From Ostrea edulis (Eukaryota): a DNA stretch of 64,000 nucleotides. The stretch is taken from contig NC_079172.1 of assembly GCF_947568905.1 (NCBI RefSeq), positions 9,114,001 to 9,178,000 of the forward strand. Direction: 5' to 3'. The position numbers and the translations under genes were made by a program. Positions 1 to 64,000 of this stretch are shown one piece after another. How positions within the stretch are numbered: position 1 is the first letter of the stretch; every line of letters starts with the position of its first letter. The notes below the pieces were generated by a model. That model saw only the letters and a program-made list of their open reading frames with translations, searched no databases and was not told the DNA's origin.

Positions 1-337
1 TATTTTAAGTGTAAACAGGTCATAATCTATTTTCAATCTATCAGTATTAAACTTTTGAATATCTACATTTTAGAAGACACACGTGTACATCAATTCAATG
101 GAATGATTGATATGTGTTGCTTATGTTGTATTGACACCAAGAAACAAAACTATTTCATGTGAATTAATCAAAAGTAGATTTTTTCAAATATGCAAAATGA
201 TATCATTTAACACAATGTAGCCCAATGACAAGCACAATGACCCCCTATTTTTCTAATTTCCCTTCAATGAAGAAACCCAATATCAAAACTCTCTAAAGCT
301 CCACTGGTTTGCAAATAATTCAAAAGTCCATTGTTGG

Positions 338-748
338 TTATTACTATGAGACACAGGCTGTAGTTAATTATTACCGTGAGACACAGGTTGTATTTAATTA
401 TTACCGTGAGACACAGGTTGTAGTTAATTATTACCGTGAGACACAGGTTGTAATTAATCATTACCGTGAGACACAGGTTGTAGTTAATTATTACCGTGAG
501 ACACAGGTTCTAATTAATTATTACCGTGAGACACAGGTTGTAGTTAATTATTACCGTGAGACACAGGTTGTAGTTAATTATTACCGTGAGACACAGGTTG
601 TAATTAATTATTACCGTGAGACACAGGTTGTAGTTAATTATTACCGTGAGACACAGGTTGTAGTTAATCATTACCATGAGACACAGGTTGTAGTTAATTA
701 TTACCGTGAGACACAGGTTGTAAATTATTACCGTGAGACACAGGTTGT
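338..748 (-). repeat. 30-bp tandem array (~13 copies) built from an HTT exon end plus its splice donor
   Basis: Minus-strand unit AACTACAACCTGTGTCTCACG|GTAATAATT; the terminal copy overlaps the end of exon 732-880. Confidence 0.95.
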
Positions 749-3700
749 AGACCGCTGGCCATGATTCCATCACACAACTGAATAATCTTCGGCATTGCTA
801 TGATTGATTTACTGTGAGTTTTCTCATAGGACAGCATTACCAAGAAACTAAAGATATTCGGAATCAGGTCCTCTGAATTTCTGGGGAAAAAGAAAAGAAA
901 ACTAAACAACTCTCACATAGTTATATATCATATGCAGAAATACAGTACGTCCTCAACATAGCCAGCACAATCACATGTAAATGTCATCTCTCCATTAACA
1001 TTCCTTTTACACACCTGATTTGACCTTCCTCTATAAACTCGAGTTGCTTAATGATAAATCCTATGAAGACTTGATCCGAGTCCAGAAGGCAGTAGTTAAC
1101 TCGAAGCTGAATGAGTTGACTCAAAAGATCCAACACCTGCTGCTGAAGGTCAAGGCTACTGGACACAGTGTACTGCTTCAGGGCTTTGATGACCAAAGGC
1201 TCAAACAGACGGATATATGAGGCTATGGTGGACTGTTAGATGAGAAATATTCCAGGTTTAAAATACTGTACCAAATAATACATGTACTGGTAGATTAGCG
1301 ATAAAAGAACTAGATACCGCAATCTCAATATAAATATTTTAATATAAGTACAGACCCTGAAGCGTACTACTACACCACTTGCATGGAACAATTAAACTCT
1401 GTATAAATATTCTGATGCGTTTTTTATAAAAAAAAAAAAAAATTTGTTTCTGTTATGATGTCATTGCAGAGGTAAATCCAGGATTTCTGAAGGGAAGGGG
1501 GAAGGGGATGTGAAAGTAGAGTATTAGTCAAAATACTCAGCCAATTTGGGTGCCAATCTGGACTTTTACTTGCACTATTCCTATTTTTTAAATTTGAGGT
1601 GAAAAGGGGGAAGGGCCTTTAAATCCCCTATCACATTGCATAAGCAAGAAGCCAGGTGAGAGTACCTGACTTTTAAAGCGATGATTGTATTCATACGCAA
1701 GAAAAGACCAACTTTGCGTTACAAGAAATTGAATGTCAATTTCGTTAGTATTGTCATACAAGGAAATACATTGGTAAATGTAAATACTGAGATATCTTTT
1801 GTGAATTTTTGATTTCTGATTCCTGTGGTGATCTGCCCACAATTCTAAGTCACATACATAGTACATACAGTGGTTTACCTTCTCAGTTTTGCTGTTGGGT
1901 CTCAGAACTGCTGGAAGTTTTCTGTCAACACTTTTTCTTAAGGTGCTCAATGTCCTGCATCATAAAAGAAAATGCTGTCCAAGCAACAGATACACATGCA
2001 TTAATTGAAAACCTAATTCTGATTTTGACATATTACATGTAGCTAAAAAACAAACCTCCAAGCCTATCAACATTTATGTACAATCTCCACAACTGCAATA
2101 ACAGATGAATACATCTCCCATTTTATTAATTTCTTTGTATTCAAAACCCAATTTGCTTAATCTTCCATTTAACAAAATGAAAAAGTGTCTAAAGATTATT
2201 CATGATCCCCTAACTTATACTCAAAGTCAACAGAAATTGGTACTGTATAGAGGGTTTATTTCACAGGTCTAAAATTTGGCAATTTGCAGGCTCAAAGGTA
2301 CATGTATGCTAATAATTTCAGCGGAATAAATTTTGGTGGACAGGGAAAAGATGTCTCTCTTTCAAATACTGAAGTCGTAATTGGGTGCATATTTGGCAAG
2401 TGAAATAAGCCAAAATTATAACCTTGGGGAAAAAAAAAATGCTATACGGTATATCATACCCTGTGGAGTCCTCCTGGTCCCCGTGAGATGAGGCTTTAAA
2501 CGTAGCTCCAGCCAGGGACTGCGTAAACTGTGTGTAAGGCTGGGTAAAGCAGAAGAAGTACTGCCCGGGCTTATTATTCCCAGTCAAGCGGGCTGCCTTC
2601 CCAGGCTTCCCTGACAAGTACTCCAAATGTTGGGGCTCCCACTGACAAATCAGGTTTGTGCCAAACAAGGCCTTTAAAAGCTTGAAGATAACAGAATTTG
2701 ACAAGAGATGAAATGTTAAAACTGTATCCTGTTCTAATTCTACAGTTTATAGCAAAAGTAACATTCAGCTCTTACACTGCTGCTTTAAATTTAGTCACGA
2801 TGACAACCATTGATTGCTGCATGAATTTATCAAATTTCATTAAAACTTAAGGTACATTTGTACCTTATATCACACAGACAAAATGGTTAAGCATTCAGTT
2901 GCTATATTTTGGTATAGTACTCCATGGCCGTCTTCTGTTTTCATATCATATACACTATTAATAGTTTTAGCTCAAATGTGCTAAAATTTCATCATGATGG
3001 TTGTTTTAATTTTACATTATCTGAATACTTGCTGTTCCTTTTTATAGTTTGTATTGATTGTATATTGTTTTACACCCCCCTGGAGAATATTTCACTCATA
3101 TGTAGACGTCACTCACACTTTCCATGAAAAACATTAATACAGGTACCATGATTACAGTGAAATTTAAACCACCACTACAAGTTCCCAATTGACAGAATTT
3201 ATGGAAATTTTCTATTTGAACCATTATTGTCTCTCCTGTTCAATACCCTTTTAAGTATAGCACAGAAAAATTCCCAGGGCCAGCAAGAAACAGTTTGTTA
3301 TAACCAAACTTCAATACTTCCAAAAATATTCCTAATCTTCCTCTCATAAGGGGATAAGTATTACCTAGCAATAAGGCCAATTCAACTTAATTTGTAGATT
3401 ATCATCCAGGGTCAGCTAAAAGTATGGGGCGGGTGGGAGGATTTTATTTTTTAATTTTTGTTTTCTGAGAAAAATATTAAAGACAAACGATTTTTTTTTC
3501 AACAGATGCGCATCATTTAATGTCAGGTGGATATCAATCTGTGCTATTTTCACAGACGAATTCTAGGTTAAGCTTTAATTTCAAACAGAAATATACCTAA
3601 CTTCTTCAAGATTTACGCCTGTAAGAATGCGAGAAATTAAGAAAACCATATAGATCTATTTTCTTCATGTGGTTTTTCACGTTGCTATACCGGAAATGTA

Positions 3701-6700
3701 AACAAGAAGTGTAAATACCAGAGTCGGACATGAAAATATTCCGGAAATCGCAAGTTTCGCAAAATAAAAACATTCAAGGCGGCCAATTTTTGAGGGGCGG
3801 GTGGGGATGATAATCTATCAATCAAGTTGAATTGGCCTAAGCGTGGATTTATGATAATTATGTTTGACTGTACCTGTTGAACACATCTGATGGACTCGGT
3901 CGGTTCCAGAGTGACGGTAGATTTGAGGTACTGCAGGATCTCGTCTGCATATTTCCCTATGTCTTCTAGAGTGGAGATCTCGAGCATCTGGGACAGAGTT
4001 ACTAGAGATGTGTGGAGAAGATTACAGAATTTGTCTGTTGCCATCAAGTCCAGGGACACCTAACAGTACATAATCAATTCATCACACTAAAGAAATCATG
4101 TTACCAGTCTTCCATATCCAGAGGTAAAAACTACCAAAAAAATAATGTAACAGGTAGCATGCACATACGGCAAGTTTATCTGTGCTCAAAATTAATTTTA
4201 TAGTATCCCATTAGAAATGAACTCCCCTACTTTTAACCTCTAACACATGTACATACACTGTATTGCTATCCTTTCAGTGAAGTTTGAATCTTATTTATTT
4301 TACAATGACAATAACGAGTAACAAACAAGTTCCACTACATTAATACTTCTGATCAGCTTGGATCATTGATGTGGGACAAAACTGGAGTACAGGGAGGAAA
4401 CCTGTGTCCCGAGTGGGTGACCACTATACCCTCTCACATACACCCACTACTGACCCTCTCACATACACCCACTACTGACCTTCTCACATACACCCACTAC
4501 TGACCTTCTCACATACACCCACTACTGACCCTCTCACATACACCCACTACTGACCTTCTCACATACACCCACTACTGACCCTCTCACATACACCCACTAC
4601 TGACCCTCTCACATACACCCACTACTGACCCTCTCACATACACCCACTACTGACCCTCTCACATACACCCACTACTGATCCTCTCACATACACCCACTAC
4701 TGATCCTCTCACATACACCCACTACTGACCCTCTCACATACACCCACTACTGATCCTCTCACATACACCCACTACTGACCCTCTCACATACACCCACTAC
4801 TGATCCTCTCACATACACCCACTACTGACCCTCTCACATACACCCACTACTGATCCTCTCACATACACCCACTACTGACCCTCTCACATACACCCACTAC
4901 TGACCCTCTCACATACACCCACTACTGACCCTCTCACATACACCCACTACTGACCCTCTCACATACACCCACTACTGACCCTCTCACACATACACCCACT
5001 ACTGACCCTCTCACATACACCCACTACTGACCCTCTCACATACACCCACTACTGACCCTCTCACATACACCCACTACTGATCCTCTCACATACACCCACT
5101 ACTGACCCTCTCACATACACCCACTACTGATCCTCTCACATACACCCACTACTGACCCTCTCACATACACCCACTACTGACCCTCTCACATACACCCACT
5201 ACTGATCCTCTCACATACACCCACTACTGACCCTCTCACATACACCCACTACTGATCCTCTCACATACACCCACTACTGACACTCTCACATACACCCACT
5301 ACTGACCCTCTCACATACACCCACTACTGACCCTCTCACATACACCCACTACTGACCCTCTCACATACACCCACTACTGACCCTCTCACATACACCCACT
5401 ACTGACCCTCTCACATACACCCACTACTGACCCTCTCACATACACCCACTACTGATCCTCTCACATACACCCACTACTGATCCTGAAGATCCAACTCAGA
5501 TGGCAACAGTGAGAAACTAGTTAGTGTGCTAACCACTACACTATGCGAACACCCTCTCAGTAAAGGAGCTAAAGAAATAAACACATACCTTGTAATTAGA
5601 GTAGGCTCCCTTGAGGACATCGTACAACCTCATGTAATGAGGAAGACTATGGAACACTCCTAATGACTCCTTTCTGGTCTTCTCTTTTTCCTTATCCTGT
5701 TCTTTCTCTTTCTCTTCATTATAAAAAGACGTAGACAATATCAAATTAATACATCGCAATTTATGTTAACAAGATTGCGACGCGTAGCCATATGTCCCCT
5801 GCCACCACAAAAAAAAGTTGACGCACAAAAGCCCCATAACTTCTGTAAAATTTGAAGAATCAAAATTGTCGTGTAATATGATCAGCTATATAATTGTAAT
5901 TAACAATCCTGCAAAATTTCAACAAAATCCGTACAGTGATATCCAAGGAGTTGTGCCAACAAAAGTAAAGTGTGATGGATAGATGGACACTGGTACATGT
6001 ACTTCTATGAATCTGGGTTAGAATAGGTCCTCAGTACCAGCAGGTGTGGCACGATAAAGATCCCTCCCTGCTCAAAGGCCGTAAGCGCCGAGTTTAGGCC
6101 TAAATTTAGCAGCTCTTCACCGGTAATGGTCACGTCTCCATATGAGTGAAAGATTCTCGAGTGAGACGATAAACAATATACAACCAACCAACCAACCTTC
6201 CGCATTGTGGCAGGGGACGAAGGCAAAAATAACCAAACAAACAACAACAAAAAACCAGATCCATCACCCACTTTCCCTCCTTTTTCTCTCTCTTGAAAGT
6301 CATGCAAGATATAGATATTAAAAAACAAAAGGTTTTAGAAAATATATCCCAATTTTTAACTCAAATCCATATTTCAATGTCAAGGAAAAGTATTTGTCAC
6401 CTGAGTTTATTTGTTCAGCATTTGTTCAGGATTTACCTTTCTGTTGTTTTGTGGGAGTTTTGTTGTCAGTGGTGGCCCCTTACCTTTCTGTTGTTTTGTG
6501 GGAGTTTTGTTGTCAGTGGTGGCCCCTTACCTTTCTGTTGTTTTGTGGGAGTTTTGTTGTCAGTGGTGGCTCCTTACCTTTCTGTTGTTTTGTGGGAGTT
6601 TTGTTGTCAGTGGTGGCCCCTTACCTTTCTGTTGTTTTGTGGGAGTTTTATTATCAGTGGCGGCCCCTTACCTTTCTGTTGTTTTGTGGGAGTTTTGTTG

Positions 6701-9700
6701 TCAGTGGTGGCCCCCTTAGCTGGGGAATCGTTCGGACTCTCCCCCTTATTCTTCCTTTTGATAGGACTGAGGGAGGGGGCATTAGGAAGAGAAGGTAAGG
6801 AGGGCTTGACCGGAGCAGGACCTGGGACCTGCTCATCTATCACATGCACACAGCAATTCAGAACCCTGAAATAAGATTAACATTTTATCTTATAAACTTA
6901 CTAGATCATACATGTAGTTTGATTTAGATAAATTTGATTTCAAATACTTTCTGAAAAATTTAAGAAATGAAGTACATGTACCAACTTAGTTAGATCCATA
7001 TAAAATTGGTACAATGGGTTGTATATGTACACTGCACTTTATACATGTACATGCATATCAAACTGAACATCATAAAACCAAACAACTTGAAATAACCTGG
7101 CAATATGAAATAAGAGTTGGTCTAGGAAGGGAACTAGTAATCTGTCAGAGATGGCCGCCCACTTGATCCCCTCCCCGTCGTGTGCTGGGTTGTACTCTTC
7201 TATTGGTTGCATACACCTGTATACAGCACCTAAACAGACAAAGGCATCAGTTTACAACTCGTAAAACATCATACACCTGTATACAGCATCTAAACAGACA
7301 GAGGCATCAGTTTACAACTCGTAAAACATCATACACCTGTATACAGCATCTAAACAGACAGAGGCATCAGTTTACAACTCGTAAAACATCATACACCTGT
7401 ATACAGCACCTAAACAGACAGAGGCATCAGTTTACAACTCGTAAAACATCATACACCTGTATACAGCACCTAAACAGACAGAGGCATCAGTTTACAACTC
7501 GTAAAACATCATACACCTGTATACAGCACCTAAACAGACAGAGGCATCAGTTTACAACTCGTAAAACATCATACACCTGTATACAGCACCTAAACAGACA
7601 GAGGCATCAGTTTACAACTCGTAAAACATCATACACCTGTATACAGCACCTAAACAGACAGAGGGATCAGTTTACAACTCGTAAAACATCATACACCTGT
7701 ATACAGCCCATAAACAGACAGAGGCATCAGTTTACAACTCATAAAACATCATACACCTGTATACAGCCCATAAACAGACAGAGGCATCAGTTTACAACTC
7801 ATAAAACATCATACACCTGTATACAGCCCATAAACAGACAGAGGCATCAGTTTACAACTCGTAAAACATCTCTCAGTGCCGTATAAACTTACAATATTCA
7901 CCGAGGATAAGGCATCAGTTTACAACTCGTAAAGCATCTCTCAGTGCCGTATAAACTGACAATATTCACCGAGGATAAGGCATCAGTTTACAACTCGTAA
8001 AGCATCTCTCAGTGCCGTATAAACTGACAATATTCACCGAGGATAAGGCATCAGTTTACAACTTGTAAAACATCTCTCAGTGCCGTATAAACTCACAATA
8101 TTCACCGAGGATAAGGCATCAGTTTACAACTCGTAAAACATCTCTCAGTGCCGTATAAACTTACAATATTCACCGAGGATAAGGCATCAGTTTACAACTT
8201 GTAAAACATCTCTCAGTGCCGTATAAACTTACAATATTCACCGAGGATATTGTCTTTTGTCCCTGAGGATGCTTTATCAATATACATCTTCCGAAATATT
8301 CCTAATGATTGATTCTAAGACATGTGAAAAACCATCACTTATTCTCAACATACCATGTATCATACAAAATCTACTGCTTCGTTTCATAGATCCCGATTTC
8401 CTATACATGTATCTTAAACAAAAATTGTATTTGATGCTAACCACAGTAATGAGAGGGCACACTAGATATTTTCTGATACATATGGATAAACATTCACCGA
8501 CAACTTTACCTGCGACCAGATTGCCAGCAAACTGTAGCGTGTCACTGTGTGTGGCCAGGTCCAGACTGACATTAGTGGACATCAGTAACGGCAGTATAAT
8601 AGTGAGGGGTCCCCCTCCCGACCCCGCAGACATCTCGTCGACGCTGAATGTACTGAAATACAAAGCACTAAATCATCACAACATAAAGCCATCACATCAT
8701 TGTTTTCAAGTTTATGGTCTATGATCCTTCAAGATACTTGTATTTATAAATCATCAGTCTTGACCTTATTTTTTTATTTGCAATGACTCCATGAAAATGT
8801 TTTAACTATATGCATGACAATCAATTACATGGTCAGTTCTATGCATCTTCGTTTAAATAAAACTTTGGCAATATATATATATATATCATACAACCATAAA
8901 GATATATAAATTTTGGAAAGAGGAGAAAAATTCCCATGCAGGACATGAAAAATTGTAAACAAAACATGCACTAAATCCCCACTGTACGGACAGTACATGT
9001 ATATAGCTCAAACGCAACTCAACATGACATGGTCAATAATGAATTTTTCACAGTTAAAAAAGAAAGAGTAACATGTATTAAGCATGGCTCTTTACTCAGT
9101 GCTCTGATTTAATTGTAAGCATTCCTCATTCAAAAACAGATAATTTAGTAACACATAATTCAGTGACAGATAATTTAGTAAGATAATTCAATAATAGATA
9201 ATTCAGCAACACATAATTCAGTAACACATAATTCAGTAACAGATAATTCAGTAACAGATAATATTGTGTATTTTTAGTTCAGAACAGTTCTTGCTAAAGG
9301 GAGACAATAACATACGGACAAACAAACAAAAGCAGTTGCTGCCCCTGTCTTACCCAGACCAAACATAACCCATCACGGTTCTGTTAAAAGATATCATAAA
9401 TATCTGTCAGTTTAGACACAGTTTGATATTTATATTCCATTCTGTTTTCAGTTTTTACTTTATTTAACCCATGGCGGACTGTCAAAATTTCATAATTACA
9501 GTGTATCTGTAATCCTCCTTTTTTGTTGCAGCCATGAAATTACTGTTCATGAGTTCATGAGTAAGCCTTACCAAATTAATACACATGTACAAATGTACAT
9601 TATAACACACTATAAAGTGTACCGTATATACTCGCCTATAAGTCGGTTTATAGTTTTAAGGTAATTTCGGAGGGAATTGCCATTGGCCCATTTATAAATT

Positions 9701-12700
9701 GGTCTAACTTTTTTTCAAGAATCGGTTGACAATTTCAAATCAATGCTCTATTGTTTTTACCTGTGTTTTAAATAATATTTTGAGAAATGTGTCGACATTT
9801 GATATTTTCCCCAACAAATCAATTTCATATCAATATTCTTATGTATTTATCTGTATTCCAATAAAATTTTGGGATATGGCATCGATATTTCACTTTTTGT
9901 TCTCAACAAATTAAACAGTTACTATTTTGTCCATGTTTTTGTTGTTTAAAAAATACTAGGCTATACATTATGCCATCCAGAAAATACTAATCTTAATCAT
10001 AGAGTTTTGGACCAAAATTTAACTACCAAATTCTGACTTATAGGCGAGTATATACGGTATACAGTATGTGTTATTTTTCATCAAACAGAGATCACTACAT
10101 GTACATCATTAAAAATCGCACTTTCAAAACAATGTAGAATTATATAAGCATGCATGGTTCTACATTTGTTCAAGTATGATGTACATGTTGTACATAGATT
10201 TCATGATCATTGTTAATGTATGAAAATCAAATAATCAGAGAAATTGTGTTAATAATGAAGTGGGTTCTAAGACTCTTCAATATCTTACATTTGTTTCTAG
10301 ATCTTAGCAGGTTTGTTTTGACAAAACATGGAATCAATCAAATTAATTTGTAGGTAACTAAAATACTAAAACAACTTTTCAGCGAATTCTACCAAGAATG
10401 AAAGAACAAAGAAAACAGAAATGATACGAAGATTAAAAAAAATTGTTACAGTGTAACTTAAGCTTAAATAATCTGACAAAAATACACACATACTATAAAG
10501 TAACAGGAAATAAAGCTAAGTCAATAAGACCAGAAAAAAAATGTACATTGTAATAGAAAAACAAATTACATGGTTTACCTGGAGTTACTGTGAGATCGAC
10601 TTGGGGGCCTCTTCATTACTCCTTTGGTGCCGGCATCTTTAGGAAGGAATGAGGTACAGGGTCCACATCCCCAGGAATGAGCATACAGCGTGGCAGGGAA
10701 CGCCTCCGACAAGAGAAACAGGGCGTGGCAGCAACCATACTACAGAAAATTAAACACCTCATTCATAATAATAGGGCAAGGCACCATTAATACCACCGAA
10801 AAATTAGCACCTCATTCACAATAATAGGGTAGGGCACCATTTATACCACAGAAAATAATGTACATCATTAATGGACCTCAACAAAGAGAAATATGACATG
10901 ACACTTTATCAAGCCTCAGACAAAATTGTTGAAATCTAATTGTTGAGATCTTGGTCACATGACGCCGTGAAAAAAAGTATCATGCAAGAAAAATCCATAT
11001 TGAGCAAGTTATTTATTGTCGGGTTCGACTTGCAGCCGTGACAAAATTGGCAAAGCGATAAGTTGTATGATATAGACCCCCACATATACAGTTAGAGGTC
11101 TTCGACGTGATAAATTCGTTACACAGTTAGTTATTGACCTGATACGGAAAAATACATAGTGTGAAAAGAAAACCCATTCACCTCCCCCGATACGGGTTTT
11201 CTTTTCACACCATGTATTTTTCCATATCAGGTCACTAACTAACTGTGTAACTAATAATCTATAGCACTGAAAATACAGCAGCTCATTAGCAAACCTTAGA
11301 TGAGAGAAACAGGTTAAGGTAATAGCCATACTACAGAAAACCTTAACAGACCTCCGACAAAAGAAATAGAGCATGACACCATTCATTCCACCGAAAATAA
11401 AACACCTTAAACAGACCTCAGACAGGAAAAGCTGGGGGTGGTTGGGGTGGGGTGGGGGGTCAATTTTCCTCTCCTGTTTGTCTGATATTTTTCCATTCCC
11501 TTTCTCCCTCTTTTTTCCCCTGCTCCCTGCCTACTATCCTTTCTTGTTCTCCCTCCACCCCCCCCATTCTCCTTTCTTTCTCTCTCTTTTACCCCCTCCC
11601 CCTCAGCTGACACAACTTATCCCTCCTAATGAGGAAGTTTAGCCAACTCTCTTTGAAATTGTGAAAGCGTCAGACTTACCCTCATGATATCATTATTTCA
11701 TGTTAAAATTTGTTTTTTAAAAAACAGATGGAGAGATAGGAGCACCGGCAGATAATCCTACTTCTCACAATAAAGTGCACCGCCTTGGCACATGATAAGC
11801 CCGTCAGATATTTATTCATCATAAACAGATAAAGTGCATGACACAAAATCGTCTCAACCTTAAGTTGGTGCAAAGATTGCACCAATATCTTTGCTTTAAG
11901 GTCTGATGTAAAATCAAGATTATTCCTTGTGTCTGTTGCATATTACAAATAACTTGTCACTATATCTTTTGAATTGCTCAAATCACTACAATATTCCAAA
12001 ACATTTTCATTTTATGACATATATTTAGATAATTTCTTTCACATGGTAATGAATTACTTATTTTGGGTTGTGCAAAGATTATATTCCTTAACAATCTTTA
12101 ACTGGACAGATGTAATTTAGCTCTTATCAAAATGATCTTTGAATCTCTAGCTGAACTCTGAAACACCATGGCTTACTTCTAAGGGGCTAATGGAATCTTA
12201 GTTGCACACAGAGATTAAACTGACGATTCCTGTATCTGTTGTGTGATGTGCATGTTAAGTCTTTACAAATTTTGTAGTACAGTACTGCATATATTTATAT
12301 CATTAATGTTAGAAACAAAATAAGTATTTATATTAATTGTTATGCAGCTTTGTTTTATGGGGAAAAAATGTCTATTTCTTGTAGTAATGATTATTGAACA
12401 AGGTTACTGAATTACTCTCGAGCATGTGTAGGGATTACCTCCCTTAAAACATTGTTGGTTTTTTTTTTTAGATACTTACCATAAGGACCTGATTTTAAGC
12501 TACAATTTACATTTCTATACAGATGCACAAATTGACAAAGTTTGTTGATCCTTAGACTCATACCTACATTAGCCCAAAAAAGGGTTATGCCAAATATGGC
12601 CATATCATCTTTGTTATAGGTCACAGTGACCTTGATTTAGGGAGCAACACACCTTCTCAAGATGCATTAACCGACCAAGCTTGATGATTCTAAACCCAAT

Positions 12701-15700
12701 ATTTATCCAGTTACGAGTTGGAAAGGATTTTGCCATATTGTCTTAATTAAAGGTCACAGTGTTAAATGTGACCCACCCACAACCCAAGATGTATCAGCTG
12801 ACAAACTTTGATGATTCTCTGTCTTATAGTATTTAAGTTATGAGCCGGACTCAAAGCAGGACAGACAGACGGATGGACAAACAGACACAATCGCCATACC
12901 ATTATACATCCCGTCTAAAAAGACTAAATAGATGTACATGAAATATGTGTTTGGCTGGAAATATGTTTTCTGATGACTGAGGGTATGCTAATCTAGTAAT
13001 TTACTGATCATATCATCAAACCTCCAAACTGACATAATTCACTTAGCACACACAAATGACTACTCACTGTTAAGTGTTTGGACTGTGACACGTTTAGTTG
13101 GTGTAAAGCTGATTTCACAACTCTGGACAGGTTGCTCTCTATGGATAAGGAGATTGCTTTGTTGCTGTTATCATAAGGCTTTATCAGCCCCAGCACTAGA
13201 GGGGGTGGGTTTAAAACACAATCAGAAACCATAGGGCACAACATCCTCTCTGTATGAAGTCGAGATTCCGTTATGATTGGGTCATGTTGGGGATGATCAC
13301 ATGGGAAAAACAACTTTGGCACAATTCTGTAAAACAAAATTATCAATCCAAAAACAAACCGAGAAAATGACCAGGACTCAAAAATGAATGATATATTTTT
13401 CTCAAATTTCTCTGCTGATCTATTTCAATTGTGCTTTTGTATTTCTTACTTGACAAGTGTCTCTGAGGCACAATGTCTGACCCTAACATCGTCACTTCCC
13501 AACATCTCTATCACAAACGATAGGATCCTGTCCTGTAGATTTAACTTCTGAAAACAACAAAACTATACCTTCATCTCCCAATATCAAAAGTATCTCATTG
13601 TATAGACAATTTCTTTAACAGAAATTTTCCAACAGAAGAATTAAATGGCATGATTGTAACTTAGTTGGCACCACTTGGGGAGGACTACTCTCCATGATGT
13701 TGTTGACTTACCCCTAGATAGTGGTTAGTACCTCTCTGTACATCACTACAGCAAGACTCGAGATGATTCAGAACATTGAAGTTAAGGGAACTAAAGACTT
13801 CTAGTATTTCTACCTGCAGTTAAAATATACATGTAGGAAAAGTTCTGTAGAGTAGATCAAAATCTCCAGGGTTATCTACATACACTGTATATTAGGATTG
13901 AAACGATTCACCGAAATATTGATACTGTTCAATATAAACGCTCAATTCAATGTTCGATTCATTCCTTCGATCTTCTATTTGATATGGGTTTTTTTTCTTT
14001 CAAAAATCGGATTCGGTAAAACACATCGGACTGGACCTGTACTTATTATTTTTTCATGCACGAGGTACAAAATGACGTCCAATAACAGTCATACTTCGAT
14101 AATGAACTTAATCAGTTTAAACTGCAGAGCCAACAGGCATCTTACTGTTCAGCAGTTCGGAAACAGTTTGCTTTTAAAATAATGACTGAATCTTCGTAAT
14201 TAAATTTTTCTTTGAAGTTATTATTGGTTTCCTCTGTAAAATGTATCGTATTGAAAATACTGAATAATGGCAGAAGTATTGTAATACATATCGTATCGTG
14301 AAGGGGGCGTATCGTTTCAGCCCTACAGTGTATATCAATCTTCATTTCAATCTTTACTCTTCCTTCAACAGGACATGAATTTAAAGAGGTATCTGTATAT
14401 TTGTAGCATTCATTTCTATATAAACATACCAAACCAAAGTAGCATCATTTTCCAATGAAGTTTTTGGGAGATCAAAGGTCAAATTACATTAGACACTGAT
14501 TGAATGCATGGACTTCAATGAGATTAAAACATGAATCAGAGGGCATAAAAGGCCAGCTAGCTCATCATTTCAAAAAATCCACAGCAACATAATTAGCTAC
14601 GCTTTGCGTCATCATTGTCTTCAGCAAGCAGTCAATGTCATATTTCAAAATTGTGTGCCCGTCTCAAATGACATACAAAAGTGATAACCATTTTAAAAAC
14701 TTTACTGGGCTATGAAGTATGGTAATTAGTGATTTAATTTATTCAGAATCCCTTTGGGCTTTGCAGGATTTGATCACATACAGCTTCACTTTACATCCAT
14801 GTTAAGTTTTCAAGTTGGTTATTGTTTCTTATATGACACATAGATCAAAAATCTCACGACTGAAAACTGTAGGATACATGTAGGTGTAATAAAATTGTGG
14901 TGTTAGACATTAAAAATGTTGCCGAATGTTGCAAAAATTGCAATTTTAGTCTAAAATCATTCAGAATTTTTTTTTAAAACACCAGTGGGACTAAAACACG
15001 CGATTAAATTAAAAATTGCCAGCCTCTCACTTCAATCTACTGAGCTAACAAGATAGATAATGCGATTCAAATGGGCAAAAATCATATCGTAGTACTTTGT
15101 TCAAAATTCCGTGACAGTGTACTTGTGTTATTCCTCCTTAAATTGTGGGCTACAGAGTTAAAAAGGTCAAGGTCATACACAATGTAATTATGTGACCCTT
15201 TCACATATGGTAACATGTACACGATGGGTCCAAGAAATACTGTATTTTAAAATATACATGTACTTGTATGTTTCATTTCCTAATGAGACACAAAAATACT
15301 GTTATACTCCCATTGCTTACCTTAACAAGCCAGTAGGGATTGTTTTGAATACTGAGTAACTTCAGCACGGCTTCAAGCCCTGTAGGACTGTGTGTTCCCA
15401 TTAGTAGTGGTATCAGGCATTTTTTAATCCCCAGAAGAGCAAGTCTAACAGCCACGGAGGATTCATCTTCCATAATGTGGAGAATTATCTCCACTAAATA
15501 CTCAATGGTAACTGAGGATCCTAAAAAGTGAAAATACATGCACATGTAGGTCAAGTACATGAATTCAATTACACTTACAGAAATCTACAAGCACTAACTG
15601 TAACTGGGACAATCACAGCAATCAGACCTTAAAGCAATGCTAGCTCTAAATAAGGTTGGATTAATGTATCGATTATCAATATAAATCGGTAATTTTGAGC

Positions 15701-18700
15701 AATACAATAACTGATACAGCGAGTCCCGTATTGTTTAATATATCAAGAATGGTTATTAACACATCTTACAGCGAGATTTCATGAACGAGTTAACAAATAA
15801 ATTGAAAATAATAAGAGCAAACTATCTAAATGTCATTTGCTCCATGACCGCTTACGTCGAAAGTGTACCCGTGGTGACAATACCGTGGTCTCAATTTTTA
15901 AAAATTCGCTTGGAGAAACCAAAGTGTAATGTTTGTGGAACAGAGGTAGCAAGCTCTCGTGGTAAAACTAATTTAACAACACATTTGCGATGACATCATA
16001 ACTGTCAGAAAAATGGTGAAAAATCTATTGATGAATGGTATATGTAGTGATCAAAGTCGAATGTGATCTGCAGTCACGATTTTTGTATAAACAAATATAT
16101 AAATTTATAATTCATTTGTGAATATTTATCCTGGAAAAAAATCCTCTGCTGCCTCAGACTTGGGCTTGGAGTGGGTTTTCATTACAACGGGAGATATTAT
16201 ATCAGCAAGTAAGACTTGTTTAAAGCCAGAACATGTGGATGCTCGTTTTCGTAAAGAAAAAAAAATTGTGTTAACAATACTGATAAAAGCAAATAGATAA
16301 TAAACAAATGCACAATTGTCCTTTGTGATAGATTAATTCAAGCAAACATTATAATATGCAAATGAAAAAAAAGGAGAGGTCAAGCTTTATTTTTGTTATT
16401 ATATATTTTATTGTCAATACCCATCACATTTTCTCTCTATATTGCAATATGCATCATGTCGGAATTTTCCAAATGATACCCAGACCTACCTCTAAATAAG
16501 AAAATCTTATTTTGATGTAAAAATGATAGTTTTGTATATAACTTTAACCATAATCATCAATAAAATTAAAACTAAACGTAAAATTTTATCAAAAATAAAG
16601 ATTTCGGTTCTATTGAAAATATAGCCAATTTTTGTATGGGAAGACAATGTAATTTTACTTTATTCAGAGCCTCTGGATAGGTCTTCTAACACAAATATCA
16701 ATAACAAAAGTTTGTATACCTTAACTTTTTCCATCATTAAAATAGTAAATCAAAATTTTACAACAAAAATTTTCGACACCAAAGTGACAGCTAAATCAAA
16801 TATTGCTTTAAATTGCTCAAAATCTACCCATAGTACGTCTTGATACTATGAAAGGCTTTTCACAAAAACATTCTCCCAAAATCAATGTACTTTTTTTTTG
16901 TAGGTGTTAGCTTTTCATGAAATTTACAGATCTCAGCTGTGTACAGTGGATTTCTACTATGTGGATGCTAAACATCAAGATGCTTCAGGACATTTTTGGG
17001 GAACATATTTTTTAAACAGTATTTTGTCTCGTTTATCTGGAATTCTGTGTTGTCAGACAATACCTGACACGAACTCCTCCATCCACCGGATAAAGTTTCC
17101 TCCTCCCTGCGTGAGACAGGACTTGATGAGGTTACCAATAATCAGAGTAGCCGTGCCCTTAAGTTGGGGGTCAAAGTGACTAGCATAAAGTAACACATCC
17201 TTCATCAACTGGTTATTATCTACAAAATAAAGATCATCGAACAACAACATATGTCTAAGGGCTGTTCCAGAAATGATCAAATGGGGGGGGGGGGGGGGGG
17301 GTCGGGCGGCAAATGATATTTTTTTTGTGTGGGTGGTCGTATTTTTTCATATTTTATTTGGTCCGTGGTTGGACTGTTAAAAAAATATTTATTATGGGTA
17401 GTGGGTAGTTTCTATTGTTTTATTTTGTGCCACATGGGTGTTGAGTTTTCAGAATATTTTATTGTCGCTCTTGTCGTGTTGGTTACAAAACATCGGAGGG
17501 AAAATTGAAAACGTGCTTTCGAAATGCTGATTTCGAAATCGGAAATTGGAAGTAACATAGAACTATTCGAGTTGTCGCTCTTTGAAGCGCATAACTTTCC
17601 ATTACGGCACTCTTCAAATTAGAGGCGCGTTTAGTAGGGTCCCTTTGGACGTGATGGCGGCGAACTCTGTTCTGTAGATTATTACAGTTTACAGTGTATC
17701 GATTTTGGGAATATTTTGAAACCAATAGGTATTCCGTTTTCTAATAAAAATAGGCAAACCTTAGTTGATTTATACGAGGGTACCGATGCGTTATATTTAT
17801 CAGTCAGTGTGATGGTGATATAGAGGCCTCCGGGCGCGGGCTCCATTAGAGGACGAATGATTCGTGGAAAAACATATCCATACCCATTTCATGATAATAG
17901 CATCGTTTGGACTCCCAATCTTTCCAACATTCCCGCCATAGATGCCTTTGATTGTTGATGTGACATCGTTTCTTCAGAACTACTGTGATACAATGTCGCA
18001 CAGGCATTACCGCGTCATTGACTAGAATGTTTGTCCCGAAAACCTCGCGAGATTTGTACCGTTTTCATTTTTAAAAATATTTTTGTGGTGGGTCTGGTTA
18101 GTTTTTTTTTTTTAATTAGATGGGTCATTGTAAAATGAGTTTATCAATTTGATGGGTCATGGGGTAATTTTTTATTTTTTTTTATGGGTGCTTGGTATGT
18201 ACAAAAGGTGCCTCCCGACCCCCCCCCCCCCCCCCCCATGTATTTATTTCTGGAATAGCCCTAACAAATTCCTAGATTTACAATACACTATGGAAACAAT
18301 TCCAACCCACTGCTCTGTACTTTATTTACCCATCAGAAAGATATTGTTCACGTTGTCCTTTTTCTAATCAAGAGAGTCCTACTTTGCCACACTGATTTAA
18401 TTCATTTTCTATAATTTTAAATGTATTTAATATGTAATTTATTCCTATCAATATGATAAAAAAAATCAGTTTTCGACAAGGCATGGCCACTAACCTTCAG
18501 TTACTTCCTTGAAAACGTTCATAAATAGGACCTGTGGTTTTAATATCATGGTGTAGCTGACACATCCTAATGCTAAAGCCTTGCTGCTGACCCGTACAAC
18601 TCGATCAGGAATCAACTGTTCCTTCGTTCCTCCTAATAAAAATCTCCTACAGATCACACGGATACAGAAATCTAATGGCATGTCCTCTGAGAGACACCCA

Positions 18701-21700
18701 ATATTCTGGGTAACATCTATTTGTCTGTAATTTGGAACCGGAGTTTTCACATCCAGTTCTGGTGAGCTCTCCTCCTCCACCTCTGGATTTCCATTCATGT
18801 CCTGACCTCCACCCCTTTTGGTCTTTGGTGGTAAGGACAATTTATTCAGACTTTGTTGGCTGCCATTGGCAGTAGAAGTTTGGGACAAGTTTGATTTCTC
18901 AGATACATCTTCGTTTAAATCACCAATTTCTATCCCAGAGTACTTGGAGTCCAAAGTAGTGATCACAATTCCGGCATCACACGTGTCAACATCCAGAGGA
19001 ACTCCATTACTGTCCACCGATTCAGTTTGTTCACTCGTCCTCTCGGGCATCTGCGCTTGATAGCTAGCTACGATGTCTGCCACATTGTCCTCAGACACTT
19101 CTGAAGTATCAACTATTGATTCTGACGCTTCAAGCTCATCTACTGCGTTACTGTCCTCAGGAAGTTTAGACATGGATGGTACTTCTGTTAAACCTATAAT
19201 AATTAACACGACATGGATGGAACTTTTGTCAAACCTATAATAATTTACACGGCACAGACTTTTGTCAAACCTATAATAATTTACACAACACAGATGGAAC
19301 TTTTGTGAAACCTATAATAATTTACACGACACAGATGGAACTTTTGTGAAACCTATAATAATTTACACGACACAGATGGGATTTTTGTCAAACCTATAGT
19401 GCACATTTACATTATATGAATGGAAAACATCAGATTATGAGGGCATTAAAACCTCTCCATCCCTCATTTACTTCTGACAAAATTGGCCCGAGAACCAATT
19501 CATTTGATTGTTTTTGGCCTTGCAGTACTGGAATACCAGAACTTTGTGAGCAGTTTGCATCCATGAAAAGCTATCTCTTACTCAAATCTAGCATTTTGCT
19601 TCACTTTAAACATTTTACTATAAATATAATTGTTACTCATGTACACTCTCTCCATTCCATTGTAAACACTTTGCATACCCAGTTACCTTCACTATGTTTT
19701 AAATCTTGATCAGCCTTGTAAATGTAAGACCTGGGGATACTTTTGGGTGTTGTCAGTAAGGTGACAATGAGGGGAGAGGGATGTCTGAGCAGCTGTTGGA
19801 AGGTTTCCAGAGCACCTGTCACCACATTGTGGTCCGGATGTCCCATCAAATGAAGCAACAGCTGTATCACCTGTATAAAAGAAAACATACCTGTATAAAA
19901 GAAAACATACATGTACCTGTATAAAAAAAACATACCTGTATAAAGAGAACATATCTGTATAAAGAAAACATACCTGTATAAAGAGAACATACCTGTATAA
20001 AAAAAACATACCTGTATAAAGAGAACATATCTGTATAAAGAAAACATACCTGTATAAAGAGAACATATCTGTATAAAGAAAACATACCTGTATAAAGAGA
20101 ACATATCTGTATAAAGAAAACATACCTGTATAAAGAGAACATACCCGTATAAAAAAAACTTGCATAGTGTACACCTACAAAACATTATTTATTAAAATAA
20201 TGATTACAATACTGAAACTATGTAAAGCTTCTGTATCATCAGGTACCCGAATCAGGAATCCGAGTTAGAATAGGTCCTCAGTACCCCCGAATCAGGAATC
20301 CGAGTTAGAATAGGTCCTCAGTACCCCTTACTGTCATTAAGAAGTGACTAAATGGGGTGGTCCTTCGGACAAGACCGCAAAAACTTAGGCCCCATGTCAT
20401 AGCAGGTGCGGCACGATAAAGATCCATCCTTGCTCAAAGGCCTTAAGCGCCGAGCATAGGCCTAAATTTTGCAGCCCTTCACCGACAATAGTGATGTCTC
20501 CATATGAGTAAAGAATTCTCCAGTGGGACGTTAAACAATATGCAACCAAGCATCAGTTACCTTGATAATTTGTTCCTTGCTGACGGTCTGTTCTTTCTCC
20601 TTTGTCATTACACCAAAGCTGCCCTTCAGCCCTTCTTTCTCCTGTCCTGATTCATTGAGGTGAGGAATAAGGGACCTCAGACAGAGCAAGACTCCAATCA
20701 AAGTGTGTAGACTGGACTCCTCATCAACGGGAATCACCATATCTGTAATGGAGACAGTGAGATGTAGTGATGAACCTTAGTAATAAATCTACAGGTCTAT
20801 ACCATATGAGCATTACATGTTATGAACAAAACTACTCAATATACAATGGGTAAATAAGAGTATCTTAAGATGCACCATAATGGATCTAAAATCTCTTATG
20901 TAATTAATTAAATGATCAAAGAGTTGTGGGAAACTGCTTGTTATGAAGACAGATTTAACATGTTCGTGACCGGGGAAAATGCTGCTGGTTCAAATGATCA
21001 GTATATTTTTTTGCTTGTACCAGCCCACTTTTGGATCAGTTTACCAACAGTGAAAACGGCATGACCAAAAGGTGGCCTGTCAAGTATACAGCTGGGGCAA
21101 GACCTGGGGGGAATGTTAAGCTGCTGAAGACAGCAAGGCAAGATATGAAAAAATTGGAAGAAGGAAGATAATTGGAAAAAGGTGTGGGAATGACACGACA
21201 AAATGACATTGACAACACTAATAGTGCAAGTGAGAGAGCTATAAACTAAATATCATTGTTGGGTCCACAGGGAAGGAAGAAGTAGTATTGCAGATTAAAG
21301 ATTGTGAGTTTTTCCTATAACGACTGACAGTAATACTGTTGAGCTGGAGATATAAGATGATGTACTGTTTATCAGTAGGTCTTTCATTGTCAACGATCAA
21401 AAGTCAATCTCTATATGCCCACTAATTATTATCATTAATTACTATTTCAAAATTCATTTTGAAAAACACATGGTGTAAAAAATGACATAACTACAAATGA
21501 TTTTTTCACTTCCTTAAAACCAATATGTGCCAAATGTGAACATAAACCATCAACATGAACAATCCAGCAACAGTGGAGATGGAATTTCATAGATACACGT
21601 AGGATGTAAGATAGCAAAGTCAGATTACAATCTCACCATTTTAGAATAATATGGGGGGGGGGGGGGGGGGGGGGGGGTGCAGGTTGCATCACTCTATTTA

Positions 21701-22910
21701 TGTAGAGGTTCACATCGAATCATGGCCGAAAGAAAATAATTCCTGGAACTTTGCATGTTTTATGGGACTTTCCTTATGAGGAAGGCTCTCCAATTTTTTG
21801 TGAGATATAAATTCAAGTATTGTGTTTGAAATTTTGTGAGTAAAAACCATGAAAGAAGGATTTAAATATTTTTTTGAATTTTTGTTGTAGAGGTAGGTGA
21901 TTTGGCTTTTGACCAGCTGATTTTGCACGTGCTTGACTTCGATGTAAACAAACTCTCACGCCTTGCTGGATGGGTATGTATTTTTTGGTATGAAAATGAT
22001 CATTAAGAACTGTACTACATGATGTGAAAGTACAACTTCTGAAAAGTTTACTTTAAGGAAGCAGGGTCAGGTCAAAGGTGAGTAATTTTGGTAAGAACAT
22101 ATAGGCAAAATTAATAGAGTGGTGCAACCTGCATGAGAGCTAGTTTCCACAATTGACACACAGCCAAATAAAATATTGCAGTATAAGTATTGTCCACACC
22201 ATTGGAGAGAATCTTAGATACTACAGGAGAGATTGATGACAAAAAGAGATGCAGACTTAATTTTGACAATGTTAACTTGAACAAAACCTTTGAGAACTAT
22301 TTGTGACTGAATGTAGTAAAATGTCATCATTGATACTTAACTAATCAGTATACAAATTATTGGATCCTTGTGTGCCTCCTAGTCTAGATTTTTGCAGTTT
22401 AAAATTTTGCAAGTTACAGTTAAAATAACATTAGAGTTAAGGACAAGTTAACTGTTAGTTAACTTTAACTAACAGTTGACTTGTCCTTAATTCTTACATT
22501 TTTATAGAGGTAACTAGACGTTAATTGTCAGTTAAACTTAACTAACTTTTGTGCAACTGGGTCCTGGTTACATATGCAGTACTTGTATTACTCAGTAATA
22601 CTTATCATTAAATCTTTTGAAACTGATTGAAAATGAAGAGTTTAATAAAGAAAAGGTTTTAGGAGTTTCCAAATATGACCTTTCAATTATTTTCAATAAT
22701 CAAATATGAAAAATTTCTGCTTTTTCATCATTAGTACTGCTAGAAAAATTAGTTTGAATTTTCTCTGCATTAGGAAACCTTGATCAACAACTTTAATACT
22801 TGCATTTTTACAGTTCATGAAAAATAAACTGCAGGAAAATAAACTTACTTTCTGATCAAATGCACAAACTAGAATCTAATGAGGACTATGAGAAGGATGT
22901 CTCAGAGAAT

Positions 22911-22960
<50 letters not shown>

Positions 22961-23146
22961 GAAGATGGCCAAGGTCACAAGGACAAATATCTTGGTACCA
23001 GTAGAAAGATCTCATCACAAGAAATGCTCATGTGAAATATGAAAGCTCTAAAATTTACCATTTAGAAGTTATGACCAATGTCAATTTTTTTTAAAAGTAG
23101 GTCAAATGTCAAGGTCAAAAGGTCTAGTACCAACGGAAAGGTCTTG

Positions 23147-23177
<31 letters not shown>

Positions 23178-23188
23178 TTCTATCACTT

Positions 23189-23247
<59 letters not shown>

Positions 23248-23321
23248 CAAGGCCACAGGATAAAAAATATTGATACCCCTGGAAAGGTCTTGTCACAAGG
23301 AATATCAAAGCTCTAGCACTT

Positions 23322-23358
<37 letters not shown>

Positions 23359-26300
23359 CAGAATTACAGACAGGACAAAAACAATATGACCCCCAATCTT
23401 CGATCTCGGGGGCATAAAAATTTACAGAGGGAGGTGATTCAAGAGATGGAAATATAGTATCGTTTAGTCAGTTAATAAAACATTGCATACTATTGTTTGA
23501 TTTGTATTTTGCGACTTAAACTCTGGACTGACTTAAATTACTTTAGATTGTCATTTTCAACTTTTGGCTCTGGATCAGAAAATGAATAGAATGAAAATTA
23601 CCAAGAAGAGATGCCAGTAGGAAGTTGTAGAATGAGGAGGGACTTCTGTTGTGTTCACAGATCAGAACAAGACTAGTGGCCGCCATCCTTCTACAAGCAG
23701 CCATAGTTGATCGTAGGTTAGGAAGGAAAGACTTGATAAGAGCCTGAAAACATGAATCATATCACAGCTTTATAAATTGAAAGTCCTTTACTATGATCTA
23801 AAGTTTCTTTAAAAGAAATCCTCTTCCATACACAATCCATTATACTAGGCATCTGCATATAAATCAACAAGGATCGTAAAATACAATCACAGAATGGCTG
23901 CATTTATAGCTTTAAAATGTGACACTATTCACGACCGGGATCCACATACATCATACATGGTGTAATACTTGTAAAGTTTTAAGCATGACGGCAATAACAG
24001 TTACCTTTATTTCAGATTCATTGGCAAACCCGATCAGTGGTGGGCAAATTTTCTGCATGGACTGAGACAATGTATCCTGGATGGCCTCCTCCTCTCGCTT
24101 ACATATCCGAGCAACGCATGGCAACAGATTTACGATGTATGGTCTAAGGAAAAACACACACACTATATAAAGAGATGATACTTAAAGGAAACTTTAAAAT
24201 GACACCAATAACCTTGACCAATGTTTCTGTGCTGATTATAGAATTGTCAATTTTACAATGAAAGCTCAAATAAAAGTAAAGATGTGATAAAAATAAAAGT
24301 GCGTAAAGGTTAACTTGATTAAATGTCATATAAAATGATACAAATGAGACTATTTAAAAGCACCAGTAAGTAAAAGCTGGTTCCCGGTACCTGCACTTTT
24401 GTGGACGAATAAGATGTGCCATCTCTGAGAATCTCCACAGGGCTGCCCTCAATGTTCGACTGCTGCCATTTTTCTTGATTTCTTTATAAAGCTCCACCTG
24501 TAGTCGTCCTAGATTTGTTTCCAGCAGGATCTAAAACAAATATAAACCATTAGAACTAAGAACACAAGACTACTTTCTGCATTAGCTACATCAGCCATTT
24601 CATTGTGCACTACTTTGAACTGTTGTTAGGACTGTATTCTGGTATATGTTCATTTTTCTCATTTTCCATATATATATACATACATGTATGAAGCTTTACT
24701 AAACAAGTTACACGGACAATTTCTGTTCCATTCTAAAGTAATATGGGACAGATATTTAACAAGTTCCCCATGTAAGTCCATTCCCAGAAACCTTATCTTT
24801 CAATTGTTTAACTCTCCAAATATTATACATATTATCAAAGACTGACTAGAAATCTATCGAGGAAAGGGATTTAGTTCATTGCCCCTCAGTGCAAAGAAAT
24901 AATATGGAGTCATGAGGGCAGACTTTAGATACTTATATTTCACACCAATCTATCCATTTTATATCCAACAGCCAGAATCAAAACTTGACGCTGCTCTGGT
25001 TGACAAATTAACTGACCAAACTATCGATCTGCTATATTCAATTTGGATTTCCCATGAGTGAACATGAGTACTACTGACATTATCAACATTACTAAAAGAC
25101 GAAGGAAACATGGCACCAATAATAACATTTTCTTTACACTGAGAATTTTTTTTAATAACTGCTACTTAGACTTTCTAAGAAAATGTAAATAAGAATATAG
25201 AGTTCCCCATACCACATATTTCTATACCAAAAAAGGAACTACAGTGAATAATCCATAAGAACTCGGGGCTAAAATCACCAGATATTTCACTGAACATGGA
25301 AACACTGTATCTGCTCAGTGTTTTCAAAAGAAACTTGAAAGAAAAATTAAACAAAAGTACATTTTGTGACTGCTGCGATGCCACTCTATGCTAAGTGGGT
25401 TATAAGGACAAGTTAAGAATTCTGATCAGATGAAAAATTGGACAATGGTCATACTAAGTAACACTGTGATCATCATAATTTGTGAAACAATTACTGTTGT
25501 GATGTGGGTTGGACAAACTAATTTCATATCATATTTTACAACCTTCTTTCTTTAAAAGTGAAGAAAGAGTGATCTCTCTTGTTTTGTCATCATAGCACAT
25601 GTACATTTTTATATATAAAAAAAAAACATTTGAAATAATTATCAAGTTTAAATTATTGGAATGAAAAATCAATTAAATCTCAAATTGCTACTCAAGAAGC
25701 ATTAACTAAAAATTCTATGGTTGCAATTTTATTCTACCATTCACATTTTATAATTCCAAATGTGGTATAATTTGTAATGCAAATGAATGCAGATTTTAGA
25801 ATCTGTGAAGGAAACTCCTCACGATTTTACCTGAATATAAATTCCTCACCTTTAATTAGGAATCTGCAGTAGTCATGCCAAACATTCTTTGACATATATA
25901 TTGTAGATTCCTTATTTTACGCGAGTACTTAATATGGCGTATTGGCTCATATACGTCAAATTGCATGAACAAGAATTCATATGCTGTCTGTTAATAGAGT
26001 TTTTACTTGTATTATAGCAACAGAAAATTAAAAGAGAGTAAATTTATTTTAGGAGTGATGCCTCTCACGAAAATATGTGGTAATAAATTCCTCGCGTATA
26101 TATAGGAACGCACAGTAACCATTTCAAATACTGCCTTGTTATAGTTGTGTTTCTATGTGATACTTTAACATTGTACCTTTATAGTTCGGTTTAAACACTC
26201 ATCTGCAACCATTCTCACATCAGACTCGGCATCGTCACACAGCGATAGGAAAGCCTCCATCGCAATGCCAAGAAATTTAGGAAAGTCCACAATAGCCCTT

Positions 26301-29300
26301 AAATAAAAATACTGACTATTAAATCTTTGTCTGCATGCATGGGATTTTCTTAACTCTACACCATCCAAACAATGATGATTCATAGATTTATACGAGGTAT
26401 GAAAACTTGTATTAAAAAAATGTTTACCAACTGTTAAATTTGTTCAGTAAGTACATACCTCATATTTGGAGCACATATGCAGTCAGCCACGAGATTACAG
26501 TTTACCATTTTGTCCTTCTTGCTCACCGGAGCTTGCTCTTTTTTCCTATAAAATATATAAACATACGGTATCTTAAAAATCATAACATGTTCTATACACA
26601 TCAAAAATTGTAATTTCTCCAAAACAACACTGTATCACGTCAGTTACATTTATATACATGCATTTACACCGGGGTGTGTTGTTTTATTTGTCTTTAACAA
26701 AATGATAAGATACTATGTTAAATGTACATCATATGCAACATACTATTATATTTCAGAGATCTATGGTACACCACAGCAAATAGCATTCGAAATTATCTGT
26801 ATTTATCTCATTTATCAGGATTGTGGATAACCACTAACGAATTCAAGTAATATTTCCTGTGAGCAATTAAATATTACAAATCACCTAGCCTACATGGTGA
26901 CTAAATTTTACGCGTAACAATTTTATTTCATAATGTATTTTCCTTTTCAATAAAACGTTAGATTAACTAAGATTATTTGTGTCATGTGCAAAGCAGATGC
27001 TAAGAGCACAGGTTATGTCAAGCGTATAAACAATGTGACAATTTACAGAAAGGATTTCAAAACCCCAGAAGAGAAATACTAAAATTTACAGAGACCATTA
27101 CTTCCATAAATGTGAAAACAAATGATTGAGATTGTTTTCCCAGAAATGGCTTGTTAATTGGCCTCGACTGTCGGCAAGTGAAATGTTTTGTCGCCAAAAC
27201 CAAAACCTCAAAAAATAAATCTTGTTATTGGGTCTTTATTGGTATTGGGCTACATTTTTGCAGTTACTCCCCTTACACTGGAAGTGGGAGTGCGCTCATG
27301 ATTGTGGTCCTATGCTTCACATACATAGTAGTAACAAAATAAATAGTGTATGGTAAAGCTTATGCTACCAAATTCTTTATTATGCTGAGTTGTAATATAC
27401 CTATGACACAAACAAGGTTTAAATTCTTTGATAGTATGGAGAAAACTTTTTAAAATATGCACTTCGTTAAATTGTAGAGTTGGGGAGAGGGGGTGTTATA
27501 ATATAGGCGTATCTGACGTTTATTTCTGTCCGAGTTATGATGCAATTAATACCGAGAATTTCAGAAGTAATCTGTTTAAAAAACAACAGACACCAAAACC
27601 AAAAATTTTAAAAGCACAATGAAAACGTGATATAATCAGGCGTGTCGCATCGTTTAAAAAAATGGAGGGGGGGGGGGGGGGGGGGAGCTGACTTCATAAT
27701 ATTGCCTGATTTCAAAATTCTTGACATAAGTAAATTAAAAAAAAAAAAATGAAATAAAAATCCAAAGCCCTAGAGGGAAGGCGGCAAGGGTAATCTTTCA
27801 GTTTCATTCATAGGTTAAATTTTACATTTCCACTACCATTCACGACAATGTTGGTTTTTTTTTTTTTAAAGGGTAAGAGGCACCCAGCCTATCTATAGAT
27901 CTATCCCTGCATGTAAAAACTCTGCAGGATTGTGATAATAAGAGGGAGCAGATCTATTATTGCAAGAAGAGCTGTAAGTTGATGTACAACGAACATAAAA
28001 TTGAGAGATTGAATCATATGCAAAAAAAAATTCAACAGAAATATTACACTAGAGATCTATACCAATTTGAGATAATGAACATGTTCTGTTTATTGGCACC
28101 TGGTGTACATTTAGCAACAAGTAGTTTTTTTCAGTGTGAAATGATGAATTGAGAATGTACATATATGCATTGGTTGCACATAGGGCTGTCACGGTTCCAA
28201 AAATATTTAGGTTGGGTTGGTTCTAAATTTTTTACTTCAGGTTCGGGTATTTCGGTTCGGATCTATATAACTTTTTTAAAAATCTAATATACAGTTAAAA
28301 TCAAAAACATTTATTGTATTTTGTCACAATAATTATTCGAGGACGTAGACTGAGGTTTAGACTCGACATCCATGGTACTAGAAACAGCATTGTCACTTAT
28401 AGTTCTACTCGTTTCCAGTCATGCTTTCCACGTTTTGTCATTAAAGATGTTGATCCTGTGGCGTATTTTCAATGCATCTGACATATCTTACATATACTGT
28501 CATTACTTACAGTTTTGTCCACAATGCCATCATTTAACAATTGATCAAAATACAGCCAACTTTGAGGATTTTGATGACATTTCGTTTAAACGGATTTCTA
28601 ATAATGATTCTATTTTAAAAACCAGACCCGAACCGAAATATGGAAAAATGGAACCGAACCCGACCCGAACAACAGAACCCTCTGTTTTCGGTTATTTCGG
28701 GTACCCGTTGCAGCCCTAGTTGCACATGTGTTTTTAGGCAGATCTTATTGGCAATGGATGTGTTTTGGTTGTCAAAAATATTGATACTATTAATAATGAA
28801 GAATTGCTGATATTAAAAAAAAAACAACCCTGATTCTGATCTAAAGAAATTGAGGACTGTTAATATTTACATTCTTTGTTACATCATGACCATACATTGC
28901 TTGCGAGAAAACACACAAGGGACACATAAATGTAATCAGTGAATAAATTATTATTGCTCAATTATACTATTTTAAAGTCATTACACTTAATTCTTAGAAA
29001 AATTCATTAACTGGCAATTGATTGCAATCAGAAATTGAGAATTTTCTATTTATTTCTTATACATGTATGACATCATCAACTGAGGACCGCAATGTGCTGC
29101 GCGCCCTCTGTAATCAGGGGGAAATAATTCGCATAGCATTTTGAACAATGTAGGTTGTTGGTATACAATGTGGGCCCATAAACTTTTGAAGGTCAGGGGC
29201 CGAAATAGCCCCTAAGGCTTCAAATGTTAACTATAACCCTGAGAATCTGTGTTTATTTCCATTACATGTATTTATCTTATGAATCAGTAGTGTACTAGCA

Positions 29301-29500
29301 GATTTGGACCCATTTTGCAACACATCATATTATTGATTCTTAATATTCAGCTATTGGCCTAGAATCATCAGCCAAACTACATAATTTTGTTGACAATAGC
29401 AATACTAAAATTACTTTGCTGCATCATCTGCAGTAGTTCCAGAGGGCTGAAACACCCTCAGGGCCTCAAACGCTTTGATTAGTTTCTCGATGGTAGCCAT
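732..29500 (-). CDS. HTT: Huntingtin, 5' ~1400 codons (24 coding exons); gene continues beyond the left edge of the window
   Basis: Exons, minus strand, all with GT-AG junctions and cumulative phases that agree: 29415-29500, 26459-26545, 26177-26297, 24391-24530, 24005-24143, 23602-23743, 20561-20742, 19687-19870, 18495-19193, 17064-17219, 15321-15520, 13712-13813, 13450-13547, 13068-13326, 10579-10739, 8510-8652, 7097-7229, 6672-6865, 5589-5713, 3874-4059, 2460-2680, 1879-1954, 1015-1232, 732-880 (4201 nt). Translation contains hallmark HTT segments: [17 protein letters not shown] (N17), [103 protein letters not shown]. The acceptor of exon 5589-5713 (AAG) is the least certain junction. Confidence 0.96.
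4355..5542 (-). mobile_element. tRNA-derived SINE-like element whose internal 25-mer is amplified into a minisatellite (4429-5480, ~42 copies)
   Basis: Unit CCCTCTCACATACACCCACTACTGA. Left flank GGAGTAC..GGAGGAAACC..GTGACCACTATACCC and right flank GATCCAACTCAG..CTAACCACTACACTA resemble the reverse strand of a tRNA-headed SINE. The array is certain; the SINE host is less so. Confidence 0.7.
6433..6715 (-). repeat. 47-bp tandem array (~6 copies) of an HTT exon end plus donor
   Basis: Minus-strand unit GGGGCCACCACTGACAACAAAACTCCCACAAAACAACAGAAAG|GTAA; the first copy is the true end of exon 6672-6865. Confidence 0.95.
7211..8248. repeat. Composite minisatellite: 60-bp unit (~11 copies, 7211-7870) joined to a 68-bp unit (~5.5 copies, to 8248)
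   Basis: Both units share the core GGCATCAGTTTACAACTCGTAAAACATC. The 60-bp unit contains the acceptor and first 19 nt of HTT exon 7097-7229. Confidence 0.95.
9622..10057. mobile_element. Tc1/mariner (pogo-like) MITE
   Basis: Terminal inverted repeats CCGTATATACTCGCCTATAAGTC / GACTTATAGGCGAGTATATACGG flanked by TA on both sides. Confidence 0.85.
15780..16260 (+). mobile_element. Decayed, internally deleted hAT-type transposase relic in an HTT intron
   Basis: [25 protein letters not shown] resembles a BED zinc finger. [24 protein letters not shown] resembles the hAT C-terminal dimerisation motif (ERVFSTAGDIV..R..LKPENVD). The two pieces lie only ~150 bp apart. Confidence 0.65.
17259..18261. 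mobile_element. PIF/Harbinger-type non-autonomous DNA transposon
   Basis: Inverted termini GGGCTGTTCCAGAAAT..poly-G / poly-C..ATTTCTGGAATAGCCC with a TAA duplication on both sides. Confidence 0.8.
19170..19398 (-). repeat. Degenerate ~41-bp tandem array (~5-6 copies) containing an HTT splice acceptor
   Basis: Plus-strand unit GATGGAACTTTTGTGAAACCTATAATAATTTACACGACACA; ATTATAG|GTTT on the minus strand recurs in each copy, and the last copy is the acceptor of exon 18495-19193. Confidence 0.88.
19866..20157 (-). repeat. 19-20-bp tandem array (~15 copies) containing an HTT splice acceptor
   Basis: Minus-strand unit GTATGTTTTCTTTATACAG; the last copy provides the acceptor of exon 19687-19870. 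Confidence 0.92.
22912..23420 (+). mobile_element. Non-autonomous Helitron/Helentron-type (HINE-like) element with internal ~140-bp repeats
   Basis: AACAAG start, repeated GAAAGGTCTTGTCACAAGGAAT..CAAAAGTTATTAGCAAGGTTAAAGTT units, GACAGA microsatellite and 3' hairpin CCCCCAATCTTCGATCTCGGGGG ending in ATAAAAA. Related relics at ~5765-5990, ~12410-12925, ~48750-48820 and ~57700-58095. Confidence 0.65.
28181..28718. mobile_element. hAT-superfamily MITE
   Basis: TAGGGCTG / CAGCCCTA termini, subterminal CGGTT/AACCG motifs, perfect 8-bp TSD GTTGCACA (28173-28180 and 28719-28726). Confidence 0.9.
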
Positions 29501-29525
29501 GGCTGGTGACCAATCACATCACCTC
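29415..29525 (-). CDS. HTT: HTT first coding exon (N17 domain; 25-nt UTR portion preceded by a splice acceptor)
   Basis: Not in the ORF track (too short). ATG at 29500 reads [29 protein letters not shown], donor AA|GTAATT at 29415. TTTTAG acceptor at 29526-29527 implies an upstream non-coding exon. Confidence 0.92.
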
Positions 29526-29847
29526 CTAAAAGCAAGTTCACAGATAAATATTATAACAAGCAATACTAACATACACACTTCATTATGAAACAAGCATCGT
29601 AATAGTTTTAAAAATCTAAATATCATTAATCAGTCATAATGATTACTCTAAATTGACAAAAAGTATGACAAAAATATGAACTCCACTAAGACACGTAATT
29701 AAACTCATCGGCCTGCAAGGTGTTTAAATGGATCATGTATCAACAACACTCTTTCCTCTGACCTTACAATAAAGAATGCATACATATTCAACTCATTGTA
29801 CACAGCACAGCCTTTCATGACTTGTTCATAGTAGTTTCTAATGATGT

Positions 29848-30184
29848 GCATACGGTGGTCTAGAGGTAGTACGTTCATCCCATATGTGGAAGGTCGGGGT
29901 TTGAATCCAAGCTGCGACAGACATAAGTCGTTAAAACAGGTAGTGAGAGTTCCATCGCTAAACGCTCGGCATCAGGTGTGAATGTCACGGGTCTTCGGAG
30001 ATGACCTTAAAAATGGATGTCCCATGTCACAGTAAATGTGGCACATTAAAGAACCCTCACTGCTCAATGGCCGTAAGCTCCGATCATAGGCCTAAATTTG
30101 AAGCCCCTTTCCAGTATTGGCGACATCTCCATATGAGTGAAAAATTCTCGAGAGAGCCATTATACAAGATACAATCAATCAACC
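29848..30184 (+). mobile_element. tRNA-headed SINE with Meta-type core (near full length)
   Basis: Degenerate A/B boxes, body similar to 62018-62294, core GTGGCAC.TAAAGA.CCC...TGCTCAA.GGCCGTAAG, (CAAT)n tail. Confidence 0.85.
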
Positions 30185-30860
30185 TAATACATGTGATAAA
30201 ACTTCCTTGTACTGTGAAGCTTTGTTATTACTATTGTTGGTGCAATCTTTTCAACTTCTTCAAATATAGTTTCTCTATCCTCATATTTGGCTGTTTATAA
30301 AAAAAATAATGGTGATAGCTGGCCATTGACCTTTCTTACATGTAATTTTACTCATATCAACTTGAATTTTTTATGATATTATATATTCATATCGACCTGA
30401 ATTTACAGTCATTATATCATAGCTATCATTTTGCAATCTGATTTACATCCAACACAATTTCTATCCATATGAACTAAGAAACATCGAATATGAAGTTTTT
30501 GGAGCATTGTGATATTTATTTTATTCCAGTCAAGTAACTAGCTGAATCAAGTGATATTTTTCCTGTTTTGTTTTGAACTGAATTAATTTGAAATCATTTT
30601 TTCTAGTTTTTATTGAGATGTAAAGTACATGTATCACGATATGTATCATGTCATGTGCCAAATATCGTGATATGTATCGGCTAGAAAAGGCATCACCCCG
30701 TCCCTATGAGCTACAACACATTTTTCCCCTTCAACAAATGAGGCTTTATATCACTGTATTCTTGTTCTGCTGTCAAAATTTTAAAATAAATGTTTTACTA
30801 TGCAATACACTTGCATCAAATATATTTTTTATAACCTTTAAATATTAGTTACAGTCCCAT

Positions 30861-31394
30861 TAATCTCACTTGAGATTCCACTCGACTGAATATTTAGACT
30901 GACGCCTTCACTGAATCTGGGTACGAAAATCCCAAAATAAAACAGTCACTAAATTTTCCGTTCAAATGAAGACTTCCATGGCACAATATTTTATCTTCCG
31001 AGAGTTCCTATAGTCTGTATTATCTAGTTACTGATACATTGTATCACCACATACTTACTTGAGCATCACGAATTTAAAAAACAAACTATAGTAACTCTTC
31101 AATTTCTGGAGATAAAATATTGTGCCATGGAATGATCATTAGAACAGAAAATTTAGTGATATGAAATTTACATACTTACATGGTAAGTAATGCAGCATTA
31201 ATAATGATACAGAGTTGGTTTAATAGTCAACTAACTGATTTGAAGCAAACAGCAGTGTCACCTAAGAGCACAATGTTTGCTAGAACCGGCCGAAGCTGAA
31301 AGTAAATTTCCAGACATGAATTATGAAGGATTGCTCCGAGATTCGGAGAAAGAGTCAGTCTAAATATTCAGACGGGCCGAATTGGCCGAGATTA
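30861..31394. mobile_element. TIR MITE with 8-10-bp TSD (Mutator- or hAT-like)
   Basis: Termini TAATCTC..CTGAATATTTAGACTGAC and its inverse; direct repeat ACAGTCCCAT at 30851-30860 and 31395-31404; nested internal inverted repeat CATGGCACAATATTTTATCT. Confidence 0.8.
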
Positions 31395-31769
31395 ACAGTC
31401 CCATGTAAATTGAAAATTGCCTAATTTCGTTTGATTTAAGACCTCAATCATGCTCAGATAAAAATGTGCTCTAATTGTTTTTAGATGAGGTGGATCAGTA
31501 GCTCTCTGGTATGTCACAAAACATTTCCCCTGAGAGCTACAGTTCTGCAGCTATCATTTTTCTGCTCTGGTCTCCCTCTTTCAAAACCACGGTTTTGAAA
31601 TCCACGAGAGCGACTTCGGACATGTTTGCAACCACATGACAATTACTTTAGTTATTTCCTTATAATGATTCCAAGGTACAAAAAACACACAAACCAACAC
31701 AATTTGGACTGGAGCCTTGAACAAAGACCTATTGATTATTTTCTTGACACTCATATCTTCACATTTTCT

Positions 31770-31795
31770 GAACGGAAGTATAGGTCACGTGAGAA
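31770..31795 (-). promoter_or_regulatory. Candidate HTT promoter elements (ETS-type CGGAAGT and E-box GTCACGTGA)
   Basis: CGGAAGT at 31773-31779 and GTCACGTGA at 31784-31792 lie ~2.3 kb upstream of the first coding exon, which has its own acceptor. Motif match only. Confidence 0.3.
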
Positions 31796-32904
31796 AATCA
31801 GAACCATAATCATAAAGAAGAAAACCTTTCTAATAAAACAAAATAAATCCGATATTGCATGCATCTAAGTATTAATGCTGGTATATATACCGGTGCACGG
31901 TTTTGTACTAATTTTTGGGACATCGAAACATGATCTTAATCATTCACTTTAGGTCAGCCGTAAAATGAATCACAAAGGTCAAATCTTGAATTTGACCTTA
32001 TTGCACTTAATTTCCCCATAATATATACGACGAGATTAAAAATGCATACACTTATATACAGTATAAATGTTAATAAACATTTTTATTGTATCAGTTGTAA
32101 CCCATTTGCACTTAATGTTTTCACAGATTTTACACTTAGGGGGTCTACAATATTCTATCTTACTTTTTATTTCTTATACATTATCTGGCGGTCGTTACTT
32201 ATTTTATCCGGTGGCCGCCACATAATTCATACATGGTGGCTGCCAATCTAAAAAACAATACAATTTATACTGCTGAGTGATTATTTTTTAAAGATTTAGA
32301 ATCGTACACAAACACATAGCATCGTTTTTCAAAGTATAGGGACAGCCAGAGGAGAAATTGTCTTTGACAAGCAGAAAAGGAACCCCCCAAAAATTCTTTT
32401 TTGCCCAAACTTCGTACTCCTAAATTGGAGGGAGGGGGCTCCGTTCGTCCTTCAATTCATCAGTTCATTCATTATTCCATTTTTACTATTCATTACTACC
32501 ACCAAAAGAATGGGATGGGGGCCAATCTGCCAATTAATCTTATTTCACATGTGAAAATAACTTAAATTAGTCTGCATATAAAAAAAAAAAATAAAATAAA
32601 ATAAAATAATGTACGTTGACAAAAAAGTGAAGGGTTAGCACTCTGGTTCTACCTGCCTGATATGTTGGTATATTTAAAAAGTTCAGTTCAATTCAGTTTA
32701 TCAGCAAAAAACCATTCGGTTTACAGGCATGTACAGATGAAGATTTGCTCGTGTGCAAATCTGTCGACATTTGATATCGTGAACATTTATATAACATTAA
32801 AAATTAACAGGACAATCGAAAAACAATAATGCTCTTAATTGTATATCAAATAAATATTACTAAGTATTGGAAAAGGAGATTACAAGGGATTGCACCCCTT
32901 TGAT

Positions 32905-32943
<39 letters not shown>

Positions 32944-34485
32944 GTGTGTGTGTGTGTTGAATAACTGGCGGTCCCCATATAAATTAACTAATTAGATGTT
33001 GTCCTCCCTAACATGTATATTTATCAAACGTCCGAATCTCTTTTTATGCATTATATGTCCTGGCATCTCTATTTTGTGCTAATGCCGGGTCGGAACATAA
33101 ATATATGTATTATTTGTACGGTTATACCCTTGGAAATATTGATTATATAATTATAAAATCAAAGTTGTGTGCCTCATGTACCATTGTGACGCGGGTACGT
33201 TAATGCAGGTTATGAAAATTTTTACTGGGATAAAATCCGCGAAACAATGTGACGTCATAATTGAAATAAGTATATCACTCAAACTTCCACCAGAGTTCGT
33301 TTGCTCACAAATCTTAGCAAATACTTTTAGAGACTTTTTATACACCATGTGAAAGGTCATAAACTAATGTACACGGCAATTACTGATAGAATCGTCTGTT
33401 AAGATTACTTTTAAAGTAATTCTGATATACTATGGGTATTTTACCGTCATTATCGCCAGTTAGACAAATATTTAAATCTTGGGATAATGTGCTACTTTTA
33501 CATTTTCTATTAAGGTACCTCCATGATCTAATTTATAACAGTCATGCAATGACGTCATACGGAAGCGCATGTTTGTCATGGATGTTCTCATGTAAACAAC
33601 CAAAATAGTTTTTAAGAGTTAGTAGCTCCCTCTCTCTGTGTAAGACAGATTTTAAAAATTATGCAGTTTACGTACATAAATGAAGCATGGCCTGGTTTGA
33701 GCGAATAAATGAAATGAAATGGTTGCCAGTTAAATTAAGTGGCGGCCGCTGCATAAATTAAGTGACGGCCACTACATAAATTAAGTGACAGCCGCCAGTT
33801 AAAATGAATATCAATTCTATACACTGGCACCTATCGGCTTCTGTACATACCAGATTAAAGTATTCTTTACTTTCACCAATTTTGTATATGAATTTACAAA
33901 TGAAAAAAAAAGTAGGCGCAAGCCCTCCCCCTACATCAAACGGAGCTGCATTCAACAGTTGTTTGTGCACATTTCGTTCTACCTCGGAAAACTTTTTCAT
34001 TTGAACCAAAAACAACAACAGCTAACTTCCTGAAATTGACTTTGCAAAATCCTATGACGTCACAGGGCACAGGCACTCGATAATACATTAAGGAGAGGGG
34101 ACTCATGTGTTATACAAATGCCTTTGTTACAGGGGGGTGGAACTACCTTTAACCTTATACAGATATTGAATGTGAATCAAAGTACCGAATGCATTCCTGG
34201 GAGTTGAACTTTTTCAAACATTCAAAGAAAAGAAAATCACTGAATACATGTATATCAAAATGTTTCCGCTGATTTTTTCATATTTATTATAAATTTTGCG
34301 CTAGCTGTTACCATTGATTCTTTATTCATTTACTATATACAGAGATTCAGGCGTGTCAGTCATGTAGTAGATGTGTGTCTTAACCGTCAACCTCTCTAAT
34401 TAGCAACCACCACCTATTTTTTTTTTAAAATTGCCCAAAAACAATAAAAATCAGGTGTAATTACCAATTTTGAGTATGCTGAATC

Positions 34486-35502
34486 TATGGAGCGCCAATT
34501 TAACATAGACTCAAATAACTGAAGATATCTTCAATTATTTGAAAATATCATCAATTCAATCATTGCTCTCTTTAATTGAATTTATGTGCGCATTAAATCA
34601 ATTATTGCTCTCATCAATTGAATTAATGCGCGCATCAATTGAATTAATGAGAGCAATAATTGATTTAACGCGCACATTAATTCAATTATTGCTCTCTTCA
34701 ATTCAATTGATGCGCGTATTAATTGAATTAATGAGAGCAATAATAGATTTGATGCGCGCATTAATTCAATTATTGCTCTCTTCAATTCATTTGATGAGAG
34801 CATCAATTTAGTAGAAATATTGCTCGCAATGATAAATTTAGAGCTCGGTATAAATAATTTGATGATCTCTTTAATTCAATTGAAAAGATATCTTTAAATC
34901 ATTTACAATGCTTTTGTATAAGGAATTAATGCGCGCATCAATTCTTTTAAAGAGAGCAACAATTCAATTAAAGATATCATTAATTCAATTGTGGATATGT
35001 TGAATTGAAGATATCTTTAATTATATAGTTGCTCTCTCTAAAAGAATTATTGCTCTCTTCAAATGAATTAAAGACATCATTAATTCAATTGAAGAGAGCA
35101 ATAATTGAATTAATGCGCGCATTAAATCAATTATTGCTCTCATCCAATGAATTAATGCGCACATCAATTCAATTATTGCTCTCATCAATTGATTTAATGC
35201 GCGCATTATATCAATTATTGCTCTCTTCAATTGAATTGTAGTGCGCATCAATTCAATTGTTGATATCATTAATTCATTTGAAGAGATCATTAATTCAATT
35301 AAAGCGCGCATAAATTCAGCTGAAAAATTAATACTATCATCAATTCAATTAATGCGCGCAATAATTCAGAATTGAAGATATCATTAATTATTTGAAGAGA
35401 TCTTTAATTCAATTGTTGCGCGCATCAAATGAATTGATGATATCTTCAAATAATTGAAGATATCTTCAATTATTTGAGTTTATGTTAATTTGGCGCTCCA
35501 TA
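34486..35502. mobile_element. IS3EU-like non-autonomous DNA transposon with palindromic AT-rich internal repeats
   Basis: ~55-bp TIRs starting TATGGAGCGCC; 6-bp TSD TGAATC (34480-34485, 35503-35508); a duplicated empty site with a single TGAATC lies at ~35700. Confidence 0.8.
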
Positions 35503-36799
35503 TGAATCCAAATCTGAATTCCTTTTACTCCACTTTCTTTTAGAAAATGAGGTATAGTGTCTTAAACACCCCTACCGTCAGGTTGTCAAAAACGGAAAAT
35601 GTTTCATTTCACATTGAAAAAGTGACCCAACTTTATTTCTTGAAACATCACTACCCAAGACAATAAAAATCAGGTGTAATTACCAATTTTGAGTATGCTG
35701 AATCCAAATCTGAATTCCTTTTACTCCACGTACTTTCTTACAGAAAATGAGGTATAGTGTCAGGTTTCCGTCAGGTTGTCAAAAACGGAAAATGCTCCAT
35801 TTAATTCACATTAAAAAGTGAGGGCGTTTAGTTAAAATTCCATCATTATCAGAATTTACCGAAACACTACAGATGAAACATACTCTCTGGCCAGTCTGGG
35901 GGCTGAGTTGCATCAGAACTGACAGAAGCAGAACTGCTGAGTGGTATCAGAATCTGTTTGAGAATGAATGGTTGAAATGTTTATTATTTATTTATTTTTA
36001 TTTTTTCAGAATTCAGAAATTTAAAAACTGCATGATTAGATATTTTTGTAACACCAATAATGTCCCTTTATTCAATGATTCTTCAAGTACAAACCATGAT
36101 ATTAAAAAAAAATGAAATGAAATGATAGATAAATAAATAAAATATTTGTCTGTAAGTTACTTTATTTATCTCTAAGTAAGTCACTAAGTGTAACTAGTGG
36201 CAGTGCAATTTGCCAGTAAAAATTGTATCATCTGTAGCTAATGACCCCTTTTCAATTTGCCTTGCCTTGTAATTAATATTGCTGAAAATTTGGCAAATAG
36301 CATTTTTAGCCCAGCCCCCCCCCCCCCCCCCCCCCCAGTCCATACTCCACTTTTCTTTAAACACTAAAAATCCAGCTAAGATTCAGTGAGGAAGAAATGT
36401 CACTACCATATTTCGAATTTCCTCTAGACTATATCAAATGAAATACCGCACTACTATCAGTCACAGATTGACACTGGTAGGGATATGGGGACCTGGTCTG
36501 TGAGTGTAATGAAAAAGATTCTGATGAAAATAAAGATTCACTCATCATTCAGAAATACATGTGATGTATAAACATTGTATTATTATATACTTCCGGTACG
36601 TTGTGTGTACGTTATTAATGGAGTTCTCTTTCCTTGGATATTGAAATCAATCAAATACTATACGAACACAGACAATTACCGTCCATGTTTGACTTCAGTA
36701 TAATTTATCTATGCATAAAATTTATTAATATGTCACTCTTTGTTGCGTATTTCACCATTAAGTCAATGTTTACATATATTCGCTCTGAATAAAGGATTA

Positions 36800-37090
36800 T
36801 ATTGTTTGGAGTCAATACAACATATCATTGGGTCAAATGCTGTCTAACATGTTTCATGCCGATTGTTAGGCTGTTCTTGGCATACTGATTTTGACTACGG
36901 ATAACTCCGTTTACCTGATCAGGATATAGGGCTCACGGCGGGTGTGACCGGCCTACAGGGGATGCTTACTCCTCCTTGGCACCTGATCCCACCTCTGATG
37001 TGTCCAGGGGTCCGTGTTTGCCCAACTATCTATTTTGTATTGCTTATAGGAGTTATGAGATTGATCACTGTTCGTTATCTTCGCCTTTTA
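36800..37090 (+). mobile_element. 3' end of a Penelope-like retroelement
   Basis: Encodes QYNISLGQMLSNMFHADC* followed by a ~220-bp 3' region nearly identical to the copies at 52610-52830 and 53144-53302. Confidence 0.75.
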
Positions 37091-37395
37091 TTGTTTGGAG
37101 TATGTTTTCCACGACATACGTTATTTAAAATAAAACAAGGATGTGAAGGGGCTCACACGAAAGTCCTTCACAATATAATATTCATGCGCGCAGTGCTTGG
37201 TGGCCAAGGGAAGTTGAACAAGTCCCAAAAGTTAAAGCTTACAGATGAGATTTCATATCTTTTTAAGAAATTCTCAAATGGATGAACTTTTTTAAACATT
37301 CGTGCACCAAAGAATTTACATGTACATCGTTTATAATTTCACAGTTTACGTCATAACTAGGGATTGGGGGTGAGTGGGATGATCAGGGATTCACC

Positions 37396-37639
37396 TAATT
37401 CTCTTTAGAGAAGTAGACAAGCATAGCCTACAAGTGTTGGTTTCCTTGTGACTGATGCATGCATTGATGTAAAGTTGTAAAAACAATAGCAAGCTGACTG
37501 TTTAGTAAATTCAGACATATTTAAGTCGAAACGTCGTCCGAAGCGTAAACCGTTACCGGTTCCGGCATTTATACGTTTTCCGGAATCAAAACATAGAAGT
37601 GGATGTTGGCTATGTCTGTCCACTTCTCTAAATAGAATT
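37396..37639. mobile_element. Short imperfect-TIR element ~430 bp upstream of the CYP start
   Basis: AATTCTCTTTAGAGAAGTAGACAAGCATAGCCTACA versus the inverse at the right end (AATTCTATTTAGAGAAGTGGACAGACATAGCCAACA). Confidence 0.6.
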
Positions 37640-38070
37640 AAAAAAAAAACCCAGTAGATTGTCTACATCCAAGAGAGAATAGGATTTACCTGACCCTCCT
37701 CCCGACCCCTTTCTTCTCATTTCCCTACCCCCTCCCATTTCCCCTGCCCACCCCCACAGGTCACAAATGACTGACTACTATAGTATTAGTGTGGATAATT
37801 TAATTTTTATACGTGTGACTGTTACTGTTAGATTCCCCATTTTTTTTTGGGCATCGATAAGCTTCTATAATATTAAGTCAGCTCGGGAGTTTTATACATA
37901 AAGCGATTGTAAAGAGGAAGGAGGATCGCGATTGAGTGATCATTTGTCATTGATCTCTCATCACTTCGAGGAAAGATGTGAAACACTTGAGTGTCACTTG
38001 ATATCTAGGTTAGATGTATTCAGTCGACAGCCTTACATGTCGTGTAAGACTTAGTTTTATTTTTTAATTG

Positions 38071-41000
38071 ATGGGATATTTAAATTTACCGGACATTATG
38101 TGGGTAACTGTAGCCATTGTTCTTGTATTTGTCGGTCTACTTTGGAGTCTGACTGGACGACGTAGAGGTCTACCACCAGGTCCGCCATGTTACCCAATCG
38201 TCGGAAATCTCGGATGCATAAAACCGTCAGATTCCACAGAAGCACACAGGAGATTGAGGAAGATTCACGGAGACATTTATACCGTGATGATCTTCCACAA
38301 ACCGGTGATAGTCGTCCACGGATTTCATCACATACAAGAACTTTTTGTTAGATTTGGCTATATGTTTTCTGATCGACCAAAGGTTTATTTTTCAGAAGTT
38401 GTTACAAAAGGAAAAGGTACCCTATATATTCATTGACCAAGATCGCGACGGCAACTTGTGTTTTGTTGGACTTGAGGGCCTTAAAATGTTGCATGAGGTA
38501 GTAGGCCACATTTAGGTATGAGGGTCCAGTAAAACACATTGCCCGTGGTCCAGTCAATAAATGTTTTACTGAATTTCCGTCGAAAACATCATTCTCAATG
38601 GTGGATCCATCTTTTTTGCCTGATGTATTGCACCGAAATCCGATCAGCCACTTTGGTTGTATTTTTTGATGTCAGTTTTAAACGTTTCGGAACATCACGG
38701 AAATTATCGAGCTGGGTTTCGGCTGAGCAGATATATCACAGATATTAACGAATTAACCCGAGTACCAGCGAATATTAATGCTGCCTTGTCAAACCGTGCA
38801 ATGGAGACACGATTTTGGAACCATCCATTTCAAAATCGATGTTGAAATGAACAGTTTTATATCGAGATTTCAGTGCATGGACTGGGCAGTCCAAACATTA
38901 AAATTGGCTGGACGTTTTTTTTTAATATTGTATACAGTTATATATATAAGGAGTAAAAATATCGTCTGTTATACCCTTTAATTTTTTTCATATATAAAAC
39001 TAATACAATTTAAAACTAACATTTCAACTGTTAAATCAACTCTCACACTCGTGGTCTATTGACCGGTCAACAGTTTACGAACTGTTGACCGGGCAATAAT
39101 CTGCTTCATTTCTATTGGCTACGCAAGTCTACGGCTTCGGGCAACAGATCCATTCTCGGGTCAAACAAAACAGCTGTTGTCCTCGAACGCAGTCAATAAC
39201 TTTATAATATTGACCACTGGTCTCCAATACCAGCTATGTCAATTACATGTATGTTTATTACCTGTCAAAGGATCGAATCCTCAATCAATGTTGGGCTCAG
39301 CAAATTGCTAATTTTTTGTTTTCGTTGCAGGTGTAATCTGGACATCTGGTGCACTATGGAAGGAACAAAGAACATTCGTGCTGACAACGATGCGTAAATT
39401 TGGATTCGGGAGACGCTGCATGGAAAGTCACATAATGGAAGAAATAGACTGCGTCCTGGACGAATTCGAAAAATATAAAAACGACGCTTTTGACATTCAG
39501 ACACTACTAAATATATCAGTTTCAAACGTAATTTGCTCAGTCTTCTTTGGTAAAAGGTTTTGTTATGACGACACCAAATTCAAGCGTTTGATAGCTTTGT
39601 TAAATAAACTGATTGCCAGCATTAATGGTTCTTCGCCAGCGTTCATTTTTCCCTGGTTGCGGCATTTCAGAATATTTAACTTGGACAAAACGATGGAGTA
39701 CGCTAATGCAATGTTTGACTTTGTAACTGAAATAGTCGAGGAGCACAGAGAAAGTTTTGATGAGAACAACATCAATGATTACATCGATGCTTATCTTCTG
39801 GAACAAAAACAAAGAGGAAATGCACCCGACACCACATTCACAGGTAATGTATCGCAACATATATTCAACAACTACAGCTTAAATCTTCTGTTCTCGTTAT
39901 GTAATATTGCTTTCAAATAATATCATAAAAATATGTAGTGTGAATTTGACACTACTGTTAGGAGGAAGGTCCCATGATTCATCGGTAAAATAATTTGGCA
40001 ATAAAACTACTCTCTAGTCAGTGGAGTGAAAGCAGGGAGGTAAAGATTCGAAGCTAATGACCCCTTTTGCCTTTGCAACTTCACGCTGCCACTTCGCCAT
40101 TTCCCGCCTTCGTATGGTATTCTGATCAGATCACTTGTTCTTTCGATCCTTTGTGTTTTTAGCGAAGGATTGAAAGTGCGAGTGGGAAGGACCAAATATG
40201 GGAAGCCAACGGAGCAAAACTTATATTGCTCTTCTTCGCCACCATAACCATAACATTTGAGACGGGGGGGGGGGGGGGGGGGGGGTGGGGGGTGAACTAT
40301 AGGAGTGTCCGGTGGTAAAGTGTACAAAAAGTAATATATAGGACAGTTTTTCTATTCTTTTAAAAAACAAAGGTACAATACATCAAATCAACATCCACCC
40401 TCATGTAGTGTAGAGTCAAGCCGGAATACAGAGTAGTGGTTTGTACAGTCAAGTCTGTATACAGAGTAGTGGTTTGTACAGTCAAGTCTGTATACAGAGT
40501 AGTGGTTTGTACAGTCAAACCTGTATACAGAGTAGTGGTTTGTACAGTCAAGTCTGTATACAGAGTAGTGGTTTGTACAGTCAAGTCTGTATACAGAGTA
40601 GTGGTTTGTACAGTCAAGTCTGTATACAGAGTAGTGGTTTGTACAGTCAAACCTGAATACAGAGAAGTGGTTTGTACAGTCAAGCCAGTATACAGAGTAG
40701 TGGTTTGTACAGTCAAACCTGAATACAGAGAAGTGGTTTGTACAGTCAAGCCAGTATACAGAGTAGTGGTTTGTACAGTCAAACCTGTATACAGAGTAGT
40801 GGTTTGTACAGTCAAGGCAAGTATACAGAGAGGTGGTTTGTACAGTCAAGTCTGTATACAGAGTAGTGGTTTGTACAGTCAAGTCTGTATACAGAGTAGT
40901 GGTTTGTACAGTCAAGCCTGAATACAGAGAAGTGGTTTGTACAGTCAAGCCTGAATACCGAGTAGTGGTTTGTACAGTCAAACTTGAATACAGAGTAGTT

Positions 41001-42311
41001 GTTTGTACAGTGAAGCCTGAATATAGAGTAGTGGTGTGTACATTCAAGCCAGTATATAGAGTACTGCTGTAACGTTTTACATAGGAATACCGGTATATGA
41101 AAATATATCAAAAGTATTTCTCTCCAGACCAAAGGTAGTGCGATGTATCAATTCATGTATACAAGCATTATTATGTAGATAGATTCAAGTAGATCCCCTG
41201 GCACAATAGGAGTTCATGGTGTATGTATACCTAGTACATCTAAGAAGGTTTAATAAATCTTAATTTGAAGGACCACAAAGAATTAAACTGGAAGTGCCCC
41301 GATGTAATGTAGATTCCATGATCTTAGAACCATAACGGTCCACAAGAGGTAACTCAAGTGGGCTTCGTGGCCGATAGGACTTTTGGTTGATGCTGCTGGT
41401 CAAAAGTTTGAAATCTGTATAGATTTGCTTGTTGAATAACAAGGATATTTAAATTACTGTTCTTGAGTCGTTAGTTGGAAGTTCAAGATGACAATCTCGA
41501 ATTTTTCTTTATTTTATACAGATGAACAACTCAATCACAGTCTTCGTGACTTTTTCGTGGCGGGAACTGAGACAACTTCCACGACACTGAGGTGGGCGCT
41601 CCTGTACTTAATTCATCATCAGGACTGGCAGAAGACCCTCCAGAATGACATTGATGACGTCATCGGTCAGGCACAACCTAAAATGGAACACAAGGATGAA
41701 TTGCCAAGGATAGAGGCATTCATTCTGGAAGTCCAACGCTCGGCAAATATTGCACCAGTGAGTGTACCACACACATCCAATGAAGATTTCATCTACCATG
41801 GATACATTTTCCCGAAAGGCGCCATTGTGTTTGGAGCTTTAGATTCAGTAATGTCAGATCCTGAAATCTTTCCCGAACCTTCGACATTTAAACCAGAGAG
41901 ATTTCTGAACGATATCGGAAAATGCTATGGGGATCAGAAAACCAAGATGATTCCTTATTCAATAGGTATACACTTTGTATTTATCCTCATTACTTATTGA
42001 GAAGCTGGTACATGTAAATGGGGAAATTGTGTTAGAATAAACATTCCTTTATTTGATGTTTCATATCTATTTGGAAATAAGTTATACACAATAAAAGCAT
42101 GGATATAAATATCCCTGTATTTCCATCATCAGGGATGAGGTCATGTCTGGGGGAGTCTCTCGCCAGGATGGAACTATTCCTGTTTTTGACCAGATTTCTA
42201 CAAAAGTTTGAAGTTGAACCTGAGGATCCAGATCACCTACCTTCCCTGGATGGGACTTTAGGGATTACCAACATGCCACAACCCTTCAACTTAAGACTAG
42301 TCAAACGTTAG
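38071..42311 (+). CDS. Cytochrome P450, CYP2 clan (CYP2-like), 4 exons, 493 aa
   Basis: Exons 38071-38416, 39331-39843, 41522-41965, 42133-42311 (1482 nt, in frame, TAG stop). Motifs: N-terminal membrane anchor + PPGP, C-helix WKEQR, MRKFGFG, I-helix [10 protein letters not shown]-helix EVQR, PERF, heme loop [12 protein letters not shown]. An alternative start is Met at 38098. Confidence 0.95.
40415..41070. repeat. 33-bp minisatellite (~20 copies) in CYP intron 2
   Basis: Unit ACAGAGTAGTGGTTTGTACAGTCAAGTCTGTAT with variant copies; source of several artefactual ORFs. Confidence 0.95.
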
Positions 42312-44076
42312 AAGCGGATGTGTCTGTTTGAGCCGCCGTTGAAAAAAAAAATCAAGTGTCATGTTTCATAGCTGGATATTGAGTCCAAAACAGTAGAGGT
42401 TTGATTCGGGGTAATTCATTGCAACTTTAGACCAATCCCACACATACACTGTAGTAAACTGACCCCAATGGATTTTAACCCCAAAATGAAGTATGGACAA
42501 TTGTATATTACTTCAAGTAAGTGCTTTAAGAGGACTTTAAAACCATTTTACATCCCAAACGAAGTGACTTTGTGTAATCAGCAAATTGATATGTAAGATT
42601 CATCAATATTCAATACCCTTGTTACAGATTTAAAAACCCAAAGGGTTCAAAGACCCAGTTTAAGGATTAATGCCACAACATACATCTGTGAACTCAATCA
42701 TAAAGCTAAAAGCATTCATCTAAGACTATTACTTATGACACCTACGATTGATATACATGTAATATGAAATCCATACATATTGTTTAATTTCTACAATGTA
42801 TATATTTTTTATGAAGTTAAATCGCGTGAAACTATCTGATCGAGATTTGTCTTACAACTTTCATATTTTGTCTCTCCCAACTCTAACAAGACAACTGAAC
42901 CGAAATATCTTCGGACAGTAGACATGCCAAGATTTTCTAGAATGAACATCTCTCAAGATTTTCGGTTAATTGCAACGTGGAGAACCTGGATTCGATATTC
43001 GTTACCGGCGCCGCATCAAATCCAAGACGTTCAAAATAGATAAAGACTGTTAATTCGTCAGACATTATAAGTGAAAGTCCCGGATCTTTCAGATATATGA
43101 CCTCAAGAAAACTCAAGAGAGTTTTAAGAGGTCCTGTATCACGCACTGGTACAATAAAGAATCCATCACTGCTATGACCTTGAGCACCATGCATAGGTCA
43201 AACTTTGTGGCACTTCATCTTTAGCTGGCTGTGTTTCTATATTACAGAAAAAATATCGAATGGGACGTTAAACCGAGTGTTGTTTTTTTTAGCCATAAAT
43301 CGAACAAACCACATGCCCTTCGAACTAAAAATATGTAATGGTCATCAAAATGCCACGGAAAACCACTAGCAGGGTCATGTCATCTGTACTTGAAAACCAG
43401 TGAGATTTGTTCTTTTGACTTGAAACTCAGTAGAGTCGTCTGTTAGTCATGACTAAGTCGGACAACAATTTATACACATATATGAATGCTTACAGCCGAA
43501 TGACCTTGACCTTGTTCAACTTGGTATCATTTACAGTCATCCAATAGTTATGATAAGCAGCCTGTGGCGATTGATGGCTATCAGTGAAAGACTCCCTAAG
43601 ATACCATCCTGGACAATGATCGGTGTGTGTGCATGTACATTTATCTATTTTGTGCCCGTTCACGTTTTCTTCGTTATGGCACATCTAATATCCACAACAT
43701 CAAAAGAATAGGATCAGGTAAAAGTTCTTCGATATTCAGTCGGACAAAATTGTGTTTGATAATTACTCAGAAGTAGTAGTCGTATATCACGCCTAACGAA
43801 TCGATCGACCAACTTTGAACAGGACTAGAGTGTCTATTCTATCTACTCGTTTCCATCATATGACTTTTGATATCAATACACTACCCTTGTAGTACATTGT
43901 AATAAAAATCAAATTGCTATGCTATTAAACTAAGTTATAACAGCAGCTACCTACATTGTAGATACACCATGTATAGAATGCGTAACGAATATACCAGTAT
44001 ATTAGCATTATGAATATATTTCATTGAAGGAAAGCATACATATGCATTCGTTTAGATGCCCATGAAGTAATGGGTT

Positions 44077-45402
44077 TCACACACAAGAATTGTTATTTTC
44101 CATATTCAGCTGTTCTGTGGCCTTTAACTGTGTAAGATGTGAAAGATAATGACAAATCATTGGCATTTCATTGTATTTTCCTTCCTTAGCAATCTCCACT
44201 GCTTTAGATATGAATGTCAAGGCAGAGGACATGTCACCCTTGAGCTCCATTAAACGAGCTTTGGCGACACCGTACATCATTTGGCGACGATGTTCCAATT
44301 CGTCCAAAGGATCCAATAAAAGAAGTCGTTCTGCCTCTTTCACAGATTCCACGGAAACTTCATAACATGGTATCATCCTGCAGCGTTTTCCAATACCTAA
44401 ATGACAGTAGATCATTCTCAATATAAAAAGCCTCCTCCAGAATATTTTCACATCCTCATCTTCCCTGCTAAGGTCTTGGATACCCCGACTTGCCTCAGCC
44501 AGTAGCAGTTTCTTTATTTTCTCGGATGGATGCTCCTCTAATTCAGAAAGACGAAAAACAACGCTCTTGTAGATCATGTCTATTGATTCGATGCAGGTGT
44601 CCGTCGCATTGGCACATGAAAACCCCTCTTGCAACATGCATCTTCCTTCGTCTTGTTTTCCAAGAGAGGACAAAACGTCTGCTTTACGTCCATACAAAAG
44701 GACCCTAGATATATTTGGATTGCTGCTTTCGTCGAGAACGTCTTCAATGTCTTTGAACGCCCCTCCATAAGGATCAATATCGTCGGTCTTGTTTGTGAGG
44801 GCGTCTATTTCTGCAGCTTTTAGCGCAATATACCGGTCATTCATGTGCTGCCTTTTGGCCTCATTTTCTTCCATTTCTATGCGTTGTCTCAGTCTAGCGC
44901 CTATCAAAGATAAATCGCCCTGCGGATTTTTAAATGTGAATTCGTGAACTTGTTTCTTGATGAATTTAAAGTACTGTTGTATTGGCCTTCTGTCACCTAC
45001 AGCGGCACGCGCTACTTCCTGTACAAGTTTAGTACGATTGTACTCCTTGTAGTATGAAATAAGATCGTTAGCCAACTGTATGAATTCTACACAATACAGG
45101 ATGAAGACGAATGTTTTTAATGGATAACGTTTTGCAACCTCGTTTGCAAGGATTTCATATGAAAACAGAAATGGCGATTTTTCACGTTTTACGTTGATTA
45201 AATCAAAACACGCCTCAGAAATATACCCACGTTTACACATACAGTCAATAAGAGGCATAGGATCAACATCCAGCAGCATACTTGTAAAGAAAGCCTTTAA
45301 AATATCCCTTTCGAAGACATTCATATATGTTCGGTCATCACACGAGATTGGGACGATAATCCTGTCGTCCTCGAACACTTCGACTCCACTGTAAGACGCC
45401 AT
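44077..45402 (-). CDS. Uncharacterised 441-aa protein, single coding exon; putative death-fold (CARD-like) N-terminus plus conserved all-helical/TPR-like domain (paralogue 1)
   Basis: Uninterrupted 1326-nt ORF with in-frame TGA TAA just upstream of the ATG. Clearly paralogous to the 46449-48085 exon (LKAAEIDA, CIE..DMIYKSVVF, FW.RLF.LR.IYCHLGIGKR, LEHRR.MMYG). Domain call is by pattern only. Confidence 0.88.
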   Translation of the reverse strand: MASYSGVEVFEDDRIIVPISCDDRTYMNVFERDILKAFFTSMLLDVDPMPLIDCMCKRGYISEACFDLINVKREKSPFLFSYEILANEVAKRYPLKTFVFILYCVEFIQLANDLISYYKEYNRTKLVQEVARAAVGDRRPIQQYFKFIKKQVHEFTFKNPQGDLSLIGARLRQRIEMEENEAKRQHMNDRYIALKAAEIDALTNKTDDIDPYGGAFKDIEDVLDESSNPNISRVLLYGRKADVLSSLGKQDEGRCMLQEGFSCANATDTCIESIDMIYKSVVFRLSELEEHPSEKIKKLLLAEASRGIQDLSREDEDVKIFWRRLFILRMIYCHLGIGKRCRMIPCYEVSVESVKEAERLLLLDPLDELEHRRQMMYGVAKARLMELKGDMSSALTFISKAVEIAKEGKYNEMPMICHYLSHLTQLKATEQLNMENNNSCV

Positions 45403-45984
45403 GTTTGACGAATAGCTTTATCACCTAGCCTTCAAGTACATATATTTGTTACGTACACATACTTATGAATATCTTAGGCCTAGAAGTGATCCTACAAACA
45501 TCGCTAGGCCTACCGCTACCGGTATGTAGATAAAATATGTAAAATTCATATCCGAAACACCCTGTGCCCATTTTGTAAAACTGATCTACCCGTCTTTATC
45601 AAAAATGTTATGATACATATTAGATTACACACAATCAATTGATCTCGTACCTTCACTTTCAAGATTCATAATTCATAGGACACAGTGCTCACTTAAATCA
45701 CCGTGCTCTTTCAATGGTAATACATGCCATAAATATCGTTTAAGATACCGATATATATTGGTAGGAAAACCGTATTGGAACAGAACGACAGTAACGCTAT
45801 GATAAAATGACATTAAATTAGAGACAAGGCATTGGATCCCTTGAGATTATCACTACTATTTTATCCCACAAGACCAAATTCACAAATTATACCTTTTAAA
45901 TTTTAAAGTCTTAAGAAGTGAATAAACACTAAAACTAATCTCCTCACGTAAGGTTTTTAGTGTCATTTATTTGAACGTGTGAAG

Positions 45985-46315
45985 AGACATTATTTGTTTT
46001 ACATTATGAACCCTGGGTCGAGGCCTCTGCTGGTGGACTGTTAGTCCCCGAGGGTCTCTACAGCCCAGTAGCTAAGTACTTCGTTACTAGCTTGAAAATA
46101 CGTATACAAAATTATTATCTCCCTCACGCATAGCTCTTATCGTTAGACGAATTTGACTCCACTATTTTGGCACACTGGTTTTCCCTATAATAGCTCTAAA
46201 ACTTCATCGTTATTTCGGATTTCAAACATTTCGTTTGAGCATCACTGAAGAGACATTACTTGTCGAAATGCGCATCTGGTGCATCAAAATTGGTAACGTA
46301 TAAGTTTTACATTAT
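45985..46315 (+). mobile_element. Penelope-like terminal fragment carrying a hammerhead ribozyme
   Basis: Repeat-like segment between the two paralogues containing the hammerhead at 46239-46282; boundaries approximate. Confidence 0.6.
46239..46282 (+). ncRNA. Minimal type I hammerhead ribozyme
   Basis: Stem I GCATCA/TGGTGC (one G:U), core CUGAAGA, stem II GAC-ATTACTT-GTC, GAAA, short palindromic stem III (TGCGCA), cleavage triplet AUC (cut after 46276). Confidence 0.85.
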
Positions 46316-46448
46316 TTGAACATGTTTTATCTGATGGAATATGAACATGTTTTGCAGGCACTAAACATAGCACAAGGTAGTAAGATATTATGAATAGAAA
46401 GTCCTCTTCTCTCCTAATCAATTAGTCAAATTGCATATCTGTACAGAT

Positions 46449-49400
46449 TTAATATTGAAATGAAGATAAACTTAACTCGTCTACTCCACTTTGCAAATGA
46501 ATATTATCACTTTGCGAGGCTTCACTGGGACTTTGATTTGGTATACTACCAGTATCACTTTGCTGAACCTTTAGGTTCATTGTTTCTGTTTTTGTTTCTG
46601 TCATTGTTTCTGCAAGTTGCCTTCTCTCACCTAACACCGCCACCTGATCACTCGAGTTGAAGGCAATTATGCCTGGAGGTCCATCGCTATCGATGTAATT
46701 CCAAGGCTCTTCGGATGATATACTTTCGAAATGAATGGACTTATTTATTATAATTTCATCTGAAGTCTGTGTGTCGTTGGTTGACGACCTGGATGTTTGG
46801 CGAGAATAAATTGGTGATATTGTGTGAAACAAATATTCGGCAGAAAGTGTGACAACTTGGACTGTTTCTACATCAATTCTGAGCAAAGCATCCCGATAGG
46901 CAGACACGTTGCCTTTCTCACTGTAATTTCCCTCTTCGGCAAATTCCATAGCTTTATCAATGATGTCTCTTGCTTTCCGAACGTCTCCCAATATATGACA
47001 AAAACGCGCAGCTCCAATTCCATACATCATTTTCCTTCTATGTTCCAGGTTTTCCAAATTATCTTCCTGAAACATTTTTTCAACAATTTTTATCGATTCC
47101 TGAGATACATCATATCCTTCGATGATCTCGCCACGTTTTCCTATCCCTAAATGGCAATAGATTATTCTCAGTCTAAAAAGCCTAGACCAGAATAATCTGA
47201 CATCATCATCTTCCTCCGACAAAGAATCTAGTCCAATTTCTGCCTGATGAAAAAGCTTTTTCTGGTAATCTTTGTCTTTAGTCCTCTGAAACTGTAACAG
47301 GTAGAACACTACACTTTTATATATCATGTCTGTTGCTTCTATACATCTTTCGCACGTGTTCTGCCATGTGAAAGCATCTATAAGAAAATTTTCCCCATCG
47401 CTTGGGTTTGTCCCCAAAGAGGATGCAATATTTGCCTGCCGACCCAACATTAAGATAAGAGAAATCTCAGGGCAGGAGCTTTCTTCAATAATTGCATCAA
47501 TTTGTTGGAAGGGCTCTCCTTTAGGGTCTACGTTATCTGTTTGGTTGGTATGGGCGTCTATCTCCGCTGCTTTCAGACAAATGTATTGGTCATACAGATG
47601 CCGTCTTTTTCCAGGATTGCTTTCATTTTTAATATCCAATAGCATTTTTTTACCTATCAAACTAACTTCGGCGTACGGATTAGATGTGAATAGTTTATGA
47701 ACATCCTGTTTTATCTTTTTGAAATAAAATTGGATTTTCTTTCGGTTCCCGACAATTTTTCGAGAAACTTCTCTACATCTCGATTGTTCTGCGTAAGGAA
47801 GGTAAAATGAAAACAAGTCTTTTGCAACTTCTGCAAAATCAGTTTTATGCATCTTATACACCAGCTGGAGTGTTGTAACGTTTTTGTCAATGCTCGCAAT
47901 AAGAATGCGGACGTGATTTTCATTCCAGGATTCTCCAGCCCCTTCTAACTGCGTCACACAGTCTTGTGGCACAATCCCCAGACTATTCATTGTCCTTGCC
48001 AGCTTTCGTAAATCCACTCTCCTTCCACTTAGAATGCTACCAAAGATTTGTAAAACGAGCCTAGGAATTCTGGGTACCATGGATTCTGGAAAGATATAGA
48101 TGACTAAATGTACAGTGTATAAGAATTTCGTATTCAGTACAGCTACTCTGTACATCGCAGTTGTCAGTTATACCGTGATTGATTGATTGCGGAGTGTGAA
48201 ATTACCGTCAGTCCAACTGTTCTCCAGAGATGATACTGCTAAGCTTGGGACCTTCGATTCCTCTACAGATTGATCTATAAGTAAGTATATTCCTTTAATA
48301 AATAATACTAGTAATATATTTAAATGTATATGTTGAATATCAAAACGATACATACATTTTCTGATTTCGAAATACCAGATGATATCGGAGTTCGAACCTG
48401 CATTTTGTGGTGCTGTCAATTCTTTAGGAAGTATATTTTTAATTTCTATAGGGAGGTTATGGTAATTATTGTTATTAAGCTATAGTGTGTGTTAATTGTG
48501 ATTGTTTTACACTTAAAATCTACGATTGATTTATTTGCATAAACTTGTTTTCTCTATTAGGCTCCACACAAACTAATGCATACTCGTGTCTAGTAAAAAG
48601 AAAATAAACACGGGGGGGGGGGGGGTTGCTCTTGAATGATGCAAAAATTCGTCAATTTATCATATAGAATATGAGGGAGAAGCATTGCCGGTTTTAAAAA
48701 CTGCACATAGTTGCAATGTCTTGCCTCAAAATTTAAGGTGAAACTTTAAACAAGAGCTCCATGGGCCACATCGCTCAACTGAGTTACCCTGGCCCAATTT
48801 TAAAAATTTTCCTACAAGATTAAAGACTACATCTAGTGCTTTTTACAGTGTGTTATGTAAGACGGGTTTTAACACTACATCTAGTGCTTTTTACAGTGTG
48901 TTATGTAAGACAGGTTTTAACACTACAACTAGTGCTTTTTACAGTGTGTTATGTAAGACAGGTTTTAACACTACAACTGCTTTTTACAGTGTGTTATATA
49001 TGACGGGTTTTAACACTACATCTAGTGCTTTTTACAGTGTGTTATATAAGACAGGTTTTAACACTACATCTAGTGCTTTTTACAGCGTGTTATGTCAGAC
49101 AGGTTTTAACACTACAACTAGTGCTTTTTACAGTGTGTTATGTAAGACGGGTTTTAACACTAGAACTAGTGCTTTTTACAGTGTGTTATATAAGACAGGT
49201 TTTAACACTACAACTAGTGCTTTTTACAGTGTGTTATATAAGACGGGTTTTAACACTACATCTAGTGCTTTTTACAGTGTGTTATATAAGACAGGTTTTA
49301 ACACTACATCTAGTGCTTTTTACAGCGTGTTATGTCAGACAGGTTTTAACACTACAACTAGTGCTTTTTACAGTGTGTTATGTAAGACGGGTTTTAACAC

Positions 49401-52400
49401 TAGAACTAGTGCTTTTTACAGTGTGTTATATAAGACAGGTTTTAACACTACAACTAGTGCTTTTTACAGTGTGTTATATATGACGGGTTTTAACACTACA
49501 TCTAGTGCTTTTTACAGTGTGTTATATAAGACAGGTTTTAACACTACATCTAGTGCTTTTTACAGCGTGTTATGTCAGACAGGTTTTAACACTACAACTA
49601 GTGCTTTTTACAGTGTGTTATGTAAGACGGGTTTTAACACTAGAACTAGTGCTTTTTACAGTGTGTTATATAAGACAGGTTTTAACACTACAACTAGTGC
49701 TTTTTACAGCGTGTTATATAAGACGGGTTTTAACACTACATCTAGTGCTTTTTACAGTGTGTTATATAAGACAGGTTTTAACACTACAACTAGTGCTTTT
49801 TACAGTGTGTTATATAAGACGGGTTTTAACACTACATCTAGTGCTTTTTACAGTGTGTTATATAAGACAGGTTTTAACACTACATCTAGTGCTTTTTACA
49901 GCGTGTTATGTCAGACAGGTTTTAACACTACAACTAGTGCTTTTTACAGTGTGTTATGTAAGACGGGTTTTAACACTAGAACTAGTGCTTTTTACAGTGT
50001 GTTATATAAGACAGGTTTTAACACTACAACTAGTGCTTTTTACAGTGTGTTATATATGACGGGTTTTAACACTACATCTAGTGCTTTTTACAGTGTGTTA
50101 TATAAGACAGGTTTTAACACTACATCTAGTGCTTTTTACAGCGTGTTATGTCAGACAGGTTTTAACACTACAACTAGTGCTTTTTACAGTGTGTTATGTA
50201 AGACGGGTTTTAACACTAGAACTAGTGCTTTTTACAGTGTGTTATATAAGACAGGTTTTAACACTACAACTAGTGCTTTTTACAGCGTGTTATATAAGAC
50301 GGGTTTTAACACTACATCTAGTGCTTTTTACAGTGTGTTATATAAGACAGGTTTTAACACTACAACTAGTGCTTTTTACAGCGTGTTATGTCAGACAGGT
50401 TTTAACACTACAACTAGTGCTTTTTACAGTGTGTTATGTAAGACGGGTTTTAACACTAGAACTAGTGCTTTTTACAGTGTGTTATGTAAGACAGGTTTTA
50501 ACACAACATCTAGTGCTTTTTACAGTGTGTTATATAAGACATGTTTTAACACTACAACTAGTGCTTTTTACAGTGTGTTCTGTAAGACAGGTTTTAACAC
50601 TACAACTGGTGCTTTTTACAGTGTGTTATGTAAGACGGGTTTTAACACAACTAGTGCTTTTCTAAACACGATGATCTCAGTAAACAACGTGGTAACAGGA
50701 GAGTGAATAACATCCGGATTACATCATCGTTAGGAAAGTAGTCATTTCGTTGTATATGTATAGCATAACCCTTTCAACGATTAAATCGGTATATTTTCAT
50801 CAATAAACGAAAACGATCTTTATTTTCTTTGTTAGTCTATACTCCAGTAATTTTTTCCACTCAGATAGTAACATCACTAGCTTCAGGTGAAATGCCAGTT
50901 CATGAAGCTTAAGACCCTAAGCAGTGATATTTGTCAACTTTAACCGTGACGCAGGGCCTCCGTTTTCAATTTATATCCAGAAGACCCAGGACGTTCGCTA
51001 TGCCGGGCACTTGGAAAAGGAACAATCACTGTCTATGTTCAAAATCTTAGCACGGTGGCGAATCACGTGACTTTGGCATGACCTATTACCCGAAAAAAGA
51101 CGACAAAAGTCAACACAAGGGAAAATTCAAACGAGTAAGCAACACCTTTATCAATAGCAAATTGTCACACAACTTCTATCAACATTTGAAGAAATGATAG
51201 TTCTACGTTGTTGGTCTGCGGCAGATAGAAGTGAGGCAGTAATGTGTTCCTGAGAAAATTCTTCAAATGTTGATATAAGTTATGTGACAATTCGTTATTG
51301 ATAAAGGTGTTACTTATTCGTTTGAATTTTCCCTTGTGTTGACTTTCGTCGTCATTTTTCCGGGTAATAGTTTATGCACAAGTCACGTGATTCGCCATCG
51401 TGCTTAGGTTTAACGCGGAATAGGACCCATGCCCTCCATTTTGCGGAGCGAGCGCCCTAACCACTAGGATGTATATTGTTTAACATCACACTTGAGAACG
51501 TTTCACTCATATGGAGACGCCACAATTGCAAGTGAAGGGCTGCAAAATTTAAGCCTACGCTCGGCGCTTATGGCCTTTGAGCAAGGAGGGACCTGGGTTT
51601 TATGGTCTCATCGGAACGACCTCCCCATTAGTCGCCTCTTACGATAAGCAAGGGGTAGTGAGGACCTATTTTAACCAGGATCACCATGCGACCATTATAA
51701 CCACTAGGCTACTACGACTGAAAAAAATGTCATAATTTTTCTGTCGGAAGGAGAGTAATTTTTAATATAAATTGATTTTGTACCTTATGTATTTAAATCA
51801 CTGCATGTCTATTCTACTCATTACGCTAATCATGAGTAAAAAGTTCCAATAATAGCAAATGAATACCAAACCTACGTGTGGAAAAATGTAGAAGAGCTAG
51901 CTTTAATTATGTTACATGTACATAAATGAAAATTTTAGGTTAACTCTAAACGTATTTGAATGCAAATCACTCAGTGTATAAACAATTTACCATAAGTACT
52001 GATATGATCATGAAATGCTGAAGTTGCTCCCAAATCATCATGGTCGTCAAAGGATTCCTTTTTCAGTGAAACACATCCTTTGAGACCGCCTTCTATACCG
52101 TTATTCGTCGTCTGACCAGTGTTTAGTGATCCCATGTTGAAACTTGTAAGAATCATTTCCTGTTCACTGCAAATTTCACTGCTTGTCTGCAAATAAAAAC
52201 ATCCAAACAATAAAAACAACCAAAAACAAAACACCCAACAATAAAAAGGGTCCTAAAATGGAATTCTCAGATAATGAGACAAAGATTTGGAAGCATTTGC
52301 TTACCTTGTGACCGTTACTATCGGTTTCAGAGCAGACTTGCTTTTCAGTTGCCAATATTGGAATTTCCTCGATGTTTTCTATTGGTCGTAAGTATGGAAC

Positions 52401-54267
52401 TATCACATCAACAATTATAGAAAAATGTATTTTAAAAAACACATCTCCAAATAACACATCTTTTTATTGAGTTTTCCCCTTTATTTATTACTTGCAAAAG
52501 TACTACTTTGGCCAAAGATTTGTTTTCCAATTGCTTTGGAATTTCAGGGCTAGTGGAAGAGAGATTAAACATATACCATAAACATAAGACATGCAACATA
52601 GGTAGTATGCAAGGTGAAGATAACGAACAGTGATCAATCTCATAACTCCTACAAGCAATACAAAATAGATAGTTGGGCAAACACGGACCCCTGGACACAC
52701 CAGAGGTGGGATCAGGTGCCTAGGAGGAGTAAGCATCCCCTGTTGATCGGTCACACCCGCCGTGAGCCCCATATCCTGATCAGGTAAACGGAGTTATCCG
52801 CAGTCAAATCAGTGTGCCAAGAACGGCTTAACAATCGGTATGAAACACGTCAGACAGCATTTGACCCAAGGCGAGGTTGTATTGACGAACTAGATCGTTA
52901 TAACGACCATAGAATTTGCGAAATGCTGACTTCAATCGAGACTGTTGAAATCCCTGTACCATCAACTTGTTTGTCAGTAGCTTACCTCGATTTAAAAACT
53001 GACTATACCCAGAACAAGCTCTTGCATATCTGTTCCTCTGCCAAACACGTGGCACTACAAGTGAAAGCCACGAGTCTTTGTGAAATGTGACCTTCAAAAC
53101 AGAGGTCCGTGTAGGTACTATAAAGAACCCAGAGTTCTATTATACACGGCGGTGGTGACCGGTCGACAGGGGATGCTTACTCATCCTAGGCACCTGATCT
53201 CACCTCTGGTGTGTCCAGGGGTCCGTGTTTGCCCAACTTTCTATTTTGTATTGCTTATAGGAGTTATGAGATTGATCACTGTTCATTATCTTCACCTTTC
53301 ATAAGTCAACGTTTGTGGTACTTCACGTGAAGCTGGTTCTACAAAAATGAAAAATTCTCGAATGGGACTTAAATAGCATACAAAAGATCCTGAGGCCAAG
53401 CCCTAGTAATGTTCATCAATTATGTATATTGTTATTTGATTGTGAAACAATAAGATTTGTTGTACCTGCTTGATCACTGTGCAGTGAACTGGGGTCTAAC
53501 CGAGAAACTGGTAGTTCTGTAAGAAGATCACCAACAGGGTTCGTCTGGAAAAGAAGATGTATCTGTGAAATACTACGTCACAGAGCGTGGTCTCACTCAG
53601 AATGCAAAATCAGAGTTTGATAAATGATGTTCATCTTAGTCACACACGATTTGACCTTCGTCTGTCAGTCCACCAAGTGTAAAGTCAATGTCTTGTAAAG
53701 GACAACAGTTATAACTAAGCCAAAGCTTAAATTTGATGATTGATTAAGAAACAGACAAAAAGAGATAGGCAGACAGATCGTAAACAATAAGCTCCCTCTG
53801 ATATTTGTTGCTCGTAAACATTGCAACTACATTTCTGAGATGACCATGATGATGATGATGATGGAAACTGTTGATATCAATAGGAACAATATCTCACCTT
53901 CCGGTTGTGACAACTATCTTGCTTTTCCATTTCCGGTATCGGAATTCCTTCGTTGCTTTCCAAAGATTCCTTTATTGACAGTCGCAGTGGATCTATATCA
54001 GACAACATCACAAATAAATAAATTAATAAAATCAACGACCTGCACACATTTTTGAATATATGTATGGTTACTTGTCACGTTGTACAATTTGATCTTACTA
54101 CCATTGAGGTGCGTCGGATGTGTGACGTCATGGCACCGAACAGAAGTATTACGTAGAGAACGTTGATCAAGCGATTCACATCTTAAAAGATTTAATGAAT
54201 CCCTATCTCCTGTCAATGAATCCGGTTTCAACACAGGACATCGACCAAGAATGTCGTCAAACTCCAT
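46449..54267 (-). CDS. Uncharacterised ~785-aa protein, 7 exons; low-complexity N-terminal extension, CARD-like module, conserved helical domain, S/T/E-rich tail (paralogue 2)
   Basis: Large last exon 46449-48085 (acceptor TTTCCAG|AATCCATG, phase 1). Upstream exons chain in phase with GT-AG junctions: 54099-54267, 53898-53992, 53466-53562, 52305-52399, 51991-52186, 48206-48274 (total 2358 nt). The last exon is certain; the upstream exons and the true start are inferred from splice signals only. Confidence 0.72.
48826..50660. repeat. 48-bp minisatellite (~38 copies) with higher-order structure, in an intron of paralogue 2
   Basis: Unit ACTACAACTAGTGCTTTTTACAGTGTGTTATATAAGACAGGTTTTAAC; variant units recur at 240-bp intervals. 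Produces the 618-aa artefactual ORF. Confidence 0.96.
51051..51402. mobile_element. Transib-superfamily (RAG-like termini) foldback MITE inserted in a SINE
   Basis: ~150-bp inverted arms starting CACGGTGGCGAATCACGTGAC and CACGATGGCGAATCACGTGAC; 5-bp TSD CTTAG (51046-51050, 51403-51407); short central spacer. Confidence 0.8.
52610..53302. mobile_element. Penelope-like element: minus-strand RT C-terminus + 3' region (52610-53035) with an inverted 3'-region copy (53144-53302)
   Basis: RYARACSGYSQFLNRGKLLTNKLMVQGFQQSRLKSAFRKFYGRYNDLV resembles the C-terminal part of Penelope-like reverse transcriptases; the flanking 3' regions are reverse complements. Confidence 0.75.
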
Positions 54268-54757
54268 GGTCCTGAAAAATTGTAAGTACTTCTTTTTGAT
54301 AGTAATACATGTATAAATTTAAAGACCCAATTTTAAGATGATACCCCCAAATTGTAAGCTGCCTGCCAATCAAACATTTAACAATAGATTTCAGGTGAAG
54401 TGACATCTGCAGACACTGTGGTCTGGGGCTACCCCAGAGAGGTAAAACAGTATCTACAGGCATTCTTTAGATCTTGAGGAAGCCCAGTATACCTGAGTTG
54501 TGATAGCAAATGACCTGTCGACAATTGCTATTTTCTTGTAATTCAATTGTTTTTAAAAAGGCCCCTGAACAATGCAATTTCAATATAATTGTAATTTTCC
54601 CCCTCTATATACCTGTACATGTATTATAAATTACACAATCAGAAATCAAACAATAATTTGCACAATAAGTTTTAAAACTTGTAACCTATTGAAATAATTT
54701 ATGTCATCAATTTATGATACCTCTATATTTATAACAGAAATTATTCATTGAGTCAAT

Positions 54758-54759
<2 letters not shown>

Positions 54760-54816
<57 letters not shown>
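54760..54816. repeat. (GA)n microsatellite; a second (GA)n/(GT)n at ~32908-32957
   Basis: Directly visible dinucleotide runs. Confidence 0.95.
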
Positions 54817-54821
<5 letters not shown>

Positions 54822-55084
54822 GTGGGTGTAGAATGTGTGTCAGCTACCCTTAGGAATACAACCATTATTCAAACACTATGACCAAAGAAACTCTGCAGAA
54901 GTCCCTGAGACAGGTCCTGTGTATATCAAAACTATAAAAAAGCATGGACAGGTAGATTTCTACCATGTTCTGCCTCTGTGTATTTCTTTGAGTGCCATGG
55001 GATATAGCAATTAACACCTTGGTAGACCCTGGCCACTCCTTGTATTGTATTGTATTGTTTATTGGCTTTAAGCCTTACGGCTCA

Positions 55085-57500
55085 TCAGCATAATACATAT
55101 TCAATTACAAAGTATAAACAAAAAAGATGTATACAGTATGAAAAGTGGAGTGAATATTAGAGGATGGACATACATGAAGAGAGTTATAAGACAAGTTTAC
55201 ATAAAAAAGAAACCAACAAAAAACCAGCATATACATTAGACGATAGTTTGGCTAGATCGTAAGAGTAAAGCACCTTTTAAAAATTTACCCAGATTACAGA
55301 TTTGTTTTCTATTATGAATTGACATCAATTGTACCAGTTTAAACATAGAAGCATGCGACCAATACTATTTTTTTTATATATGCAGATCTGAGGTTTTTGT
55401 ACAAAGGACATATTAAAATAAAATAACATCTGTTTAGATTAGGCTCCGCCTACATTTTCACTGACCGTACGGTCATGAGATGGGTCTTTAATGTGGTATA
55501 AAGGTTTAAAACATGGTATTCAAGAATTCATCAACTACCTCATGCTCTTTCACACACCTTCTCTCCTTCCTGTATTGTACATTATCAAATTAATATTTTC
55601 GTGTATGTTTCCAGAGAGAGGTAGGAGGTTAGGTAGTCCACATCATTGGTTAAAAATTACATAACATATTCGCAGTTAAAACATTTTTGTTACGCAATTC
55701 TTTGTCTTTTTAGGCTTTTATATAGAAGAAAGTCCACTTCTAGTGAAAAGGTTACCTGTGGTGTCCAATAAGTTGACAATTGCTATCCATTATTTTTGAT
55801 AAAGGAAAGATGCTGTCCGTTCTTAAAAATAATAGACAGTTATTGTCAACTTATTGGACAGTGCCAGGTAAACCCAATAACTTATTAGACGTCTACATGT
55901 AGGCTGAAAATAGGAGAAAGACAACACATTTGTCAAAGAGATTTAAGAAATGAAACTTATCATTCATTATTTGATGCATTATTAAGCGAAAAATTGGACG
56001 GAAAACTTCATCATTGCGCGTAGGTTTGCTGATTATATTTTGAACATTCAAGGAAATAATGCACATTTCCTTCAAATTCATAGCCACAATGCAAACAGTG
56101 TGGATCATCTTTCAATAAATGAAGCTTTATTCCGTAACTGACAAAGAATAATATTTTCTTGTCTATTGCCAAAACTAAAGTGCTTTTTGAGTTTTGGAAT
56201 TTCCATCATCTTGAGTTTAGACTTCAATATGGATAAAGTAGGGGAATTTTTTATATCCGCTTTTAGTTCATTCCAGAGTTTGATTGTCGACGGAATAAAA
56301 CTGTTGTAGTAAAATGTTTGGCATAGTGGCAGACTATAAAGATTGCCACTTGACCATTAGTTAACATCTAATGAGTTTCCAAGTCTTTCAGCTTTCTGTA
56401 GGAGTTTCCCTAAATTACTTAATTCACTGACAGTTTCAGTAGACAGTAATTGTAGTAGAAGTTTATACATACTTGGCCTATACCAGTAATCCTTTTTTTA
56501 ATATATAATTTCTTGTACTCATCATGAAGTGAACATTTCAAAATAAAGTGGTACTCATCTTCAATCTCCAAATGACACAAATTACATAATCTATGCTATC
56601 TACGAGTATGAGTGAATCTCCCCTTCTCAATCAATAATAGATGTGCACCAAGTCTATATTTTGCTCTCTAGGAGGAGTGAATCTCCCCTCTCAATCATTA
56701 ATAGATGTGCACTAAATCTATGCTTTGCAATTAACTGAATGCACTTGACTGGGATTGGTTTCCTTAAGTAAGGTCGTAAACAAAACTTGTTCGTTTGATA
56801 TCTGTATAGAAAACACTTTGGAGATGATGAAAAAAAAAGCATCGCACTCTTGTTGGAAACAATCAGTTATTCTTTGTTTGCAAATTTTTGTTTTTAATAT
56901 TTTGACAGTACCAAGCTTCTCCAAACCCCAATGAGAGTAGTAATTTTTTTTTTTTTACCCCAAGTAACCAATTATATTTTGTTCAATGACATGTTTCAAT
57001 TCTTTCAAGCATATCTTGATAAATATTATTCATTATACAGTTCTCTGATTCCAGTAATCTTAACCAAAATGTTATAATGCGCATTTTCCTTTGAATGGGA
57101 AGTGGCAAACGACCAAGTTCATTATAAACCATCAATGTTGAGGTTTTTTTTCTTCTAACTTTCAACATAATTTTAAGATATTCTAAATGTACTTGTCTAC
57201 AGCATCATGTTTATGAAATCCCCATATTTCGCTAGCATAATTCAATACACTTCTTACATAAGTATCAAATAAAGATAAACGGGCGACACCATTACACAAC
57301 ACATCTTTCATCGATTTCAAAAGTTTAAACATAGATTATCTCCCTTAGGAAGCCAACTGTATCTGTGATTTAGAGAAATTATTAGTATGTGAAAGTTTGA
57401 GACCAAGGTAGATGAATTGATTAACAACTTCAATTTCCTCACCATTTAAAATTTTGGTTAAACCGCCCAGGCTTCCTAAATACTACTATTTGAGTTTTAC
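55085..57500 (-). mobile_element. Cluster of decayed CR1/L2-clade LINE 3' fragments
   Basis: Frameshifted remnants: IEVVNQFIYLG, LFDTYVRSVLNYASEIWG, MVYNELGRLPL..RIITFWLRL, IAKHRFSAHLLMIERG, FYYNSFIPSTIKLWNEL, SMFKLVQLMS..NLGKF. Confidence 0.8.
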
Positions 57501-58674
57501 TTACATTAACAGATAATTTCCAATCATTACAATATGAGTGCAGTACATCAAGCCTACACGTAAAACTAGGTGTTGTCATAAGACAGTACTATTCGCACGC
57601 AAGTGTCTGCCTTGAAATATACTCCTCATCGTTCTTGTGTAACTAGCAAAGAAGCCAAAATAGTATACCATGAATATTGCTGCATATGTCAAGATGCATT
57701 GAGTATTCTGTTGGGCAAGGGCCCTGGAATCATCATAAGCCCTTTATTGAAATATATTAAAAAACAATTGAGGTCCTGACCCCTAAACCATATTACATTC
57801 CTGCTGCACATATCAACATACATGGGGCATTCTGATGGGCAAGTGCTCTGGGGTCATCCCAACCCCTTCCCTTTTTGATTGAACTGTTCAAATATCTTTA
57901 AAATGGTTGAGATTCCAACCCTTAAAAGAAATATATTCTTGCTGCACATGACACAATGCATTGAGCAGGTGTTCGTTCGTCGTTTTCCTCCCCATTTGCC
58001 CCTCAAGGTAAAAGACGAGTTTGAGGAAACAGAAAGTGTGACAGACGGACTGACGGACTAAAGTAACAACGATATACCCGAACTTTTTTTAAAGAAAGTA
58101 TATATAAGTATAAATACCGCACAACTAAAACATGTAATAAATTTTGTACAACATGGCTTATTGGGTTAAACATGATACAATGCACCCTCCCCGACTGTTA
58201 CAATTAATAGTAAGCGGTTTAATAGCAATCCAACATGGCGACACTTACATGTAACGAAAGGCTGTTCTGAATACACAACAAACTGATATTTCGATTATCC
58301 GACAAATATGCTAATTCCTTCTGCACACACAGAACTATTTCATCACGAGGACTATGACCAAACAACAGATTAATAAATCACTCGAATTACAACTCTCTTA
58401 GCTGTTCTATAATTACTGGCTGCTTTAAATAGCATTTTCTAAATTTAAATTGATTATGGTGGTTTGACGGTTACGACAATGTTACAGTGTACAAATGGAA
58501 TATATTTACGCTTGAATGGCGGGGATTACTAAAGAAGACCACGCTCTTTCTAAGGTGTCGTACAAGTAAAAACGAGATATCAACTTGACGCAGGCGTCAA
58601 AGATATCATCCGCAGAAGATGACAGATTTTCTTAAGATCGTACTGTAATGACAATAAGCATTTTGTACATCCTG

Positions 58675-59102
58675 CAGGGGCGGATCCAGGAATTGCGGTT
58701 ACGGGAGGCGCCACTTTATGAGGTAGTGGGTCCAGGACGAAACCCTGGTGGGGGTCCAGGGGGCAAAGCCCCCGCAAGCTCCTGGATTTTACAGATTTTA
58801 TGGGGCTTGAAATGTTTCTCCTATTTAGTCATTTGTACTTTTTTCTATCATTTTGATAAGGTGAAATTAATAAAATGACCCAAATTTTAAGGGGTTTTTG
58901 GAAAAAATTAAGTTCTCCCAACAAAGTAATTCAAGAAACCAAAAGATTTTGTCATTTATTTCTCTGGAAGTGGAAGAAATTATTGCTTCTTTTATCGTTT
59001 AGTACATTTTCCTAAACAAGATACCGCGATTTACCTTAAATTTGAAAATTTTAGGGGGGGGGGGGGGGGGCGCCGGCTGCGCCCCCTCTAAATCCGCCAC
59101 TC
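58675..59102. mobile_element. Non-autonomous TIR DNA element (CAGGGGCGGATCC-type)
   Basis: Left terminus CAGGGGCGGATCCAGG, degenerate inverse ATCCGCCACTC at right; partial flanking repeat TCCTG. Confidence 0.6.
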
Positions 59103-62017
59103 TCCTGTCATAACGAAGACCCACGTTGTAATTGTGAAGTCATACTTTAACCAAGATATCTTTATTGCTATATAGGAAGCAAATTCAGTCAATAGAAACA
59201 ATTTTACGCAGATGGATAACGATTTTAGGTCATATATATGTTTGGAGTTTTCACTTGTGTGGAATCACACACACCCCCTCACCTCAAGACCACTTGAATA
59301 TATTATAGTTGTGTGAATCTGCGAAATAGTATTGAATCCAAAAAAAACCACCCCAAAAACCCCAAAAATGAAAAAAAAATAACCAAAAAACAAATAAAAC
59401 CTAAAACCCCAAACAACCCCCCCCCCCCCTGCACTGAACTCTGTATTTCATGAATGAATCAATACATGTAGACAGATAAAGAGTAATAATTGTAATCGAA
59501 TTAAAACGAAGTACATGTAGAAATTAACAACTCGAAAGTAATTTCATTTTTAAATGTAAAGATTGATTTATTTCTAGAGATTATACAACTTGAAGGCTAA
59601 TATTAACGATGATTTCAAGTCCACATTAAGTACTTACTTACTTATCCTCTTCGTGCCACATTAAGTACGTATTACCTTAAATTTGGAAATATTTTATAAG
59701 AATCTATTCACATCAATCCCGCAGAAATGAAAACATTAATTCCGCAAAAACGCATGTACAGCTTGAAAACCCGTATCAAAACAGACTGCGCTCGTGCGCG
59801 ACATGTAATTAAAATTAATGATTGCTTTTAAAGCAAATTGAAAAATGATATCATATCAGTTTTAAGTGAGATTTGAAATTACAATTCATCTAATGAAAAA
59901 ACTTACGAGCTGTGTATATACTTCACGAATCAGTCTTTATATTTCTAAGGCTAACCCTACAATAGAACAGAACACACAATACCTCAGATTCTTTATTTCA
60001 TTAAGTTACAGCTCATCGGTTTATATACAAATATATACAAATAAGGCAGTAGAGGGTGAGTAGACATACAGATACAATTTTTAAGACATACACATGTAAA
60101 TTGTAACAATAAATGTATATAGTGCCGACTTTAAATAAAATTTATTTTACTTTACTTTAGATGTAAATATTAATAATATGTCGCCGCAAGTACATCATTT
60201 CATAAATTACAGGAGCTTTCCTAAGTTATTGATTTCTTTTGTATAATTTACACCTAGAAGCTTTTTCTAATTTGAAGACACTGACTTTTTTGTAATAATA
60301 TGTTTGATTCTGAAATCGTTATAAAAACAACATTCTAAAATAAAATGAAACAGAAATATTCCTGAAAAGTTCATTACTTTATTTTCCAGGTATTACTAAT
60401 TCAAATCAACAGAAATCAGGAAAATAAAATGTCGGAATTGACCTGTTGGGTTTTCGGAGGAGTCATATGAAATATCTTTCGCGAGCGTCGCTGTAAAATC
60501 TTAAAATCATATTCCACAATAAGTCAAGCCGGACAGGAGTTCACTAAATGATATGTATTTTCTATCGGCGTAGTGGAAATAGTTTTGGTATTAAGCGAAC
60601 CATCTCCAAACGTACTTTGAAATAGAATTTGAATGTTGTGAAATTAAGTTAACATATTTTGAGCAATGACTTTTAAAACACAAACTTACTTGTATCAGAG
60701 ACGATGGTGTTGATGAAAATCTACTGCCACTTCCTGTCTGTCTTTTTTTCCTGGAAAACCAATGACATGTAGTGAGGCTTTATCTTACCCGGTTTCCAAT
60801 GTGCATGTACAATATATCTATTGATAGAACAGGTTATCGATCTTCTATAATAATTTACTTCATTCTGGATAATCGGGATTTGAATTATCTTACCTGGTTT
60901 CCAGTGTACATGTATCTATTGATAGAACAACGTTATCGCTCTTTTTATACATGTATATAATAACAATTTACTTCATTCTGGATAATTGAGATTTGAATTT
61001 CCAACAATGTCTCTTCAATATTTCATTAAAGGTTTCAATTGTGGAAAACTGTATACCTGTATAGGTGCGGGTATTATGAAAACTCTATTTGCAAAATAAG
61101 GAAGCATATCAAAGTTTGACTTTTTGCGCCATGCTTTTAATTTTCTCTGTAGCATAAAAAGAAAGGATACATTTTACCCCCTAACGTTGAGCTAATATAT
61201 CGCGTTTCGGGAGTTTTTATCAAAATGTAAACAATGGGAAAGCATTCATATTTCAAACTTACATCATCAGTATCATTGAATTTCTACGTCTTCAAAAGAC
61301 TGTTCAGATCATCTCTTGTCAAGGAGTGTTTAATATGTCTCTGACTGACGCAGTCATTCTGTCACACACCCAGGGTCCTTCTCCCACTGCACTGTTACAC
61401 GCGTGTCCAGGTTTAAGGGTAGGGTCATACTTGTACAGTAGTTTTAAACAGTGTTGACATATCGCTGTGATGTCGTGCCTTTGTTCTTGTAGGACAAAAA
61501 GGTCACCTGTGGTCACCTGATATCTAGACTGCCGCCACTACTACCTACGTCTGCTATCACAGCAAACGTAGGACGATAGCAGACGTAGTACAGGACGACA
61601 TTAAAATCCATTTTTTCTTCTTCATGAAATAAAAGTTTCTATAAAAATGCAAACTACAAGTAGTAATTATATACTGTATATCAATGATTTTATTTCATAG
61701 CATGCAAACTAATTTAAAAAAAAAAAAAAATGAACAATATTTCATGCTGATGGTTCACACCGCGCAAACCTTATCAAGTACGGTAAATGCACTTTGTTTA
61801 CATGTTTTATGATTAAGATAAACACAACAAACTTTCAAAATGATGTATACTAACTTATGTAAATAATTCATTAATCTAATAGGTATCAATATTTTTACAT
61901 GAATAGTTTAAGGAGGCATACTACATCGTCATAATGGCTGACTTCCTTTTAGAACATGAATGAAAATATACATATCAGCAATACATGTATCTGTCAATCT
62001 GATAATGATTAAAATCA

Positions 62018-62294
62018 GCGGTTGGCCGAGAGGTTAGAGCGTTCGCCCCGCATGTGGTAGGCCGGGGTTCGAATCCCGGACGCGATAGACCTAAGTCGTT
62101 AAAACAGGAAGTGACAGTTCCATCGCCAAACGCTCGGCATCAGGTGTGAATGTCACGGGTCCTCGGAGATGACCTTAAAAACGGATGCCCCGTGTCACAG
62201 TAGGTGTGTCACGCTAAAGAACCGGTCTAGGTGACGTCTCCATACGAGTGAAAAATTCTCGAGCGAGACGTTAAGCAAGATACAATCAATCAAT
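62018..62294 (+). mobile_element. tRNA-headed SINE with Meta-type core (internally deleted copy)
   Basis: A box TGGCCGAGAGG (62023-62033), B box GGTTCGAATCC (62066-62076), shared core and (CAAT)n tail. Confidence 0.85.
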
Positions 62295-63161
62295 TCCACG
62301 ATCCGCTCCTCTCTTCATTTTTTATTGTCGCTACACGTGTAGCGATAATAAAAAGGAGGAGCGGATCATTCGAACTGATTTTAAATCAGATTGCAACATT
62401 TGTCTTTTCCTTTTTTTTTTTTTTTTTTTATCTTATTGCCTAGATGAGTAACTCATTGGCTTAGCATGTCGACAGCTGAACTGTAAATTGCGGATTAGAT
62501 TCTAGCATAGGATTTAACTTTTTTTCCAGATTACTTTTTATTAAACCTGCATTAGTGGACTAAATAAAGTAAAATTGAAAGTTTTTAATTTTAAAATATT
62601 GTTGTACAAACATGTAACCTCCACTTTTCATCTATATCAATTTCTCTGGTGTAGTATTCCTCCTTTTAAAAGACACAAACTAACATTTTCAAAATCACGC
62701 ACAATACTGTCTCCTTATCAATGCGATGTAAATACAAAATATCTTCCATTACTGCACTGAGGTCATTGTACTAAGTTTACTTTTGCATAAAGTTCAATAC
62801 ATATATAGAATTTATTCTGCAGCACAGTGATAACGATTTTAGAATTTTTCAGCTTTTGTCCTTCTATACAATACAGTTGACATAGTTGGTAATCTTACTG
62901 ATAAGAGTTACACAGCTAAATGTACTTGGCGATTACTTTGAATTTATCGAGGATGGGGTTTCCACTTCTGAACTTCGTTTTCTATTTGTCCATAGCTAGA
63001 ACATCTTTATGTGCTTCAGAAGGTAAAATTATTTAAAATCTTAGATTTTTCATCTATTTTTAGAATTTAATTTACACTCTACATTTCAATTTAATAAGAT
63101 ATTTATACAGGTACGTGCAATTGACATAAATGTATGGTTTATAAGATAAATAACATTTCAG

Positions 63162-63360
63162 GTTGGTTTTTACACGTGACGGACTTTCATTGGGACAGCA
63201 CGTACACCAGCAGGGATTTGTCTTGCAATGGCGTTGTGAATACTCACGGCGTCTATGGTGATTATTGGTGCGATTCTCCATATTCACTTATTGACGTCAC
63301 GATCAAAGCCATGAAAAATGCGACGTTGGATAAAACTGTGGATTTCATGCTATGGACAGG
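63162..63360 (+). CDS. SMPDL3: Acid sphingomyelinase-like phosphodiesterase 3 (calcineurin-like metallophosphoesterase), internal exon; gene continues past the window
   Basis: Acceptor TTTCAG| at 63161, donor |GTAAT at 63361. Translation GWFLHVTDFHWD...YGDYWCDSPYSLI...DFMLWTG matches the first metallophosphoesterase motifs of SMPDL3A/B (HxxDxHxD, GDYxCDSP, DFILWTGD). Signal-peptide exon not identified. Confidence 0.88.
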
Positions 63361-63587
63361 GTAATATCAAAACGTGTTTAAATCTACAATTTGGTAGAAA
63401 TTTGACTGTCAATTCTTATATAAAACTTTGACATTTTAAAAAAAAAATTCTGATTGATTGTGATATGCAAAATACGTAATATCCATTTTACACAGATTTC
63501 ATGCAAATGAAAATTACAGATATTTAAACGTTTACCTTAATTTCTTCAGCAATTTCATTTAAGATATCATTGCATTGTTTTGAGTTC

Positions 63588-63855
63588 CGTGAGGGTTCGG
63601 GTTAGAATAGATCCTTAGTTCCCCCTGCTTGTCATAAGAGGCAGCCAAATGGGGTGGTCCTTCGGATGAGAACGCAAAAACCGAGGTTCCATGTCATAGC
63701 AGGTGTGGCATGTGAAAGATCCCTCCCTGCTCAAAGGCCGTTTACAAGCGTCGAGCATAGGCTTAAATTTTGCAGCCCTTCACTGGCAGTGGTGACGTCT
63801 CCATACAAGTGAAAAAAATTCGAGGGACGTTAAACAATATTCAATCAATCAATCA
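63588..63855 (+). mobile_element. SINE sharing the Meta-type core but with a non-tRNA-like 5' segment; further copies at 6014-6195 (+), 20262-20548 (+), 51470-51685 (-)
   Basis: Common 5' GGTTAGAATAGGTCCTCAGTACCCC..AAATGGGGTGGTCCTTCGG, core GTGTGGCACGATAAAGATCCCTCCCTGCTCAAAGGCC and tail GTCTCCATATGAGTGAAA..(CAA[C/T])n. Confidence 0.8.
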
Positions 63856-64000
63856 TTGCTTTGATTTATGAAATTCAAATCTATCTTGAAGTCTGATAGG
63901 ATGCAAGTAAATTAAACCTGAAATATCACGAAAAATTATATATTATTGAAAAAAGTCGCGTATGACCTTAAACTGCATTTGCAAATTGGTCAGCATATTT

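What the first reader, a model, noticed from the sequence alone, without database searches (positions are those of the whole stretch)
44077..48085. Tandem pair of unrecognised paralogues sharing a conserved ~280-aa all-helical domain
Seen: two long minus-strand ORFs align without large gaps over ~280 aa, with shared blocks YxxLKAAEIDAxTN, GRxAxxxSSLG, CIExxDMIYKSVVF, FWxRLFxLRxIYCHLGIGKR and LEHRRxMMYG. Both frames are intact despite heavy divergence, which argues for purifying selection. I cannot assign them to a named family. Inference: the helix-turn-helix periodicity (A/L/G at TPR-like positions in the last ~60 aa) suggests an alpha-solenoid. Tandem duplication, a single large exon and a death-fold-like N-terminus are typical of lineage-expanded innate-immune sensors or adaptors in bivalves. 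This is the best candidate here for an undescribed system.
Basis: partly seen in the sequence, partly recalled or inferred. Interest (0 to 1): 0.75.

Follow-up and report, generated by a model that had tools for sequence, protein, structure and literature searches.

The report
Mollusc CARD-plus-TPR adaptor gene pair
Two neighbouring flat-oyster genes belong to an uncharacterised, apparently mollusc-only family whose proteins join a caspase-recruitment (CARD) domain to a TPR solenoid, a layout that suggests a cell-death or immune adaptor built without the usual ATPase engine.

Summary
Two intact minus-strand ORFs share 45% identity over 337 aa (E 2e-97), and all five quoted motifs are present.

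The window is Ostrea edulis.
- Gene A (44077-45402) has a single-exon CDS.
- Gene B is RefSeq LOC125658250, "uncharacterized".

AlphaFold models and fold searches give two domains:
- An N-terminal six-helix death fold, closest to the CED-4, Apaf-1 and caspase-9 CARDs (Z up to 10.2).
- A TPR superhelix of about 300 aa (Z up to 19).

Pfam does not recognise the CARD in A or B. Profile-profile links tie it to bona fide oyster CARDs (P 5e-20, then 1e-11), and distant family members pass or nearly pass the Pfam CARD cut-off. No NTPase domain is present.

A search of 1.84 billion representative proteins found only 239 relatives. Every named one is a mollusc: many bivalve orders plus Patella limpets. 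O. edulis has at least 14 loci, mostly in tandem clusters. The A/B split predates the oyster genera.

Selection is purifying (omega 0.08 for the TPR, 0.16 for the CARD).

The immune role remains an inference. I found no paper describing the family. It is a new domain architecture built from known modules.

The parts
44077..45402 (-). Gene A: complete single-exon CDS (441 aa plus stop) of a CARD-TPR protein
   Evidence: The ORF is open. Saccostrea orthologues of 433-443 aa start at the same Met and are 74% identical. An allelic Logan contig, L001, is collinear with 43191-46025.
45025..45321 (-). Gene A CARD-like death-fold domain (residues ~28-126, six helices)
   Evidence: AF2 domain model has pLDDT 89.5. 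VIA gives Z 10.2 to the CED-4 CARD, 9.8 to caspase-9 and 9.5 to Apaf-1, and nearly all top-50 rows are death folds. Foldseek's top rows are CARDs. hhalign links it to Pfam-positive CARDs.
44086..44988 (-). Gene A TPR-type superhelix (residues ~139-439, 13 helices)
   Evidence: AF2 model has pLDDT 81. VIA gives Z 19.0 to APPBP2, 17.4 to TSK, 16.6 to LGN, 16.4 to Rap and 15.9 to MalT domain III. Foldseek's best hit is LGN/Pins.
46449..48085 (-). Gene B (LOC125658250): last coding exon plus stop, encoding CARD, TPR and a Ser-rich tail (residues 235-779 of isoform X4)
   Evidence: Exact match to P0021 residues 235-779, with the acceptor AG at 48087-48086.
47778..48074 (-). Gene B CARD-like domain (approximate limits, by alignment to A)
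   Evidence: Alignment A2 and hhalign.
46836..47741 (-). Gene B TPR superhelix (approximate limits, by alignment to A)
   Evidence: BLASTP alignment to A residues 84-419 and family alignment A1.
46452..46835 (-). Gene B C-terminal Ser/Thr-rich tail (~128 aa), absent from gene A
   Evidence: ORF translation. It is conserved in Crassostrea orthologues, with omega 0.14.
48206..48274 (-). Gene B coding exon 6 (residues 212-234)
   Evidence: Exact peptide match with AG/GT borders.
51991..52186 (-). Gene B coding exon 5
   Evidence: Exact match to P0021 residues 147-211, with CAG acceptor and GTAAAT donor.
52305..52399 (-). Gene B coding exon 4
   Evidence: Exact match to P0021 residues 115-146, with TAG acceptor and GTAAGC donor.
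53466..53544 (-). Gene B coding exon 3
   Evidence: Exact match to P0021 residues 89-114.
53898..53992 (-). Gene B coding exon 2
   Evidence: Exact match to P0021 residues 58-88.
54099..54267 (-). Gene B coding exon 1 (start codon at 54267). Exons 1-6 encode a 234-aa Ser-rich region with no family or fold match.
   Evidence: Exact match to P0021 residues 1-56. The seven exon lengths sum to 2337 = 3 x 779.

Best explanation
Shown. Genes A and B are ancient tandem paralogues in Ostrea edulis. They belong to a small, apparently mollusc-restricted protein family with a two-module architecture: a divergent N-terminal CARD (death-fold six-helix bundle), a short disordered linker, and a ~300-aa TPR-type superhelix. 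There is no NTPase domain. Gene B adds Ser-rich N- and C-terminal extensions that match no family or fold. Both genes are under purifying selection, strongest on the TPR module.

Inferred. The proteins act as cytosolic adaptors or sensors. The TPR superhelix binds a conserved ligand or partner peptide, as its closest structural neighbours do (APPBP2, LGN/Pins, Rap/NprR, MalT domain III). The CARD then makes homotypic CARD-CARD contacts that recruit or nucleate CARD-bearing effectors. Candidates are caspases or other members of the at least 90 CARD loci in this genome. This would feed into cell-death or innate-immune signalling. In logic it resembles an Apaf-1/NLR-type 'death fold plus repeat sensor' protein with the ATPase switch left out.
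For: Paralogy: 45% identity over 337 aa, E 2e-97.

Species and gene model: gene B is 100% identical to O. edulis LOC125658250 isoform X4, with exons verified one by one.

TPR fold: VIA Z 19.0-15.9 to APPBP2, TSK, LGN, Rap and MalT-III over residues 135-441; Foldseek top hit LGN.

CARD fold: domain model pLDDT 89.5 with six helices. Z 10.2 to the CED-4 CARD (99 aa, 3.3 A), 9.8 to caspase-9 CARD and 9.5 to Apaf-1 CARD; virtually every top-50 row is a death fold. Foldseek's top rows are the CED-4, Apaf-1, MAVS and RIG-I CARDs.

Sequence link to CARD:
- N-domains of the A/B type versus a 67-representative family profile: P 4.7e-20.
- That family profile versus eight Pfam-positive oyster CARDs: P 1.2e-11.
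- An equivalent chain through a smaller set: 2.9e-14 and 8.3e-14.
- Pfam CARD on distant members: 33.2 bits in P0150 (cut-off 23.9), 23.8 in P0125, 22-24.7 in the O. edulis paralogue L012.
- CARD and CARD_2 are the only recurrent Pfam families across 67 family N-termini.
- UniRef auto-names one member 'CARD domain-containing protein'.

Selection: omega is 0.08 for the TPR, 0.16 for the CARD and 0.50 for the N-terminal Ser-rich region between two 90%-identical B orthologues. One difference lies in 1,299 CDS bases against about 28 in 1.5 kb of flanks between alleles of A.

Distribution: 239 relatives among 1.84e9 representatives, and all named ones are molluscs. O. edulis has at least 14 loci, mostly tandem. 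The A and B clades each contain Ostrea, Saccostrea and, for B, Crassostrea/Magallana; the A clade's two further rows are unnamed contigs.
Against: A and B themselves get no Pfam CARD or TPR hit above cut-off, and the direct A2-versus-CARD hhalign is weak (P 4e-4, probability 35%). The CARD assignment therefore rests on the predicted fold plus transitive profile links.

No binding, oligomerisation, expression or induction data exist for any member. I found no paper on the family.

The very low omega of the TPR argues against a fast-evolving pathogen receptor. It fits a housekeeping or developmental partner equally well.

TPR fold matches are generic, and Z values of 13-19 are common for helical repeats (note).

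Transcription of gene A in O. edulis was not demonstrated.
Confidence: 0.6

Rival explanations
1. A TPR scaffold with a housekeeping or developmental role (for example chaperone, cohesin-loader-like or ubiquitin-ligase substrate receptor). Here the N-terminal helical bundle is merely a structural cap or a degenerate, non-signalling CARD.
For: The TPR is the most constrained part (omega 0.08). The best structural neighbours are scaffold or substrate-receptor TPRs such as APPBP2, TSK, LGN and APC subunits. Language-model neighbours are MAU2/Scc4 cohesin-loader TPRs at score 0.91. Pfam fails to see a CARD in A or B.
Against: The CARD is itself constrained (omega 0.16) and is retained across the whole family, from limpets to oysters. 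The family is lineage-restricted and expanded in tandem, which is unlike core housekeeping TPR proteins. No sequence match to MAU2 or other conserved TPR families was seen among the 150 hits listed.
Confidence: 0.2
2. A regulator/decoy pair. The short gene A protein (CARD-TPR only) modulates the long gene B protein through CARD-CARD or TPR-TPR hetero-oligomers. This would resemble CARD-only inhibitors such as ICEBERG; B's Ser-rich extensions carry the output.
For: The A and B lineages have each been retained in Ostrea and Saccostrea (B also in Crassostrea/Magallana), and both lie on the same contig in Saccostrea echinata. B alone has conserved Ser-rich extensions.
Against: Nothing tested here bears on an A-B contact. 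I ran no complex prediction because adjacency alone is weak grounds. The two are only 45% identical and may simply have diverged in ligand.
Confidence: 0.1
3. Non-functional or selfish DNA: decaying duplicates, or a transposon-borne ORF.
For: Multiple copies lie in tandem clusters, and some paralogous loci carry in-frame stops.
Against: Both ORFs are intact, and orthologues are intact in several genera. Omega is 0.08-0.2. No transposase, RT or integrase domain was found. Copies are deeply diverged rather than near-identical. B orthologues occur as contiguous 693-702-aa ORFs on 3.2-3.6 kb assembled contigs, as expected of spliced mRNA.
Confidence: 0.02

Closest known systems
Apaf-1 / CED-4 / Dark apoptosome proteins
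   Same: They have an N-terminal CARD that gives the best structural matches to the A/B N-domain (Z 10.2 CED-4, 9.5 Apaf-1). The overall logic of 'death fold first, repeat sensor last' is shared.
   Different: A and B have no NB-ARC/AAA+ NTPase between the two modules; a disordered linker of about 12 residues joins them directly. The sensor repeats are TPR rather than WD40. There is no detectable sequence similarity outside the CARD.
NLR/STAND proteins with TPR sensor arms (MalT domain III, bacterial STAND-TPR 6mfv, invertebrate NACHT-TPR proteins)
   Same: The TPR superhelix resembles MalT domain III (Z 15.9) and a STAND TPR sensor (Z 11.6). Some animal NLRs also combine a death fold with repeats.
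   Different: The defining NACHT/NB-ARC domain is absent. The whole protein is predicted all-helical, and no NTPase family was hit.
TIR-TPR proteins of molluscs (a category listed in the Aplysia immunome survey, PMC9334734)
   Same: The design is the same: an innate-immunity adaptor domain fused directly to TPR repeats without an NTPase, in the same phylum.
   Different: The adaptor domain is CARD, not TIR. No sequence relationship was tested. The comparison is by architecture only.
Peptide- or ligand-binding TPR superhelices: APPBP2, LGN/Pins, Rap/NprR, ALPK1 N-terminal domain
   Same: They are the best or good fold matches to residues 135-441 (Z 19.0, 16.6, 16.4 and 13.8). All bind a ligand or peptide in the concave groove.
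   Different: Sequence identity is only 8-11%, none carries a CARD, and the fold match is generic to TPR arrays.
MAVS and other CARD adaptors with disordered signalling regions
   Same: Gene B combines a CARD with long Ser-rich extensions. The MAVS and RIG-I CARDs appear among the fold hits, and CARD_2 (the RIG-I/MAVS type) hits six family members.
   Different: No transmembrane anchor was noted, a large TPR domain is present, and no validated TRAF- or IRF-recruiting motif was identified.

Membership tests
CARD (Pfam PF00619; death-fold superfamily) | Six-helix antiparallel bundle of about 90 residues with death-fold topology | tested here: met
   The AF2 domain model has pLDDT 89.5 and six helices. 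Z is 10.2, 9.8 and 9.5 to the CED-4, caspase-9 and Apaf-1 CARDs over 92-100 residues, and the top-50 rows are almost all death folds.
CARD (Pfam PF00619; death-fold superfamily) | Score above the Pfam gathering cut-off (23.9 bits) on the protein itself | tested here: not met
   A and B have no CARD hit even at E 10. Distant family members do: P0150 scores 33.2 bits, L012 24.7 in the genome scan and 22 in hmmscan, and P0125 23.8.
CARD (Pfam PF00619; death-fold superfamily) | Profile-level homology to bona fide CARDs | tested here: met
   A2 vs A5 gives P 4.7e-20 and A5 vs A3 (oyster Pfam-positive CARDs) P 1.2e-11. A2 vs A4 gives 2.9e-14 and A4 vs A3 8.3e-14. The direct A2 vs A3 comparison gives only P 4e-4.
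CARD (Pfam PF00619; death-fold superfamily) | Homotypic CARD-CARD binding or filament nucleation | not tested
   No complex prediction or experiment was done.
TPR repeat proteins (Pfam clan CL0020) | Right-handed superhelix of paired antiparallel helices | tested here: met
   Thirteen helices span residues 139-439. Z is 19.0-13 to many TPR structures. Foldseek's top hit is the LGN TPR, TM 0.55 normalised to the target.
TPR repeat proteins (Pfam clan CL0020) | Pfam TPR model above its cut-off | tested here: not met
   A and B have only sub-threshold ARM_TT21 hits of 13-14 bits. Relatives give sub-threshold TPR_8, TPR_12 and TPR_MalT hits, the best being 25.4 bits against a cut-off of 25.7 in P0017.
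STAND / NLR / apoptosome ATPases | Central NACHT or NB-ARC P-loop NTPase domain | tested here: not met
   No NTPase family was found in A, B or 30 relatives scanned. The model is all-helical with a 12-16-residue linker between CARD and TPR.
IFIT proteins | Sequence or strong fold match to the IFIT TPR clamp | tested here: not met
   No sequence hit in PDB. IFIT1 and IFIT5 appear only at Foldseek E 0.12-0.13 with TM 0.17-0.35.
Transposon-encoded ORF | Transposase, RT or integrase domain, or many near-identical copies | tested here: not met
   No such Pfam domain was found. The 14 genomic loci are deeply diverged.

The most novel reading that the evidence does not exclude
The family is a mollusc-specific class of NTPase-independent cell-death or immune sensors. 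Ligand capture in the conserved TPR groove would directly license CARD polymerisation and caspase (or other CARD-effector) activation, giving an 'apoptosome/inflammasome without an ATPase'. The A/B tandem pair would act as a short and a long subunit of one signalling unit.
Probability: 0.2. Interest if true: 0.7.

Novelty: new variant of a known kind. Interest (0 to 1): 0.5.

Why it matters
Bivalves lack adaptive immunity and have hugely expanded apoptosis and innate-immune gene sets, yet most CARD-bearing proteins in them are unstudied. A conserved CARD fused directly to a TPR sensor, with no ATPase switch, matches none of the characterised CARD proteins compared here.

If it signals, it would show another way to couple ligand recognition to death-fold assembly. 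It would also add candidate genes for disease resistance in farmed oysters and mussels (Bonamia, OsHV-1, Vibrio).

More practically, standard Pfam scans miss the CARD in the oyster A/B branch, so surveys of the molluscan 'CARD-ome' based on Pfam will undercount it.

Tried and rejected
- **Direct Pfam scans.** Scans of A, B and 30 relatives gave nothing above cut-off except CARD in distant members.
- **PDB sequence search.** Family profiles gave no significant hit. The only lead was E~1 full-length matches to designed proteins built on the Apaf-1 CARD template.
- **Transcript status of gene A.** Logan contig L001 (SRR25445060) is collinear with the genome and ends without a poly(A) tail. It cannot show whether A is transcribed.
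- **ORFs 3' of the B orthologues on L026 and L027.** I tested whether they were A orthologues, which would have meant genomic contigs. They are unrelated low-complexity ORFs.
- **HEPN-like Rx4H motif** (R329...H334). Considered and rejected: it is absent from the distant branch (L012, L013) and the fold is TPR.
- **TRAF6-type or pLxIS-type motifs** in B's Ser-rich regions. Only loose, non-conserved matches by eye, so not claimed.
- **ESM Atlas.** By shape and by features it returned only the family's own mollusc cluster over full length, plus generic TPR proteins.
- **Literature.** Searches for the LOC identifiers, 'CARD-TPR' and related terms, and CARD+TPR+oyster found no description of the family.
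- **Earlier scan notes.** Nothing relevant.
- **Steps not run.** No complex prediction was run, because adjacency alone did not justify an A-B binding claim. A joined, spliced model of gene B was neither built nor searched: exons were checked one at a time against RefSeq protein P0021, and that stored protein served as the full-length reference.


Full report
**What is there.** The window comes from Ostrea edulis. The larger ORF is 100% identical to RefSeq "uncharacterized protein LOC125658250 isoform X4". The window maps to contig 9 of the assembly at 9,114,001-9,178,000. Two minus-strand ORFs, 44077-45402 (441 aa, gene A) and 46449-48155 (568 aa, part of gene B), are open. They align at 45% identity over 337 residues with a single one-residue gap, E 2e-97. 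They coincide with invariant or near-invariant columns of a 24-sequence family alignment (A1).

**Gene structures.** Gene A has a single-exon CDS. Saccostrea orthologues of 433-443 aa begin at the same methionine.

Gene B does not. I matched the stored RefSeq protein P0021 to the window exon by exon, without building or searching a joined model. This gives seven coding exons with canonical AG/GT borders:
- 54267-54099
- 53992-53898
- 53544-53466
- 52399-52305
- 52186-51991
- 48274-48206
- 48085-46452, plus the stop codon

Their lengths sum to 2,337 = 3 x 779. Exons 1-6 encode a 234-aa Ser-rich region with no family or fold match. B's stop lies 1,046 bp upstream of A's ATG.

**Fold.** With A1 as the input alignment, AlphaFold2 gives an all-helical model of A (mean pLDDT 81).

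Residues 135-441 are a TPR-type superhelix.
- VIA-align: Z 19.0 to APPBP2 (268 aa, 3.7 A), 17.4 to TSK, 16.6 to LGN, 16.4 to a phage Rap receptor, 15.9 to MalT domain III.
- Foldseek: top hit LGN/Pins, E 0.02.
- These matches are generic to TPR arrays, so they establish the fold only.

The N-terminal 113 residues were modelled alone from a 23-sequence alignment (A2). They form six helices at pLDDT 89.5.
- VIA-align best matches are the CED-4 CARD (Z 10.2, 99 aa, 3.3 A), caspase-9 CARD (9.8), Apaf-1 CARD (9.5), CED-3 CARD (9.4) and FADD death domain (9.1).
- Essentially every one of the top 50 rows is a death-fold domain.
- Foldseek's list is headed by the CED-4, Apaf-1, MAVS and RIG-I CARDs, at E 0.25-0.8 and probability up to 0.95.

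**Sequence-level test of the CARD assignment.** Pfam sees no CARD in A, B or their close relatives. The only weak recurrent hit with a CARD-like fold is HSR, in 3 members (E 0.002). Deeper members of the same family do carry a recognisable CARD at the same position:
- P0150: 33.2 bits (cut-off 23.9)
- P0125: 23.8 bits
- P0135: 19.3 bits
- P0131: 18.5 bits
- O. edulis paralogue on contig 2 (L012, 423-aa ORF): 24.7 bits in the genome scan and 22 in hmmscan

L012's TPR part matches A at E 4e-15. Across 67 representative N-termini, CARD (9 members) and CARD_2 (6 members) are the only Pfam families that recur.

Profile-profile comparisons close the chain:

| Comparison | P-value | Probability |
|---|---|---|
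| A/B-type N-domains (A2) vs 67-member family N-domain profile (A5) | 4.7e-20 | 99.3% |
| A5 vs eight Pfam-positive CARDs from the O. edulis genome (A3) | 1.2e-11 | 97.4% |
| A2 vs smaller intermediate set (A4) | 2.9e-14 | 98.2% |
| A4 vs A3 | 8.3e-14 | 98.1% |
| A2 vs A3, direct | 4e-4 | 35% |

I therefore call the domain a divergent CARD. The caveat is that A and B themselves fail the Pfam threshold.

No NTPase or any other globular domain lies between or beside the two modules.

**Distribution and history.** A profile search of 1.84 billion representative proteins finds only 239 relatives at E <= 1e-3, of which 176 are at E <= 1e-10. Every member with a source name is a mollusc:
- Oysters and pearl oysters: Ostrea, Saccostrea, Crassostrea/Magallana, Pinctada
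- Mussels: Mytilus
- Scallops: Mizuhopecten, Pecten, Argopecten
- Other bivalves: Mya, Dreissena, the unionid Sinanodonta
- Limpets: Patella vulgata and P. caerulea

All are labelled uncharacterised or hypothetical, with two exceptions. One has an automatic UniRef name, "CARD domain-containing protein", and one IMG record is called "TPR repeat protein". The unnamed majority, and the 89 weaker hits that were not listed, could extend this range.

O. edulis has at least 14 loci on five chromosomes, mostly in tandem groups of two or three.

A quick maximum-likelihood tree (SH-aLRT support only; the careful search did not finish) has these features:
- An A clade and a B clade, each with 100% support. 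Each holds Ostrea and Saccostrea sequences; the B clade also holds named Crassostrea/Magallana sequences. The A clade's other two rows are unnamed Logan contigs.
- A and B as sister clades, at 91% support.
- Mytilus sequences outside both.

The duplication therefore predates the oyster genera sampled and has been kept since.

**Selection and expression.** By the Nei-Gojobori method, two B orthologues that are 90% identical give omega 0.20 overall. By region:

| Region | omega |
|---|---|
| N-terminal Ser-rich region | 0.50 |
| CARD | 0.16 |
| TPR | 0.08 |
| C-terminal tail | 0.14 |

Ostrea-to-other-genus comparisons have saturated dS, with omega of about 0.1. A versus B is saturated (dN 0.63).

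An allelic contig of A differs at one site in 1,299 CDS bases, against about 28 differences in 1.5 kb of flanks.

B orthologues occur as uninterrupted 693-702-aa ORFs on 3.2-3.6 kb Logan contigs. The O. edulis gene spreads the same coding sequence over 7.8 kb and seven exons, so these contigs are most simply spliced mRNAs. That is an inference, because it assumes intron conservation. Transcription of gene A could not be decided.

**Mechanism (inferred).** The architecture is a recruitment domain plus a repeat sensor. The many invariant polar residues in the TPR part point to a specific, conserved ligand or partner, not a fast-evolving pathogen epitope. These residues include K195, E198, D200, N204, R239, E272, Y278, K279, W322 and the H371-R372-R373 stretch. 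The very low omega agrees.

The genome offers many possible CARD partners, with 90 loci above the Pfam CARD cut-off.

I therefore favour a cytosolic adaptor or sensor that couples TPR-mediated binding to CARD-CARD assembly in cell-death or innate-immune signalling. It would be comparable in logic to Apaf-1/NLR proteins but without the ATPase. It also parallels the "TIR-TPR" category already listed for molluscs (PMC9334734). The main rival is a non-signalling TPR scaffold with a vestigial CARD. Pseudogene and transposon readings are effectively excluded.

**Novelty.** I found no paper that mentions these genes or a CARD-TPR family. The Aravind-group survey of death-like domains (PMC8195603) discusses bivalve expansions of TRADD-N, not this family.

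Both modules are well known. The new elements are the direct CARD-TPR fusion without an NTPase, the mollusc-restricted family, and the fact that Pfam misses the CARD in the oyster A/B branch. I rate it a new variant of a known kind, of moderate interest.

Noticed in passing
G000 contig 8 and others, e.g. L016:1459-2469(+) (= C8:4927182-4928192); also C8:4139921, C8:33043192, C1:46028202, C7:27404829, C9:1206659: At least 20 loci in the O. edulis genome carry a single ORF of about 340-356 aa that fuses a strong CARD (55 bits) to a PC4/p15 ssDNA-binding coactivator domain (50 bits). Fourteen loci give the identical CARD score (51.5 bits), which suggests very recent amplification, perhaps on a mobile element.
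   Followed up: partly
window 48826-50661: A 48-bp tandem array (38 copies, 93% match) creates a spurious 618-aa plus-strand ORF. It lies inside the 3.7-kb intron between coding exons 5 and 6 of gene B.
   Followed up: no
window 40409-41063: A 33-bp tandem array (about 20 copies, 90% match) produces several overlapping artefactual ORFs on both strands.
   Followed up: no
window 41488-42000 (+): This ORF reads like a C-terminal exon of a cytochrome P450, judged by eye from the translation only. It would be a neighbouring, unrelated gene upstream of the pair on the opposite strand.
   Followed up: no
G000:C9:65058578-65102952, C9:70452325-70472244, C2:69387135-69407157: Other members of the CARD-TPR family in O. 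edulis also sit in tandem groups of two or three within 20-45 kb. Some carry in-frame stops and are probably pseudogenes.
   Followed up: partly
P0034 (1041 aa), P0093 (1039 aa), P0098 (976 aa), Mya arenaria P0197 (1232 aa): Some family members are 800-1,200 aa long, with 400-700 extra residues that match no Pfam family at E <= 0.001. These may be unrecognised extra domains or long disordered regions.
   Followed up: partly
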